NCBI GenBank assembly: GCA_963786365.1 | Contig: CAWAYR010000020.1 | Location: 7,623-71,622 of the forward strand | DNA length: 64,000 nt | From: an uncultured Acidobacteriota bacterium | GTDB lineage: Bacteria; Acidobacteriota; Vicinamibacteria; Vicinamibacterales; UBA2999 | Reading direction: 5' to 3' | Shown here: positions 1 to 64,000 of the stretch, piece after piece | Layout: each line of letters starts with the position of its first letter | Position numbering within the stretch: the first letter of the stretch is position 1 | Made by a program: the position numbers and the translations under genes | The notes under the pieces: generated by a model | What the model was told of the DNA's origin: nothing | Database searches by the model: none | Seen by the model: only the letters and a program-made list of their open reading frames with translations

Positions 1-1025
1 GTGAGCATCTTCGTGTGAAACGCCTGAATGCGAACGAGCTTGTCGAGCTTCTCGGGATCGTGCTGGTGATGCGACAGCAGGTGGAACGGCTCCGGGACGC
101 CAATGTGGCCGTAGGTCATCGAGCTGGCCTCGGCCGCCATCATCAGCGACGCCACCCGGGTCATGTCGGCGCGGAACGCGAGCGCCGTCAGGTCGAACAT
201 CAGCGTCAGGCGTTCGACGAAGCGCTGTTCGACTTCGGCAGCGGATTGCCGGGCCATGCACGCGCGTGATTCGACGTCCTCGACGCGACGCTCGGCGTCA
301 CGCACGGCCTCAAGGTAGTCGCCGAGCACGCTGCGATCTGCTGGCCCAAGCCGCGTTCGCAGCCGGGCCGCGTCGGCAGCGACCAGGTCCAGAACGCTCG
401 TCGAGCCGGCTGCGTGCGCGTCGCTGGCGTCACCGGTCCCGCCGCGGTCGAACAGCGTGTCGAACACAGCACGCGGACTGGATTGCATCCTTACTGGCAC
501 GCCTGCCCGGCGGAACGAGATCGTCGTCGCCAGGTTGTCGTCGTACTGCCCTTCCCAGATACCTGCACCGACTTTGAAGGGTTCCTCGGCGGCGAGCGCC
601 AGCGACGGCAGCGCCGTGTCGCGCCCGAGATAGTCCGCGGCCAATTGATCAATCGTGGCCCCATGCGTCCCGTCGCCGCGCTCGCGTGGCGATGTTCCGG
701 AGAGCCAGGTGCCCGGCGTGATCGCGTGCACGGGGCCGTAAGCGTGACGATTCTCGACGCCGCTGACGATCGTCAGCCGGTTAGCCAGCGACGATAGCGG
801 CTCGAGGATGCGTCCCAGTTGACCGCTGCGGCCGGCGTCAGCCGGCATCCACTCGTCCATGACGGCGCCGTGAGGGAAGTAGACGAACGCCAGGCGCGGC
901 GCTGGCCTGATCGAGGCCAGTAGCGCCCGCGCTGGCAACATGGCGTCGAGCATGGGCAGGGCGACCGTGGCCCCCATGCCGCGCAAAAACGTGCGCCGGT
1001 CGAGGTGTCTCTTCGCCAGGAACAT
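1..1025 (-). CDS. DUF1552 family protein with a Tat-like leader; the 3' end runs off the window
   Basis: Absent from the ORF track because no stop lies inside the window. Manual minus-strand translation from the ATG (complement of 1023-1025) gives MFLAKRHLDRRTFLRGMGATVALPMLDAML...LAFVYFPHGAVMDEW...VPEPFHLLSHHQHDPEKLDKLVRIQAFH. It is open down to position 3. The twin-Arg leader and the HLLSHH motif match my recollection of DUF1552. The start lies 9 nt after the stop of the upstream gene. Confidence 0.75.
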   Translation of the reverse strand, partial: MFLAKRHLDRRTFLRGMGATVALPMLDAMLPARALLASIRPAPRLAFVYFPHGAVMDEWMPADAGRSGQLGRILEPLSSLANRLTIVSGVENRHAYGPVHAITPGTWLSGTSPRERGDGTHGATIDQLAADYLGRDTALPSLALAAEEPFKVGAGIWEGQYDDNLATTISFRRAGVPVRMQSSPRAVFDTLFDRGGTGDASDAHAAGSTSVLDLVAADAARLRTRLGPADRSVLGDYLEAVRDAERRVEDVESRACMARQSAAEVEQRFVERLTLMFDLTALAFRADMTRVASLMMAAEASSMTYGHIGVPEPFHLLSHHQHDPEKLDKLVRIQAFHTKML

Positions 1026-1034
1026 CGGGGTCCT

Positions 1035-2720
1035 TTATTCCGCCCCGCTGGGGTTGCTGGCCGCCGGCATCGCGCCGGCGCTCGCGAGCTTCACGTCCTG
1101 GGTGGTGATGAACTCGAGCAGCACCGGCTTGCCTTCCCTGGTCGCGCGGATGCCGTTCACGATCGCGTGTACCACCTGCTCCGGCTCGGTGACGCGCTCG
1201 CCGTGGCCGCCCATTGCCTTGGCGAAGTCCGCGTAGTTGCCGGAGATGTCGCAGGTGCGGTACTTCGCATGCGACACCTGCATCGCCGCGTACTCCGTCT
1301 TCATCCCGAAGTTGTTCGACAGGATCGACATGATCGGGATCTGGCACCGCACACAGGTCTCGAAATCCATGCCGGTCATGCCGATGGCCGCTTCGCCCCA
1401 CCAGTTGATGCACAGCTTGTCGGGGTGCGCGACCTTCGCGCCCATCGCCAGCCCGAGTCCATAGCCCAGCTGCGTCGTCTTGCCCCAGCCGAGGTAACTC
1501 AGCGGCGTCACCGACTTCCAGAACGGGATCATCTCGTCGCGCGGCGAGCCGGCGTCGTGCGTGATGATCGTGTTGGCGACGTCGGCCGTCTGCAGCAGAT
1601 CGTGGAGGACGCGGTACGGCGACAGCGGCTTGGCGTTGCTGCTCATGAATGGCCGCCACGCCTCGAGCCAGGGGCGATTCTGTTCCTGGATGCGCGCCGC
1701 CACCTGGGGCGTCAGACCCCGCGGCTTGCCGCGCAGCCGCTCGCTGAGCGCGTGGTGCAGCATCGCCAGCGTGAGCTTGGCGTCGCCGAGCACGGGAGAA
1801 TCAGTGGGAATGATCTTGTTGAGGTCGCGCTCGTCGACCGTGGCATGGATGAAGCGCTTGTTCGCCATCGGCCAGCGGATGGAGTAGCCCGGGCTGAAGC
1901 TGACGCCGACGCCAAAGACGACGTCAACGTCGCGGACGTGATCCGCCAGAGCGCGCGACATCGTGTTGCCGCCGGCGCCAAGCGACAACGCGTGCGTCTC
2001 GGGAAACGCGCTCTTCCCTTCCATGCTCGTCCCGACCGGCGCCTCGAGCAGCTCGGCCACCTGCAACAACTCGGGCCACGCCTTCGCATAGTGGACGCCC
2101 TGACCCGCGTAGATCATCGGCATCTTCGCCTTGAGCAGCAGGTCGGCCGCCGCGTCGATCGCGGTGGCATCCGGCGCGATCAGCGTGCGCCTGGTCGGCT
2201 CGTATGCCAGATCGGCGAGCGTGGGGATCGTCGGAATCTCCGCGCCGAAGACATCACAGATTTCGACCAGGCACGGACCCGGGCGGCCATTGCGCGCCAG
2301 CGTGAACGCGCGGCGCAGCGCCGGGACGATCATTTCCGGCGTGGTGACCGTCTCTGCGCTCTTGGTGATGTGCTGATAGTTCAACGTGGCGTTGAAGGCG
2401 GGCGGGACGTGGGCCTGCGCGCGCGCCGGTCCGGGGACAATCACCACCAGCGGCACGCCTTCGGAGAAGGCTTGCGCCACGGCGCCGAATGCGTTCTCGA
2501 TGCCAGGGCCGCCCTGGCACGCAAACACCTTCACGTCGTCACTCGCGCTCAGGCGCCCGCCGGCGTCGGCCATGGCACAAGCGACGCGCTCCTGGCGAAC
2601 GACGATCGGGCGGATGTCGGCGGCGGCCGCGTACTCGGTGAGCGGCGTCAGGGGATAGACGAACAGCGTCTTGACCCGCTCGCGCTTCAGGATTTCGGCA
2701 ACGACGTCACCTACGCGCAT
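1035..2720 (-). CDS. Thiamine-pyrophosphate-dependent enzyme (acetolactate synthase large-subunit-like family)
   Basis: ORF 1035..2750, intact. I prefer the ATG at 2720 (MRVGDVVAEILK...) because AGAGGAG sits about 8 nt upstream. It has the three-domain TPP-enzyme layout, with a C-terminal TPP-binding region ...GWGKTTQLGYGLGLAMGAK...WWGEAAIGMTGMDFETCVRCQIPIMSILSNNFGM. Confidence 0.9.
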   Translation of the reverse strand: MRVGDVVAEILKRERVKTLFVYPLTPLTEYAAAADIRPIVVRQERVACAMADAGGRLSASDDVKVFACQGGPGIENAFGAVAQAFSEGVPLVVIVPGPARAQAHVPPAFNATLNYQHITKSAETVTTPEMIVPALRRAFTLARNGRPGPCLVEICDVFGAEIPTIPTLADLAYEPTRRTLIAPDATAIDAAADLLLKAKMPMIYAGQGVHYAKAWPELLQVAELLEAPVGTSMEGKSAFPETHALSLGAGGNTMSRALADHVRDVDVVFGVGVSFSPGYSIRWPMANKRFIHATVDERDLNKIIPTDSPVLGDAKLTLAMLHHALSERLRGKPRGLTPQVAARIQEQNRPWLEAWRPFMSSNAKPLSPYRVLHDLLQTADVANTIITHDAGSPRDEMIPFWKSVTPLSYLGWGKTTQLGYGLGLAMGAKVAHPDKLCINWWGEAAIGMTGMDFETCVRCQIPIMSILSNNFGMKTEYAAMQVSHAKYRTCDISGNYADFAKAMGGHGERVTEPEQVVHAIVNGIRATREGKPVLLEFITTQDVKLASAGAMPAASNPSGAE

Positions 2721-2957
2721 GGCGGGAGCTCCTCTCAGTCCGCGGTCCATGGATCGACGGTCCCCAGTCCAGGGTGAGCGGTCCTCAGGCCGGAGGTATG
2801 AGAGAGGGTTTTAACGTGTTCAAGGAGGATTGTCGAGGACAGAGCACTGCGGATCGGGGACCCCCTCGATGCGGAGAGAGGCACAGCGAGCGCGGCGTCG
2901 GTCCCAGCCCGGCCTGGAGTGCGTCGAGCACGGCGTCGAGGTGTGCGAAGTTGGCGT

Positions 2958-5333
2958 CTAACGACGACGACCGCCGCCGCCCGAGCGACCGCCGCCGCGG
3001 GCGCCGCCGTAGGATCCGGCGCCGGAGCGGGTCGCGCCGCTTGTCTGCCAGCCGCTGCGATCGGTCGCGCGCTGGTTGCCCTTCTCCCGGGCGTTTCGGT
3101 CCCGGTCGAGTTGTCCGCTCTGGGTGGTGCCGGTGGCAGGCTTGCTGGCAGGCTGGGTGGCGGCTGGGTGCCGGCGCGGTCCCGCGGCTGCGCGCTCTCG
3201 CCACCGGCGGGGGTCCAGCCGCCGGAGCCGTTGCTCTGCTCCCAGCCACCGCCCTCGGTCTGGCGGTAGACGTTGCCGTCTCGGCCGGCGTAGACATCGC
3301 CGCTCCCGGTGCGGCCGACCGTGGTGCGCCCTCCGGGTCCGGTGCGCGTCACTGCTCCGGCGCCTTCGTCGGTCCGAACGCCGCTCGTCCGGGTGCCGGT
3401 CTGGTAATTGGTCCGGTGCGCCGTCTGCGCCCAGTCGTCGCCGCGCTGCACGGAGCTGCTGCCCCAGTTGCCGTAGACGTTCGAGCCCTGGCGGGTCTGC
3501 GCGTAGGTGCCGGTGCGCGGGTTGTAGGCCTGGGCCGCCGAACGCGATCCGTACGGGCCATAGGCCGCGGCGCCGCGCGCGTAGGTTCCGGTCCGCGGAT
3601 TGTAGGACGCGCCCATCCCGACCCCGCCGTACGGACCGTAGGCGGCGTAGCCGCGTCCGTACGCGCCGGTGTACGGGTTGTACCAGGCGCCCATCCCGTA
3701 GGTGTGCGGGTACCCGTAGTAGGCCGGATAGTAGCCGCCGTAGTAGCCGTACGGCGGGTAGTGACCAGCCGCTGCCCCAGACGGCGCAGCCCCACCCGAT
3801 CATCAGCCCCGTGTAGGCCGCGCCGTAGGCAAACGTCGCCCACTCGTCGTCGTCGTCCTCGACCGTGACGTAGGTCACGTGGTGCGCCGGCGAGCTCGCC
3901 GGAATCGAGTACACCTCCGGCGGTATCGAGGTCGCCACTTCCCAGGGGCCGTTCGCCGTCTTCGACACGAACCAGACGGCCTGGTAGCACATGTAGTAGA
4001 GCGTGCCGACCCTGACGATGTCCTTGTCGGTGTTCTCGGCCCGCGCGACGCCGTTCGCGCCGTCGATGGCGGTGAACTGCGGGTCGCCTGAATAGGCCAC
4101 GTCGGGCGCCTTCAGTTCCTTCTTGTTCACCCGCGCGGTCCGCGGAATGCTGGCCAGCACCACGGCCTCGATGGCCTGCGGCGTGCCCGGCACCGAGGCC
4201 AGCACGCGCGAGCGCGGATGCTCGATCGAGATCTTCTGGAAGTCCTCCGGCAGCTTCGTGGTGGTAAAGGTCCAGGGGCCGTCGAGGCTCGGCGCGCTGA
4301 ACCAGCGGCCGGCGACGAGGAAGTAGAAGGCGCCGGTGCGGCCCATGCGGAACAGGTCGGCCTCGGTGTTGTTCACCCAGAGGAGGGACGTCGCCCCGGG
4401 GACGGCGACATAGCCGATCGGCCCTTCGAGCAGGATGAGCTCGGCCGGCGTCGTGCTGACGAACACCTTCGGCGTCGTCTTGGCGTTGAGCTTCTGGCCC
4501 GGCAGGGCTGCCCTCACGTCCTTCCAGTTGTCATCGGCCGGCAGCTTGCCGAAGCTGTCCGGCAGCGTGCCGGTCACCGCGGTCCACGGCCCGACGAGGC
4601 TCGGGGCTTGCAGCCAGGAGGCGTTGTTGCGCACGTAGAAGGTCTTGCTCGGCGGGTGCTCGAACAGATCCCAGTTGGTGTTCAGCGCATACCGCAGGTC
4701 GACGTCCTTGATCGGACTCCAGATCGGGTCGCCGTCGAGGTTGATCAGCATCGCCGGCGCCGCCGCCGAGAACACGATGGGCGGATCGGCCTTGATGCCC
4801 TCGGCGTCCTTCGCGTTCAACGGGCTGGTCGACACGTAGGCGAGGAGCCGGTCGAGGTCGAGCACACGCTGGTGCGGGGGCAGCGCCTGGACGTCGGCGA
4901 CGAGCGCCTTCACCACGTCCGTCGCCAGGGTCCTGAAGTTGTACTCGGAAATACGGAGGTCGAGACGCACGACACGGTCGTCGACGGACACCTGCGTGTC
5001 GCCTTCGATCTTGATCGTGCCGAGCGCGGGTTCCTTGGCGCCGGTGGGGAGGAAGGACACCGCTGACCACGCCACGATCTTCTTCTGGTCGGTCCAGCTT
5101 TCGATCTGCGGCTGATGCCAGACCGCGCTGCCACTGCTCAGCGCGACGGTCCGCGGCCACCCGGTGTCGGCGTTGGTCCCCGGCGGCGGCGTGGCGGTCG
5201 CCGCCGGCGCTGGCTTGGTCTGCGTCGGCACCGCCGCCGCGGGCTTGGCCTGCGCGCGCAGCAGACCTACGGGAGTGGCCAGCGTCGCGGCGAGCAGCGC
5301 GGCGCACCAGCACGACGGACGGGACAACCGCAT
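2958..5333 (-). CDS. Large secreted protein of unknown function with a Tyr/Gly-rich repeat tail (two frame changes in this sequence)
   Basis: ORF 2958..5354; ATG 5333 is preceded by AGGAGG, with signal peptide MRLSRPSCWCAALLAATLATPVGLLRAQA. Good protein sequence runs to ...MIGWGCAVWGSGW. The sense then continues in the frame of ORF 2735..3694 from about 3765 (YYPPYGYYGGYYPAYYGYPHTYGMGAWYNPYTGAYG...). It appears to return to the first frame near 3150, ending ...SYGGARGGGRSGGGGRRR*. Confidence 0.7.
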   Translation of the reverse strand: MRLSRPSCWCAALLAATLATPVGLLRAQAKPAAAVPTQTKPAPAATATPPPGTNADTGWPRTVALSSGSAVWHQPQIESWTDQKKIVAWSAVSFLPTGAKEPALGTIKIEGDTQVSVDDRVVRLDLRISEYNFRTLATDVVKALVADVQALPPHQRVLDLDRLLAYVSTSPLNAKDAEGIKADPPIVFSAAAPAMLINLDGDPIWSPIKDVDLRYALNTNWDLFEHPPSKTFYVRNNASWLQAPSLVGPWTAVTGTLPDSFGKLPADDNWKDVRAALPGQKLNAKTTPKVFVSTTPAELILLEGPIGYVAVPGATSLLWVNNTEADLFRMGRTGAFYFLVAGRWFSAPSLDGPWTFTTTKLPEDFQKISIEHPRSRVLASVPGTPQAIEAVVLASIPRTARVNKKELKAPDVAYSGDPQFTAIDGANGVARAENTDKDIVRVGTLYYMCYQAVWFVSKTANGPWEVATSIPPEVYSIPASSPAHHVTYVTVEDDDDEWATFAYGAAYTGLMIGWGCAVWGSGWSLPAVRLLRRLLSGLLRVPAHLRDGRLVQPVHRRVRTRLRRLRSVRRGRDGRVLQSADRNLRARRRGLWPVRIAFGGPGLQPAHRHLRADPPGLERLRQLGQQLRAARRRLGADGAPDQLPDRHPDERRSDRRRRRSSDAHRTRRAHHGRPHRERRCLRRPRRQRLPPDRGRWLGAEQRLRRLDPRRWRERAAAGPRRHPAATQPASKPATGTTQSGQLDRDRNAREKGNQRATDRSGWQTSGATRSGAGSYGGARGGGRSGGGGRRR
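3485..3682 (-). repeat. Imperfect tandem repeat inside the CDS, three units with a 78-nt (26-aa) period
   Basis: In the frame of ORF 2735..3694, YNPYTGAYGRG, YNPRTGTYARG and YNPRTGTYAQT start at residues 5, 31 and 57. DNA similarity is also visible, e.g. gcgtaggtgccggtgcgcgggttgtagg versus gcgtaggttccggtccgcggattgtagg. Confidence 0.6.
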
Positions 5334-5413
5334 GAACACACCCTCCTGCCGCACTAAGAATCGTGGCCCCTGAACGACCGGACGGCCGCCCGTCGGCGGT
5401 CCGGTCGTCTAAC

Positions 5414-6458
5414 CTACCGCGCGCGGGCCGCGTACGGATTGCCGCCGAGCGCGTTCGAGATGTCGGTGATCGCCCGCTGCGCCTTCACGCTGTTGCCGGC
5501 GTCGTCGAGCGGCGGCGCGATCACCGCGATGCCGAACTTGCCGGGCGACACGGCGATGATGCCGCCGCCGACGCCGCTCTTGGCCGGCAGGCCGGTCGCG
5601 TAGAGCCACTTGCCCGAGTCGTCGTAGAGGCCGGCGGTGGCCATCACGGCCAGCACCCCGGGCACCTTGGCCGGGTCGATGACCTGCTTCTTGGTCACGG
5701 GGTTGGTGCCGCCCATGGCCAGCGTGCCGGCCATCGATCGCCAGGTCGCGCGCGTTGACGCCGATCGAGCACTGCCGGGTGTAGAGATCGACGGCCTGCT
5801 GCCAGTCTGTTCTTGATGTAGCCGTAGGCCAGCATCAGCGCGCCGATCGCCTGGTTGCGCTGGTTGGAGTCCGACTCGGACTTGTAGACGTCCTGCAGCA
5901 CCGTCAGCTGGCGCCCGGCGGCGGCGTTGTGGAAGCCGATGATCTTCGTTCCAGACCTCGTCGGCCTACGCGCCGCGCACCAGTCCGGTGGCCGAGATGG
6001 CCCCGGGGTTGACCAGCGGATTCATCTCCGGGGCACCGGTGCCCGACATCGTCCGCGCGCCCTCGATGGCGATGATCGAGTTGAAGCGCGCGCCGGTGGC
6101 GTCGACGCCGATGGTCTTGGTGATGGCATCGAGCCCCTGCTCCTGGATCACCTGGGCCATGGTGAAGACCTTGGAGATCGACTGGATCGACACCTCGGTT
6201 TTGACGTCGCCGGCGGTGTAGACCTTGCCATCGGCGGTGACCAGGGCGATCCCGAACAGGTTCGGGTCGACCTTGGCCAGCGCCGGGATGTAGTCGGCGT
6301 TCTTGCCTTCCTTGAGGTTCTGGTACTTGCCATGGGCGGCCTTAATTGCCGCTTCGATCTGGTCCGGCGTCTGCGCCGGGGTCTGGGAGGCCGCGGCCAC
6401 GGCCAAGCACGATGGCGGCGAGGGCGGTGACGGCCCGACGGGATTGCGTGTTGCTCAT
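5414..6458 (-). CDS. glsA: Secreted glutaminase A, disrupted by at least 3 frameshifts and one in-frame TAG in this sequence
   Basis: Three fragments are colinear with glutaminase: 5966..6406 (...YIPALAKVDPNLFGIALVTADGKVYTAGD...SIQSISKVF), 5695..5901 (YKSESDSNQRNQAIGALMLAYGYI) and 5414..5734 (GLPAKSGVGGGIIAVSPGKFGIAVIAPPLDDAGNSV). The leader MSNTQSRRAVTALAAIVL starts at ATG 6458 in yet another frame. An in-frame TAG lies at 5966-5968. Confidence 0.85.
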
Positions 6459-6461
6459 GAC

Positions 6462-7612
6462 TTACTGACCTCCGATGCTGTACCAGAAGTTGTACCTGAA
6501 CGAGAACTGGAGCTTGAACCCGTCGCCCTGGTATGGGTCCCGGAACATCTCGCGGCGGCCCCACTGCAGCTCGCCGCCGACCATCATCGCCGGCACCGGC
6601 GAGTAGAGCAGGTTGCCGAGGGCGTACTGGCCAGCCTTGAACGCCGTCGTCGGCCTGGCCGTTGCTGTTGTCGATGTCCTGCCGGGAATACCCGATCGCG
6701 GAGGTGAACTTCGTGCTCCACGCGTGGTCGAGGAAGAGGCTCAGACCGGTCATCGGCAGGGGCGTGCCGACGAGCGGGGTGACCGGGTTGCTGAAGTTGT
6801 TCTCGATGCCGATGTCGACGGGCGAGTCGTTCATCGAGTTCTGGATACCCTCGCCGACCACGAACGCCGCCCGAATGACACTCGACGACCCGAGCTTCAG
6901 GTTGCCTGACAAATTGAGGCCCCAGCCGGTCGCGTCGCCCGACAGTTCGAACTGGTCGGCGAGCATGTCGTCCCACTTGATTCGCCGCAGCTGACCGGCG
7001 GCGCGGACGTAGCCCCAGTCCTGGGTCCGCTTGTAGGCGGCGGTGATGTCCGGCATCGGGAAGCGGCGGCTGGATGTTGTCCAGCTCGATACGGTCGGCG
7101 TACACGCCCTGGTCGCCGCTGGCCCCCGGGCGCTCGAGGGCGAACATCAGGCTGTTCTGGCCCTGACCGGGGTCCACCGGACCTGGACGTTGCGAATACC
7201 AGGCCATGCCGGTCGGCCCCCAGTACTCGAGCTGGTTCGGGAACACGTCCGGATTCGGTGAACGGGCTCCAGTACTGGCCGGCCGCGAACTGGCCCAGCT
7301 CGCCCTAGGCGTGCCGCAGACGCAACGTCGTTTGTCCGTAGTCGACGCCGGTGCCGAACATTTCGAACTCGAACGTCGTTTTCAGCTCGCCGGCGGCGGT
7401 GGGTAAGCCAGCCTGACGCCGAAGCGGGTCTGCCGGACGCCGGCAAACGTGCTGCCGTCCTTGCCGAATTCGTCCTCGAACGACGGCAACCTGATGACGC
7501 GCAGGGTGTCGAACCAGTTCGGGTTGATCGGCTTGAAGTTGTGGCCGATGTCCAGCATCGTAAAGCCGTAGAGCTCCATCGACGGCTTCTGTTCGGCCGC
7601 GGACCGGCGGGG
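6462..7612 (-). CDS. Outer-membrane beta-barrel porin segment with no leader of its own (at least 4 frameshifts)
   Basis: Colinear pieces are 7382..7579 (ELYGFTMLDIGHNFKPINPNWFDTLRV...), the tail of 7305..8084 (ELKTTFEFEMFGTGVDYGQTTLRLRHA), 6584..7246 (FPNQLEYWGPTGMAWYS...) and 6148..7056 (PDITAAYKRTQDWGYVRAAG...AIGYSRQDIDNSNGQA). A final manual frame gives AFKAGQYALGNLLYSPVPAMMVGGELQWGRREMFRDPYQGDGFKLQFSFRYNFWYSIGGQ* (TAA at 6462-6464). The barrel frame is closed upstream by a TGA at 7613-7615. Confidence 0.7.
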
Positions 7613-8178
7613 TCACGCTGACCGCCAGGCCACGGGTGTAGGTGATGGTCACCTGGTCACCGACCTTGTAGCCTTCGAGGTTCTTGGCGTCCTGGACCCT
7701 GAACGTCGACCGGCCACCCGAGGCGGTGCGGATGGTCACCGAGGGCGTCTTCGGATTGATCGCGTCGAGCGTGACGGTGGCGGTCGTCTGGCGCGCGATG
7801 GTGGCGCCCGGGGCGCCGGGAGCGCGGGTGACCGATGTCGACGACGCCGCCGCCGGTGCGCCGGGCCGGCTCAGGGCGGTCACGAGCGTCTCGAAGTACC
7901 GGAAGGTGACCGTGTCGCCGACCTTGAGCGCGTCGAAGCGCTGCACCTCGGGACCGCAGTAGACCTCTTCGAGGAGTCCCGCCTTGTTCCGGAGGGTCAC
8001 GACCCGCGACGAGTGGTCGATGGCCTCGATGGTGAACGAGGCACTGACCTCTTCGGTCCGGGTGGCGGGCTGCTGGGCCAGCACGGTCGCCGGACCGAGG
8101 AGCAGGCGGCCACCACGACCGGCCCGATCAGCCGAATCCCCGCCCGGTGTCGATCACGGCCAGTGCGGCTCCTGCCAT
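7596..8178 (-). CDS. Signal peptide plus two tandem small beta-domains (CusF/OB-like pattern); probably the N-terminal module of the adjacent porin
   Basis: ORF 7305..8084 reads QQPATRTEEVSASFTIEAIDHSSRVVTLRNKAGLLEEVYCGPEVQRFDALKVGDTVTFRY...TATVTLDAINPKTPSVTIRTASGGRSTFRVQDAKNLEGYKVGDQVTITYT. It is a clear paralogue of the 19097..19648 product. The leader (…RLIGPVVVAACLLLGPATVLAQQ) is only recoverable with one or two frame changes from a tentative ATG at 8178. There is no stop before the porin segment. Confidence 0.6.
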
Positions 8179-8237
8179 CAACTGTTCTCACGATGTTGCT
8201 CCTTTGGAAGTTGGCTCGAACCTGCCGGGGTATCGCA

Positions 8238-9393
8238 TTACTGACCGCCTTTTGCATTGGCTGCCTCCCAGGCGCGTACGCGACGGCGCCCCTCGTCGAA
8301 GATCCGCTCGTAGTTGCCGCGGCGCACTTTCAGGCTGGCATCGGCATTCAGCTGCTTCCATACCGGCGCCCACAGATCGAACACCGCGAAGTAGGGCGCG
8401 GGCCCGGCCGGGGCCACGGTATCGGTGCCGAACAGGAAGCGGTCCGGATGCCGGTTGAGCATCGCCGCCACCCGGGCGCTGACCTGCGGCGACGACACCG
8501 CGTACTTCGCGACCTCGTCCCACGAGATGTCGAAGTTCACGTGGGCGAGCGAGGCGTCGGTGAGCATCGCCTCGAGGATGTCCAGGTGGGTGGGGTGACG
8601 CTCGGCGGCGTCCGCCGACACCTGCACCGGCCGGACGATGCGGCCCAGGCCGGTGTGGGCCCAGATGATCGACGCCTTGGGATGGCGCCGGAGCAGCGCC
8701 TTGGTCTGGGCCAGGTAGACCGGCTCGGCGTCCACCTTGCCGAACGGCATGTCGATGTCGTTGTGGAGGATCACCACCAGGCCCGAGGCCGCGGCGAACT
8801 CGAGCACGCGGTCGAGCGCCGGGTTGGTGAGGCTGGCGGTTTCGCCGGCAATCTTGGCCGAGACGAATTCCTTGTGGATGCTGAACTCGCCGATGCCGGT
8901 GAAGACGCCGGGGAAGGTCTGCAGCACCCGGCGGATGTGGTCGGCGGCGTACATGTCGGCCGGGTTGAACCCGGTGATCATCGGGTCGAAGCGGGCCTGC
9001 TCGTCCTTCGTCAGCCGGCTGTAGGCGACGGCAATCGCCGCGTCGGTGAACGAGTAGTAGTAGAGCGGCGCGTCGCTGTGCAGGTAGTAGGTCGGGGCGA
9101 AGTCCCCGGAGTTGCCGTAGGACCACTGCTGCTGCAGCGGAATGCCGAACAGCGTCGAGCGGCCGACCCGGGTCCCCATGATGCGCAGGAAGTCGCGGGC
9201 CCCGATGCCCTCCTGAACGTAGTTGGTCAGGTGGAAGTGCGAATCATTGAAGGTGGACCCGGAATCTCCGGCGGCGGGCTGCGGCACCGGGGCCTGGCGA
9301 GCGCCGAGCCCGGCGCTGGCGGCCGCGCCGATCAGCGCCGCCGCACCGACGACCGCAACCGCCGTCCGTGCTGAGCCACGTGGATCTGCTCAT
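8238..9393 (-). CDS. Secreted metal-dependent amidohydrolase (Amidohydro_2-like TIM barrel); one frameshift in the leader
   Basis: ORF 8238..9287 reads ...FNDSHFHLTNYVQEG...GIGEFSIHKEF...VVILHNDIDMPF...IIWAHTGLGR...LFGTDTV. The leader MSRSTWLSTDGG / AVAVVGAAALIGAAASAGLGARQAP starts at ATG 9393 and needs a frame change near 9330. Confidence 0.8.
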
Positions 9394-9404
9394 CGATCGG
9401 CAAC

Positions 9405-10978
9405 TCAGAAGAAGACGGAGAACGCCGTGGCGAAGGTCGTGCCCTTCTGGCCGCCGACGTAGTAGCCGAAGGCGCTGCTGACCGGCGAGCGGTTGACGTC
9501 GATCAACTGCACGTTGAGCCGGACGTAGCGTGAGTCGATCGGATAGAAGTTCATCCCGACCAGGTACTCGGAGCTGTCGTCGAAGCCCGCGTCCTTGTCG
9601 CCGTAGATCTGCGAGGTCGCGCCGTAGACCTCGAGCTTCTTCTTGATCGGGTAGAACGCCGCCTGGAGGTAGAAGCCGGTGTCGTGGATGCTGTCGACCG
9701 GCAGGAGGCCGTCGGCCGTGAAGTTGTCGAGCCAGCGGTTGTAGATCTCGGTCTGCAGGAAGATGCCCTTGTATTTCATGCCGGCATCGAACGCCAGGAT
9801 CTCGGTAGTCCACCGTGTCCACCGTGACGTCGGCGGCCAGCGCGCCGGTCTCGAACACGTTCACGCTGTCGGCCAGCCTGAGCGTGGTGTTTCCCGGACC
9901 ACCCGTGAGGCTGTCGGTGAACCGCTGCTCGGGGCTCCGCGTCCATGAGACGCCGAACCGGGTCGCCACGTCGTCGTGCCATTCCCAGTCGCCGTAGGCG
10001 CCCTTGGGGCCGAACTCGTTCGTCGTCGGCATCCACCACGTCGACGCGCCGGTGGTCCACTTCGCGATCGAGCTGGCTCGACTTGACGTCGAGGATGCTG
10101 CTGGTGTTGCTCAGCATCGCGTTGTACCAGAGGCCGGGCACCACTTCGCCCTGGGCCCAGATGCCGGAGCCGAAGAAGGGCCGGAAGAACTCGTCGGCCA
10201 TCACGCGGTCGTTCCCCAGCCACAGCGGATGGTTGCCCTGCAGCGAGCGGGTCCCCGGGTTGCCGTTGAGGCCGGCGTAGAGGCTGAACCTGCGGTGGAA
10301 CTGATAGCCGACGTTGGTGAAGATGGCGTTCTGGCTGGTGTCGAGCACGGTCCAGAACGTCATCGAGTAGATCAGCTTCCGGGTGCCGAGCCAGCCCTTG
10401 AAGAAGACCATCACCCGGTGCGGGTAGATGTCGTTGCGGCCGTCCACCGGGCGCGTGTTCCCCAGGTGATCGGTGAACTCCTGCTCGCCGGGCGTCTGGT
10501 TGATGTAGCGCACCAGCCCGTAGCCGCTGATCGCCAGCTCGCCCAGACTGCTTCTGCCGACGAGGAAACCGGTACCAGGGTTGAATTCGCCCCACGTTTC
10601 GATCAACGGATCGCTGGCCTCGTCGCCGTTGGGCGCAGCCGTCGCCTGAGCCGCCGCGGCCACGGCGGCGGCTCCGACCAGGAACTCGCCGCCGCAGCCT
10701 TCGGACACCCAGATGCTGACCTGGTCGTAGCCCCAGTTCCGGCCGAGGATGCACTCGCCCGACCCCGTGGAGCGCGTCAGCGCCACGCCCTTGGAAGTGT
10801 CGGCCGGGCACTGTTGGCGTCCGCCGCCTGGTGCCGACTCGCACACCAGCGGCGTCACGGCCGCGCTTGCGCTCGCGGGTGGCTGCGGCGAGGGCATCGG
10901 ATCGGTTGCAGCGGGTTGCGCCGTCGCCTGTGCCGTAATGCACAACGCCATCGACGCGGCTTGCAGAAGGTGCCTCAT
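9405..10978 (-). CDS. Outer-membrane beta-barrel protein with an N-terminal DUF3011-like Cys module (2 frameshifts)
   Basis: Pieces are 9776..11134 (from MRHLLQAASMALCITAQATAQP at 10978, then VTPLVCESAPGGGRQQCPADTSKGVALTRSTGSGECILGRNWGYDQVSIWVSEGCGGEF, an Ala linker, then barrel strands), 9244..10032 and 9405..9779. The end ...GGQKGTTFATAFSVFF* has the typical OMP C-terminal Phe. Confidence 0.75.
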
Positions 10979-11169
10979 AGGTTCGTCATCGCCGTCGATC
11001 CGGTGCGCCGCCGTCGGTGGCTGCGCTGAGCAGACCGCTTTCCGCGCGACCGGGGCTGCAGGAGCGATGCCATCGCACGCTGGGACGGGCAAATGTCCGC
11101 AATCAAAGGCCGCACTGAAGTTCCGCCGGAACATCCTGGAGGTCGCGAGGCGATGGCCGCGTGCACGTC

Positions 11170-11589
11170 CTACGAAGTACCGTGGGCGCCTCCGGCATTC
11201 CGTGGATGTGGCGAATACGAATCAGCCGATGGCGCCGGCCGCATCGGGTCGGCGTTGCGCACGTTCTCGATGTAGTCGAGCCCCATGTGCTTGGACACGA
11301 AATCGAATTCCACCGTGGGACGCCGCGGTGACGCCTCGAGCACTTCCAGCAGCTTCGTGAACGGGTTCGACAGGACCCGTCGGCGCATGGCCTCCTCGCT
11401 GCACCACCGCTCTTCGTAGTGCACACGGAAGTCCTCACCTAGCTCGGTCCAGATCGTGCAGGACAGGCACCCGGGTTCGAGACGCGTGGGGATAATCAGC
11501 ACCCGAAGGGCAGTGGCTATCCGCCGGCCATCTCGCTCGGGCGCGCTCAACCCAATAGCCAAGCGCACCACGAACCATGCGACGAGCAT
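11170..11589 (-). CDS. ABM-domain (antibiotic-biosynthesis-monooxygenase-like) small protein
   Basis: ORF 11170..11712; the likely start is ATG 11589 (MLVAWFVVRL...). The sequence ...RIATALRVLIIPTRLEPGCLSCTIWTELGEDFRVHYEERWCSEEAMRRRVLSNPFTKLLEVLEAS fits the ferredoxin-like ABM pattern (epGCl...E.W.s.ea...H). The N-terminus is uncertain. Confidence 0.6.
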   Translation of the reverse strand: MLVAWFVVRLAIGLSAPERDGRRIATALRVLIIPTRLEPGCLSCTIWTELGEDFRVHYEERWCSEEAMRRRVLSNPFTKLLEVLEASPRRPTVEFDFVSKHMGLDYIENVRNADPMRPAPSADSYSPHPRNAGGAHGTS

Positions 11590-11786
11590 GATGAGTGCCA
11601 GCTGCTGCGCGAGTGGCGACGTCGCCCGGATATGACGCGCAGGCAACGAGTTGGCGTCACGCCGAGCGCGGTGCAGTAGAGCTGGAGTCGCCGCATGCCC
11701 CCGGCAATACAAGAGGTTGCATCGAGTTTCCGGGGGTTGGTAGCGGCGTCGACTCGATATCTGCTACAAGTCCTAGGCACAGCGCC

Positions 11787-13777
11787 ATGAGCGAAAGCGG
11801 CCAACGGTCCACTCGGAAGAGCCCTCGATTCGCGGTCCCGAGCGCTGAGCGCCTGTTTCGAGACTGCCCTCGATCTGGTCTCGAGCGGCGTCGTACGTGG
11901 CCGACGGCGACGGCCGTATCATGCTCGCCAACCAGCAGCTCGAGCGGCAGTTCGGCTATTCCCAAGGCGAACTGGTCGGAAAGCGGGTCGAGGCGCTCGT
12001 CCCCGACGCGCTCCGCCTGGCCGAGCGGCAGCGGGGCGGGAGCGTCCACGCCAGCCCCGACCACATCCGCCAGCCACGTCGAGGACCAACTGTTCGGGCA
12101 GCGCCGGGATGGCTCCCTGTTCCCGGTGGACGTCACGCTGAGCCAGTTGCACACCGACGACGGATGCTTCGTGGTCGCATCGGTCGCGGAGGACTCGTCG
12201 ACGGGCCGCACACAGGAGCAGGCCTACGAGGAGACCGCTCTCCCGTCAGCGCGAGTTCGAGCGGCTGATCGCCGACATGTCGGCGCAGTTCATCAACGTC
12301 CCCGCGGACGCGGTGGACGGCGCCATCCGGAGCGCGCTGACGCAGATCGGCCATACCCTCGACCTCGATCGCGCGACCTTCTTCCGCGTCGCGGCGGATG
12401 GCGCGCTCCTCGATCCGGTGGGCTGGCACGGCGACGCCACGCCGCCGATTCCCGATCCGATACCGGCGACGCTCCTTTTCCCGTGGGCCCTCGAGACGCT
12501 GCGGGCTGGCGACATCGTGTGCTTCTCCAGCCTCGACGAGATTCCCAATCCGACCGATCGGGAAAGCTATCGCAGCCTCGGCATCCGCTCGGCGGTCACG
12601 GTGCCGCTGGCGGTCGCCGGCCGGACGGTCGGCGCCGTGGGATTCAACTCGTTTCGACGGGAGCGCGCCTGGTCGGCGGACGAGTTGCACATGTTCCGCG
12701 TGTTCGCCACGGCCTTCGGCAACGTGCTGGCCCGCCGCGAGGGCGACAAGGCCCTGCGCGCGGCCCTCGACGAGGTGGTGCGGCTGCGCGATCAGCTGCA
12801 GGCGGAGAACGTCTACCTGCGGGCCGAAGTCCGCGACCGGTCAGGCGTCGGCAAGGTCCTCGGGGAGAGCGTGGCGATCCGCCAGGCGCTCGAGCTGGTC
12901 GATCAGGTGTCGGCCACCGATTCGACAGTGCTGCTGGTCGGCGAGACCGGCACCGGCAAGGAGCTGTTCGCATCGCGGATCCACGATCTCAGCAATCGGC
13001 ACACACGGGCCATGGTGCGAGTGAACTGCGCCGCCATTCCGGAAACGCTGGTCGAAAGCGAGCTGTTCGGCCGGGAAAAGGGCGCGTTCACCGGCGCTCT
13101 GGCCCGGCAGATCGGGCGCTTCGAGCTGGCCAACCATTCCACGATTTTCCTGGACGAGATCGGCGACCTGCCGATGCAGGTCCAGGTCAAGCTGCTGCGG
13201 GTGCTGGAGGAACGGTCGATCGAACGGTTGGGCAGCTCGACGTCGATCAGGGTCGACACCCGCGTCATCGTCGCCACCCACCGCAACCTCGAACAGCGGG
13301 TCGCCGACGGGCAGCTTCCGGGAGGACCTCTACTATCGCCTCAACGTCTTCCCGATTCACGTGCCGCCGCTGCGCGAGCGGGTCGACGACATTCCGATCC
13401 TGGTCTGGCAGTTCGTCGAGCAGTTCTCGCGGGCGTTCGGCAAGCCGATCGAGACGATTCCCGCCGACAACCTGGCCGCCCTGAAGCGCTATTCATGGCC
13501 GGGCAACATCCGCGAGCTGCGCAACGTCGTCGAACGGGCGATGATCGTCGCCCAGAGCCCCCGGCTGGTCGTGCCGGTGCCGACCGGCGCGGCGACCCCC
13601 GCCACCCAGCGCAGCGAGGTGCTGGAGGACGTCGAGCGCGAGCACATCCGGCGGATGCTCGAGACCGCCGGCTGGCGCGTCCGCGGGTCGGGTGGCGCGG
13701 CCGAGCGGCTCGGCCTCAAGCCGAGCACGCTCGAAACGCGCATGATCAAGCTCGGCGTCAAGCGGCCGGCACGCTGA
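11787..13777 (+). CDS. Sigma-54-dependent transcriptional activator, PAS-GAF-AAA+-Fis HTH (at least 5 frameshifts)
   Basis: PAS region: ...FETALDLVSSGVV/ADGDGRIMLANQQLERQFGYSQGELVGKRVEALVP and QLFGQRRDGSLFPVDVTLSQL in different frames. ORF 12277..13845 supplies the GAF domain plus GESVAIRQALELVDQVSATDSTVLLVGETGTGKELFA...ESELFGREKGAFTGA. ORF 13361..13777 supplies ...YSWPGNIRELRNVVERA...AAERLGLKPSTLETRMIKLGV*. Confidence 0.9.
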
Positions 13778-14632
13778 CGCCGCGGTACTGCCGGCGGAAC
13801 AGCCCCACGGCAACCAGCATCAGCGGCAGCTCGGCAAGGAAATAGGTGTAGGCGAAGCGCGCGAACTCGACCCGCCCGAGCATCGACACCGCGACGGCCA
13901 TGGCCACGCCGAGGTTGCGGCTGCCGAATCCGACGGCGATCGTGAACCGGTCCCGAGGATCGCGGGTGAGCACGGCCCCGGTGGCCCAGCCCGCCGCCGT
14001 CGAGCACACGACGAACGCGGCGGCGAGCGGCACGGTCGTCGACAGCCCACCGACGAACGCTCCGGGGTCGTCGAGCACGATCAGCGCCAGGACCAGGGCG
14101 ACCCCCACGAACGCCAGCTGCCGCAGCAGGGGCTGGCGCGCGATCGCCCACTCGGGCCACCGCCGCCGCACCCACATCCCCAGGGCGGCCGGTACCACCA
14201 GCAGCGCCGCGAACTGCGCGAGCCAGCGTCGAGACGGGCACGGTCAGGACCAGCGAGTCGGGCAGCATCCCGGCGAACAGCCGACCGAGCATGGGCATGG
14301 TCACCGCCGCGAGCAGGCACGACAACCCGGTGAGGGTAATCGACAGTGCCCCCGAAGCTCGCGCGAGGTAGCTGAAGGTGTTCGCGATGCCGCCGATCGG
14401 ACAGGCGGCAATCAGCAGGACGGCGGCCGCCGCTTCCGGGCGTCGGCCGGAGCAGCCAGATGAGGATCAGGGCGATCGGCGGCAGCAGAAGGAGCGGACC
14501 GACAAGGCCGCCGAGCACCAGGCCCGGGTGGCGGCGCACGCGGGCGAAGTCGCGCCCGGTCAGGTCCAGGCCGAGTGCCGTCATCATCAGGACGGACAGC
14601 ACGATGACGCTCACGTCGATCAGCACCTTCAC
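13758..14632 (-). CDS. Bile acid:sodium symporter (BASS) family transporter (2 frameshifts)
   Basis: Colinear pieces are 14081..14632 (MKVLIDVSVIVLSVLMMTALGLDLTGRDFARVRRHPGLVLGGL...), 13489..14325 (SCLLAAVTMPMLGRLFAGMLPDS...) and 13758..14198 (...TIAVGFGSRNLGVAMAVAVSML...). Confidence 0.85.
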
Positions 14633-14636
14633 GGCG

Positions 14637-17018
14637 TCACCGGCTGAGGGTGAACTGCAGGCCGGCCTGGCGGGAATCGCCCGGCCGTCCGCCGATGGCC
14701 GGCGGCGGTGAACTGAGCGTGCCGGTGATGTAGTCCTCGTTGGTCAGGTTGCGCGCGAAGGCTCCGAAGGCCCACCGGCCGGAGCGCGCCCGCAGGTCCG
14801 CGCTCACGTCCAGCAGGCCGAGCGGGACCTGCCGCTGCACCGCGTCGTTGAAGGGCGTGAAGTACACGGTGCTCTGCCACCGGGCGTCCGCCCGCAACGA
14901 CAGCCGGGCGCTGTGGCCAACGGCCCGGCCCCACTCGAACCACACTCGGCCGGTCCATTCCGGGGCGTTGCTCAATCGATTGCCGGCGACGTCGACGGAC
15001 ACGCCCCCGACGTCGACCGCGGCGTACTGGTCGTACTTCGCCGCGAGCCACGCCACATGGCCGCCGGCCCGGATCGCCGGCGTGAACCGTACCGCGCCTT
15101 CCGCCTCGACGCCGCGAATGACCGCGGTCGCCGCATTGGAGATGTCAATCACGCCGGGGAAGATCGTCGTCTGCACCTGCAGATCGGTGTAGTCGGCATG
15201 AAACGCGGCGAGGTCGAGGCTCGCGCGCCCTTGGGCGGCCGCCATTTTCAGTCCCCCCTCGTAGCTCCAGACGAACTCCGGCGCGTAGCCGCGGCCGGCC
15301 GCCGGCGACGTGAGGTTGAACCCGCCGCTCTTGAAGCCTCGCGTCGCCGAGACATACGCCAGCCGTCCTTCCGCCAGCCGCGCCTCGAGTCCCAGCTTCG
15401 GCGTCCAGGCCGAGTGGGAGATGCTGTCGGCGTAATCGTAGGCCGACCCGGCGACCACGACGGATGGCGTGTCGAGGGTGACCAGCCGGCCGCCGTTGAC
15501 GATCGACTTGTCCTCGTCGGTGTAGCGGAGACCCGCGGTGCCCGAAAGCCGGCTGGTCAGGTTCACCGTGGCCTGACCGAACACCGCCCGCGAGCGCGAA
15601 TCGACGTCGGGATCGAGCTGATTGCTGACGCCGCGGCCACCCAGCCGGACCCGTGTCGGCTGGCGGTCGGCCTCGTCGAAGACGAACAGGCCGCCGATCC
15701 AGGTGAGGCGCGACCCCTGGTGCGCCACGGTCAGCTCCTCGGACCACTGGCGCTGGATGTCGTGCACGTTCGAGACGGTCAGGTCCAGCTCGGTGATGTC
15801 CGCGTCGACGACCAGCTCGTAGTCGAGCGTGCGATAGGCGGTGAGGCTGGTCAGGGTGGTGGCCGGGGCGATCTGCGCGGTGAGACGCATCGAGCCGCCG
15901 TTCTGGACCTTGTCGCTGTTCGCCGGCACCGACGTGTGGACCTCATGCAAGTCGGCGGGATTGTTCACCTGGAACCCCGGCTTCACCGCCACGACCTTCG
16001 GGTAACCGAGAGGGGTCGGATCCTGGCGGGTGGTGTCGGCCGAGAACACGAGCTCGCTCCGCCGGTTCAGTATCACCCGGAGCCGGCCGAGGGCGGCGGT
16101 CACGTCTTCCCCGCCCAGCGGATCCCCCGGATGATCGAGATCGCGGACGAACCCGTCGCGCACGCCGCGCAGGATGGTCGCGCTGCCCATCACCCGGCCG
16201 CGAACGAGCGGGCCGCTCACCCGGGCATTGGTGCGGATCTCGCCGGGGCTGCCGGCCACCAGCCGCACCGAGGCCTCCGGCTCGTCGGTCGGCATCCGCG
16301 ACACGATGTTCACGGCGCCTCCGACAACGTTGCGCCCGTAAAGGGTGCCCTGCGGCCCGCGCAGCACTTCGACCCGTTCGACGTCCAGGAAGTCGGCCAG
16401 GACCCCGGCCGGCCGCGCCAGGTAGACGCCGTCGAGATACACGGCGGAGCTCGGGTCGGAGCCGGCGAAGACGACATTGGTGCCGATGCCGCGGATGGTG
16501 AGCTGCGCGAAGCCGGTGTTCTGCGAGAAGGTGACCGACGGACTGAGGCCGGCCAGCTGCTCGACCGTGTGCACGTCGGCGCGCTCCAGCTCGTCGCCGG
16601 GCAGCACGCTCACGGCCATCGGCACGCTGTGCACGTCGCGCTCGCCGACCTTCGTGGCGGTGACCACGGTGTATTCCTGCAACCTCACTTCCAGGATCAC
16701 CTTCACCGTGGCGGTCTCTTCGGGCGCCACCCGGAGTCTCTGACGTGCCGGCGCGAAACCAGTCGCGATCGCAGTCAGGTCGTAGTCGCCGGGGGGCAGC
16801 TTCTCGATCGTGAACCGTCCGTCGGCCCCGGTCCGGACGCTACGCTCGACGGACCCGCGGACGGTGACCGCCGCACCGGTCAGCGCACCGCCGGTGGCGT
16901 CAGTGACGATACCTGAGAGCGCCGCGGCGGGTTGCGCCGCTGCTGGTTGGGTTATGCAGACAGCAGCCGCAAGAACGAACGCAAGCCGGGGGTCGTTCCA
17001 GGAGTGCCAGGGGGGCAT
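14637..17018 (-). CDS. TonB-dependent receptor with an N-terminal CarboxypepD_reg-like domain
   Basis: Intact 793-aa ORF. It has a leader and GIVTDATGGALTGAAVTV...GRFTIEKLPPGDYDL, a plug (VEVLRGPQGTLYGRNVVGGAVNI), and a long barrel ending ...SRQAGLQFTLSR*. The stop lies 5 nt before the BASS start. Confidence 0.95.
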   Translation of the reverse strand: MPPWHSWNDPRLAFVLAAAVCITQPAAAQPAAALSGIVTDATGGALTGAAVTVRGSVERSVRTGADGRFTIEKLPPGDYDLTAIATGFAPARQRLRVAPEETATVKVILEVRLQEYTVVTATKVGERDVHSVPMAVSVLPGDELERADVHTVEQLAGLSPSVTFSQNTGFAQLTIRGIGTNVVFAGSDPSSAVYLDGVYLARPAGVLADFLDVERVEVLRGPQGTLYGRNVVGGAVNIVSRMPTDEPEASVRLVAGSPGEIRTNARVSGPLVRGRVMGSATILRGVRDGFVRDLDHPGDPLGGEDVTAALGRLRVILNRRSELVFSADTTRQDPTPLGYPKVVAVKPGFQVNNPADLHEVHTSVPANSDKVQNGGSMRLTAQIAPATTLTSLTAYRTLDYELVVDADITELDLTVSNVHDIQRQWSEELTVAHQGSRLTWIGGLFVFDEADRQPTRVRLGGRGVSNQLDPDVDSRSRAVFGQATVNLTSRLSGTAGLRYTDEDKSIVNGGRLVTLDTPSVVVAGSAYDYADSISHSAWTPKLGLEARLAEGRLAYVSATRGFKSGGFNLTSPAAGRGYAPEFVWSYEGGLKMAAAQGRASLDLAAFHADYTDLQVQTTIFPGVIDISNAATAVIRGVEAEGAVRFTPAIRAGGHVAWLAAKYDQYAAVDVGGVSVDVAGNRLSNAPEWTGRVWFEWGRAVGHSARLSLRADARWQSTVYFTPFNDAVQRQVPLGLLDVSADLRARSGRWAFGAFARNLTNEDYITGTLSSPPPAIGGRPGDSRQAGLQFTLSR

Positions 17019-17254
17019 GCAGTCATTCGCCGCAAGAGATCCGCGCTCATGATATCAGCGCGTTGCACGGGATCCGCGGACGCAGTTCGGTTCAGTGCAG
17101 CTCAGCCTTACCGCTGTCATTTATCGGTTCGTCGAATGGAACCAATTCGATCCGGTCCTACGCACCTCATCCACGCGAAGATTTGCCATTGCGCCGGCTG
17201 ATACACATCGACGACCCTTTTTCGTCCGTATTCATCGAACGACCGGGAGGCAGC

Positions 17255-18265
17255 ATGCGCGCACGCGTGATCGTAATCTGGATTCTTCTGCTGCTCGCCA
17301 CGGCTTCGGCGGCCTTTGCCCAGAAGGACACGGTGACCACCGCGACCGGCGAGACGATCATCGGCGAGATCATGAGTGTGCAGAAGGACGTCCTCACGAT
17401 GTCCACGCCGTATTCGGACGCCGATTTCAAGATCAAGTGGGATCAGGTCGTCTCGATCGACAGCGCCCGTCAGTTCCTGATCGAGACCTTCGACGGCAGA
17501 CGGCTGTCCGGCGCGCTGACGACGGCTGCCGGGAACAGGGTCGTCCAGGTCGGAGCAGACACCATCGGGCTGGCCGACGTGTCGGTGCTGCAGCCGTTCG
17601 AGCGATCGTTCTGGTCGAGGTTCTCGACGGCCCTCGACTTCGGCTACAGCATGACGCAGGCGAACGAGGCCAGGCAGCTCACCGTCGGTGGCAACCTTCT
17701 GTATCGGGACGCACACGTGGTGGATACCGTCCTCGGCAACGTCTTCAAGAGCTCGCAGTCGAACGCGCCGGAGACGCAGCGCTGGAACCTCGGGAACGAC
17801 TTCCGGTATCTCCTCGGCGATCGCTGGTACGCGAACACCACCCAGGACTTCCTGAACAGCGACGAGCAGAGCCTCGACCTCCGCACGACGATTGGCTTCG
17901 GCGGCGGGCGGTACTTGCTGCGCTCCCCGTCGCAGTACCTGGCGGTCGGCGCCGGGCTGGCGTGGACCCGAGAGGACTACACCGACCCCGTCATCGAGAC
18001 GAAGGATTCCACCGAGGCCTACTTCGGCACGGAGTTCATGACCGAGAAGCTGAAAATCGCCGACCTGGTCACGCGATTCACCTACTACCCCAGCCTGACC
18101 ATCGACGACCGCTACCGGATCAACTACACGTTCGACCTCGACTTCAACCTGCCCGGCGACTGGTATATCAGGACGAGCCTGTTCGAGAACTACGACAGCC
18201 TGCCGCCAGCCGGCCTGTCGAAGAACGACTGGGGATGGTCGAATGCCTTCGGCTTCAAGTTCTGA
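17255..18265 (+). CDS. DUF481 family outer-membrane protein (YdiY-like)
   Basis: ORF 17063..18265; ATG 17255 is preceded by GGGAGG, with signal MRARVIVIWILLLLATASAAFAQ. The pattern ...DFGYSMTQANEARQLTVGGNLLYRD...WYANTTQDFLNSDEQSLDLRTTIGFGGGRYL... is DUF481-like, and it ends ...NAFGFKF*. Confidence 0.85.
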   Translation: MRARVIVIWILLLLATASAAFAQKDTVTTATGETIIGEIMSVQKDVLTMSTPYSDADFKIKWDQVVSIDSARQFLIETFDGRRLSGALTTAAGNRVVQVGADTIGLADVSVLQPFERSFWSRFSTALDFGYSMTQANEARQLTVGGNLLYRDAHVVDTVLGNVFKSSQSNAPETQRWNLGNDFRYLLGDRWYANTTQDFLNSDEQSLDLRTTIGFGGGRYLLRSPSQYLAVGAGLAWTREDYTDPVIETKDSTEAYFGTEFMTEKLKIADLVTRFTYYPSLTIDDRYRINYTFDLDFNLPGDWYIRTSLFENYDSLPPAGLSKNDWGWSNAFGFKF

Positions 18266-18298
18266 GGGCGGACAGCGACGGCGAATATCAGGCGTCGG

Positions 18299-19024
18299 TC
18301 ATTTGGCGCTGCGCCCGGTCACTGGAGGTTCTTCGACCGTGCCCTCGAGCACTGCCTTGTAGGTGACGCCCGCCAGTGCGGCGCCGACGACCGGCGCCAC
18401 CCAGAACATCCACAGCTGCTGCAGCGCCCAGTCGCCGACGAACAGCGCGGTGGCGGTGCTGCGCGCCGGGTTGACCGACGTGTTGGTGACCGGGATGCTG
18501 ATCAGGTGGATCAGCGTAAGTCCGAGGCCGATGGCGAGACCGGCGAACCCGGCCGGCGCGCGCTTGTGCGTGGTGCCGAGGATGACGAGCAGGAACATGA
18601 ACGTCATCACCACTTCGCACACCAGCCCCGCGGCCAGGGAATACCCGCCCGGTGAGTGCGCGCCGTAGCCATTGGAGGCAAAGCCGCCGGCCAGGCTGAA
18701 GTCCGCCTTACCGCTGGCGATCAGGTACAGCACCCCCGCACCGATGACGCCGCCGATCACTTGTGCGACGGCATACGGCAACAGCAGGGCGGCCGGAAAG
18801 CGACCGCCGGCCCAGAGGCCGACGGAGACGGCGGGGTTGAAGTGACCGCCCGAGATCGGACCGAAGGCGTAGGCCCCGGTCAGCACCGTGAGACCGAACG
18901 CCAGCGAGACCCCGAGCAGCCCGATGCCGACGTCGGGGAACGCGGCAGCGAGAACGGCGCTGCCGCACCCCCCGAGAACGAGCCAGAACGTACCGATCGA
19001 CTCCGCACAGAGCTTCGCGAACAC
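18299..19024 (-). CDS. aqpZ: Aquaporin Z
   Basis: Intact ORF with a GTG start and AAGGAG 6 nt upstream. It is near-colinear with E. coli AqpZ as I recall it. Both NPA boxes are present ([13 protein letters not shown] and [12 protein letters not shown]). Confidence 0.95.
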
Positions 19025-19096
19025 GGCGCGCTCCTTTGCTGCCTGACATCCAGGCAGGTGTGAACCGAACCGCCGGCCGAGAGTTGGCGGCTGCGC

Positions 19097-19648
19097 CTAC
19101 TTGCCGGGATCGATCGACAGCAGCATCGCATCCGTCCAGACGACGTCGACGCGATCGCCGACCTTGACGTTGGCGAGAACTGCCTTGTCCTGCACCTTGG
19201 ACGTGTACTTCCACCCGTTCGGACCGGTGAAGGTGATCGTCGGCGTGTTCATGTCGATGGCGGTGATCGTCGCCGTGACCGTGCGCTGCGTGGCCCGGGT
19301 GCCGCCCGGCAGGGTTTGCTGGGAAGGGGTCGTGCCGCCGGTGCTGGTGTCCACGTCCGGCTCGCCCGGCTTCTTCATCCGGACGACGACGTTTTCGTAG
19401 AATCGGGCGTTGACCTTGTCGCCGACCTTGATCTCCGCGAACCGCTTGATGTCGGGCCCGGCGACGACCTGCACGAACGTGCCGTCCGGCTTCTTGAGCG
19501 TGACCGTCCGGCTTCCGGCTTCGATCGCCTCGACCGTGGCCGTCTCGGTCCTCATCTCCGAATTGACGGTCTTGGTTTGAGCCAGGGCCGAGTGCGCCAT
19601 GGCCACCACTACTGCACCTGCAACGATTCCGACGACAGTCCGGGTCAT
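19097..19648 (-). CDS. Periplasmic protein with two tandem small beta-domains (CusF/OB-like pattern); paralogue of the porin N-module
   Basis: ORF 19097..19807; ATG 19648 is preceded by GGAGGAC, with signal MTRTVVGIVAGAVVVAMAHSALAQ. Two repeats follow: ATVEAIEAGSRTVTLKKPDGTFVQVVAGPDIKRFAEIKVGDKVNARF and TATITAIDMNTPTITFTGPNGWKYTSKVQDKAVLANVKVGDRVDVVW. Intact. Confidence 0.75.
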   Translation of the reverse strand: MTRTVVGIVAGAVVVAMAHSALAQTKTVNSEMRTETATVEAIEAGSRTVTLKKPDGTFVQVVAGPDIKRFAEIKVGDKVNARFYENVVVRMKKPGEPDVDTSTGGTTPSQQTLPGGTRATQRTVTATITAIDMNTPTITFTGPNGWKYTSKVQDKAVLANVKVGDRVDVVWTDAMLLSIDPGK

Positions 19649-19766
19649 ATGTCCTCCAAAGTGCGTCCCGATGACGCGCGCACACGGCGATGAGTCGATC
19701 GAGTCGGGCGGAGCGACCACGCACGCCGGCTTGGCGCGGGGCCGAATCAGTTCACGGCGAGGCAGA

Positions 19767-19796
19767 CCGCGCTCGGTGGTCGACGTCCGAGCGCGG
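19767..19796 (-). terminator. GC-rich hairpin downstream of the sortase-cargo gene
   Basis: A perfect 10-bp stem ccgcgctcgg / ccgagcgcgg flanks a 10-nt loop (tggtcgacgt). It lies about 20 nt after the cargo stop (19817) in a 168-nt intergenic gap. There is no U-tract. Confidence 0.4.
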
Positions 19797-19816
19797 CCCC
19801 GGGTCACACGACAGCG

Positions 19817-20593
19817 CTAGCCGACGACGCGCCGCCTGATCGTCAGCCCGAGCCCGATGGCGAGCGACAGGACGCTGACGAGCCCGACGAGCGGCCACGA
19901 ACTGGCGGTCTTCGGCAGGGTCCGGCCGGCCGAACCGGACGCGCCCGAGGCGGCCGCCGACCCCGGCGTCGACCCGGACGCCGATCGGGGCGCCGTGGGC
20001 ACCGCGGCCGGCGAGCCCGACGCTGCGGGCGCACGCCCACCACCGCCGGCCGGGGCCGCCGCCGCGAGGGTGGCGTTCACCTGCTGCTCGGTCAGGACCT
20101 GCGGCGGCATCGAGGTGATGATGGTCGCGCTCAGCTTGTCGCCGGGGCGGAAATCCGACACCAGCGCCGGCTTGCCGGCGCGCATGATCTTCACGCCGCG
20201 CTTGTCGATTTCCCCTTGCGAGAACGACCGGTAGCCCTCTTCGGTCCGGACGATGATGCTCGTACCCATCGCATGCGTGACCGTGCCGTTCTTCACCTCG
20301 GTGACGGTGACCGGCGTGACCGTCGTCCGGGTCGTGACGGTGGCGGTGCCCTTCATCCCGACCTTCAGCTGCTGCACCGACAGCTGCTGTCCGTTGACCG
20401 TGAAGCGGAAGTCATCGGCGACCGTCAGCTCCCTGGTACCTTCCGGCAGCCTGACGACCAGCGTGTTGCCGTCCACCGCGAGGACCTCGAAGTTCTTGGT
20501 TTCCGACGAGGTCGTCGTCTGTGCGGGCGACCCCACGGCGGTCGCACACACTATCGCTGCCGCCAGCGCCATCCGAACCATTGCGCGTGTCAT
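19817..20593 (-). CDS. Sortase cargo: secreted two-domain protein with a C-terminal LPKTAS sorting signal
   Basis: ORF 19817..20866; ATG 20593 (MTRAMVRMALAAAIVCATAVGSPAQ). It has the same VxVxxxxG...LKVGxK domain pattern as 19097..19648, then an Ala/Gly/Ser/Pro linker. It ends ...[36 protein letters not shown], i.e. LPxT motif, hydrophobic span and basic tail. Confidence 0.8.
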   Translation of the reverse strand: MTRAMVRMALAAAIVCATAVGSPAQTTTSSETKNFEVLAVDGNTLVVRLPEGTRELTVADDFRFTVNGQQLSVQQLKVGMKGTATVTTRTTVTPVTVTEVKNGTVTHAMGTSIIVRTEEGYRSFSQGEIDKRGVKIMRAGKPALVSDFRPGDKLSATIITSMPPQVLTEQQVNATLAAAAPAGGGGRAPAASGSPAAVPTAPRSASGSTPGSAAASGASGSAGRTLPKTASSWPLVGLVSVLSLAIGLGLTIRRRVVG

Positions 20594-21352
20594 AGAACGC
20601 TCCATTCTGCTTTGTGTTTGCGCGACATCGAGGTGACGTACAAAGGCCAGAGCCCTGCGGCGAGCTGCCGGGGTCCACACCGGGGACAAAGTTCGTGTGC
20701 TGCGGATGGCAGCGAAGACATCGTGCTGGCTCCAACCCGCACGGCACGGACGATGAATCGCTGGGGCGCCGAGCCGACGAAGTAGAAGGGATAGCACGTG
20801 ACCAGCGTCAGCGCCGTCGTCGGCGTGGGGTCGAGCACCGAGACGTCCTCCGGTTCGACCACCCACGTGCGCTCGACGCGATAGACCTGCGTCCCCTCGA
20901 GCGTGTCGAGCTCGATGGCATCACCGGGGGAGACGTCCTTGAGGCCGCGGAAGAAGCCGTCGCGGTGCCCGGCGATGCCAGAGTTCCCGGCGACCCCCGG
21001 TGGCGGCGTGTCCTCGATGTGGCCGGCGCCGCGGTCGAGGGTCCGGTCGTCGGTGCCCGGCAGCACGGCCACCTCGAGCCGGATCTTCGGGATCCGGAGC
21101 ACCGCGAGCGGAGCGGGACCCGCGTCCTCCAGCGCCTGGCGCCAGGCGCTGACGCGATGCGGGGACCACAGAGTGAGGTCGGGGGTGCCGGCCGGCGCCG
21201 CCAGCGCTTGAAGGGTCGCAAACCGCTCGAGATCGTGCCGCGGTCGAGCTGGCCAGGCCGATGTGGAACGCGCCCCACCACATCAGTCCGACCACGCCCA
21301 AGGCCCAGCTCGCGCTCTCGGCGATCAGCAGCGGCCGGCGACCTAGTCTCAT
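20590..21352 (-). CDS. Sortase (Gram-negative / class-GN-like); one frameshift near 21240
   Basis: The N-terminal TM MRLGRRPLLIAESASWALGVVGLMWWGAFHIGLASS is in ORF 20921..21550. After the frame change comes ...HDLERFATLQALAAPAGTPDLTLWSPHRVSAWRQALED...PLAVLRIPKIRLEVAVLPGT... (ORF 20590..21102). The catalytic His (IAGHRDGFF), Cys (LTLVTCYPF) and Arg (RFIVRA) are present. The stop overlaps the cargo ATG (ATGA at 20590-20593). Confidence 0.85.
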
Positions 21353-21665
21353 GGAACGCATTCTCCTCCGAAAGGCTCGCAGCGTGCAGGCCCCGTGCCG
21401 GACGCCGCGAAGCGCGGAGCGGCCGCTTTCGTTGAGGAATCCGCGACGTGGCCGCCGGGCTGCGGGCGCACGGCCGTCGCGCTCCCCCAGCTGGACGGGC
21501 CGCACCACGGAATACCGTGGCGTCGGGCGCGGGCCCATGGCCTCACCCACCTCGGCCTTTCATTCCCGGGGGACGTCCGCGTGAAGGGCAGCGGACCGGC
21601 CTGGGCCAGCTCGACATCAACGGGTTCGCGTGGATTGGTCGCCGATACTAGAGAGCCAGGAAATG

Positions 21666-22355
21666 CTACATCCGGCGCAGTGCCTCGTCCAGCGCCAGAT
21701 GGAAGGCGCTGCTGCGTGGCCGGCCGGCGAAGCTCAGCTGGTGCTGCAACCGGCCATTGACCACTTTCAGATTGGCCCAGCCTACTACTTGCTCACCCCA
21801 TAGCCTCGGCATCGCGTACTGGCCCATGCGGCGCTTGTCGGCCGTTCTGAATCAAAGGCAAGAGAGAGGCCGGCCTGCGTGCGAGCTGACGCCGAGCGAC
21901 GCGTAGAGTGCCTCACTGAGCGCGACGTCCCTCGGGTCACGGGTCGAGTTCCTGGCCGGGCACTACCTGTCCGACGCGCCATGGGCACGACTTCTCGAAG
22001 ACTACAATCTGTTCCGCGGACGTATCTGGCCGCTTGTGCTCGTAACCATAGTCGTCGCGCCGCGCTGGAGTGCCCGAGCACGCGGGTTGCTCGCGAGACA
22101 TTGAGAGCCTGCGGGTATCGTCAACGCGACCTCGACGAAGACGCAAGAGTGCTAGAGCTGCAGCTCGCCGGCGCGATAGTTCTCAACGCGCTGCGCGAGG
22201 ATCAGATCCTGGGCGCGCGCGGGCGCCCGCATCGGGTCGGCCTGGACAAAGCCGAGGCGTGCGACGGCCCGCGGCAGGCTGGGGACCTTGAACAGGCCGC
22301 GCGCGATCGCGTAGCGGCGGAGCTGCCGGAGACTGGGGGCTTTGAGACGGCTCAC
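21666..22355 (-). pseudogene. Eroded YcaQ/DUF1006-family (crosslink-repair DNA glycosylase-like) gene remnant
   Basis: ORF 22152..22355 gives a typical family N-terminus, MSRLKAPSLRQLRRYAIARGLF...LGFVQADPMRAPARAQDLILAQRVENYRAGEL, then a TAG. A manual frame at 21666-21830 gives the family C-terminus DKRRMGQYAMPRLWGEQVVGWANLKVVNGRLQHQLSFAGRPRSSAFHLALDEALRRM*. A third frame holds LSLAFDSE (an LxPFD-like motif). The total span is about 690 nt against the 1.1-1.2 kb expected, so there are internal deletions. Confidence 0.65.
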
Positions 22356-22449
22356 GCGCGGCGTCCCGTAACGGCTGCGGGCCTCATCTGGTGTCGACGA
22401 TTCTCGCCTGTCCGGCCTCAGAGCCTCGGCCTTCTTCTCTCAGAAAGGG

Positions 22450-23832
22450 TTACCGCACCGTGCCGAAGCCCCCAGAGCCAAGGAAGATGTAGAACACGCC
22501 GACCTGAGAACGCTTTCGAGTCTCGTCCGGCCGCTCGAGATACTCCGAGCTGCGACTGGCCAACTGGTACGTGACGCCGAGGGCGTGCCGGCGATAGAGG
22601 CGGAACGCGAGTGAGGCATCGCCCACGAAGATGAGATCGCGCTGGCCAGTGGCGAACCCGCCGTGGGCGCTGACGAGGTATCCCGCGCGGTGACGTCCAG
22701 CGCCGCCCGGCGCCCGGCGATCACTCGGAGGTTGGCGAGTGCCTGCGGAGCAAGCGCCGTAGTGATAGTCGCGCCCGTCGGTCCGGTCGAATGCATGCGC
22801 AGCCGCATATCCCCCGCCTACGAGGCCAGTGCTCTGCACCACCAGCGACTCGGACATTGAGGCTTGCAGCGTTGTGCCGAACGTGAACGCCGTGCTGGAA
22901 AAGCGAAATTCGTCGGGCGCGAGGTAGTCGTAGGTGCCATAGAGGCCCCAGATGCCGGCCAGGCGCCCCGCTCCGTAGTCGCTCCCGGCAATCAGACCGC
23001 GCGTCGACAGCCGCTGGAGTCCATTCCCCGAGATGCTGCTCTCGATCCTGAAGTGATCGAACGGACGCTCGTGCCGGTAGCTGGCGTTTCCCGGATACCC
23101 GTAGTCCATCGACAAGGCGAGCTGCGGTTGATACCCCACCAGCGAGGACACCGATCCCGAACGGCCGGTCGCAATCGCGGTTGTGCCGACCTGGACGCGG
23201 ATGTCGGAGAACGGCACCGCATCGGGCGCGAGCGATCCCGCGGGATCGCCGACCAGGGCGTGATTGATGCCGGTCGGCGGAGAGACGAGCACCGACGCCA
23301 AGCCTCTCCAAATGCCCGGTCCATCGTCGGCGCGTTCCAGCAGGAGACGGGAGATGCGAAACAGCGGCTCGCCCAGGAACGAGCCGGCAATGCCGCTGGC
23401 AATCTGATCGTTGCGGGCCGGCGGCGTGGTTTCGCCGGCGATTTCCCAGAGTGCGCTCCCGGCCAGCGTATAGGCCACCGACGGCCAATAGCTCAGGCCG
23501 TTGGACCGGGCGATCCCGTGATACATGGCCCCTTGATAGGGGTGCCCGAACTGATTGATTTGAAACGGATCGTCGTCGACCACCCAGGGACCGCTCAGAT
23601 TGCGGCGGACCGAAGCCGGCGTCACCGTGAAGCTCGCGGGATCGATCAGCAGGCGGCCGGCGAGATTGACTGCCGCGTCCATCGCCACGATCTCGACCAG
23701 CGGAAGAACGTAGCTCTTGTGAGCTCCAGCCTCTTGCGGCAGGCCTGGACGCATGGCGGCGCCCGACGCGCATGCGGCGCTCAGCCCGCAGGCGAGCACC
23801 GCGCCAAGCACCCCGACGCGGGATGAGGCCAT
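22450..23832 (-). CDS. DUF3943-domain protein with a lipoprotein-like leader; two compensating frameshifts
   Basis: The 460-aa ORF begins with the leader MASSRVGVLGAVLACGLSAAC. The region DDDPFQINQFGHPYQGAMYHGIARSNGLSYWPSVAYTLAGSALWEIAGETTPPARNDQIASGIAGSFLGEPLFR matches the DUF3943 signature I recall. Between about 22700 and 22790 the sensible sequence (LAPQALANLRVIAGRRAALDVTAR) lies in the frame of ORF 22440..22808. Confidence 0.75.
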   Translation of the reverse strand: MASSRVGVLGAVLACGLSAACASGAAMRPGLPQEAGAHKSYVLPLVEIVAMDAAVNLAGRLLIDPASFTVTPASVRRNLSGPWVVDDDPFQINQFGHPYQGAMYHGIARSNGLSYWPSVAYTLAGSALWEIAGETTPPARNDQIASGIAGSFLGEPLFRISRLLLERADDGPGIWRGLASVLVSPPTGINHALVGDPAGSLAPDAVPFSDIRVQVGTTAIATGRSGSVSSLVGYQPQLALSMDYGYPGNASYRHERPFDHFRIESSISGNGLQRLSTRGLIAGSDYGAGRLAGIWGLYGTYDYLAPDEFRFSSTAFTFGTTLQASMSESLVVQSTGLVGGGYAAAHAFDRTDGRDYHYGACSAGTRQPPSDRRAPGGAGRHRAGYLVSAHGGFATGQRDLIFVGDASLAFRLYRRHALGVTYQLASRSSEYLERPDETRKRSQVGVFYIFLGSGGFGTVR

Positions 23833-23987
23833 GACTCAGGGCATGCATCGCACGTGCCAGGACAGACGTTCAGTCTGCGCTTATCCGCCAGCGAAGTCGG
23901 CGGCAACGGGACTCGTTCGTACCCTGGAAGGCGCCACATTCGGAAGCTGGTGTCGCCAATCTGGCAACGAGAGGCACACACCGAAGT

Positions 23988-24269
23988 TCAGTTACGGTGC
24001 GTTCCAGTCACTGGAACCTGAGTGACCACGTGCAGGTGAGGGCCAACCGAACCGCCGGGTTGCTGCGGCGAATCGCCGCCGACGGTCGGGTGGCTCCACG
24101 TGCCGGCCACGGACGTGGCAGTGGCGGAACCCGCGACAATGGTCTGAAAGTCGATCTCATGCAGATCGAAGGAGGCCGGCGAGCCGACGATGCCTTGGCG
24201 AATGAGGATCGGCGTCGTCGTGCGATCGAAGATCGAGATCCCGGTCGACGCCAGAGGCGCCGTCGCTTG
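23988..24269 (-). other. Coding-like open segment (93 codons) without a start codon; possible 5'-truncated or frameshifted gene
   Basis: Manual translation gives QATAPLASTGISIFDRTTTPILIRQGIVGSPASFDLHEIDFQTIVAGSATATSVAGTWSHPTVGGDSPQQPGGSVGPHLHVVTQVPVTGTHRN* (TGA at 23988-23990). It is bounded upstream by an in-frame TGA at 24270-24272. There is no ATG/GTG/TTG near the 5' end, which is why it is missing from the track. The composition is protein-like, unlike the Arg/Pro-rich shadow frames. Confidence 0.3.
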
Positions 24270-24315
24270 TCAGCGCACCGGTCCTGAACAACAACCAGCC
24301 CGTGCTGCCGGCTGG

Positions 24316-24564
24316 TCAGGACTCAGGCGCGAGACGCCAGCCTGCGGTCCAGTTCTGGGCTTGCATCTGCTCGCTCCAGAGCAGGGCGCTGGTCCAGTCG
24401 TCGAAGTCTCGAAATCCCAGCGGACGGTCGTTGACAAACCAGATGACGGCCACTCCGTCCACGCGCGGGTTGATGACCGCATGCGACGACTGGCCATCGG
24501 CGCGCTTCATTCGCCACATCACCGTCGGCTCGTCGTAGCCCGGTCTCGTTGGGGTCTCGGACAC
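24316..24564 (-). CDS. Small Trp-rich hypothetical protein (82 aa)
   Basis: ORF 24316..24564 reads MSETPTRPGYDEPTVMWRMKRADGQSSHAVINPRVDGVAVIWFVNDRPLGFRDFDDWTSALLWSEQMQAQNWTAGWRLAPES. The composition is balanced and non-shadow-like. I do not recognise a family. Confidence 0.5.
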   Translation of the reverse strand: MSETPTRPGYDEPTVMWRMKRADGQSSHAVINPRVDGVAVIWFVNDRPLGFRDFDDWTSALLWSEQMQAQNWTAGWRLAPES

Positions 24565-24728
24565 GCTGCACGAGAGGCAAGGGTGATGCCATCTGGATTC
24601 CCAGTTTTATTGCTGAAGAGCCTGGCACGCCAATCGTGAAAGGTATCCGACCGCAAGACAAAAGGGAGGGTCATCCAGATTCATCCACCGCGAGACTCAC
24701 GGCGTTCGGCCATGGTAGAAGTGCAACC

Positions 24729-25693
24729 GTGAAGAGGAAGGCCCTCTGGATCCTGGGCGGAATCGTCGGCGTGTTTCTCGCTCCGTTGGTCTTGATGTGG
24801 GCGGTCTTCGTCGCCGAGGATGTCAGCCGCGACCTCGCGCTGCGGCGCTATCAGCCCACCAGCTTGGCCGACGCCGTGGCGCACAAGTACGCGACGCCCG
24901 CGATGGTGGCGCGCTTCATCGACCAAGGCGCCGACGTGCACCAGACAGTCGCTGGCGCGAACGGTGTCACGGCGATCCCGCTCATCGCCGAGGCGAGCGC
25001 GCGGGACAACGTGGAGGTCGCGCAGCTGCTGCTCCAGCGCGGCGCTCGCGTGGGCGACGCCAATCTCTGGAGTCGCGCCCGCAACGGCAACGAGGCGATG
25101 GCCCGCATGCTCATCGAGCACGGCGCAAGCTTGGGCGGCCAGCCAGACTACGAAGAATCGATCGGCCCCGAGCTGCTCCAGGCCGCCGCGTTCGGCGGCC
25201 AGGCTTGGCTGGTTCGAATGATCGCGCAGCAGGGCGGTGACGTCCAGGTCGTCAACGCCTACGGAGAAGGCCTGCTCGCCCTGGCCTTGCAGAGCGAATA
25301 TCACGACAGCCTGGAGACCACCAAGGCGCTCCTGGCGGCCGGAGCGCACGTGAATCCGTTGACGAGCGAGGGCACCCCGCCCTGTACTGGGCTGCGTATA
25401 ACGGAAAGCTGGAAGAAATGGACCTGCTGCTAGCCGCGGGGGCACGGGTGGACGTCCCGGTCGCCCGCGCCGTACTCAAGGACCTGATGCTGCCGCCAGG
25501 CGTCTCGGTCACGCCTCTGTCAGTGGCGGTCGAGAGGTGCCACTACGAAGCGGCAGACCGCTTGCTTCGGCGGGGCGCCTCGAAGTCCGCCGTCATCTAC
25601 GACGGCAAGTCGCTGGCGGAAGGCGCCTGCTACCACACGCTCGATGGCGAGAAGGCCCAGAAGGATCGGATGCGGGCGCTGCTCGCCCGCTAG
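24729..25693 (+). CDS. Membrane-anchored ankyrin-repeat protein (one frameshift near 25375)
   Basis: A GTG at 24729 starts VKRKALWILGGIVGVFLAPLVLMWAVFV (TM). ANK-like repeats follow in ORF 24549..25433 (...ARFIDQGADVHQ...NVEVAQLLLQRGARV...MARMLIEHGASL...LVRMIAQQGGDVQV...TKALLAAGAHVNP). It continues in ORF 25418..25693 (...LYWAAYNGKLEEMDLLLAAGARVDV...AADRLLRRGASK...). Confidence 0.8.
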
Positions 25694-27051
25694 CGCCCGC
25701 GGGTCTTCAGCAACCTCCAGTAGACGATCCCGCCGGTTGCCCCGAGCGCCATGCCGATCAGCGGTTCAACCGGTCGAAACACGGTCGCGCTCACGACGAA
25801 CCCGGTCATGACCACCATGAAAACGAGCGGCGTCAGCGGATACCCGGGCGTGCGGTACCCGGACGAGTCCGGATAGCGCTTGCGGAGACGGAAGACCGCG
25901 CCCACCATGAAGATGACCGCCACCTGCAGCGGCACGGTCGAGAAGTTCACGAGCCGGGAGAACGACCCGAAGAACGTCAAGGCCGTGAGCGAGGCCGCGG
26001 TCGTGAACAGAATCGAGCCGGTGGGTACCGCCGTCCGGGGCGAGACGCGGGCGAGCATCGAGAAAAAGCGGCCCAAAATTCCTTGCGCCCCTTCGGCATG
26101 CTGCGCCGCCATCGTGTAGAACAGGCGCGGCTGCGTCATCACCAGCCCACCCAAGGCGCCGGAGATCGAAATCGTCATCAGGGCGTTCAGCAGTGCACCC
26201 CCGCGCTCGCCGAACGACGCCGTGGCCACCGTGGTGGCCATCGCCGCCGGCGCCGCCCGCATCTCGGTCAGCGGGACGACCCGCAGATAGGCGACGTTGA
26301 CCACGAGATAGAGCACGGTCAGGGCCGCGACGCCGAGGCCCAGGCCGAGCGGCAGATCGCGCCCCGGCCTCCTCACTTCACCGGCGACATTGGTCACGTC
26401 AATCCAGCCGTCGTAGGTGAACAGCACCGCCGCGATCCCGAGTCCGGTGACGCGGATCAACGCCAGCAGGCCGCTCTCGACCGACGTGTCCGCCGGCAAC
26501 GCCGGGCCGGCGGCGGGTGCGGCGAGGAACAGGCCGCCGCCGACCAGCCCCGCAATGCCCAGCAACTTCACGGTCGTGAAGAGGATCTGCGTCCGACCTC
26601 CCCACTGCACGCCCGCCAGGTTGATCGCGGCGAAGAAGACGATGGCCGCGGCTCCCCAGCCAACCGGCGACACGCCCGGAAACACGTCGACCGTGCGATG
26701 CAGGACTTCGCCCAGCGCCGCCGCAACCGACGCAATCGCCCCCGGCCCGGTCACCCACAGCTCGAGCCACACCAGCATGAAGCCCCACAAGGGGCCGAAC
26801 GCCTCGGCGATGATGTGGTAGGTGGCGCCGGCCTGCGGCAGCCGGGTGCACAGCTCCGCCAGCGTCAACGCCCCGCACAACGTGATCAGCCCGCACAGCG
26901 CCCAGATGAAATAGACCTGCCACGTATGCTGGGCGACGGCGGCGAGGTCGCCCGGCGTGAAGAAGATCCCCGACCCGAGCATGTTCCCGACGACCAGGGC
27001 GGCCACCGCCGCGACCCCGAGGTTGCGCTTGAGCGGCGGCGGGCCGGTCAT
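25690..27051 (-). CDS. APC-superfamily amino-acid/polyamine-type permease
   Basis: This is the last 453 codons of the 850-aa ORF 25690..28242, from ATG 27051: MTGPPPLKRNLGVAAVAALVVGNMLGSGIFFTPGDLA...FTYDGWIDVTNVAGEVRRPGRDLP.... About 12 hydrophobic spans; intact. Confidence 0.9.
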   Translation of the reverse strand: MTGPPPLKRNLGVAAVAALVVGNMLGSGIFFTPGDLAAVAQHTWQVYFIWALCGLITLCGALTLAELCTRLPQAGATYHIIAEAFGPLWGFMLVWLELWVTGPGAIASVAAALGEVLHRTVDVFPGVSPVGWGAAAIVFFAAINLAGVQWGGRTQILFTTVKLLGIAGLVGGGLFLAAPAAGPALPADTSVESGLLALIRVTGLGIAAVLFTYDGWIDVTNVAGEVRRPGRDLPLGLGLGVAALTVLYLVVNVAYLRVVPLTEMRAAPAAMATTVATASFGERGGALLNALMTISISGALGGLVMTQPRLFYTMAAQHAEGAQGILGRFFSMLARVSPRTAVPTGSILFTTAASLTALTFFGSFSRLVNFSTVPLQVAVIFMVGAVFRLRKRYPDSSGYRTPGYPLTPLVFMVVMTGFVVSATVFRPVEPLIGMALGATGGIVYWRLLKTRGR

Positions 27052-27840
27052 GAGGTGCGGATCGCCTGAAGGAGCGCATGCACCTGGGAGGCTCACCACG
27101 CGGTCGCTCGACTCGCGCCCGCTCCGGAGCGACGTGCCGACGATGTAGCCGTCGGCGAGGGGCGCCAACTCGCGGGCATTGGCCGGACTCAGTCCGCTGC
27201 CGATGAGCACGGGGACACCACCGGAGCGCGCCGCCCGGAGATCGTCGGGACGTGGGCCGATCCCGGTCTCGTGGCTCGTGACGATCACGGCGTCGGCGCC
27301 AGCCGCCGCGGCCTCGCGGGCCGACTGCTCGATCGGCTTCGGTCCGCCGACCGGCGTGCTGTACTTCACTTGCAGGTCGGCGAAGATGCGGACGTGGCCG
27401 GCGCGAATCCGGTCGCGGTAGGCGATGATGGCCGCGGGCTCCGGCTCGATGACGCCCAGTTTCGACTGCACGCGGTCGACGAAGAAGTCGAGCCGGACGA
27501 AGCTGGCACCGGTGGCAGCGGCCACCGCGAGCGAGCCGCGCCAGTCGTTCAGCAGGACCTCGACTCCGACCGGGACGCGGGCACGCTCCACGACCTGGCG
27601 GGTCACCCGCGTCATCGCGGCGATGACCTCGGCGCCGCCGACCAGGGTGTGGGGCTGGTCGAAGTCGTTCTCGACCAGCACGCCGTCGACGCCTCCTGAC
27701 TCGAGCGCCTCGAGATCGGCCAGGGCCGCGTCGACGAGGGCCTCGGTCGTGGTGAAGGAGGGATAGCCCGGCAGCGGCGGCAACGCGATCATGCCGATGA
27801 GCGGCGTCCCGCGCGGGAAGATGTCGCGAAACCGGCTCAT
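27048..27840 (-). CDS. BtpA/SgcQ-family TIM-barrel protein
   Basis: From ATG 27840: MSRFRDIFPRGTPLIGMIALPPLPGYPSF...GGVDGVLVENDFDQPH...PVGVEVLLND...ASFVRLDFF...DAVIVTSHETG...VLIGSGLSPANA...GYIVGTSL. The probable true stop is the TGA overlapping the permease ATG (ATGA at 27048-27051), which needs a frame change in the last ~20 codons. Confidence 0.8.
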
Positions 27841-28681
27841 CGATGGCAGCCCGGTCGCGGTCGCGCCGACGTGACGAATGACTTCCGCGGCGGCCCGGCT
27901 TCCCGCCTGCAACGCGACGATGGCGTCGCCCTTCGTGACGTACGCGACGGTGAAGGCCGCCTGGAAGGCGTCCCCGCATCCCGTCGTGTCCACGCGCTCC
28001 TCGGCGGGCACCGGCACGGCCGGCACGGAGACACGGCGGCCGCCGACCAGCGCGCTGCTGCCGGCGGCGCCGTGGGTGACGACGATGATCGGGCCCCCCG
28101 CGATGGGATCGCGGAACGAGGAGCGACACCGTCGTCTCGTCGCCGCTGATGAAGGCGAGATCGAGGCGACCGAGGAGGTCGTCGATACCTGACGAGGTCC
28201 GGGCCGAGATCCGCGCCATCGAGAAGGTCGGCGACGCGGCACGCGCCCGGGCGTGCCGCCTCGATCGCGGGATGAAAGAGGTGTTCGACCTGGCGGAAGT
28301 ACGGCGCCATCACGACGTCGCAGGTCGTGATGAACGCCAGGTCGTCCTCGCCCAGGCGGAAGTCGGTGAGCACCCCGGGGTCATAGCCGCCCTCGGGAAA
28401 GTGCCGTTCCCCGCCGGGCCCCAGGTCGGATGTGCTGTGTCGCCGTGGGCCCCGGCCGCGTGTGCACGTGTGAGCAGTCGACGCCGGCGCGGCGCAGCGC
28501 CTCCCGCACGGCGTCGCCGGCCGCATCGGTGCCGGTGCAACTGACCAGCGCGACCTCGCCCACCGCGCCCGAGGCTGTGCCGCGCCTGCACGGCGAAGTT
28601 CAAGGAGATGCCTCCGACCGTCGCCACGCGACGATCGACGTAGACATCGCGCGTGCATTCACCGACGGCGGCGAGCTTCAT
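27837..28681 (-). CDS. PfkB-family sugar kinase, FrlD (fructoselysine 6-kinase)-like (at least 3 frameshifts)
   Basis: The pieces are MKLAAVGECTRDVYVDRRVATVGGISLNFAVQA (28310..28681), GEVALVSCTGTDAAGDAVREALRRAGVDCSHVHTRPGPTATQHI (28381..28563), ...GGYDPGVLTDFRLGEDDLAFITTCDVVMAPYF... (27837..28658), and ...PIIVVTHGAAGSSALVGG...VDTTGCGDAFQAAF... (25690..28242 frame). They are colinear with E. coli FrlD as I recall it. The stop overlaps the btpA-like ATG (ATGA at 27837-27840). Confidence 0.8.
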
Positions 28682-28796
28682 GACAGGCGCTGGCCCCGGC
28701 GGCCAACTCGCCGGGCGTCAGCCGCCCCGGCGAGCCGCGTGGGCGCTGCCGATTGTAGTCGAGCCGCCACGCCTCCTGCGTCGCCCGAGAGTGTCG

Positions 28797-29168
28797 CTAC
28801 CCTTTCGTACGACTCCGACGGTCGTGCAGCCGCTCGAACTCACGCTTCAGAGCTTCGAGTTGGTCGTCGTCGAGCTCCTCGAGTTGAATGAGCTGCGGCC
28901 GCGCTCCGGCAGTGCTTCTGATCAGCTCATCGAGCTTCAATTGCAGCGCTCGCGTGTCGCGGTTCTGCGTGTTCTGCAGCAGGAACGCCACGAGAAACGT
29001 CACTTGAGACGCTGCCGTGTTCATCGTCAACTGCCACGTGTCCGAGAACTGAAAGACAGGACCGAGCAGGAGCCACACGGTCGTCAACACGAGATTCGCA
29101 GTGAAGGCCCATGGAGAGCCAATCACGGCCCCGGTTACGTCAGCAATTCGTCTGAATCCATTGGTCAT
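28797..29168 (-). CDS. Low-affinity iron permease family protein (PF04120-like)
   Basis: ORF 28797..29342; ATG 29168 is preceded by GGAGGA. It reads MTNGFRRIADVTGAVIGSPWAFTANLVLTTVWLLLGPVFQFSDTWQLTMNTAASQVTFLVAFLLQNTQNRDTRALQLKLDELIRS.... Confidence 0.8.
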   Translation of the reverse strand: MTNGFRRIADVTGAVIGSPWAFTANLVLTTVWLLLGPVFQFSDTWQLTMNTAASQVTFLVAFLLQNTQNRDTRALQLKLDELIRSTAGARPQLIQLEELDDDQLEALKREFERLHDRRSRTKG

Positions 29169-29474
29169 GATTCCTCCAGGGCAACGACCGACGATATCAG
29201 GCCGACGTAACGCGTCCGGGGAGGCGTCGGGCCTTCCGGCTCCCGACCGAAAACCTTCGACGTGGCCGCCGGACGGCGGAGCGTGCGTCGATCCATGCCG
29301 CGCCGTGCAGCGCGCGGCTGCGTCAGCTTGTACCGGCAGCACCGGCAGCAGTGTTGAGCGCGATGCCCGGCAACCGGCGTCCTAATCTCTGCCGTGGATC
29401 CGGCCGAAAAACACAGAGACGGGTCTGCAGCGCGAGAGGCCAAGACGGGAGTCCGAGCGGTCCCTCCTTCATCT

Positions 29475-31583
29475 ATGACACCAAGCCGATCGAGCGAGGT
29501 TGCCGCCGGCGCGGAACTATGGGACTGGGATCCGGCTACCAACCGGATGCACTTCTCGCCCCGCTGGTTTGCGCTGCTGGGATGTGACGAGCACGAACTG
29601 GGCAACACGCGCGAAGCCTGGCTCGCCCGGGTCCATCCTGACGACGTCGCCTTGCTGACAGACGCTCTCGATGCGCAGCTCGCCGCCGGCACCGGCGAGT
29701 TCGACATCCGTTATCGAATCCTGCACAAGGATGGGACCTACCGGTGGATGTCGTGCCGCGGTGGCGTTCAACGGCGGGCCGACAGTCGCGTGGAGCGCGT
29801 CACCGGCTGCCACGCCGACATCACCGCGACGACGGTCGCCGATCCGCAGAGCGGCCTGCCGAATCGCTGGTTGTTCATCGAGCACGTCACCCGCGCCATC
29901 GGACGCGCCGCCCGCTACGAGGGGTTTCACTTCGCCGTCCTGCTCGTCGATCTTGGTCGCGCCGTCGACAGCGCCGCGGCCCCGGCTGCGATCATCGCCG
30001 ATCCGCTGCTGACGGCGGCGGCACGGCGCCTGGAAACCTGCGTCCGCAGTAATGAGAGCCCGCGCACCATGCGCCACGACGATCTGGTCGCGCGGCTCGA
30101 GGGAGACCGGTTTGGCATCCTGTTGTCCGGCCTGAAAGATGTCGGGCACGCCATCGTTGCCGCCGATCGGCTCCTGGGAGAGCTGCGCGCGCCGTTTCCA
30201 GGTCGGGATGGCCAGGTGATACTGTCCGCCAGCCTCGGCATCGCCGTGAGCGCGACCGGCTACTCGAACGCCGATGACGTCCTCCGTGACGCCGAGACGG
30301 CCCTGCATCGCGCCACCCTCCTGGGAGGGGCGCGCTACGAAGTCTTCGACACCGCGGCGCTGCAGTCGTCTCTCACCGAGCTCCAACTCGAGGCCGAGTT
30401 CGCTGGAGCCCTCGACCGCGGCGAGTTCGCACTTGCCTACCAGCCGATCATCGCGATCGCATCGAATCAGATCGTCGGGTTCGAAGCATTGCTGCGCTGG
30501 CACCATCCGGTCCTCGGCGTGATCGCTCCCCTCGACTTCGTGCCACTCGCCGAGCGAAGCGGCTTCATCGTTCCGCTCGGCCGGTGGGTGCTGCGGCAGG
30601 CCTGCACCCAGCTCACGCGCTGGCAGGGCGACCTGCCTGTGGCAGCTCAGCTCTGGATGGCGGTCAACGTCTCACGCGCGCAGTTTGCCGACGCCGGGCT
30701 GATCGACGACGTCGCGGTGGCGCTGCGTGAGTCGGCGCTCCAGCCAGACCGGCTCGTGCTGGAGGTGACCGAGAGCCTGGCGATGGACGATCCCCTCGGC
30801 GTCAGGAGCGTGCTGATGGAACTGCGCACCCTCGGCGTGCGCGTCAGCATCGACGACTTCGGCACCGGACACTCGTCGCTTGCCAACCTCGGGCAGCTCC
30901 CGATCGACGCGCTCAAGATGGATCGGTCCTTCGTCCGAGGGATCGAGGCCAGACCCGACCTGTACGAAATTGTCGCGGCGGTGTTGGTCATGGCGCGCCA
31001 GCTCGGGCTGCGAGTCGTCGCCGAGGGCATCGAGAACCAGGCGCAGCTGGCAGCGATCCGATCGTTACGAGCCGAATACGGACAAGGCTACGTGTTCTCC
31101 AAACCGCTGTCATCCGACCGCGCAGCGCTCTTGTTGCAGGACGGGCTCTCGATCAGCGTGGCGGACCAATCTGACGTTGCCGCGCCACCACGCACCGACG
31201 CGGCCGCGTTTACTGCGCCACACCGCCGTCGTGACCGCCGGCTGCCGGCCGTCTATCTCATGGCGGCGGCGGCCGGGGTGCTGCTGATGCTTCTGGTCGG
31301 GGCCGCTGCTGACGTGGTCGGCACCGCCACAACCGACGTCAGTTGCCGCGCGCACCCGCGAGCCGGAGAAACTCGGCGCGTCGCCTCCCGCAACCGTTCC
31401 GACCCCGCCGACGGTCGTCAAGCCCGTGTCGCTGCGCGTTCTGCACCAGCATGTGATGGGAAGCTGTCGAGGACGCTTGGTGGTGTCGCGGAACGCGGTG
31501 GCGTTCGTGCCGGACGACGGCGAACGACAAGCGGCCGACGTCTTCTCGTTTCGGTCTGGCGAGTTCCTGCACGAGCTCAGTGA
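29475..31583 (+). CDS. PAS-GGDEF-EAL signalling protein; the ORF tail after about 31300 is probably out of frame
   Basis: ORF 29394..31583 (ATG 29475). PAS region: ELWDWDPATNRMHFSPRWFALLG...YRILHKDGTYRWM. Degenerate GGDEF region: ...VARLEGDRFGILL.... EAL region: ...YQPIIAI...FEALLRW...EVTES...DDFGTGHSSL...LKMDRSF...VAEGIEN...GQGYVFSKP. A hydrophobic span RRLPAVYLMAAAAGVLLMLLVGAAADVVG follows, after which the frame becomes Arg-rich junk. Confidence 0.85.
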   Translation: MTPSRSSEVAAGAELWDWDPATNRMHFSPRWFALLGCDEHELGNTREAWLARVHPDDVALLTDALDAQLAAGTGEFDIRYRILHKDGTYRWMSCRGGVQRRADSRVERVTGCHADITATTVADPQSGLPNRWLFIEHVTRAIGRAARYEGFHFAVLLVDLGRAVDSAAAPAAIIADPLLTAAARRLETCVRSNESPRTMRHDDLVARLEGDRFGILLSGLKDVGHAIVAADRLLGELRAPFPGRDGQVILSASLGIAVSATGYSNADDVLRDAETALHRATLLGGARYEVFDTAALQSSLTELQLEAEFAGALDRGEFALAYQPIIAIASNQIVGFEALLRWHHPVLGVIAPLDFVPLAERSGFIVPLGRWVLRQACTQLTRWQGDLPVAAQLWMAVNVSRAQFADAGLIDDVAVALRESALQPDRLVLEVTESLAMDDPLGVRSVLMELRTLGVRVSIDDFGTGHSSLANLGQLPIDALKMDRSFVRGIEARPDLYEIVAAVLVMARQLGLRVVAEGIENQAQLAAIRSLRAEYGQGYVFSKPLSSDRAALLLQDGLSISVADQSDVAAPPRTDAAAFTAPHRRRDRRLPAVYLMAAAAGVLLMLLVGAAADVVGTATTDVSCRAHPRAGETRRVASRNRSDPADGRQARVAARSAPACDGKLSRTLGGVAERGGVRAGRRRTTSGRRLLVSVWRVPARAQ

Positions 31584-31705
31584 CGACGTCCTGACCATCA
31601 GGTCCAACGAGCGCACTTACCGCTTCAAGGCCGCCGAGAGCAGCTGGCACCGACACCAACCCGCAACTCAAGAAGCTGGCAGCGGCCCTGGCGCGAAATC
31701 GGTGA
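31288..31705 (+). other. Alternative-frame coding segment: Pro-rich linker plus a ~100-aa module with an HQHxxGSCxGxL signature
   Basis: The frame of ORF 31426..31944 is open from 31288: ...APPQPTSVAARTREPEKLGASPPATVPTPPTVVKPVSLRVLHQHVMGSCRGRLVVSRNAVAFVPDDGERQAADVFSFRSGEFLHELSDDVLTIRSNERTYRFKAAES. After one more frame change near 31640 it reads AGTDTNPQLKKLAAALARNR* (TGA at 31703-31705). It is either the real C-terminus of the GGDEF-EAL protein or a small TM-anchored gene starting at ATG 31260. Confidence 0.45.
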
Positions 31706-31796
31706 CCCACCTGAGGTTGAGCCCCGACCTTCCGCTGGTATCCTACCTGCCATGTGGGCACAGCATCAGCGCACGGGTCGGCACAGCACGCGTCGA

Positions 31797-33501
31797 ATGG
31801 TTGCGGGCGTCGCCTTGGTCGCGCTCGTCAGCGGGTGCGGAGGCTCCCCGCCTTCGACTCCTCCGGCAGCGGCCTCACTCGACGGTCCCGACATCGCCGC
31901 CGCGCTCAAGGGATTCCAGGGCAGCCAGATCAAGCAGCACATGAGCGTGCTGGCCGACGACGGGCTCGAGGGCCGCGGCCTCGGCACCGCCGGATACGAG
32001 GCGGCGTTGCAGTACGTCGAAAAGACGGTCACGGGCTTCGGACTCGCGCCGGCCGGCGAGGGTGGCGGCTTCCGGCAGCGGGTGCCGCTGCGCAACAGCG
32101 TGGTCGTCGAGAGCGGAAGCTCCATGAAGGTGCGTTCGGCGGCCGGCACCAAGACCCTGGCCTACGGCAAAGACTACCTGCTCGGGGCCGATCCCCTGCG
32201 CGAGCAGGTCAGCATCGACGACGCGCCGGTCGCGTTCGTCGGCTACGGCGTCAGCGCCCCGACGCTCGGCTACGACGACTATGGGACCGGCATGGACGTG
32301 ACCGGCAAAGTCGTGGCGTACCTGAGCGGTGCGCCGGCGATGCTGCCGAGCAACGAGCGCGCCTATTACTCATCGGGTGCGGTGAAGGAGGCCGAGGCAA
32401 TCAAGCGCGGCGCCATCGGCACCCTCAGCTTCACGTCGCCGGACGACCCGCGCTTCCGCTGGGATGTGAGCGTCGCCACCGGCAAGCAAGGGAGCTACGC
32501 CTGGGTGGACGCGCAGGGCAACCCCAACCGCGGGGATCCGGCGCTGCGCGGCTCGGCGTCCCTCAACCATTCGGGCGTGGCGGCGCTCTTTGCCGGCGCG
32601 GCCAAGCCCGCCGCCGAGGTCTTCGCGGCCGCCGCCAAGAGCACCCCGCAGGCGTTCGACCTGGCGACCCGCGTGTCGCTGGCGACGCGCTCGACCCACC
32701 AGGACGTCGAGAGCGCCAACCTGGTCGCGCGTCTGCCGGGGAGCGATCCGGCGCTCGAGAACGAGCACGTCGTCTACATCGCCCACGTCGATCACTTCGG
32801 CCGCGGCGTGGCGATGAACGGCGACGCGATCTACAACGGCGCGCACGACAACGCCTCGGGCGTCGCCATCGTGCTCGATGTCGCGCGCGCCTATGCGGCG
32901 CTGCCGACGCGGCCCCGGCGCTCGATTCTGTTCCTGTTCGTCACCGCCGAGGAGCGCGGGCTGCTCGGCTCCGACTACTTCGCGCGGCATCCGACGGTGG
33001 CCAAGGACGGGATCGTGGCCGATCTCACGCTCGACATGCCGTTCCTGTTCCACCCGCTGCTCGACATCGTGCCGTACGGCGCCCAGCATTCGACGCTCGC
33101 GGCGCCGGTGACCCGCGCCGCCCAGCACCTGGGGTTGGCCATCGGGACCGATCCGATTCCCGAGCAGGTCCTGTTCATCCGCAGCGACCACTTCAGCTTC
33201 GTGCGCCAGGGCGTCCCGTCCCTCTTCATCAAGAGCGGCTTCCAGACCGGGGATCCGGCGCGTGACGGCGCGGCGATCAACGCCGGCTTACCGCCGCGAC
33301 GTCTACCACAAGCCCAACGACGACATGTCGCAGCCGTTCGACTTCGAGGCCGGCGCGGCGCATGCGCGGCTCAACTTCCTGACCGGCTGGCTCGTGGCGC
33401 AGGAGACGGCCCGGCCCGCCTGGAACGAGGGCGACTTCTTCGGCGGGCTGTTCGGACGTCCCACGTCCCAGGAAACAGGCCTGGCAGCGGCCAAGGAGTG
33501 A
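31797..33501 (+). CDS. M28-family aminopeptidase lipoprotein with a PA domain (one frameshift near 33285)
   Basis: ORF 31752..33590 from ATG 31797 (MVAGVALVALVSGCGG lipobox). It contains ...NLVARLPGSDPALENEHVVYIAHVDHFG...YNGAHDNASGVAIVLDVARAY...LFLFVTAEERGLLGSDYF...SDHFSFVRQGVP.... It continues in ORF 33262..33501 (YRRDVYHKPNDDMSQPFDFEAGAAHARLNFLTGWLVA...*). Confidence 0.85.
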
Positions 33502-33536
33502 GGGCGTTCATGGCGGCCGATCGCGCGGCGCGGTTC

Positions 33537-33560
33537 GTAGGGCGGCTCTTCAGAGCTGCC
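33537..33560. repeat. REP-like GTAG-headed hairpin (single copy) between convergent genes
   Basis: The element is gtagggcggctcttcagagctgcc, with stem ggcggctc/gagctgcc (one G-T pair). It is nearly identical (22/24) to 40965-40988. It overlaps the last 3 codons and stop of the MFS gene and lies 36 nt after the M28 stop. Confidence 0.5.
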
Positions 33561-34899
33561 TTCTGGTCGATTCGAAGCGGATCGGCGTGATCTCGCGCGC
33601 CAGCAGGACGAATAGCCCGTAGCCGATGAGCGGCAGGATCCCGGCCAGCACGAACGGGATGGTGAACGATCCGTAGGCGTCGACCAGTGCGCCGGTCGCC
33701 CACATGAACAGGATGGCGCCGAGGCCGCCGCCGAACGCGGTGATGCCGTAAACGGTACCGACGAACCGCGGCGGCACGATGTCGCCCGGGATGGTTTGTG
33801 TGGTCGTCGCCCAGGCGCCGTGGCCGAGCGTGGCCAGGCTGATGAGCAGCACGAAGCCGAGCGGCGTCGGCGCCAGGATCGCCGGCAGGCTGGCCACCAG
33901 GCACAGCGCGCTCACCAGCATCACGATCTTTCGCGCCGGGTCGAGCCTCCAGCCGCGCTTCATCAGCCGCGACGACACCCAGCCGCCGCCCACTTTGCCG
34001 AGATCGAAAGTCAGGAACGGGATGATGAGCAGCAACCCGATGTTGATCAGCGACACGTCGCGGTGGTTCCGGAGATAGATCGGCAGCCACGTGAAGTAGA
34101 ACCAGCCGGCCGGCTCCTCCATGAATCGCGCCAACGCCACGGCGAGCACGAGGCGCTGCTTCAGGAAGAACGACCACGGCACCTGCTGGCTGGGTGCCAG
34201 CGTCGCCTGTTCGCCCCGGAACGAGAGGATGTGGGTCCGTTCCGCCTCGCTCAGCCGCGGATTGGTCTCCACCGGCCGGTAGTAGCGCAACCACAGCGGC
34301 AGCCACAGCAGGCCGGGAATCGCCACGATCAAGAACGCTACCTGCCACCCGAACCGCGTGATCAGGAACGCCGCCACGACCGGCGTGATCATCGCGCCCA
34401 CCGCCGAGCCGCTCTGGAAGAGGCCGACCGCCGTGGCGCGTTCCTTGGGTGGGAACCACTCGGCGCACACCTTGGTGCCACCCGGGAAGTTCACCGATTC
34501 GGCCACGCCGAGCACGAAGCGCAGCACGCTGAACTGGAAGACGGAGCGGCCGAGCGCGGTCAGGCCGGTGACCACGCTCCAGATGAGCACCGCCACGGTC
34601 AGGCCGCGCCGAGCGCCGACGCGATCCACGAACGGCCCGGCGAGGAGCTGCCCCACGGTGTAGGCCACCAGAAAGGCATTGGCCATCCACGCGATGTCGG
34701 CGTTGCTGAAGCCGTACTCGGCCGCCAGGATCGGCGCTGCGATCGACAGCATCTGCCGGTCCATGTAGTTGTTGACGGTGATCAGGAACAGCAGCAGGCA
34801 GATGAGCCATCGATAGCGGGCCGGTGCGCTCGGGGTGCCGTCGCCGGGGGGCGCGGCGCTCACCGGGTCGGCGGGCGCGAGAGTGGACGGAGTGGCCAT
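33550..34899 (-). CDS. MFS transporter (anion:cation symporter / hexuronate-type subfamily)
   Basis: ORF 33550..34965 from ATG 34899; intact. It reads ...YRWLICLLLFLITVNNYMDRQMLSIAAPIL...GPFVDRVGARRGL...FPPKERATAVGLFQSGSAVG...; 12 TM-like spans. Confidence 0.9.
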   Translation of the reverse strand: MATPSTLAPADPVSAAPPGDGTPSAPARYRWLICLLLFLITVNNYMDRQMLSIAAPILAAEYGFSNADIAWMANAFLVAYTVGQLLAGPFVDRVGARRGLTVAVLIWSVVTGLTALGRSVFQFSVLRFVLGVAESVNFPGGTKVCAEWFPPKERATAVGLFQSGSAVGAMITPVVAAFLITRFGWQVAFLIVAIPGLLWLPLWLRYYRPVETNPRLSEAERTHILSFRGEQATLAPSQQVPWSFFLKQRLVLAVALARFMEEPAGWFYFTWLPIYLRNHRDVSLINIGLLLIIPFLTFDLGKVGGGWVSSRLMKRGWRLDPARKIVMLVSALCLVASLPAILAPTPLGFVLLISLATLGHGAWATTTQTIPGDIVPPRFVGTVYGITAFGGGLGAILFMWATGALVDAYGSFTIPFVLAGILPLIGYGLFVLLAREITPIRFESTRRQL

Positions 34900-34984
34900 G
34901 CCGTGGCCGTGGAGGCTAGCGCAAGTGACAGCCAAATTGACAGCGCCTTGGCTGGTTCGACACACTCGCTTCGCCCGGAACGTG

Positions 34985-36013
34985 ATGCAGGTCCGCGACC
35001 CTCACCCACCCACGCCCATTGCGGGTCCCGACGTCTATCGCCAGGCGCTCGTGTTCGATGGCCTGCTCGCGGCCACGCCTTCGGGTCGTGTCGTGGACGC
35101 GCTGCTGGCGGCCGGCATCAGCGGCTGCAATTGGACGGTGTCCAGCCACAGCGACGAGACGCTGACCGCGATCACCAAACTGACCCAGTTCTACTGGCTC
35201 ATCGAGCAGCTGCCCGATCGGACGCTGCTGGTGGAGCGCGAGGCCGATTTGGTGCGCGCCAAGCGCGAGAGCAAACTGGGCATCGTGCTCGGGTTCCAGG
35301 GCGGCACGCCGCTCGGCCGTAACCCGCACCTGGTGCGCGTCTTCCACCGCCTCGGCGTACGAATCATCCAGCTGACCTACAACGAAGGCAATGCGCTGGC
35401 CCCCGGTGTGCTCGAGCCGTCGGATGGGCCGCTCACCAGCCTGGGCCGGCAGGTCGTGCAGGAGATGAACCGCAGCGGCGTGCTGGTGGACCTGAGCCAC
35501 GTCGGGCGGCGCGCCAGCCTGGAGGCCATCGAGCTGTCGGCCGATCCGGTGATCTTCTCGCACTCCAATCCGCGGGCGCTGCACGACAATCCCCGCAACA
35601 TCACCGACGAGCAAATGCGAGCGTGCGCCGCCACGGGCGGCGTCGTCGGGCTGGCGACGTTCTCGGCGTTCGTCGGTGACACCGCCAACGGCCGCCATCC
35701 CGGGCTCGACGACTTCTTCCGCCAGATGGACCACGCGCTGGCGGTCGTCGGACCCGATCACGTCGGCATCGGTACCGACATTTTCCTCGACCCGACCGAC
35801 GGCGTCTGGTGGCGCGCGGTCACCGGCCGGCTCTACCCGGAGGTGAGCCAGGGCATGACCTACGAGACCCACAACATCGCCGGCTTCATGCACCACGCCG
35901 ACTTCCCCACCGTGGCCGAGGCGATGCTGGCCCGCGGACACGACCAGGCCACGGTTGGCAAGATCCTCGGCAACAACTGGCGGCGCGTGTTCCAGCAGGT
36001 ATGGGATCGATGA
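34985..36013 (+). CDS. Membrane dipeptidase (peptidase family M19)
   Basis: ORF 34835..36013 from ATG 34985; intact. It reads ...VFDGL...GIVLGFQGG...LGVRIIQLTYNEGN...GVLVDLSHVG...PVIFSHSNPRAL...NRNITDEQ...GGVVGL...HVGIGTDIF..... Confidence 0.9.
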   Translation: MQVRDPHPPTPIAGPDVYRQALVFDGLLAATPSGRVVDALLAAGISGCNWTVSSHSDETLTAITKLTQFYWLIEQLPDRTLLVEREADLVRAKRESKLGIVLGFQGGTPLGRNPHLVRVFHRLGVRIIQLTYNEGNALAPGVLEPSDGPLTSLGRQVVQEMNRSGVLVDLSHVGRRASLEAIELSADPVIFSHSNPRALHDNPRNITDEQMRACAATGGVVGLATFSAFVGDTANGRHPGLDDFFRQMDHALAVVGPDHVGIGTDIFLDPTDGVWWRAVTGRLYPEVSQGMTYETHNIAGFMHHADFPTVAEAMLARGHDQATVGKILGNNWRRVFQQVWDR

Positions 36014-36790
36014 CGCGCGCGCCGCTCAAAGAGCGCCTCCAGCGCGGGGAGGTGTGCGTCGGCACGTTCCTGCTGTTCCTGGCCGGCGGCGACGTCGCGC
36101 AGTTCTTCGCCGGCCTCGGCTTCGATTTCCTGGTCCTCGACATGGAGCACGGGTCGCTCGACCTGGCCCGCGCCCGCGAGACCATCCAGGTGGCGCGCGC
36201 CTGTGGCGTGGCGCCGCTCGTGCGCGTGGCCGAGGCGCAATACCACCTGGTGACCCGCGCGCTCGACGCCGGCGCCGAAGGCATCATCCTGCCGCGCGTG
36301 GAGGACCCGCAGCAGTGCCACGACCTGGTGCGCTACGCGCGGTTCCAGCCGGCGGGCGAACGCGGCCTGACCACCTTCGGCGGCCACAACGACTTCGCCA
36401 CCGTGCCCGACATCGCCGCGTTCGCCGCGGCGCGTAATCGCGACGTCCTGCTGTTCGTGCAGATCGAGACGCGGGCCGGGCTCGAACGGCGAAGCGACAT
36501 CCTCTCGGTACCTGGCGTCGACGGCTGCCTGGTCGGCACGGGCGACCTGTCGTTCAGCCTCGGCGTGCCCGGGCAGCTGCAGCATCCCGAGGTGGTGGGC
36601 GCCGTGGACGCCATCTTCGCCGCCTGCCGCGAGCGGCAGCTGATCTACACGCTGCCGGTGCGCACGCCCGAGGACGTGCCGCGCTGGCAGGCCGCCGGCA
36701 TGCGCATGATGACGCTGGCCACTGACGGCGCCCTGCTGGCCACGGGCGCCCGCCAGTTCCTCGCCAATGTGAAGCGCGAGCGACACGCGG
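36010..36790 (+). CDS. HpcH/HpaI-family aldolase (3' end uncertain)
   Basis: The ATG overlaps the dipeptidase stop (ATGA at 36010-36013). It reads MTRAPLKERLQRGEVCVGTFL...DFLVLDMEHGSLD...PLVRVAE...GAEGIILPRVE...LLFVQIETRAGL...GVDGCLVGTGDLS.... The family length (~255-260 aa) predicts an end near 36790. The frame has no stop until 37725, so the ORF 35809..37725 is a chimera. Confidence 0.8.
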
Positions 36791-37095
36791 GCGAAAGGGA
36801 GAAGGCGGCGGGCCAGGATGGGAAGCCCGCTTCAGCCCGGGCACCAAAAGCCGGGCGGCAGACTCGTCCGGCCGGAGTCGGACAAGGGCTCTGGCGGTGC
36901 GCCGCCCGAGGATGTCGAGGATCCTTAGCACCCTGTGCTAGCCTGCGGCCACGATGTGGCGACGCTCCCCCGTCTGCCGCGTGCCCGGGGCTGGCTCCAG
37001 TCAGACCACTGGCTGCGGTGTCTTCGGCGAAGGGACTCTGTCCACCATCGTGCGGCACTTCCGATGGTGAGCAGACGCCTCGAGCTGGAGACGCT

Positions 37096-37725
37096 ATGGT
37101 CTTCCCCGCCGTGATACGCCCCACTGACCGCAGTGCCAGCGGCGTCGGATCGCCGCCACCGCCGCCAGCCGCGCCGCGGACTCGCGACGGCGCGATGGCG
37201 GCGCACGACGACGCCCGCGCCGCGTTCGAAGCCTGCCTCGCCGAAGTGCGCGCGCTCGAGCAGGGGCACCTGCCATTGGCCACCCACCGGTGGGCGGCGC
37301 GGCACCGGGCGATCGGCGAGGCGCGAAACAGCGAGTTGACCGCGTATTGGTGGCGGAACGGTCTGATGGCGGCGCTGAACGTCGCCCTGGTCATCGCCGT
37401 GGTCGCCGTCGTCTCGGCCCATGCGGTCACGGCGGCGGCCATCGCCGCGGTGGCGGCGCTGGGCATCGGCCTGAGTGTGGCGTGGGCGGTGGCGGTCCGC
37501 GCCGGCACGCGACGGCTGGCGCACTGGGAGGCCCGCCTCGAGGCCCTCGACGACGAGGCCCCGACGGGCCGCGAACCGCTTTCCGCCGGCGAACAGCCCG
37601 CGCGGCCGTCGCCCGGGGCGGGCTCGTGGCTGCTCATCGTCGTCTTCGGTGCGTTCTGGGTGGCGGTGGCGCTCGGCTGCGTGTGGGCTGCCCCCCTTGG
37701 AATCGTCGCGACCGGGCGCGGCTGA
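37096..37725 (+). CDS. Hypothetical membrane protein (3 predicted TM spans)
   Basis: This is the second half of ORF 35809..37725. ATG 37096 has GGAG 5 nt upstream (an alternative ATG lies at 37195). It reads ...DARAAFEACLAEVRALEQGH...TAYWWRNGLMAALNVALVIAVVAVV...AAVAALGIGLSVAWAVAV...GSWLLIVVFGAFWVAVALGCVWAAPLGIV. I do not recognise a family. Confidence 0.5.
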   Translation: MVFPAVIRPTDRSASGVGSPPPPPAAPRTRDGAMAAHDDARAAFEACLAEVRALEQGHLPLATHRWAARHRAIGEARNSELTAYWWRNGLMAALNVALVIAVVAVVSAHAVTAAAIAAVAALGIGLSVAWAVAVRAGTRRLAHWEARLEALDDEAPTGREPLSAGEQPARPSPGAGSWLLIVVFGAFWVAVALGCVWAAPLGIVATGRG

Positions 37726-37884
37726 ACCGCTCGGCCACCGTCCTCACCCGCTTGCCCGCCGCGCTGCCGGCGAGGCCGATGGCCCGTCCGGACTCCCGGC
37801 GCATGTGCTAGGCTCCGCTCCGCAGGAACAAAGCGTCGCGTCGTCGTCTCGTGCCGTGTGCGGTCCCCTCGAAGGAGGTTGGTC

Positions 37885-40877
37885 ATGCGCAGTGTTCTCT
37901 TAGGCGTGGGTCTGGCAGTCGTGATTTCCGGCGCAGCGGTGCCGGCGTTCGCCCAACAGGGCACGTCGGAGATCACTGGCCGCGCCCTCGATGAACAGGG
38001 GGCCGCCCTTCCCGGCGTCGCCATCGTCGTCACCAACGAAGACAGTGGGCAGTTCCGCGAGGCCACGACCAGCGCCGAGGGCGTCTACCATCTCGCCTCC
38101 ATGGTGCCGGGCCGCTACCGCATCGTCGCCACGCTCGAAGGGTTCCGCACCTTCGAGCGGACCGGCCTGGTGCTCGCCGTCGGCACCACGATGACCATGA
38201 ACCTCACCATGGCCATTGGCTCGCTCGCCGAATCGGTGACCGTCACCGGCGCCAGCCCGCTCATCGACCTCACCGCCACCGACGTCGGCGGCAACATCGG
38301 CACCGGCGAGCTGGCCGAACTGCCGGCGATGAACCGCAACTACTTCGCCACCGTGGCCCTGCTGCCCGGCGTGCAGTTCTCGCCGTCCACGCAGATGGGC
38401 AACGACACCATCGTCGCCAACGGGCAGTCGAACGCAGAACAACAACGTCTCGGTCGACGGCGGCTACAACGGCGACGACGCGCTGGGCACCAGCTCGGGC
38501 GCCCAGGTGCGCACGCCGCTCGAGGCGATTCAGGAGTTCGAGGTCATCACCAGCATGTACGAGGCCGAGTACGGACGGGCCGGCGGCGCGATCGTCAACG
38601 CGGTCACCAAGAGCGGCACCAACAAGTTCTCGGGCGTGGTGTTCGGCTACGTGGCGAGCAACACCCTGACCGAAAAGGACTACTTCGCCAAGCAGGGCGG
38701 GCTGCCGAAGGCCGAGGTCGAGAAGCGCGAGTGGGGCTTCGTGCTGGGCGGGCCGATCGTCAAGAACAAGGCCCACTTCTTCGTCAGCCTCGAACGCCAG
38801 GTCGACAAGCCGAACCGCACCCGGGTGTTCCCGACCCGGCCCTCGCTCGACTTCTCGATCGTCGAGGACCGCAACGACTGGAACACGATGATCCGCTTCG
38901 ACCACCAGATCAGCTCCAATCACACCTGGGCGGTGCGGTGGCTGCGCGAGCTGGCGCCGCAGTATCCGATCGTCGTCAATCGCTCGACGCTCGACACGTT
39001 CCAGGACGAGACCGACCTCGACCAGACGGCCGTCTTCACGTTCACCAGCGTGCTGGGCGGCACCAAGGTCAACACCTTCCGCTTCGCCAAGACCTGGGAG
39101 CACTGGTGGCACGGCAACGACTGCCCGCGCGCCCAGGGCGGCGGCGACAGCTGGGAGGGGTTCACGTTCGGCGAGGAGGACTCGGGCAATCAGGCGCTGT
39201 GCGCGCCGCAGCTCGACAACATCAGCTTCCTCACCGGCGCCAGCACCGAATCCCAGGGGCCGTGGGACCAGAACTACCAGGTCGAGGACAGCCTCTCGTG
39301 GTTCGTGCCCGGGAAGAGGGGCGACCACAACTTCAAGACCGGCGCGCGCTACAACTGGACCGAGCTGCGGCGCGTCTCGCAGATCAACCAGAACGGCACC
39401 TTCCGCTTCAACACCGACCTGCCGTTCGACGCCGCCAATCCCCGCACCTACCCGAGCGCCTCACCATCCGCATCCCCGGCGCCTACGACGAGACGATGAC
39501 CAACCACACCATCGAGCTGTATCGCGCAGGACAAGTGGCAGATGGGCGACAAGACCACGCTGAGCCTCGGGCTGCGCTACGACCTGGAGCTGTTCCGCGA
39601 CATCGAACCTGGCGACAATCCGCTCTTCGCGCCCGGCCAGAAGACCACGGTCGACAAGAACAACTTCTCGCCGCGCATCGGCTTCACCCGCCAGCTCGAC
39701 GACGGCGGCAAGTCGCTGGTCCGTGCCGGCTACGGCATCTTCTACAACCGCACGCTGCTCGGCGCCCTCGACGACACGATCGAGTTCCCGAAGGTCACGC
39801 CCTCGATCGTCGCGATGTTCCCCAACGACAACGCCGACCCTGGCCCGAGCCGCGGGCAGTTCCCGACCGATCCGTTCCTGGTCAACGGCCCGGTCGTGAA
39901 CCGCGCGCTGCTCGACCAGCTCTATCCGCCCGGGTCGGACGCTCCGCAACACCGGCGTCGTGATCTACGACACGCCGGATCGGCGCCAGCCCTACGCCCA
40001 CCAGATGACCGTCGGTTATGTCCGCGAGCTGGCCTCGTCGCTGGCCGTGCACGCCGACTACGTGCGGATCATGAACCGCGACATGTTCCTGTCGCGCAAC
40101 CTGCTGCCGATGGTGCGGGCCGACACCACGCGCACCGGCGCCATCACCCGCGTCGACGCCTACGGCATCTTCGGCGCCGATGCCGTCAACTACAAGCAGC
40201 AGGTGTGGGTGTTCGAGAACACCGGCGAGTCGACCTACGACGCGCTCAACCTGCAGCTCGAGAAGCGGTATGCCAACCGGTGGTCCGGGCGCATCTCCTA
40301 CTCGCTGTCGAAAGCGAACGGCACGGCCACCGATCAGGCCGACCGCAACACCGACCAGTTCCTGACCGATCTGCGGCTCGACGCCCGCGAAGGGCCGACG
40401 CTGGTCGATCGTCGTCACATCCTGTCGGTCGCCGGCCGCTTCGAGGTGCCCAAGACCGGCGGCATGACCCTGGCGACGACGGCACGGTACATGACCGGCT
40501 CGCCGTACACCATCTACAACAGCAACGTCGACGTCGATCAGAACGGCCAGCTCGACGACCCGGTGCCCGCCGGCACTTACAGCGGCCTCGGCGACAACGG
40601 GCTGAAAGACGTCGAGTACAAGGGCGGACGCAACGGCGCCTACGGCCCCGACTACTTCCAGGTCGATCTCCGGGCCGGATGGCGCCGGCGGATCCAGTCG
40701 CGGACGCTCGAGGCCTTCATCGACGTCTTCAACCTGACCAACCGCACCAACTTCGACAATCCGACGGTGGCGGCTTCGGACCAGCGGACGCCGGCAACCT
40801 TCCTGGTCCTGACCAACCTGCGCGGCGGCAGCGGCTTCCCGCGCTCGGTGCAGTTCGGGATGCGTTTCGCGTTCTGA
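37885..40877 (+). CDS. TonB-dependent receptor, CarboxypepD_reg/Oar-like (at least 5 frameshifts)
   Basis: ATG 37885 follows GAAGGAGG. The leader MRSVLLGVGLAVVISGAAVPAFAQQ is followed by GRALDEQGAALPGVAIVVTNEDSGQFREATTSAEGVYHLASMVPGRYRIV. Colinear pieces are 37858..39963, 38507..39499 (...EFEVITSMYEAEYGRAGGAIVNAVTKSGTN...), 39542..41401 and 39960..40877. It ends ...RSVQFGMRFAF*. Confidence 0.9.
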
Positions 40878-40889
40878 CGTTCGACATCA

Positions 40890-40922
40890 GGTGGACGGCG
40901 CCGGGCGACCGGCCCGTCCACC
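40890..40922 (+). terminator. Strong GC hairpin 13 nt after the TonB-receptor stop
   Basis: The element is ggtggacgg-c-gccgg-gcga-ccggc-ccgtccacc. It has 9 + 5 bp arms with a one-base bulge and a 4-nt loop. There is no U-tract. Confidence 0.5.
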
Positions 40923-40964
40923 GCACAGCGCGACTCGGGCGACGCGTCCAGGCCAGGACGCCAC

Positions 40965-41016
40965 GTAGGGCGGCTCTTTCGAGCTGCGTCGAGGCAGAGC
41001 TGAAGCTCTGCCCTAC
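40965..41016. repeat. Inverted doublet of REP-like GTAG-headed hairpins
   Basis: gtagggcggctctttcgagctgcg (40965-40988) + tcga + ggcagagctgaagctctgccctac (40993-41016). The reverse complement of the second unit, gtagggcagagcttcagctctgcc, matches the 33537 copy at 19/24 positions. The differences are paired across the stem. Confidence 0.5.
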
Positions 41017-41085
41017 AATCGAAAAACACTCTAGACTCCTGGACCGGACGGGCACCCTCGCCGCCCGAGCTTCGAGGACTCCAAC

Positions 41086-42529
41086 ATGGCCAAACCGACG
41101 GCAGACATGGGCACGGGACTGCAGCACGCCAGCCGCCGCCATTTCTTCAAGCTGCTCGCCGGCAGCCCGCTGCTTGCCACGGCCTACCCCGCGTTGTCGC
41201 CGGCCTGGCAGCAGGAGGTGCGGGCGGCGTGGCAGCAGGCGCGCACTGCCGCCTCGCACGCGGGCACGGCCACCTGCGCCGAGTGCGGCCAGACCTTCGC
41301 CCTGCAGCCGTCGCACACCCCTGACGCGTTCGCGGCACAGACGGCACCGGCGCCGGCGCAGCCGCCCGGGGCACTCGACGTGCATTTCTCAGGGCAGCTG
41401 ATCGACACGGCCGGCGAAGCGATCAACGTCTGGGACCTCGAGCGCGTCGCCTACGCCAACACCCTGCCCCAGCACTGGAACTACATCCACATGGGCGTCG
41501 ACGACCTGGAGACGCGGTTCGCCAACCGCCAGGGCTTCCAGCGCATCGCGCTGCGCCCGCGCCGGCTCGGACCCGACGTGCCCAAGCTCGACACCGCGGT
41601 GACGCTGTTCGGCAAGCGCTGGAACACGCCCCTGTTCCTGTGCCCGGTGGCGGCGCTCGAGGCCTACCACACGCAGGGCGAGAGCGGCGCGGCGCGGGCG
41701 GCCAAGGCCCGCGGCATCCTGCAGATGCAGTCGCACCAGAGCTCGCAGTCCTACGAAGCGATCGCCGAGGCGCGCGGCGAGCCGCACTGGTTCCAGCTCT
41801 ATGCGAATCAGGACTGGGACATCAACAAGCGGACGCTCGACAAGGTCAAGGCCGCCGGGTGCCCGGTGGTCGTGTGGACGATTGACCTGCTCGGCGGCAG
41901 CAACCGCGAGCTGTCGCGCCGGTCGCAGGGCAAAGACAACTACGACCGCCCGCTGTGCCAGAGCTGCCACCAGCACAAGGCAGGGCTACCAGCGGCCGAT
42001 GCACCGCGACGTCTCGGGCCCGCCCGGGCCGCGTCCGCCGTTCGACTGGGACTACATCAAGCGGCTGCGCGACGCCACCCAGATGAAGGTGGTGCTGAAG
42101 GGCATCGTCACCCGCGAAGAGGCGGAGCTGGCGGTGGAGCATGGCGCCGACGCGGTGTTCGTCTCCAACCACGGCGGCCGGGCCGAGAACGCCCTGCGCG
42201 GGTCGATCGACTGTCTGCCCGAGGTCGTCGCCGGCGTGAAGGGCCGCATGCCGGTGCTCATCGACAGCGGCGTGCGCCGCGGCGCCGACATCTTCAAGGC
42301 CCTGGCGCTCGGTGCCGACGCCGTCGGCATCGGCCGGCCCTACGTCTGGGGCCTCGGCGCGTTCGGCCAGGAGGGCGTCGACAAGGTGATCGACATCCTG
42401 CTCGACGAGTTCACGATGGTGATGCGCCAGACCCGCACCGCGACCCTCGACCAGATCGGGCCGCAGTTCGTGCTGCCGGGGCAGCCGCCGATCATGATGC
42501 GGCAGAACACCCAGGGATTCGGGCTGTGA
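41086..42529 (+). CDS. FMN-dependent alpha-hydroxy-acid dehydrogenase/oxidase family protein with a Tat leader and N-terminal extension (one frameshift near 41980)
   Basis: ORF 41086..43080 starts MAKPTADMGTGLQHASRRHFFKLLAGSPLLATAYP... followed by ...TATCAECGQTF.... The core follows (NVWDLERVAYANTLPQHWNYIHMGVDD...FLCPVAA...WFQLY...). It continues in ORF 41801..42529 (...VVLKGIVTREEA...GADAVFVSNHGGR...VLIDSGVRRGADIFKALALGADAVGIGRPYVWGL...). Confidence 0.85.
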
Positions 42530-43080
42530 CGGCCCGCGTCCTCGCCGGGTGCGCGGTGCTGGCGCTGGGGCTGCCGGCGACCATCGCCGCCCAGACCTCG
42601 ACCGTCGACTTCAGCATCTCGGGTTCGTCGACGGTGCGGAACTGGACCTGCACCGCCCAGGGCACGATCGCGGTCACGCCGGCCACCGCCGGCACACCGG
42701 TGCCGGGCTTCGACAAGGGCGTGCAATCGGCCACGGTCACCGTACCGCTCAAGGCGTTCCAGTGTCCGGACGCGGAGATGACCCAGCATCTGAACGAGGC
42801 GATGAAGTCGGACAAGTTCCCCGAGGTCGTCTATCGCCTCGAGAAGTACGAGATCGCCGCCGGGCAGCCGCAGGCGGCCGGCACGCTGACGGTCACCGGG
42901 GTCACGCGACCGGTCACCTTTCCGATCACGCTGACCGCGGTGGACAAGGGCGTGCAGGTCGCGGGCAACACCCGGGTCGAATTCGCGACCTTCGGCCTGG
43001 AGCCGCCGGCGGTGTTCCTCGGCATGCTGAAGGTGGGGCCGCAGCTCCGCATCGAGTTCAAGGGGCTGGTCGCGCGCTGA
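42526..43080 (+). CDS. YceI-family periplasmic protein
   Basis: The GTG overlaps the preceding stop (GTGA at 42526-42529). It reads VTARVLAGCAVLALGLPATIAAQTSTVDFSISGSSTVRNWTC...SDKFPEVVYRLEKYE...GTLTVTGVTRPVTFPITL...LRIEFKGLVAR*. This is the tail of ORF 41086..43080. Confidence 0.85.
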   Translation: MTARVLAGCAVLALGLPATIAAQTSTVDFSISGSSTVRNWTCTAQGTIAVTPATAGTPVPGFDKGVQSATVTVPLKAFQCPDAEMTQHLNEAMKSDKFPEVVYRLEKYEIAAGQPQAAGTLTVTGVTRPVTFPITLTAVDKGVQVAGNTRVEFATFGLEPPAVFLGMLKVGPQLRIEFKGLVAR

Positions 43081-43176
43081 CCGGCGCGCCGGCGCCCGCC
43101 AGGTACTCCTCGATCGATTGGACGTGTCGCGCCAGGCCGTCGCGGTAGCGATCGCCGCCGTAAGGGTTGAGGCCGC

Positions 43177-46100
43177 CTAGAGGCCGCGGCCCTCGGCCGA
43201 ACGCTGCAGGACCGGCGGCGCGTCAGCCAGCGCCGGCACGGGATGCGACACCGCGCTCTCCCGTTCTGGCGCCGTCGCCCGACGGCGGCTCAGCCGCAGG
43301 CGCAGGTTCTCGATGTACACGTAGTAGACGGGCGTGATGTAGAGCGTGAGCACCTGAGAGACCAGCAGCCCGCCGACGACCGCCAGGCCGAGCGGCCGTC
43401 GCGACTCGCCGCCGGCGCCCCATCCAAAGGCGATCGGCAGCGTCCCGACCAGGGCGCACATCGTCGTCATCATGATCGGCCGGAAGCGCACCAGGCAGGC
43501 TTCGTGGATGGCCTCGAGCGGCGTCTTGCCGTGCTCACGCTCGGCCACCGCGGCGAAGTCGACCATCATGATGCCGTTCTTCTTCACCAGGCCGACGAGC
43601 ATGATCACGCCGACGAAGGCGTAGAGGCTCAGGTCGCTCTTGAACAGCAGGAGCGTCGCCAGGGCGCCGAAGCCGGCGGCCGGCAGGCCCGACAGGATCA
43701 CCAGCGGCTGCGTGAAGCTCTCGTAGAGGATGCCGAGCACGAGATAGATGACCACGATGGCCATCAGGAGGATCAGGCCGAGGCCACGCAGCGAGTCCTG
43801 GAACGCCTGGGCGGTGCCCTGGAACCGGGTCGACACGGTGGCCGGCAGCGCCGCCGCCGCCTCGGCCTGGATCCGCGAGACGGCGTCGCCGAGCGCGTAG
43901 CCCGGCGCCAGGTTGAACGAGATCGTCACCGACGGCAGCTGCCCGGTGTGCCCGACGCTGAGCGGCCCGGCGCCGATCGTCACCTTGGCCAGCGTGTTCA
44001 ACGGGATCAGCTTGCCGCTCGACGAGCGCACGTAGAGCATCGACAGCGCCGCCGGGTTGCGCTGGAACTCCGGGGCGACGCCCATGATCACCTGGTATTG
44101 GTTGTTGGGGGCGAAGATCTGCGACACCTGGCGGGTGCCGTAGGCGTTGTAGAGGGCGGTCTCGACCTGGTTGACGTTCAGGCCGAGCGCCGAGATGCGA
44201 TCGCGATCCATCTCGATCTGGACCTGCGGGTTGTTGAGGCGCAGATCGCTGTTGACGTCGGTGATGCCGGGAATCTCCCGCATCCGCGCCTCGAGCAGCG
44301 GCGCCGACCGGTAGAGCACCTCGGTGTCGGTGTCCTGCAGCGTGAACTGGTAGACGCTGCGCGCGCCCTGCTGGCCGCCGAGGTTGATCGGCGGCTGGTT
44401 GACCATGAACACGCGCACGCCCGGCACCTGGGCGACCTTCGGTCGCAGGTCGGCGATGATCTGGTCGACCGAGCGGGTCCGCTCGCTGACGCGGCTTGAG
44501 GTCGACGCCCATGCGGCCCTGGTTCAGCTGCACCGCCGCCGCCCCCGCCGCCGCCACCGCCGCCGATGTTGTTGCTGAAGCCGACGATGTCGGGGTCCTG
44601 GGCGACGATCTCGGCCACCTCCATCTGGTGGCGCAGCATCTCGTCGAAGCCGATGCCCTGGATGCCCTCGACGCTGATCTGGAAGCGGCCCTGATCCTCG
44701 CTCGGCAGGAAGCCCTTCGGCACCATCAGGAACAGGTAGGCCGAGCCGGCGACCAGCACCAGCGACACGGCCAGCGTCAGCGCGCGGTACTTGCAGGCTG
44801 AGCCGCAGCGACCAGTCGTAGGACCGCACCCAGAGCGTCGAAGAGCCGCTCGGTGAAGTTGAACAGCCAGCCGTGGCTGTGGCTGGCGGGCTCAGGAACC
44901 GGCTGCACAGCATCGGCGTCAGGCTGATCGAGACGAAGCCCGAGACGATGATCGCCACCGCGATGGTGACCGCGAACTCCTCGAGCAGCCGGCCGACCAG
45001 GCCGCCCATGAACAGCACCGGGATGAAGATCGCGACCAGCGACGCGGTCATCGCCACGATGGTGAAGGCGACCTCGCGCGAGCCGTCGAACGACGCTTCC
45101 CGCGGCGACTTGCCCATCTCCATGTGCCGGACGATGTTCTCCAGCATCACGATGGTGTTGTCGACGACGAAGCCGACGCTCAACGTCAACGCCATCAGCG
45201 ACAGGTTGTCCAGGCTGTAGTTGAGCAGGTACATGACCGCGAAGGTCGCGGCCATCGACACCGGCAGCGTCACGCTGGCGATGATCGTCGCGGTGACGTT
45301 GCGCAGGAAGCCGAAGATCACCGCCACGACCAGCACGAAGGTCAGCATCAGCGTCAGCTTGACGTCGTGCACCGACTCGCGGATCGACGCCGAGCGGTCG
45401 GTGCGGACGTCGAGCAGGACCGACCGGCGGCAGCTGCTCGCGGAAGGTCGGCATCAGCGTCTTGATGGCGTCGACCACGGCGACGACGTTCGAGCCGGGC
45501 TGCTTCAGGATCGCCAGGTTGATGTTGCGCTGGCCCCTGGTAGAAGTTCGCCGACTTGTCCTGCTCGATGCCGTCGTAGACCCGGGCCACCTTCGTGCAG
45601 CCGCACCGGGTTGCCGTTGCGGTAGGCGATGACGACCGGCTGCGTAGGCCGCGGCCCGCATCAGCTGCCCGTTGGCGAGCACGGTGAAGGCGCGGTCGGG
45701 CCCGTAGATGGTCCCGGTCGGCAGGTTGACGTTGGCGGTCTGGATCGCGGTCGCGACCTCGTCGATGCCGATGCCGCGGGCCGACAGCCGGCGCGGGTCG
45801 ACGTCGATGCGCACCGCGTAGCTGGGCGGCGCCGAAGAGCTGCACCTGCGCGACGCCGCTGACCATCGAGATGCGCTGGCCGATGGTCTCGGCGTACTCG
45901 TTGACGGTGGAGAGCGGCAAGCGTCGCCGAGCGCAGCGTCAGGAAGATCACCGGCTGGTCGCCGGGGTTGACCTTCTGGTACGACGGCGGCGACGGCATC
46001 TGCGGCGGCAGCTGCCGCGCGGCCCGCGCGATCATCGCCTGCACGTCCTGGGCGGCGGCGTCGATGTTGCGGCTGAGGCGAACTGCAGCGTGATGTTGGT

Positions 46101-46363
46101 GTTGCCCTGGGTGCTGGTCGAGTTGACCGCGTCGAGCCCGGCGATGGTCGCAAACTGCTTCTCGAGCGGCAGCGCCACCGCCGAGGCCATGGTCTCGGGG
46201 CTGGCCCCGGGCAGGCCGGCCTGCACCTGGATGGTCGGGAAGTCGACCGTCGGCAGGTCGCTCACCGGCAGCGGCGGTAGGACATCACCCCGAAGACGGT
46301 GATGCCCAGCATCAGCAGCGTGGTGGTGATCGGCCGCTTGATGAAGAGCTCGGCGATGTTCAT
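43177..46363 (-). CDS. RND efflux transporter, AcrB/HAE1-like inner-membrane pump (at least 6 frameshifts)
   Basis: ATG 46363 gives [47 protein letters not shown].... Colinear pieces lie in ORFs 46032..46655, 44777..46153, 45354..45920, 44524..45372 (...[17 protein letters not shown]...), 44178..44768 and 43177..44427 (...[17 protein letters not shown]...[14 protein letters not shown]...). Confidence 0.9.
44533..44565. repeat. GGC/GCC-type triplet tract encoding a poly-Gly run inside the RND gene
   Basis: The tract is ccgccgccgcccccgccgccgccaccgccgccg. ORF 44178..44768 reads ...[17 protein letters not shown] through it, and the reading frame of the pump changes within or next to the tract (the next piece starts ...[17 protein letters not shown]). 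Confidence 0.55.
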
Positions 46364-47503
46364 GATCCCGCCTTTGGCCTCGCCGGCCGCGCGCTGCGTC
46401 ACTCGGCCGCCCGGCACCAGCCGCAGGTGTCCGTCGGTGACGACGGTGTCGCCGGCGGCGAGCCCGGTGGCGATCATCGTCTCGGCGCCGGCCACGCGCG
46501 CGACGGTGACGGCACGCAGCTCCACGGTCTGGTCCGGCGTGACGACGTAGACATAGCTGCCGTCGGGACCGGTCTGGACGGCGACCGACGGCACGACAAT
46601 CGCCGCCGACTCGGTGGCCAGCCGGACGACGACGTTGACGAACTGTCCGGGCCACAGCGCGCGGTTCTCGTTGGCGAAGGTCCCCTTGACCTTGATCGTC
46701 CCGGTCGTCTGATCGACGGCGTTGTCGACGAAGGTGATGTGGCCGACGGCGGCGGCCCGTCGCTGCCGGTCGGACGGGCCTCGACGCGCAGCGATCCGCG
46801 GTCCAGATAGCGGCGCAGCGCCGACAGCGACGCTTCGGGGAAGGCGAACGAGACGAAGATCGGCGACACCTGGTTGATGGTGACCAGCGGCGTCTGGTCG
46901 TTGGCCCGCACCAGGTTGCCGGCGGTGACCATCAGGGCGCCGGTCCGGCCCTGGATCGGCGCGCGGATGGTGGCGTACTGGAGCTGCACCTTGGCGTTCT
47001 CGACGGCGGCGCGGTCGGCGGCGAGCGTGCCCTCGAGCGCGGCCACGGTGGCCCGGGCGGTGTCGCGCTGCTCGCGGGCGAGGATGCCGCGCTCGACCAG
47101 CTGCTCGTAGCGCTCGGAGAATCGCGCGGGCGTTGCCGGCCTGCGCGGTGTCGCGCTGCAGGTTGGCTTCGGCCTGCAGCAGCGCCGCTTCGAGCGGCCG
47201 CCGGTCGAGCGTGAACAGCTCCTGCCCCGCCTCGACGTCGTCGCCCTGCTGGAACTTCACCGTGGTCAGCTCGCCGGTGATCTGCGCCCGCACCGTCACC
47301 GTCGAGTAGGCCTCGACGGTGCCGATGACGCCCATCTCGAGCGGGACGTCCTTGCGGACCGCGGCGGCGGTGGCCACCGGCACCGCCGGCGGCGGACCAG
47401 CCGGTTGCGGTTGCTGGGCCTCACCGCGCGAGCAGGCCGAGACCGCGGCGGCAGGGCACCCATCAGCAGCCCGCTGCGACAGACCATGCGCGAATTGCAT
47501 CAT
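46360..47503 (-). CDS. RND membrane-fusion (periplasmic adaptor) lipoprotein, AcrA-like (at least 3 frameshifts)
   Basis: ORF 46262..47503 has lipobox AAAVSAC, then ...[57 protein letters not shown].... ORF 46474..47046 gives ...[19 protein letters not shown]...[15 protein letters not shown].... The sense then returns to the first frame ...[25 protein letters not shown].... The stop probably overlaps the pump ATG (ATGA at 46360-46363). Confidence 0.85.
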
Positions 47504-47592
47504 CTGAGCCTTTGGAAAATCGACGTCGGCGAGCCATTAGAGCACAGGGCGTTCGGACGCGTTGTAACAGGATGAAACGCCGAAACGGGCCG

Positions 47593-50141
47593 TCAGCGCA
47601 GGCCGTCGACCAGGTACAGCGCCGACAGCGCCCGGATGAACGTGTAGACGTAGGCTCGGGCGTCGGGCGTCATCACGGTGCGAAGAATCTCCATCGTGCC
47701 GGCCGGGTCGGGCGGCAGCAGCGCGCGCACCGGCTCCCGCCGCCCGGTCCGCAGATTCACCCGCGCGACGATCGGCCGGCAGGCTGCGCGCGCCCTGCAC
47801 GTACAACCACTCGCCGTCGGCACTGACGACGATCGGCACATCCCGGCCCTCGGCGCCGGCCAGCGGTCGTGGCGCGCCGCCGCCGATCGCGAAGACCGCC
47901 AGCCGCCGGTCGGTGCCACGCGTGACGAAGTGCTCGCCGTCCGGCAGGACGGCCAGGCGCCCGAACACCCCGTCGGCGGTCACCGCCTGCGGGTCGCCGC
48001 CGTCGATCGACTGCAGGTAGATGCGGTTCGGGCCGGTCCTTCTCCGCCGCCGCCACCAGGAACCGCCGGCCGTCGGGCAGGAACCGCGCCGCCGGAAAGT
48101 ACGACGCGAGTGGCCCGGCCGGCAGCGTTCGCGGCTGCCCCACGCCGGTCGGCAACAGCACCAGCCGATCGGCCGCCACCGGCGTCGACAGCACCCACTG
48201 CTTGTCGGGCGACAGCGCCAGCGGCACGCCGTCGCCAAGCCGCACCGCCGGCGCGCCGTCGAGCGTGCGCAGGTAGATCGAGCGGGCCGTGCCGCCGCCC
48301 TCCCACGACTCCTCGAGCACGGTCGTCGATGCCGTCGGCCGACAGATCCCAGGCCATCGATCCGTCGAGCCACGACAGATCGCGTTCGCGGGCAGCGCCG
48401 GCCGCCTGGGCCATCACGCCGGCGCCCCACGCGTCGCGCGACACCAGGGCGCGGCCGTCGGGCGCGACGTCGTGCAGCGTGAGGGTCGCCGGCGCGGCCA
48501 GCAGCTGGCGCTCCTGCCCGGCGCGGCTCACCGCGTGCAGCGCCTGCGCCGCCCCGGTGCGCGTGCCGGTGAACCAGATCTCCTGGCCATCGGGCGACCA
48601 GGCCAGGCCGAGCACGCTGTTCCAGCCGGTCGACAGCGTCGTCGCCCGGCCCTCGAGGTCGACCAGCGCCACCGAGCCGGCGGTGTCGCCCGAGACCGGA
48701 TGCACCAGGATGGCCACGGCGTCGCCGCTGGGCGAGACGCGGATATGGGTGATGTGGCCCGGGCTGGGATCGTAGAGCGTGCGTCCGATCGGATACTCGA
48801 GGACGTCCTTGCCGCTGCCGCTGCGGACGATCGCCAGTTCCGATCCGTCGGGCCGCCAGTCGGCGGCCAGCACGGCCTCGGCCAGCTGCCGCGGCGGGCC
48901 GCCGGCCAGCGCCGCGCGGGCCAGCGTGCCTTCGACGCGGCCGAATCCCTGCGGGTCCGAGCACCACGGCCATCTCGCCCTTGGCCGACATCGCGAAGAG
49001 GCCCATGCCGGTCATCTGCAGCGGCCGCGCTTCGGGGGCGTCGGGCCGGGTCGAGAACAGCTCCGTCGGCCGCCCTTCCCACGCCGCCGCGTAGACGATG
49101 GTCTGACCGTCGGCGGTGAAACGCGCGCCTTGCACGGCGCCGCGACGGAAGGTGAGCTGATGGAAGCGCGGCTGCGCCGGGCCCGGCTGGCGCAGGCCGA
49201 GCGCGAACCCGCCGGCGAGTGCCAGCGCCACGACGGCCACGCCCGCCGCCCACTTCCACGGCAGGCGCCGCGACGGCGCCGCGGCGATCGCCGGCGTCGA
49301 GACGCCGGAGATCGCTTCGAGCGCGAACCGCAGGTCGGCCGCGGTCTGGAACCGGTCGTCGCGCGACTTCTCCAGGCAGCGATCGACGATGCGCGCCAGC
49401 GACGAGCGACAGGCCCGGCACGACCAGCGTCAAGTCCGGCGGCTGCTCCTTCAGGATCGCCGACAGCGTTTCCGCCGGCGAGTTGCCCTGGAAGGCGCGC
49501 TGGCCGGCGAGCATCTCGTAGAGCACCGCGCCGAACGAGAAGATGTCGGCGCGATGGTCGGCCAGCTCGCCGCGCGCCTGCTCGGGCGACATGTAGCCGA
49601 CGGTGCCGAGCACCAGGCCGGCGGCCGTGGTCGACATGGCGCTGCGCGTCGTGCCCGCGGCTTCGCTGAGCTTGGCCAGGCCGAAGTCGAGAATCTTCAC
49701 CAGCCCGTCGGCGGTGACGAACAGGTTCTCGGGCTTCAGGTCGCGATGCACGATGCCGCGGCGGTGCGCCGCCGCCAGGCCGCGGGCGATCTGCTGGGCG
49801 TAGGTCAGCGCCTTGCGCAGCGGCAGCGGCCCGTCGGCCAGGGCCGCGCGCAGCGTCTCGCCGTCGAGCAGCTCGGTGACGACATAGGGCTGGCCCTCGG
49901 CGGTGCCGACGTCGTAGACGGCGACGATGTTGGAGTCGTTGAGCGCGGCGGTCGCGCGCGCCTCCTGCTCGAAGCGCTGCAGCCGATCGGGGTCGGTGGC
50001 GAAGGTCGCCGGCAGCACCTTGATGGCGACGTCGCGGCCGAGGCGCGGATCGCGGGCGCGATACACCTCGCCCATGCCGCCGGCGCCCAGCAGGCCGACG
50101 ATCTCGTAGGGCCCGAGCCGCGATCCCGGTGCGAGGTTCAT
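47593..50141 (-). CDS. Ser/Thr protein kinase with a TM segment and C-terminal TolB-like beta-propeller (at least 6 frameshifts)
   Basis: ORF 48528..50141 reads [31 protein letters not shown]...VAIKVL...[10 protein letters not shown]...ILDFGLAK...[10 protein letters not shown]. The [18 protein letters not shown] and PD40-like repeats are spread over 47537..49240, 47980..48873, 47757..48320 and 47593..47919 (...[10 protein letters not shown]..., ...WRPDGSELA..., ...[10 protein letters not shown]..., ...[10 protein letters not shown]..., ...[10 protein letters not shown]...). Confidence 0.9.
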
Positions 50142-50163
50142 GGGCCCGCGGCCGTGGTGTCGG

Positions 50164-51639
50164 CTAGCGGGTCAGCGACCGCTCGGCCTTGCCCGAGTAG
50201 TTGATGAACACCGTCTTCAGCTCGGTGAAGAAGTGCAGGCCTTCCTCGGCCATCTCGCGCTCGCCGACGCCGGTCGACTTGGTGCCGCCAAACGGCAGCT
50301 GCGCCTCGCCGCCGACGGTCGGCTCGTTGACGTGCACCATGCCGACCTCGACGTCCTCGACGAAGCGCATCACCGCGGTGATGTCCTGCGTGAAGATCGA
50401 GGTGGTCAGGCCCGTACTCGACGGCGTTGGCCTTGGCCAGCGCCTCTTCGAGGCTCGACGGCCACGGCCACCGACGAGCACCGGGCCGAAGATCTCTTCC
50501 TTGAAGATCCGCATGCCCGGGATCGACGTCGTCGAAGATCGTCGGGGCGATGAAGTAGCCCTGCGCCAGGTGCTCGGGCCGGCCGCCGCCGGTGAGCAGC
50601 CGTGCCCCCTCCTTCCGGCCGACGTCGATGTAGTCGAGCACGGTCTGCCACTGCGAGTCGGCGATCGACGGCCCCATCTCCATCGTCTCGTCGAGACCGG
50701 GGCCGACCTTGATCTTCTCGGCCGAGGCCACCAGCCGATCGACCAGCGCGCGCTTGACGTCGGGGTGGGCGATCACCCGCGAGGTCGCCGTGCAGCGCTG
50801 GCCGGTGGAGCCGAAGGCGCCGCCGTGAATCGCCGTCGCCGCCTTGTCGAGGTCGGCGTCGGGCATGACGATCACCGCGTTCTTGCCGCCCATCTCGCAG
50901 GTGACCTTGGCGCCGCGCCGCGCCGCCTTCACGTACAGCTCGCTGGCCGACCTGATTCGACCCGGTGAAGGAGATCGCCCGCAGTTCGGGCGCCGCGACC
51001 ATCGCCTCGCCGACGACCGAGCCCTTGCCGACCACCATGTTGAAGACGCCCGGCGGCATCCCGGCCTCTTCGTAGATCTCGGTGAGCAGCGTCGCCGTCG
51101 CCGGCACCAGCTCCGACGGCTTGAACACCACGCAGTTGCCGGCGACCAGCGCCGGCGCCGACTTCCACACCGGGATCGCCCACGGGAAGTTCCACGGCGC
51201 GATCAGCCCGACGACGCCGAGCGGCTGGCGCAGCGTGTAGGCGAAGGTGTCGCGGGCTTCGGACGGCAGCGTCTTGCCGTGCATGCGGAAGCCTTCGCCG
51301 GCGTAGTACTCGAGCAGCGAGATGCCCTTCATCACCTCGCCCTTGGCTTCCTTCAGGATCTTGCCTTCCTCGCGGGTCAGCACCCGGGCGATCTCGTCGG
51401 CGCGGCGGCGCGCGATCTCGGCGGCCCGCCACAGCACCCGGCCGCGCTCGGGCCCGGGGGTCTTCTTCCAGCCGCGCCACGCCGCGCTGGCCGCGTCGAC
51501 CGCCAGGCGCGACGTCGGCGGCGGTCGCCAGCGGGAACTCGGCGATCACGTCGGCGGTGTCGGCGGGATTGACGTTGCGGGTGACGTGGGTGGAGGCCGG
51601 GTGATACCAGGAGCCGTTGACGTAGGAGCCGGTGTGCAT
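50164..51639 (-). CDS. NAD(P)-dependent aldehyde dehydrogenase (at least 3 frameshifts)
   Basis: ATG 51639 gives [14 protein letters not shown].... The pieces are 50406..51437 (...[33 protein letters not shown]...FTGS), 50138..50932 (...[13 protein letters not shown]...[14 protein letters not shown]...) and 50164..50514 (...[10 protein letters not shown]...[15 protein letters not shown]...). Confidence 0.9.
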
Positions 51640-51706
51640 GCGGGCTAACACACTAGCATGCGGGCGAGGCCGACGGCGCGCCGGCCCACGCCGCCACGTC
51701 GTCGGG

Positions 51707-52252
51707 CTAGCCGCCGTATTGCCAGGAAGCGCGCCACTCGTAGAACCACGTCAGCCTCTGGCCCGACGGCAGTCGTGCCGTGACCCTCTCCTGCGCAAGG
51801 AGCGTGTGGGCGTCGTCCGCGAACGTCCCCTCGACCCGCGACTCGGTCTCGATGTCGACGCGTGTGCCGTTGCACAGCATCGCGCCGGGATGACGTCCTT
51901 CGGCCATGGTCAGGGTGTCACGGTCGATGACGCCGGTGTATTCGTAGCGATCGGTGGGATCCCGCTCGTCGGCGACGATGACGTTCACCTCCCCTCCGCC
52001 GAGCAGGGTCAGGGTCATGAGCCATGGGACGGTCCGTCCAGGAGTGAACGTCACTCCGCACGCGTCCCCGCCGGTGACGGCCGTCAGCGTCGTCGTGAGG
52101 CTCCATCGTTGTCCGCCGCTGGCGCGGCGGCGCCGGAGCGGGCGTAGCCGTCGGTGCGGTCGGGAACGGCGGAACGCTGCGTCGAGCGGGTGTCGCAGGC
52201 GGCCGACCACGACGCGAGGACCACGACCAACGCCCTTGCCGACGCCGTCCAT
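51707..52252 (-). CDS. Hypothetical lipoprotein, downstream copy of a tandem paralogue pair (two compensating frameshifts near the N-terminus)
   Basis: ATG 52252 is preceded by GAGGAG. The start reads MDGVGKG / LVVVLASWSAACDTRST... (lipobox). It is followed by QRWSLTTTLTAVTGGDACGVTF...YEYTGVIDRDTLTMAEG...MLCNGTRVDIETESRVEGTFADD...RLTWFYEWRASWQYGG* (ORF 51707..52888 frame). Confidence 0.55.
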   Translation of the reverse strand: MDGVGKGVGRGPRVVVGRLRHPLDAAFRRSRPHRRLRPLRRRRASGGQRWSLTTTLTAVTGGDACGVTFTPGRTVPWLMTLTLLGGGEVNVIVADERDPTDRYEYTGVIDRDTLTMAEGRHPGAMLCNGTRVDIETESRVEGTFADDAHTLLAQERVTARLPSGQRLTWFYEWRASWQYGG

Positions 52253-52308
52253 GATGGCTCCTCGAAGGACAGCTGGCCGTCCGCTACGGGCTGGATCGCG
52301 GCCGGCCG

Positions 52309-52888
52309 TCATTGCCGCGTCGCGTGCCACTTGGAATGCCACGTCAGCGTGGCTCCCGACGCCAGCCACGTGCTGTAGACCTCGTCGGCCTCCAGCGACC
52401 GTCCGCCATCGGCGAAGCGCCCGGTCACGCGCGCCTCGTCTCGGAACCCGACTCGCGTGTCGCCGCAGGTCATCCCGGCCACCGCCACCGACTCCCGTCG
52501 TTACCGTGAACGCTTCCCCGTCGGTCGTGCCGGAGTACGCAGGCCGATCGTTGAGGTTGCTGTGGTTGACCAGAGACAGCACCAGGCGCTCGCCGGCACG
52601 ATCGATCGTCAGCGTCCATTGCGTGGCGGCGCCGACCGGGGGGCTACCTAGACCAGGGCACGCCTCGCCACCGTGGGCGCCGAGGTAGGTCGTCGTCAGG
52701 CTCCAGCGCTCCGCCGTCGCAGCGGCAGCCGGCGCGGACGGGGCGGTCGGCGACACCGGCAGCCACAACCGTGGGGATAGGTCGCTGCAGCCGGTCGGGC
52801 CGAGCCCGAGACACAGTGCGGCGACGACCGCGGTGGACGGCAGAAGGCGCGTAGGCACGGGGGTAAGATAGCCATCGACTCGAGCCAA
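52309..52888 (-). CDS. Hypothetical lipoprotein, upstream copy of the tandem paralogue pair (one frameshift near 52490)
   Basis: The track ORF starts at TTG 52888 (an alternative ATG at 52875 is in another frame). It reads ...TAVVAALCLGLGPTGC...ERWSLTTTYLGAHGGEACPGLG...PAYSGTTDGEAFTVTTG. A manual +1 frame then gives MTCGDTRVGFRDEARVTGRFADGGRSLEADEVYSTWLASGATLTWHSKWHATRQ* (TGA at 52309-52311). Confidence 0.55.
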
Positions 52889-52937
52889 GTCTCAGGAGCC
52901 GTTCACGAAGAATTCAGGTTTTCGCCAAGAGCGCGTC

Positions 52938-53597
52938 GTGAGCATTCAATTCGGTCCCTACACCCTGGACCTCGAGACCCGCCAGCTCCTGCGGGAGGGT
53001 CGCGACGTGCACCTCACGCCGAAGGCCTTCGACCTGTTGGCCACCCTCGCACTGAGCCGTCCGTCGGCGCAGAGCAAGCAGGTCCTCCATGCACGGCTCT
53101 GGCCCGATACCTTCGTGCCGAGGCCAACCTGTCGAATCTCGTGGGAGAGATCGGGCGGCCCTCGACGACCGCGGCCGCGTCGCGACCTGGATTCGGACGG
53201 TCCACGGGTTCGGCTACGCCTTCTGCGGCGAGGCGGTCACCGTGCCGCGCACGCGCCGAGCGCGGCCGCTGCCCATCCCGGGTGCTGGCTCGCGTGGGGT
53301 CACCGTCGCTTTCCGCTGTCGCTCGGCGAACACGTCATCGGCCGGGATCCCGACGTCGATATCCCGCTCGACGAGTCCACGGTGTCGCGGCGGCACGCCC
53401 GGCTGCTCGTCACAATCGACGGCGCGGTGCTCGAGGACTTCGACAGCAAGAACGGCACGCTGCGCGGTGGCGAGCCGGTCACGGGGCCGGTCGCCCTCAG
53501 CGATGGCGACGCCCTCCACATCGGATCGTTGATCCTGACGTTCCACATGCGGCCACCGCTCGGGTCGACCGACACGCACGCCAGGACGCTGCGATAG
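52938..53597 (+). CDS. Winged-helix (OmpR/PhoB-type DNA-binding) + FHA domain regulator, EmbR-like but without BTAD (at least 3 frameshifts)
   Basis: GTG 52938 gives [60 protein letters not shown]. Other frames give ...[11 protein letters not shown]... and ...[25 protein letters not shown]. The FHA part reads ...[56 protein letters not shown]...[16 protein letters not shown]. Confidence 0.8.
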
Positions 53598-53610
53598 ATC
53601 GGTTCACCCC

Positions 53611-56241
53611 ATGCCACTCGCCAAGGGCACCCACGTCGGTCCGTACGAGATCGTCGGATGGCTCGGCGCCGGCGGGATGGGCGACGTCTACCGCGCCCGT
53701 GATTCGCGCCTCGGGCGAGACGTCGCGATCAAGGTGATCGCGGAGGCCTTCGCCGAGGACGCGAGCCGGGTGCAGCGCTTCGAGCTGGAGGCCCGGGCGG
53801 CCAGCCTGCTCAGTCACCCGAACATCCTCGCCGTCTACGACGTCGGCAGCGACGGCGGCGCGCCGTACATCGTCTCCGAACTGCTCGAAGGCGAGTCGCT
53901 CCGCACCCGGCTGCAGCTGGGGGCGCTGCCCTGGCGCAAGGCCGCCGACTACGCCCGCCAGATCGCCGACGGGCTGGCCGCGGCCCACGACAAGCACCTC
54001 GTCCACCGCGATGTGAAGCCCGACAACCTGTTCATCACGACCGACGGGCGGATCAAGATCCTCGACTTCGGCATCGTCAAGCTCACGCGCCCTGACGAGG
54101 CGCCGTCCCGGCCCTGTGGGGGGCGCGACGAAGACCAAGACCGGCGTCGTGCTCGGCACTGCCGGCTACATGTCGCCCCAGCAGGTCTGCGGCGACACCG
54201 TGGACGCCCGTTCCGACCTGTTCAGCCTCGGGGCGGTGCTCTACGAGATGCTCGCGGGCCGTCCGGCCTTCGCGCGCGAGACGTCGGCGGCGACCATGAC
54301 GGCGGTGCTGACCGAGGAGCCGCCGCCTACCGGCCGACGTGCCGCCGGCGCTCGCGCGCGTGGTCGTCGCGCTGCCTCGAGAAGTCGCCGCAGCGCGCGT
54401 TTCCAGACCGCGCGTGACCTGGTGTTCTGCCTGGAGGGCGTCGCCGCGACCGACGCCCGCGCGATGCCGGCGACCGGATCGGCCGCCGCGCGCCGCGCGC
54501 TGGCGCGCGGCCGCGGCAGACCGGCGTGGCCGTGCTCGGCCTGATGGCCGCCGCATGGCTGACCGGGCGAACCCCGCCCGCCGGCGCGAATCCGCTGGCC
54601 GACGCGCGGTTCACGCGCTTCACCGACTGGGAGGGCGCGGAAGAGGGCGCGGAGATCTCGCCCGATGGCGAGTTCGTCGTGTTTCTCTCCGACCGCAGCG
54701 GCCAGTTCGACATCTGGCAGAGCCGGGTCGGCACCGGGGTGTTCTCCAATCTCACCGCGGATCTGCCGCCGTTGACGTCCAGCGGGTTCATCGTCCGGAA
54801 GCTCGGCTTCTCGGCCGACGGCAAGGACCTCTGGTTCAATCCCGGCGATGGTCTGCCGCCGACGCTGATGCCCGCGACCGGGGGCGTGCCGCGGCCGTTC
54901 CTGGCGGCCGGCACCAACACGCCGGCGTGGTCGCCGGCGGGCAACGAGCCTCGTCTACATCGACAAGTCCAACGGCGACGACCCGATCTACGTCGCCGAT
55001 CGCTTCGGCGGCGACGCGCACGCGATCTTCGGGCCCGGGCCGCTGAAGAACATGAATCCGGTCTGGTCGCCCGACGGCCAATGGATCTACTTCGGCCGGG
55101 GCGCGGAACCGCAGGACGAGGCGGAGATGGACGTGTGGCGGATTCGCCCGACCGGCGGATCGCCGGAGCGCGTGACGACACAGCATCTCGCCATCAACTT
55201 CCTGGCGCCGCTCGACGCCCGCACGCTGTTGTACGTGGCGCGGGCGGAGGATCGGTCGGGGCCGTGGCTGTGGTCGCTCGACATCGGCAGCGGCGTGTCG
55301 ACCCGAGTGCCGTCGGGCGTCGATCAATACACGTCGGTCTCGACCAGCCGCGACGGGCGGCGGATCGTCGCCACGGTGGCCAATCCCAGCGCCAGCCTGT
55401 GGCGCGTGCCGCTGCTCGATCGAGTCGCCGAGGAACGCGACGCCGAACCCTACCCACTGCCGGCACCCAACCGGGATGGCGCTGGCCCCGCGCTTCGGCA
55501 AGACCGCGTTGTATTACCTCTCCGCCCGGGGAACGGCCGACGGCCTCTGGAAGGTCGAGAACGGCACGCCGTCACAGGTACGGCGGGGCGTCGACGGGGC
55601 CCTGTCCGAACCGCCGGCGGTCTCGCCGGACGGCCGACTCGCCGTCGTCATCCGGAAGGACGGGAAGCGGCATCTCTCGATCATGTCGGCGGACGGCACC
55701 AACGCGCGAACCGTGGCCCCGACGCTCGCCATCGAGGGCGCCGCCGGCCAGGGTGCCGTGGACTGGTCGCCCGACGGCACGCGGATCGTGGCCGGCGGCC
55801 GCGACGAGCAGGGCCCGGCGCTGTTCGTCATCACTGTCGAAACCGGCGTGCCAGCCCGCATCGTCGACGGCAAGTGGGTCAATCCGGTGTGGTCGCCACG
55901 CGGCGACCTCATCGTCTACGCCGGACGGTCGCTCATCGGCCAGGTCGAAGCTTCGCGGGGTGCGACCCGACGGCACTCCGGTCGACCTGCCGCGGTTGCT
56001 GGTTCGCCCGGGCGGCTATCGCTTCCTCCCCGACGGCGCCGGCCTGGTCTACTTGCCACGGATCACGTCCCCGGACTTCTGGGTGGTCGACTTCGAGACC
56101 AGGGCCGTGCGCCAGCTCGCGCGGCTCGCCAATCAGGGCGCGGTGCGGACCTTCGACATCACGCCCGACGGGACGCACATCGTGTTCGATCGCTCGCGGC
56201 AGAACTCGGACATCGTCCTCATCGATCTGCCGCCGCGCTGA
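53611..56241 (+). CDS. Ser/Thr protein kinase with a TM segment and TolB-like beta-propeller, paralogue of 47593..50141 (at least 7 frameshifts)
   Basis: ATG 53611 gives [31 protein letters not shown]...VAIKVI...[10 protein letters not shown]...ILDFGIVK. Colinear pieces follow in 54116..54544 ([10 protein letters not shown]...), 54526..56241 ([13 protein letters not shown]; ...[16 protein letters not shown]...), 55052..57064 (...[10 protein letters not shown]...) and 55476..56399 (...[10 protein letters not shown]...[10 protein letters not shown]...). It ends ...[20 protein letters not shown]. Confidence 0.9.
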
Positions 56242-56311
56242 AGAGCCCTGGCGAGGGCACCCGTCGGCGCCTGGACGCATCCAGGCATGGCCATTGCAGC
56301 GTCAGCCTGCG

Positions 56312-57470
56312 ATGCCCAACCTCAGTGTCCCGGTCGACTCACCTTTGTCCTCGTTGCTCCACAGGTTGGCGTCGTACGAACCCCGCGGCGGCGAGGTGAT
56401 CAGTCTCTACCTGAATCTCGGCCCCGACCAGCACGGCCGCGGCGCGCACGACGTCTTCCTGCGGCGGGCGTTCGCCGACCAGCTGAAGGCGGCGGCAGCC
56501 CGTCCGGACGCTGGCGACGGCCTGGCCCGGACCGTGGCCCGCATCGAGGCGTATCTCGCCGACGACGTCGATCGCGCGGCGAAAGCGGCGGCGATCTTCG
56601 CGACGGCCGACGGCGACGAGCCTGTTCGAGGCGGTGCCGCTCGAGGCGCCGATCGACGGGCACCAGCTGTTCCTCGGGCCGGTCCCGCACCTGTATCCGC
56701 TGGTGCGGCTGATCGACCAGTACCCGCGCTACGCGGCGCTGCTCCTCGACACCAACCGGGCCCGGATCATCGTCTTCGGCCTCGGCGCGGTCGAGAGCCG
56801 GGAGGAGGTCAGCGGCGAGAAGACGCGGCGGCATTCGATGGGCGGCTGGTCGCAGGCCCGCTACCAGCGCCGCACCGCGAACATCCACTTGCACCACCTC
56901 AAGGAAGTCGTCGAGATGCTGGAGCGCGTCGTTCGCGACGAGGCCATCGACCGCATCATCGTCGCCGGCGACGCCGCGGTCGTCGCGCGGCTGCACGAAC
57001 AGCTGCCGGCGCCTCTTGCCGCCAAGGTCGTCGACGCCGTGCGGCTCGACCGCCACGCCGGTGAGGACGAGATTGTCAGCGAAGCGATGCGCGCCCTGCG
57101 GCAGCGGGACGCCGAGGACGACAGTGCGCGGGTGGCCGACGTGGTCGGCGCCTGGCGGGCGGGTGGACTCGGTGTCGCCGGGCCGGAAGCCACGCTCCGC
57201 GCCCTGCAGCTGGGCCAGGTCGACGAACTGCTGATTGCCGCCACGCCGGCGATCCTCAAGGCGGTGCAGACGTTGCCCGACGACGCCGCGGCGGCGCCGT
57301 CGACGGCCGAGCGCTCCGCTCCCGACGGCGCCGAAGTGGCGCAGTTGCACCTGGCCGACGAACTCGTCACGCGGGCGACCCAGACCGGCGCCGCGGTGCG
57401 GATCATCGAAGACGCGGGGTTGCTCGAAGACTACGGCGGCGTCGCTGCTGCCCTGCGTTTTCGAATCTGA
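56312..57470 (+). CDS. Bacterial aeRF1-type (eRF1/Pelota/Vms1-like) release-factor-fold protein lacking GGQ (one frameshift near 56620)
   Basis: ATG 56312 gives MPNLSVPVDSPLSSLLHRLASYEPRGGEVISLYLNL...AAIFATADGDE (frame of ORF 55052..57064). ORF 56634..57470 then gives LFEAVPLEAPIDGHQLFLGPVPHLYPLVRLIDQYPRYAALLLDTNRARIIVF...EKTRRHSMGGWSQARYQRRTANH...RIIVAGD...GLGVAGPEATLRALQLGQVDELLI...AAVRIIED...GGVAAALRFRI*. The layout and the GGWSQxRYQRR loop match my recollection of baeRF/Vms1-like families. Confidence 0.7.
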
Positions 57471-57486
57471 TCGAAGGAGTCAGGTG

Positions 57487-57922
57487 ATGAGCCGTCAGAA
57501 CAAGGTCAACCCTGGGCAGTACACCAGCGCCGGCCGGCTGTCGGCCGACGATCTCGGACGCGAGCTGCGGCGCCAGAACGGCAAGACGGCGGCGGCCGGC
57601 GGGCCCGAGGCCGAGCGCCCGGCCTGGGAAACCAGGCAGCCGCCGATTCGGCTGGCCAAGAAGGCGCGGCCGCCGGCGGTGCCCGGACGCGCCAAGGTCG
57701 CCGCCGCCCGAGCGGTCATCGGCGTGACCCGCGTGACCGCCAGAGCCGCGAAGACAGTCACCGGCGCGGCGAAGAGGGTCGTGACGAAGGGCGCCGGGTC
57801 CGCGTCGGCAACAACGCGGGCGGCGACGGCGGCCCCGCCGCGCGCCGGCCAAGAAGACGACGACGTCCCTGACGAAGACGACGCGGGAGGCCCCGCCGGC
57901 CCCGGCGGCGAAGCGCCGCTGA
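57487..57922 (+). CDS. Small basic Ala/Lys/Arg/Thr-rich protein with a histone-H1-like tail (3' end needs one frame change)
   Basis: GAAGGAG precedes ATG 57487 by 7 nt. It reads MSRQNKVNPGQYTSAGRLSADDLGRELRRQNGKTAAAGG...RLAKKARPPAVPGRAKVAAARAVIG...AAKTVTGAAKRVVTKGAGS.... The tail in a shifted frame, APAKKTTTSLTKTTREAPPAPAAKRR*, stops at 57920-57922, just before the convergent gene. The unshifted frame would overlap that gene. Confidence 0.5.
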
Positions 57923-57926
57923 CGCC

Positions 57927-59556
57927 TCAGCGGACGCCGGGGCGAGGCTCGGTCAGTTCGGGCCGTCCGGGTCGGTCGGCCCGTGTGGTGAGCGTGGCCA
58001 ACGTGGCGAAGTGCGCGGCCGCCTTGCCCCGATCGCCAGCGTCGGCCGCGGCCCGGGCCGCGCCGTAGACGGCGCGGAAGCGATTGGGCTCCTTGGTGAG
58101 CGTGGCCTCGAACTCGGTCAGCGCCTCGGCCGGCCGCTTCAGCTGCAGCAGCATCTCGCCCAGGAGCTCGCGCGCCGGCTTGATCGGTCCGGGCGTGACC
58201 GCGGACTTCTCGGTCGCGTCCTCGCGCTCGGCCGCTTCGCGCATCAGCGTCAGGGCCTCGGCTGGAGCGGCCTTCGGCGAGCAGCACCCACGCCTCGGCC
58301 CCCGCCGCTGGATCTCCACCTGCTCGGTCCAGTACGCGTCCTTGGTGGCGGCCACGGCATCGCGCAGCGCCACCAGCCGTGTGACGTCCTGACGCGCTGC
58401 GGCGCGTTGCCGCTTCGCGCCGCGCCGATCGCGCGCGCGAAGTGGGTGACGGCGTCGGCCCAGCCGAACGGCGTCTGCGGCGGCGTCAGCGCGGCCGCCT
58501 CGGCCCAGGCCGCGCGTTCGAGGGCGTAGCGCGCGGGAATCGCCGCCACCGCGTAGTAGCCGGCGGAGGGCGGCGCGGCGTTGCCGGGGCCGGCGTTGGG
58601 GATCCGCACCGCCAGCGGCGCGACGAGCGGGAGCGTGCGGGCCGCCGCGGCGTCCTGCGCGGTCTGCAGGTAGGCGTACACCTGGTAGTCGAGGGCGTGC
58701 AGTTCCTCGGCGGCGCCGCCGGGATCCTTGCGGGCGGCCGCGGCCGAGATCAGATTGGTGTCGATCGAGTCCTGCCACAAGCCCACGCGCGTGAAGGTGT
58801 GCGAGGGCATGTGGAGGGCGTGCGGCGCGTCGGCGCGATCTTCGCGTAGCGGCGGGCGGCGTCGAGCCCGCGAGCCGCCAGCGGCGGCACGTCGAAGCTG
58901 TGGATGATGTAGTGCGTCAAGCCGGGATGCTCGGGCTGCCGGGCGAACTCGGCTTCGAGGATGGCCGCGGCCTTCAGCAGGTTGGCGTAGGTCTTGTCGG
59001 TGGGCAGCGCCGTCTGCCCGAGCGCCAGCGCGTAGAAGATGCGGGCCTCGGTGTCGTCGGGATAACGGGCGGCCAGCGCCTCCATCGCCTTCTCGTAGGC
59101 CACGGTCCGCGACCGCTGGTCCCGCGTGGCCGCGTCGCGGAACAGCGTGTCCACGGCGGCCAGATACGCCTTCTCGCGGTCGGTGCCGGCGCCACTGGCC
59201 GCGCCGGCGTCGCTGGCCGCCAGGCCGGCCGCCAACGCCTGTGGCGTCCGGAAGCCGCCGAAGGGATTGCCCCACCAGCTCATCGCGATGCCCCAGTGGG
59301 CCATCGCGCAGCGCGGGTCGCCCTTCAGCACCGTGGTGAACGACTCGACGGCGGCGGAAAACCAGAAGGAGTGCAGGAGCGCGATCCCGCGGTCGAACTC
59401 GGCCTGCACGGCCGGCGCGCACGAGGTGGCGAAATGCACCGTGCCCAGCCGGCCGGCCGGCGCGCCGTGGTCGTGCTGGCGGGCGACCGCCGGCTGGGCG
59501 ATCGCCGCCACGATGGCCATTGCCGCGGCCGCGGTGCCCAACCTTCGTCGGCACAT
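57927..59556 (-). CDS. Secreted TPR-like conserved hypothetical protein (at least 3 frameshifts)
   Basis: ATG 59556 gives MCRRRLGTAAAAMAIVAAIAQPAVA...VHFATSCAPAVQAEFDRGIALLHSFWFSAAVESFTTVLKGDPRCAMAHWGIAMSWWGNPF... (tail of ORF 58750..60690). It is followed by ...HALHMPSHTFTRVGLWQDSI... (58250..59605) and ...ELLGEMLLQLKRPAEALTEFEATLTKEPNRFRAVYGAARAA... (57927..58778). Confidence 0.7.
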
Positions 59557-59689
59557 GGTGGACGCTCCTGGGCCGGATGATACCCGCCGAACCACCGGAC
59601 GGCAACGCTCAGGGGACGATCGCGAACGGCGTCGTGACCCCGCCAATTGCTTGCGATACCCGGCCGGGTCTCGTACGATCCGCGCCGCC

Positions 59690-61778
59690 ATGAACCGCCG
59701 CCTCGCCGTCGCCGCCCTGGCCATCGCCGCCACGCTCGGCGTGTCGGCGCGACAGCCGGCGGGCTGCGACCTGCTCATCGCCGGCGGCCGGGTCGTCGAC
59801 GGCACCGGCGCGGCCTGGTTCGCCGCCGACGTCTGCGTGGTCGGCGATCGCATCGCCGCGGTCGGACGGCTCGACGGGGCCACCGCGGCGCGGCGCATCG
59901 ACGCCACCGGCCTGGTCGTCGCTCCCGGCTTCATCGACATGCTCGGCCAGTCGGAGTACTGGGTGCTGCGCGACAACCGCGTCGCCAGCAAGGTCATGCA
60001 GGGCATCACCACCGAGCTCACCGGCGAGGCCAGCTTCACCAGCGTGAGCCACGCCGGCGCCCGCCGATCTGCATCCCTTCGCCGACGATGTTCGACCGCG
60101 AGGGCGTGCCGGCGTGGACCGACCTCGCCGGCTACCTGCAGATCCTCGACGCCCGGCCGGCCACCATCAACCTCGGCACCTTCGTCAGCGCCGGCGGCGT
60201 GCGCGAGTCGGTGGTCGGGCGCGACGACCGCGCGGCCACCGCCGACGAACTGGCGCGGATGGAGTCGCAGGTGGCCGCGGCGATGGAGGCCGGGGCGTTC
60301 GGGCTGTCGACGTCGCTGCAGTACGTGCCCGATCGCTTCGCCCGCACCGACGAGCTGGTGGCGCTGGCGAGGGTCGCCGGACGCTACGGCGGCAGCTACA
60401 TCACCCACCAGCGCTCCGAGGGCGACGCCATCGACGAGAGCCTCGACGAGGTGTTCCGCATCGCCCGCGAGGCCGGCGTGCCGGCCACCATCCACCACCT
60501 GAAGACCGCCTACAAGCAGAACTGGGGCCGGATGCCGCAGGTGCTGCAGCGGATCGAGCGCGCCCGCGCCGAGGGTCTCGACATCGCCGCCGATCAGTAT
60601 CCCTACGTCGCCGGCAGCAATCCGCTCGACGCCAGCCTGCCGGTCTGGGCGCGCGAGGGCGGCCGCGGCGGCGATGGTGCGCCGGCTCAACGATCCCGGC
60701 GACCCGGGCGAAGATCAAGGCCGAGATCCTGCAGCCGTCGACGACGTGGGAGAACCAGTACCTCGGCTCGGGCGGCGCCGCCGGCATCCTCGTGTCGGCG
60801 GTCGGCCGTGCCGATCTGAAGCGCTTCCAGGGACGCACGCTCGACGACATCGCGAAGGCCGAGCGCAAGGACCCGCTCGACGTGCTGATGGACCTCATCG
60901 CCCAGGACGACACGACCGGCAGCGGCGTGATGTTCTTCATGGACGAGGGCGACGTCCGCACGGCGCTGCGCCATCCGCTGGTGATGCTGGGCACCGACTC
61001 GGGCGGGATGGCGCCCGACAGCCCGCCGCCGACGGCCGGCGTGCATCCGCGCGCCTGGGGATCGGCGGCGCGCATCCTCGCGAAGTACGTCCGCGAGGAG
61101 CACGTGCTGACGCTCGAGGAGGCGATCCGCAAGATGACCTCGATGCCGGCCCAGCGGATGCGGCTGTGGGACCGCGGCCTGGTACGGCCCGGGGCCTTCG
61201 CCGATCTCGTCGTGTTCGATCCGGCGACGATCCGCGACCGCGCCACGTTCGCCGAACCGCGGCAGTACGCCGAGGGCGTGCGCTACGTCACGGTGAACGG
61301 CCAGCTGGTGGTCGACGGCGCACAGTTGACGGCGGCGCGCCCCGGGCGGGCGTTGCGCGGACCCGGCACGCGCGCGGCCGGCCCGACCGGCCCGGCATCG
61401 GCCGTCCCGTCGACCGACGTCGCCGCGGTCCGACGGGTCGTCGACGACTACGTCGGCCTCTACCGCAAGGACACGCTCGAACAGTGGCGGGCGCTGTTCC
61501 TGCCGACCTTCACCGCCACCTCGCCGGCGCGCGACGGCGGCGTCACGGTGCGGACGCTCGACCAGTTCTACGAGGCGCAGGCCCGCGGCTTCGCCCAGGC
61601 CACCGCGATGTCCGAGACGCTCGAGGACGTGATCGTCGAGCGCACCGGACGCCTGGCCACCGCCCGGGCCGCCTTCGTCTTCCACCAGAACGGCACGTCG
61701 CGTCGTGGGCGCCTCGTGCTCACGCTGATCGAGACTGGATCCACGTGGCGGATTGCCAGCCTGCTGTTCTCCTATTGA
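59690..61778 (+). CDS. N-acyl-D-amino-acid deacylase (D-aminoacylase) family amidohydrolase fused to a C-terminal NTF2/SnoaL-like domain (at least 3 frameshifts)
   Basis: ATG 59690 gives MNRRLAVAALAIAATLGVSA...CDLLIAGGRVVDGTGAAWFAADVCVVGDRIAAVG...GLVVAPGFIDMLGQSE.... Further pieces are 59647..60819 (...GAFGLSTSLQYVP...YITHQRSEG...ATIHHLK...ADQYPY...) and 60114..61778 (...LGTDSGG...HPRAWGS...GAFADLVVFDP...). The tail reads ...VRRVVDDYVGLYRKDTLEQWRALFLP...RLVLTLIETGSTWRIASLLFSY*. Confidence 0.85.
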
Positions 61779-61797
61779 TGGTGCCAGGGAGGTTGTG

Positions 61798-62878
61798 ATG
61801 AGTGCTCGCCCGTCGTCGTCCGGGGTCGATCGCCGCCGCCGCGCGTTCCTGCAGGCCGCCGTCGCCACGCCGTTCCTCGCGGCGGTCGGCGAGGCACAGC
61901 AGGCGCCGCCCGTGGTCATTCCGCCCTCGCCGCCGCGCGACTGGAGCGGCGGCGACGCCGGTGCGCTACCCCGATCCCGACATCGTCGCGCTCGACCCGC
62001 GCTTCCGCCGCTACATCATCGGCAACACGCCGATCCGCCGGCTGCACACCGGCACCCTGTGGGCGGAAGGGCCGGCCTGGAACGGCGTCGGCCGCTACCT
62101 GCTGTGGAGCGACATCCCGAACAACGTCCAGCTCCGCTGGGTCGAGGACGACGGCCGGGTCACGACCTTCCGCAACCCCTCGGGCAACAGCAACGGCAAC
62201 ACCTTCGATCGCGAGGGCCGGCAGCTGTCGTGCGAGCACGGCGGCCGCCGCGTCGTCCGCTACGAGCACGACGGCACCGTGACCATCGTCGCCGACCGCT
62301 ACCAGGGCAAGCGCCTCAACTCCCCCAACGACGTCGCCGTGCACCCCGACGGCAGCATCTGGTTCACCGACCCGATGTACGGCATCCGCGGCAACTACGA
62401 GGGCTTCAAGTCCGAGTCCGAGACCAAGCCCGGCGTCTACCGGGTCGACCCGCGCACCAGCCAGGTGACGCTCGTGAGCGACGAGCTCACCGGACCGAAT
62501 GGGGTGTGCTTCTCGCCCGATTACAAGCGGCTCTACGTCGCCGACACCGGCAGCGGCCGCGACATCCGGGTCTGGGACGTGGACGGCGCGACGGCCCGCA
62601 ATGGCCGCCGGCACGCCCTGCTGACCGTGCCCGGATCGCCCGACACGCCGTCGGCGGCCGACGGCATGCGCTGCGACGTCGATGGCAACATCTGGGCGGG
62701 AGCGCGGCCGGGCGTGCAGATCATCGCCCCCGACGGCGTGACGATCGGGGTCATCCGCCTGCCCGAGAACTGCGCCAACGTCTGCTTCGGCGGCACCATG
62801 CGCAACCGGCTGTTCATGACCGCCAGCCAGTCGCTCTACGCCGTCTACGTCGACACGCAGGGCGTGGCCCCGGCCTGA
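61798..62878 (+). CDS. SMP-30/gluconolactonase/LRE-family beta-propeller hydrolase with a Tat leader (one frameshift near 61955)
   Basis: GGGAGG precedes ATG 61798: MSARPSSSGVDRRRRAFLQAAVATPFLAAVGEA.... ORF 61802..62878 then gives ...YPDPDIVALDPRF...LWAEGPAWNGVGRYLLWSDIPNN...SNGNTFDREGR...NSPNDVAVHPDGSIWFTDP...GPNGVCFSPD...ADGMRCDVDGNIW.... Confidence 0.9.
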
Positions 62879-62894
62879 GGCCCGGGCGCGATCG

Positions 62895-63617
62895 TCACTT
62901 CAGACGGATGCGGGCCAGGAACAACCCGACGTCGAGGAACGGGATGTAGGTGGTCATCACCTCGAGGCGGCGCCAGCCGAGACCGCCCATCGGCAGCACC
63001 AGGGGCAGGGGCGCGTAGTTGAGGCGGTCCTCCCGACCGATCAGCAACATCGTGTAGCCGCCGCCGAGGTGCATCCCGTCTTCCTTGGACAGGCTATGCG
63101 CCATCCAGGCGTAGCCCACCATGTACTGGAAGTTCGAGAACGAGTCGGCCGACCCCATGACATAGAGCAGCCGGGTGTGGCCCTTGTCGTCGATCGCCGA
63201 CGGACCAAGGCCCAGGCCCCACGCGGCGTCGTTGTAGCGCTCACGCTGGGAGTCCGAGTAGCCCCACGGCGTGTGCCAGATGTAGCCCGGCACCCAGGCC
63301 TCGAAGTGGCCCCCGTTCCAGGTGGCGGCGAGGCCGCGGCCGGTGCGTTTCCAGAATCCGGTCGTCCCCGGGGGCGCCATGCCCATCGGCGTCGTCCCGG
63401 CCAGCCGGCGCCAGAACCCAGGCGGCGGCGCGTCGTCGGCCGGAACCGCGGGTTCCTGGGCCGGCGCCGGTGCCTCGGTCGGGGCAGCGACGGGAGCTGG
63501 CGGGGCCGGTTCCTGCGCGACCGCGTCGCCGGCGATCGCCAGCACGAGCACGCACACCGCCACGAACGACACGCCCGCCGCCGGCCGTCGCGGCTGCGCC
63601 CCTCGAATGGGCGACAT
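62895..63617 (-). CDS. pagP: PagP-like lipid A palmitoyltransferase with a Pro/Ala-rich N-terminal extension
   Basis: ORF 62895..63650 from ATG 63617; intact. The region ...GYIWHTPWGYSDSQRERYNDAAWGLGLG...DDKGHTRLLYVMGSADSFSNFQYMVGYAW...NYAPLPLVLPMGGLG...MTTYIP... aligns with E. coli PagP as I recall it. The His (WH) and Asp-Ser (ADS) catalytic positions are included. Confidence 0.75.
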   Translation of the reverse strand: MSPIRGAQPRRPAAGVSFVAVCVLVLAIAGDAVAQEPAPPAPVAAPTEAPAPAQEPAVPADDAPPPGFWRRLAGTTPMGMAPPGTTGFWKRTGRGLAATWNGGHFEAWVPGYIWHTPWGYSDSQRERYNDAAWGLGLGPSAIDDKGHTRLLYVMGSADSFSNFQYMVGYAWMAHSLSKEDGMHLGGGYTMLLIGREDRLNYAPLPLVLPMGGLGWRRLEVMTTYIPFLDVGLFLARIRLK

Positions 63618-63782
63618 GGCCGTCACGGCCCCCTGGACTGAACACCTCACCGAGCGACGATTTTACGCCGAGTGCGCCTCGGCGCGCCGGCCCGACCGGT
63701 GCGCCGGCGCTGTCACGCGCGCGTGACCCGCCAGGATGCCGCTGGTCGGCGCCGGCAGGGCGAGCGCCCGCCGCGTGACGGG

Positions 63783-64000
63783 CTAGTGCGCGCCGGCTGG
63801 GGCCTGGCCCTTCGGCCGGCGCATCAGGAGCACCAGCGGCAGCAGGACCAGGAACATCACGCCGAGCAGCCGGAAGATGTCGACGAACGAGACCATCGTC
63901 GCCTGCCGCATGCACCATGCCCTGCAGCGCGGCGTAGGTCTTCTGCGTCGCGGTGACCGGGTCGGTGCCGCCGGCGATGAAGCCCTGCCGCAGCGTCTCG
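63783..64000 (-). CDS. C-terminal end of an EmrB/DHA2-type MFS efflux transporter (5' part outside the window; one frameshift near 63915)
   Basis: Manual translation gives ...ETLRQGFIAGGTDPVTATQKTYAALQGMV, then in the next frame RQATMVSFVDIFRLLGVMFLVLLPLVLLMRRPKGQAPAGAH* (TAG at 63783-63785). The ..L.G.V.RQA.M.sF.D.F... pattern followed by a last TM is typical of the EmrB-family C-terminus. Confidence 0.55.
   Translation of the reverse strand, partial: RRCGRASSPAAPTRSPRRRRPTPRCRAWCMRQATMVSFVDIFRLLGVMFLVLLPLVLLMRRPKGQAPAGAH

Follow-up and report, generated by a model that had tools for sequence, protein, structure and literature searches.

The main finding of this work was that, within the 64,000-nt stretch of DNA analysed here (the window), a bacterial aeRF1-type gene of baeRF_family10 (baeRF10) appears to form a conserved bicistronic unit (module B, 56284-57922) together with a sigma-54-type promoter and a gene for a small partner protein. 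It adjoins module A (51707-56241), which consists of two lipoprotein genes divergent from the genes of a winged-helix-FHA (wHTH-FHA) regulator and a transmembrane Ser/Thr kinase. We regard it as fairly probable that the two modules are independent of each other and that module B is a stress-induced rescue/release pair acting independently of stop codons.

Gene layout and frame changes

The four co-directional genes described in the original prediction were all found in the window on the plus strand (52938-53597, 53611-56241, 56312-57470 and 57487-57922), and the 13, 70 and 16 nt between them contain no terminator. This intact layout emerges only once about ten indel frameshifts are corrected. 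The same gene order is found fully intact in a relative at 85% identity (L001), compared to which the window shows three frame changes in the regulator gene, five in the kinase gene and one each in baeRF10 and the small gene. Some ten frame changes in 5 kb might indicate a decayed cluster, with pseudogenes and genuine frameshifts, a reading that we consider extremely improbable: frame changes relative to L001 affect the Aldedh, lipoprotein and TPR genes of the flanks to an equal degree, and amino-acid conservation runs on through every frame change. Since relatives at 91-95% identity have their frames broken at other positions and intact at the break sites of the window, the frameshifts look like assembly indel errors and not marks of pseudogenes.

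The aeRF1-type factor, its putative promoter and its partner

The third gene (56312-57470, plus strand, one frameshift near 56620) is predicted to encode a factor of about 386 aa that matches PF18854, baeRF_family10, at E 1.3e-29 (103.8 bits, cut-off 27.1), as well as eRF1_2 and eRF1_3, and for which 3047 homologues were found. Using a structural model of moderate quality (pLDDT 69, pTM 0.47), with the catalytic loop at low confidence, Foldseek gave Balon as the best match (8v9j, E 1.6e-15; Balon structures overall 1.6e-15 to 2.5e-12), followed by aRF1 4af1, eRF1 and Pelota/Dom34, and the sequence profile matched aRF1 and Balon at E of about 1e-12. The eRF1/Pelota-like organisation proposed earlier for this gene is thus borne out. 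As for the earlier description of the protein as "GGQ-less", it literally contains no GGQ, but it does carry an invariant GGWSQ loop of the GGxSQ form (KTRRHSMGGWSQARYQRR, GGWSQ codons at 56841-56855, plus strand), identified by conservation and by alignment to aRF1 4af1, whose GGQ aligns with the loop GG. All 24 homologues compared keep the G, G, S and Q, and 22 of them the W; no other block of the protein is as well conserved as the surrounding KTRRxSMGGWSQARYQRR. The NIKS stop-codon motif was absent in the profile alignment to aRF1. In the main-text passages of Burroughs and Aravind (2019; PMC6514570), family 10 is described as keeping a loop Gln singled out as possibly catalytic, and other baeRF families as associated with HPF; most families have a poorly conserved loop (PMC6514570, in those passages; PMC10901736). 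The baeRF10 of the window is a member of family 10, has the three-domain aeRF1 architecture, retains this Gln and shows no difference from it in the protein itself, and those passages do not mention a conserved small partner or a sigma-54, near-leaderless promoter.

The gap between the kinase gene and baeRF10 contains a predicted sigma-54-type promoter, GGCATGGCCATTGC (GG-N10-GC; 56284-56297, plus strand), whose -12 C lies 14 nt before the baeRF10 ATG. Its core is invariant across the window, L001, L173 and L175. Of 89 non-redundant loci, 63 carry a motif of the same geometry 12-15 nt ahead of the ATG, compared with a chance expectation of about 0.03 per region, and the motif is present in 46 of the 48 loci of the window's subfamily; the positions left unconstrained in the motif search agree with GGCAC-N5-TTGCA. 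Motif and partner gene were both present at 49 loci, both missing at 22 and found one without the other at 16. A promoter so close to the ATG predicts that the mRNA of module B is nearly leaderless, and the baeRF10 gene has no Shine-Dalgarno sequence, unlike the partner gene. From the motif we infer both the transcription start and the sigma-54 dependence of baeRF10. The window also carries a gene for a sigma-54 activator, at about 12.8-13.7 kb.

The fourth gene (57487-57922, plus strand, one frameshift near 57845) encodes a basic protein of about 145 aa and is preceded by the strong ribosome-binding site already noted in the original prediction, GAAGGAG (57473-57479, plus strand), 7 nt ahead of the ATG. 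That it is a genuine gene was confirmed, and it proved in addition to be a conserved partner of the eRF1-like gene. In 53 of 82 loci it is the next gene 3' of baeRF10, in the same orientation, and it does not occur elsewhere in the flanks; the proportion is 42 of 48 in the window's baeRF10 subfamily, and all six loci found starting from the partner have baeRF10 directly 5'. Conservation is concentrated in some 30 N-terminal residues (57487-57576; MSxxNKVNPxxYxxxGR…), a motif that, among the 150 best representatives, almost always begins at residue 1, and the tail is variable and rich in K, R, A, T and P. The protein is mostly disordered, with one helix; none of its 1959 homologues carries a name, and it matched no Pfam family.

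The upstream signalling module

The domain composition predicted earlier for the first two genes was matched by Pfam. The regulator (52938-53597, plus strand, about 218 aa) is a receiver-less OmpR-type winged helix joined to an FHA domain (Trans_reg_C; FHA E 1.2e-16), with frameshifts near 53118, 53150 and 53245-53283 relative to its intact L001 orthologue. The kinase (53611-56241, plus strand, about 873 aa, five frameshifts) is of the Hanks Ser/Thr type (Pkinase E 1.9e-32) and runs from the kinase domain through one hydrophobic segment to a PD40/TolB-like beta-propeller; its L001 orthologue matches PknB-type kinases at E 5.5e-85 and propeller_TolB at E 2.6e-26. With 4408 homologues, the regulator belongs to a very large family in Acidobacteriota, and of the 54 regulator loci that could be evaluated, 28 have a kinase gene directly 3' of it. 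The two appear to be a very common signalling pair of this phylum with EmbR/PknH-like logic and a propeller of periplasmic type. As in EmbR-PknH type pairs, a receiver-less OmpR-type winged helix is joined to FHA and encoded beside a Hanks kinase; the window regulator differs in its lack of a BTAD domain and in its short wHTH-then-FHA order, and the pair in the PD40 propeller of its kinase and in the more than 4400 homologues of its regulator in Acidobacteriota.

Two lipoprotein genes are divergent from the regulator gene and, as proposed earlier, are paralogous (35-37% identical). Paralogue A (51707-52251, minus strand, ends approximate, frameshifted) was located by tblastn with the 181-aa protein of L001 (77% identity in two frames), and paralogue B (52309-52858, minus strand) more likely starts at the GTG at 52858 (MPTRLL…LGPTGC lipobox) than at the TTG at 52888. 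The putative leader/operator of the regulator (52864-52929, plus strand) contains a -10-like TAAGAT (52864-52869) followed by CAGG-N7 direct repeats of 11-nt period (52893-52929), within which falls an AT-richer patch pointed out in the original prediction. This pattern recurs 5' of most of 86 regulator loci and in most of 36 aligned sequences, and no consensus RNA structure was found for it (0 pairs). The repeats are probably the operator of the wHTH-FHA regulator; elsewhere in the window they do not occur above chance, and none lies near baeRF10.

The original prediction had suggested a phospho-regulated module of all four genes. Read as one operon, this would have the kinase sense an envelope signal and phosphorylate a target that the regulator recognises through its FHA domain, and a ribosome-rescue or arrest factor with its basic partner would be controlled transcriptionally or directly. 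The co-directional, terminator-free arrangement and its identical occurrence in L001 agree with such an operon. So do a kinase gene directly 5' of baeRF10 in L032 and, in L019 and L044, same-strand kinase genes within some 3-4 kb on the 5' side, although the L032 kinase is of another type, short and soluble, and that of L044, again of another type, forms a pair with an ECF sigma factor, a HAD gene lying in between. Our neighbourhood survey, which covered 82 baeRF10 loci and 80 regulator-centred loci, speaks against it: the regulator occurs in a single baeRF10 locus, upstream in L001, and is missing from the other 81, a kinase gene lies directly 5' in two of the 82, and none of the 80 regulator loci contains baeRF10. 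Kinase and FHA genes are thus almost never found beside baeRF10 homologues, whereas the small partner is recurrent. Locus L092 has the lipoprotein gene (a paralogue B homologue at 38% identity, likewise divergent), the regulator and the kinase without baeRF10. Conversely, in L175, L176 and L177 (62-71% identity) a kinase and an Aldedh gene, both on the minus strand, are followed by baeRF10 and its partner, with module A missing at the same site. Because Aldedh faces baeRF10 directly in these three loci, the lipoprotein-regulator-kinase block appears to be a lineage-specific insertion or deletion of about 4.6 kb.

Separate promoters between the genes had been named as evidence against a single operon, and the conserved sigma-54-type promoter indeed parts the kinase gene from baeRF10; wHTH-FHA proteins are not sigma-54 activators, and the putative operator repeats of the regulator are not found near baeRF10. 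As a conserved system, the four-gene unit is therefore largely refuted by the comparison of loci, and we consider it improbable as an explanation of the window. Since the gap between the kinase gene and baeRF10 is short and terminator-free in the window and in L001, it is conceivable that the genes are co-transcribed there or have acquired a regulatory link locally; read-through from the kinase gene is possible, and nothing points to a need for it.

Possible role of module B

The main alternative to a rescue/release pair is that baeRF10 and the small protein constitute a non-catalytic, Balon-like hibernation system, in which baeRF10 would block the A site of ribosomes, whether idle or translating, and the basic partner would fill the mRNA/tRNA path, as RaiA/HPF does beside Balon or CCDC124 beside eRF1. 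On dormant 80S ribosomes, CCDC124 adjoins eRF1. The best structural matches of baeRF10, and its closest solved relatives, are Balon proteins, non-catalytic hibernation factors whose study has outdated the earlier remark on the near-total lack of characterised bacterial aeRF1-type proteins (PMC10901736). Like P. urativorans Balon, Msmeg1130 and Rv2629 (PMC10901736), baeRF10 is of bacterial aeRF1 type, with three domains, no NIKS and a link to stress, and stress-type sigma-54 control would suit such a role. Full-length matches to three NCBIfam Balon-type families also agree with it, but they score below threshold (85.6, 61.1 and 33.1 against cut-offs of 320, 480 and 330). In L173 and L174 the pair lies amid stress genes (BON, YtxH, DUF892, Transgly_assoc); the general-stress/dormancy cluster of L173 (BON, YtxH, DUF892) suits hibernation and rescue equally. 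Hibernation is nevertheless the less likely role in our view, since Balon lacks a GGQ-like motif and leaves the peptidyl-transferase centre inert (PMC10901736), whereas the loop block of baeRF10 is its best conserved part and its Gln is invariant. Moreover, Balon genes typically lie in stress operons beside RaiA (PMC10901736), while the neighbour of baeRF10 is a novel small protein, and inspection by eye of the 25 neighbour clusters that recur most often showed no HPF/RaiA-like gene.

Other comparisons help to place the factor. With aRF1/eRF1 it shares the fold and a full-length profile match (aRF1 4af1, E 1.8e-12), but it has GGxSQ instead of GGQ, lacks NIKS, scores 55 against a TIGR03676 cut-off of 235, and is a bacterial accessory gene beside normal RF1/RF2. 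The GGxSQ form is common to Vms1/ANKZF1-like release factors (aVLRF1, acVLRF1), and close baeRF10 relatives bear the NCBI name 'Vms1/Ankzf1 family peptidyl-tRNA hydrolase'; however, baeRF10 retains the N-terminal and C-terminal (Pelota-type) domains lost in acVLRF1, and the acVLRF1 models score it lower (Pfam E 1.1e-14; NCBIfam 37.9, cut-off 125). In the ArfA-RF2, BrfA-RF2 and ArfT-RF1/2 pairs, a small basic protein, some 40-70 residues long and with a disordered tail, brings a release factor to ribosomes that lack a stop codon. The resemblance of module B to these pairs would be one of logic alone, as there is no sequence relationship, baeRF10 is archaeal-type, and conservation lies in the C-terminal tail of ArfA but in the N-terminus of the baeRF10 partner.

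Within the rescue/release reading that we favour, baeRF10 would presumably bind ribosomes and have hydrolase activity. We hypothesize that an enhancer-binding protein turns on the module B operon under stress and that baeRF10 then moves into the A site of 70S ribosomes that are stalled or idle, with no need to read a stop codon. The small partner may serve as an adaptor, with an N-terminal motif that contacts baeRF10 or the decoding centre and a basic tail that binds rRNA or the empty mRNA channel, and the GGxSQ loop would free the peptidyl-tRNA. In this narrow lineage, module A would have been inserted just 5' of the module B promoter, and the pair itself may represent ArfA/RF2-like logic built on an archaeal-type factor.

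Gene layout and assembly errors in the cluster

The G+C content of the window is about 70% and its raw ORF map is fragmented around 52.9-57.9 kb. The layout was resolved by three-frame translation and by comparison with L001, an intact relative locus whose baeRF10 protein is 85% identical. In L001, an aldehyde dehydrogenase gene (Aldedh) and two small lipoprotein genes, all on the minus strand, are followed by a 218-aa protein with Trans_reg_C and FHA domains, an 873-aa protein combining Pkinase with a PD40/Tricorn-type propeller, a baeRF_family10 protein of 391 aa, one of 143 aa that has no family assignment and, finally, a convergent TPR gene. Searching the L001 proteins on the window with tblastn recovered the four co-directional genes where the original prediction had placed them, and the gaps of 13, 70 and 16 nt between them held once the frames were corrected. 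The domain assignments of the cluster genes were likewise borne out, as was the strong ribosome-binding site of the small gene (GAAGGAG, 7 nt 5' of its ATG).

According to the tblastn frames, the reading frame of the window changes three times in the regulator, five times in the kinase, once in baeRF10 (near 56620) and once in the small gene (near 57845, within its tail), examples being the frameshifts at 53118, 53150, 54115, 54947, 55440, 55945, 56620 and 57845. Further changes are present in the Aldedh, lipoprotein and TPR genes of the window and, over all genes examined, these included, an indel frameshift occurs about every 400-700 bp. Since relatives 91-95% identical, from other long contigs, carry their breaks elsewhere and are intact at the break sites of the window, the indels represent assembly errors and not decay. 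Raw ORF calls from this assembly are unreliable, and polishing is needed.

Just upstream of the cluster, on the opposite strand, lies the aldehyde dehydrogenase gene (50138-51651, minus strand), and a second kinase, whose C-terminal region is of propeller type, occupies about 48528-50141 (minus strand) and beyond, its kinase domain showing 55% identity to the L001 kinase orthologue. Scans of the window for tRNA genes and Rfam families gave no matches. A defence-system reading was dropped, given that the PADLOC models had no match for baeRF10, the small protein or the regulator, and matched the kinase only through generic kinase-domain models.

The lipoprotein-regulator-kinase block and its link to baeRF10

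From the tight linkage of the four genes, the original prediction had suggested a phospho-regulated module for ribosome rescue or translation arrest. Like EmbR, the window regulator joins an OmpR-type winged helix-turn-helix (wHTH) to an FHA domain and has no receiver domain, only Trans_reg_C and FHA being found, and its match to response regulators is confined to their C-terminal DNA-binding part. It differs from EmbR in having no BTAD between the wHTH and the FHA domain in Pfam, and in being only 218 aa long.

The linkage of this kinase/FHA pair to baeRF10 is not conserved. In a survey centred on baeRF10 (80 species loci from GTDB, to which L001 and L002 were added, with flanks of up to 8-10 kb each), the wHTH-FHA regulator was found near baeRF10 in L001 only among the 82 loci, and a kinase domain occurred anywhere in the flanks of 8 of them. 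A same-strand upstream kinase was seen in L001, L019, L032 and L044; that of L032 is short, soluble and of another type, and that of L044 is paired with an ECF sigma factor, with a HAD gene between the kinase and baeRF10. The regulator itself has 4408 homologues at E ≤ 1e-10. Among 80 metagenome loci centred on it, a kinase lies directly 3' of the regulator in 28 of the 54 that have at least 600 nt of downstream sequence, and neither baeRF10 nor the small protein was found in any of the 80, including the 16 with at least 4.2 kb downstream. One of the regulator loci, L092, carries a lipoprotein homologue opposite the regulator and the kinase-propeller gene, followed by a TonB receptor gene, with no baeRF10.

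The most telling evidence against a conserved kinase/FHA linkage is the arrangement of three relatives (L175, L176 and L177) with a baeRF10 of 62-71% identity. Their outer synteny is that of the window, with an RND pump, a kinase (minus strand), Aldedh (minus strand), baeRF10 with the small protein, and Amidohydro_3, and Aldedh faces baeRF10 over about 70-80 nt, both lipoproteins, the regulator and the kinase being absent. As judged from these sequence comparisons, the block of about 4.6 kb is a lineage-specific insertion (or was deleted elsewhere) and not part of an ancestral unit. We therefore distinguish module A (51707-56241), formed by the two lipoprotein genes, the regulator and the kinase, from module B (56284-57922), formed by a sigma-54-type promoter, baeRF10 and the small gene, and consider it highly probable that the two are independent. 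The phospho-regulated rescue module is thus unsupported, and the tempting link to Ser/Thr-kinase signalling is removed.

Other neighbours of baeRF10 are also lineage-specific. Six-frame clustering, which is noisy owing to antisense ORFs in 70% G+C DNA, recovered Sua5/TsaC (tRNA t6A synthesis) as a frequent upstream neighbour and a second translation-related one; it lies directly upstream on the same strand in at least 17 of the loci L003-L082 and in L083-L088, and in this clade DUF3810 is convergent downstream. In the window and in L001, the TPR gene (57927-59605, minus strand) is convergent with the small gene and lies a few nt past its end. L177 is without it, Amidohydro_3 coming directly after the small gene, and the TPR gene is a second lineage-specific insertion at the locus.

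Module A has a leader of its own. Upstream of the wHTH-FHA gene, positions 52864-52929 hold a -10-like TAAGAT (TAAGAT/TAACAT across loci) followed by AGTCTCAGGGGACTTCCAGGGACTTCGCAGGTTTTTTCCAAG, that is, three to four direct repeats of CAGG-N7 with an 11-nt period, and this leader recurs 5' of the regulator gene in the majority of 86 listed loci (L089-L172 among them) and in a 36-sequence alignment. The AT-richer patch of the original prediction corresponds to repeats 2-3 of this element (52903-52925). A reading as an RNA element was rejected, the consensus structure of the leader having 0 pairs, and a DNA operator is preferred. Direct repeats of this geometry are those of OmpR/PhoB-type operators, so that autoregulation is the likely meaning of the repeats and the leader is probably the regulator's own operator. 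For the CAGG-N7 repeat, 10 matches were counted over the window where 9.1 are expected; the sole good one is upstream of the regulator, and the window search revealed no further copy near baeRF10.

The baeRF10 factor, its promoter and its small partner

Bacterial aeRF1-type proteins were predicted in 2019 (PMC6514570), and in 2024 the Balon branch, whose catalytic motif is lost, was established as a widespread hibernation factor (PMC10901736). The view that such proteins are almost uncharacterised is therefore out of date. The window's own 278-aa fragment of baeRF10 (56312-57470) matches PF18854 (baeRF_family10) with 103.8 bits against a gathering threshold of 27.1 (E 1.3e-29), and more weakly acVLRF1 (PF18859, E 1.1e-14), baeRF_family2, eRF1_2 and eRF1_3; PF18854 is also listed for the L001 protein and homologues. 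More than 3000 homologues were found, mostly of 383-393 aa, some of them named 'Vms1/Ankzf1 family peptidyl-tRNA hydrolase [Vicinamibacterales]' by NCBI, and relatives occur in at least 567 GTDB species genomes, mostly of Acidobacteriota. Among the MAGs with a relative are some labelled Luteitalea, Chloracidobacterium, Candidatus Solibacter and Bryobacterales.

The eRF1/Pelota fold proposed for the third gene is correct, since both profile and structure searches lead to this group. A profile of 24 homologues gave full-length matches to aRF1 (4af1, E 1.8e-12) and Balon/MSMEG_1130 (8v9j, E 5.4e-12), and the AlphaFold model (pLDDT 69; three domains, with a disordered loop at 165-199) matched Balon of M. 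smegmatis, M. tuberculosis and P. urativorans, then aRF1, eRF1 and Pelota/Dom34. The three-domain aeRF1 architecture, with N-terminal, middle and Pelota-type C-terminal domains, is thus present in the Pfam matches (eRF1_2/eRF1_3), in the model and in the full-length alignments.

The term 'GGQ-less' was misleading: a literal GGQ is absent, but an invariant catalytic-type loop, GGWSQ, is present. It belongs to the best conserved block of the family in the 24 homologues, KTRRxSMGGWSQARYQRR, and its G, G, S and Q are invariant in these sequences (54-89% identical to the reference), with GG aligned on the GGQ of aRF1 4af1. Burroughs and Aravind (PMC6514570) describe a conserved Gln in the catalytic loop for family 10 and the GGxSQ form for aVLRF1 and acVLRF1. 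In the profile alignment, NIKS is absent from baeRF10, the ASNIKS segment of aRF1 4af1 standing opposite a non-conserved helix.

The Balon models of NCBIfam (NF052287, NF052288 and NF052289) matched baeRF10 full-length yet with scores of 85.6, 61.1 and 33.1, far under their cut-offs of 320, 480 and 330, and it is therefore a relative of Balon and not a member of the Balon family. Balon is without NIKS and GGQ and keeps an inert catalytic centre (PMC10901736); baeRF10 shares the loss of NIKS, whereas in place of the missing GGQ-type motif it has the invariant GGWSQ. Of the further Balon features (A-site binding with EF-Tu, an HP motif and a bL27 trap), the motifs had no reliable placement in the model of pLDDT 69. 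Compared with aRF1/eRF1 (TIGR03676, 55.2 against a cut-off of 234.7), it is without NIKS and has GGWSQ instead of GGQ. The score is also below the cut-off for the acVLRF1/Vms1-like proteins (NF041024, 37.9 against 125), which have lost the N-terminal codon-recognition domain, whereas baeRF10 keeps its N-terminal domain. Family 10 is the branch that kept a catalytic-type loop.

Just upstream of baeRF10, an invariant GGCCATTGCA core was found on alignment of the window, L001, L173 and L175, loci whose upstream genes differ. In the window, the sigma-54-type motif aGGCATGGCCATTGCa (56283-56298, plus strand) has the GG-N10-GC spacing, and GGCATGGCCATTGC shows GG at -24 and GC at -12. The sigma-54 consensus is TGGCAC-N5-TTGCW, and the motif is close to it. 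Across loci, a geometry-based pattern (GG-N9-TGC, then ATG 11-15 nt on, with the free positions unconstrained) was used instead of an earlier, stricter sigma-54 regular expression that found 7 loci only. The pattern matched in 63 of 89 non-redundant loci, against about 0.03 expected per region of that size, and the geometry is present in 46 of the 48 loci that make up the subfamily of the window, defined by an identity of at least 47%. The free positions of the 63 loci are C (61%), A (90%), C/T (97%) and T (98%) before TGC, then A/G (91%). From the -12 C to the ATG there are 12-15 nt in 54 of 64 motif matches, most often 13. Transcription from sigma-54 promoters starts about 12 nt past the -12 C, so that the predicted leader is of about 1-3 nt and the baeRF10 mRNA is predicted to be nearly leaderless. 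No Shine-Dalgarno sequence precedes baeRF10 and a strong one precedes the small gene, a contrast that fits this prediction.

The original prediction had allowed that a separate promoter between the genes would count against a single operon, and the motif before baeRF10 does so. A gene for a sigma-54 activator (AAA+) is present in the window at about 12769-13711 (plus strand), which suggests that the organism has a sigma-54 system. One clade carries an NtrC-type activator at a distance of 2-3 kb from baeRF10. The window also has a second good sigma-54-type motif, TGGCATCACCCTTGC, at 24577-24590 (minus strand). Over 52400-58300, a simple scan for sigma-70 promoters and intrinsic terminators was uninformative, with no promoter and with three terminator-like sites against 1.3 expected, none in a gap. 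RNA structure in the kinase-baeRF10 gap (z-score -2.0) was not convincing.

The true companion of baeRF10 is the small protein (57487-57922). Searched with a profile of residues 1-30, 53 of 82 baeRF10 loci have it on the same strand immediately 3' of the factor, and it never occurs elsewhere in their flanks; it is present in 42 of the 48 loci of the window's subfamily and, seen from the partner side, baeRF10 is directly upstream in all six loci examined. Partner and promoter geometry go together (both in 49 loci, neither in 22, one only in 16). The partner family has 1959 members in a word-indexed search (488 representatives at 50% identity), with no names or Pfam family among them, and comparison with Pfam, NCBIfam and PDB sequences gave no family and no solved relative. 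Almost always, the motif starts with residue 1 of the protein, and it has the consensus MS[KR]xNKVN[PK]xxY[TK]xxGRL[TS]PD[DE]xARExxKQ in 34 sequences, of which M1, S2, V7, N8, Y12, G16, R17 and E26 are invariant; a second subtype reads …NPDHYKxAGRERQGE…. The tail after the motif is basic, of low complexity and very variable in length, full-length products ranging from about 47 to 216 aa, and that of the window has many K, R, A, T and P residues. Structure prediction of the partner alone gave one short helix with low confidence and no fold. A representative search also revealed two in-frame baeRF10-partner fusions, P0482 (501 aa) and P0423 (359 aa), which lack the stop codon of baeRF10 and, past a spacer of 7-9 residues, retain the Met with which the partner itself begins. 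The stop codon may have been lost, the fusions being true, or the sequences may contain errors; for this reason they were not counted as evidence of interaction.

Rescue or hibernation as possible roles of the pair

Module A and baeRF10 consist of known kinds of protein. Seemingly new, in relation to the literature searched, are a small partner that looks obligate, a promoter architecture of sigma-54 type with a near-leaderless mRNA in baeRF family 10, and the operator-like repeats in front of wHTH-FHA regulator genes; the last, a by-product, provide a very large family of regulators with a probable operator.

For module B we hypothesize, at somewhat less than even chances and by analogy, a mechanism of ribosome rescue. 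An activator would switch the operon on under some stress, and the near-leaderless mRNA would permit expression when normal initiation is compromised. The baeRF10 protein would then enter the A site without reading a stop codon, and the partner would supply what NIKS no longer does, recognising the state of the ribosome by means of a basic tail bound to rRNA or placed in the mRNA channel, its N-terminal motif being docked to baeRF10 or to the decoding centre; the GGxSQ loop would then release the nascent chain. This would be the logic of ArfA/RF2, BrfA/RF2 and ArfT moved onto an archaeal-type factor. The small partner resembles these adaptors in logic only, having no sequence relationship to them (no Pfam family and no PDB chain below E 1). 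The complete proposal, that baeRF10 and its partner form a two-component system for stop-codon-independent release on an archaeal-type factor, made from a sigma-54-dependent, near-leaderless mRNA and used when normal translation fails, is doubtful as a whole.

As the main rival, the pair would serve in hibernation in the manner of Balon, the partner taking the place of RaiA, and we regard this as rather unlikely too. The structural matches of baeRF10 to Balon point to it, as does the stress-gene context of a relative of 69% identity (L173/L174, 3220-10499), in which the pair lies among BON, YtxH, DUF892/YciF-like and Transgly_assoc genes, general-stress or dormancy genes adjoined by a two-component system; the invariant Gln loop, however, argues against hibernation. 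If the factor is inactive, the pair would be a second architecture for hibernation. If it is active, it would constitute a new rescue route with a new class of adaptor and, should the rescue reading be true, baeRF10 would be the first catalytically active aeRF1-type factor shown on bacterial ribosomes, and its partner a new adaptor family.

With these findings, baeRF10 gains a defined partner from an unnamed family, a defined promoter type and a predicted near-leaderless mRNA. Given the size of the family and the existence of cultured Acidobacteriota akin to the carrier MAGs, the pair is worth a wet-lab test: an orphan annotation becomes a testable two-protein system in cultivable Acidobacteriota.
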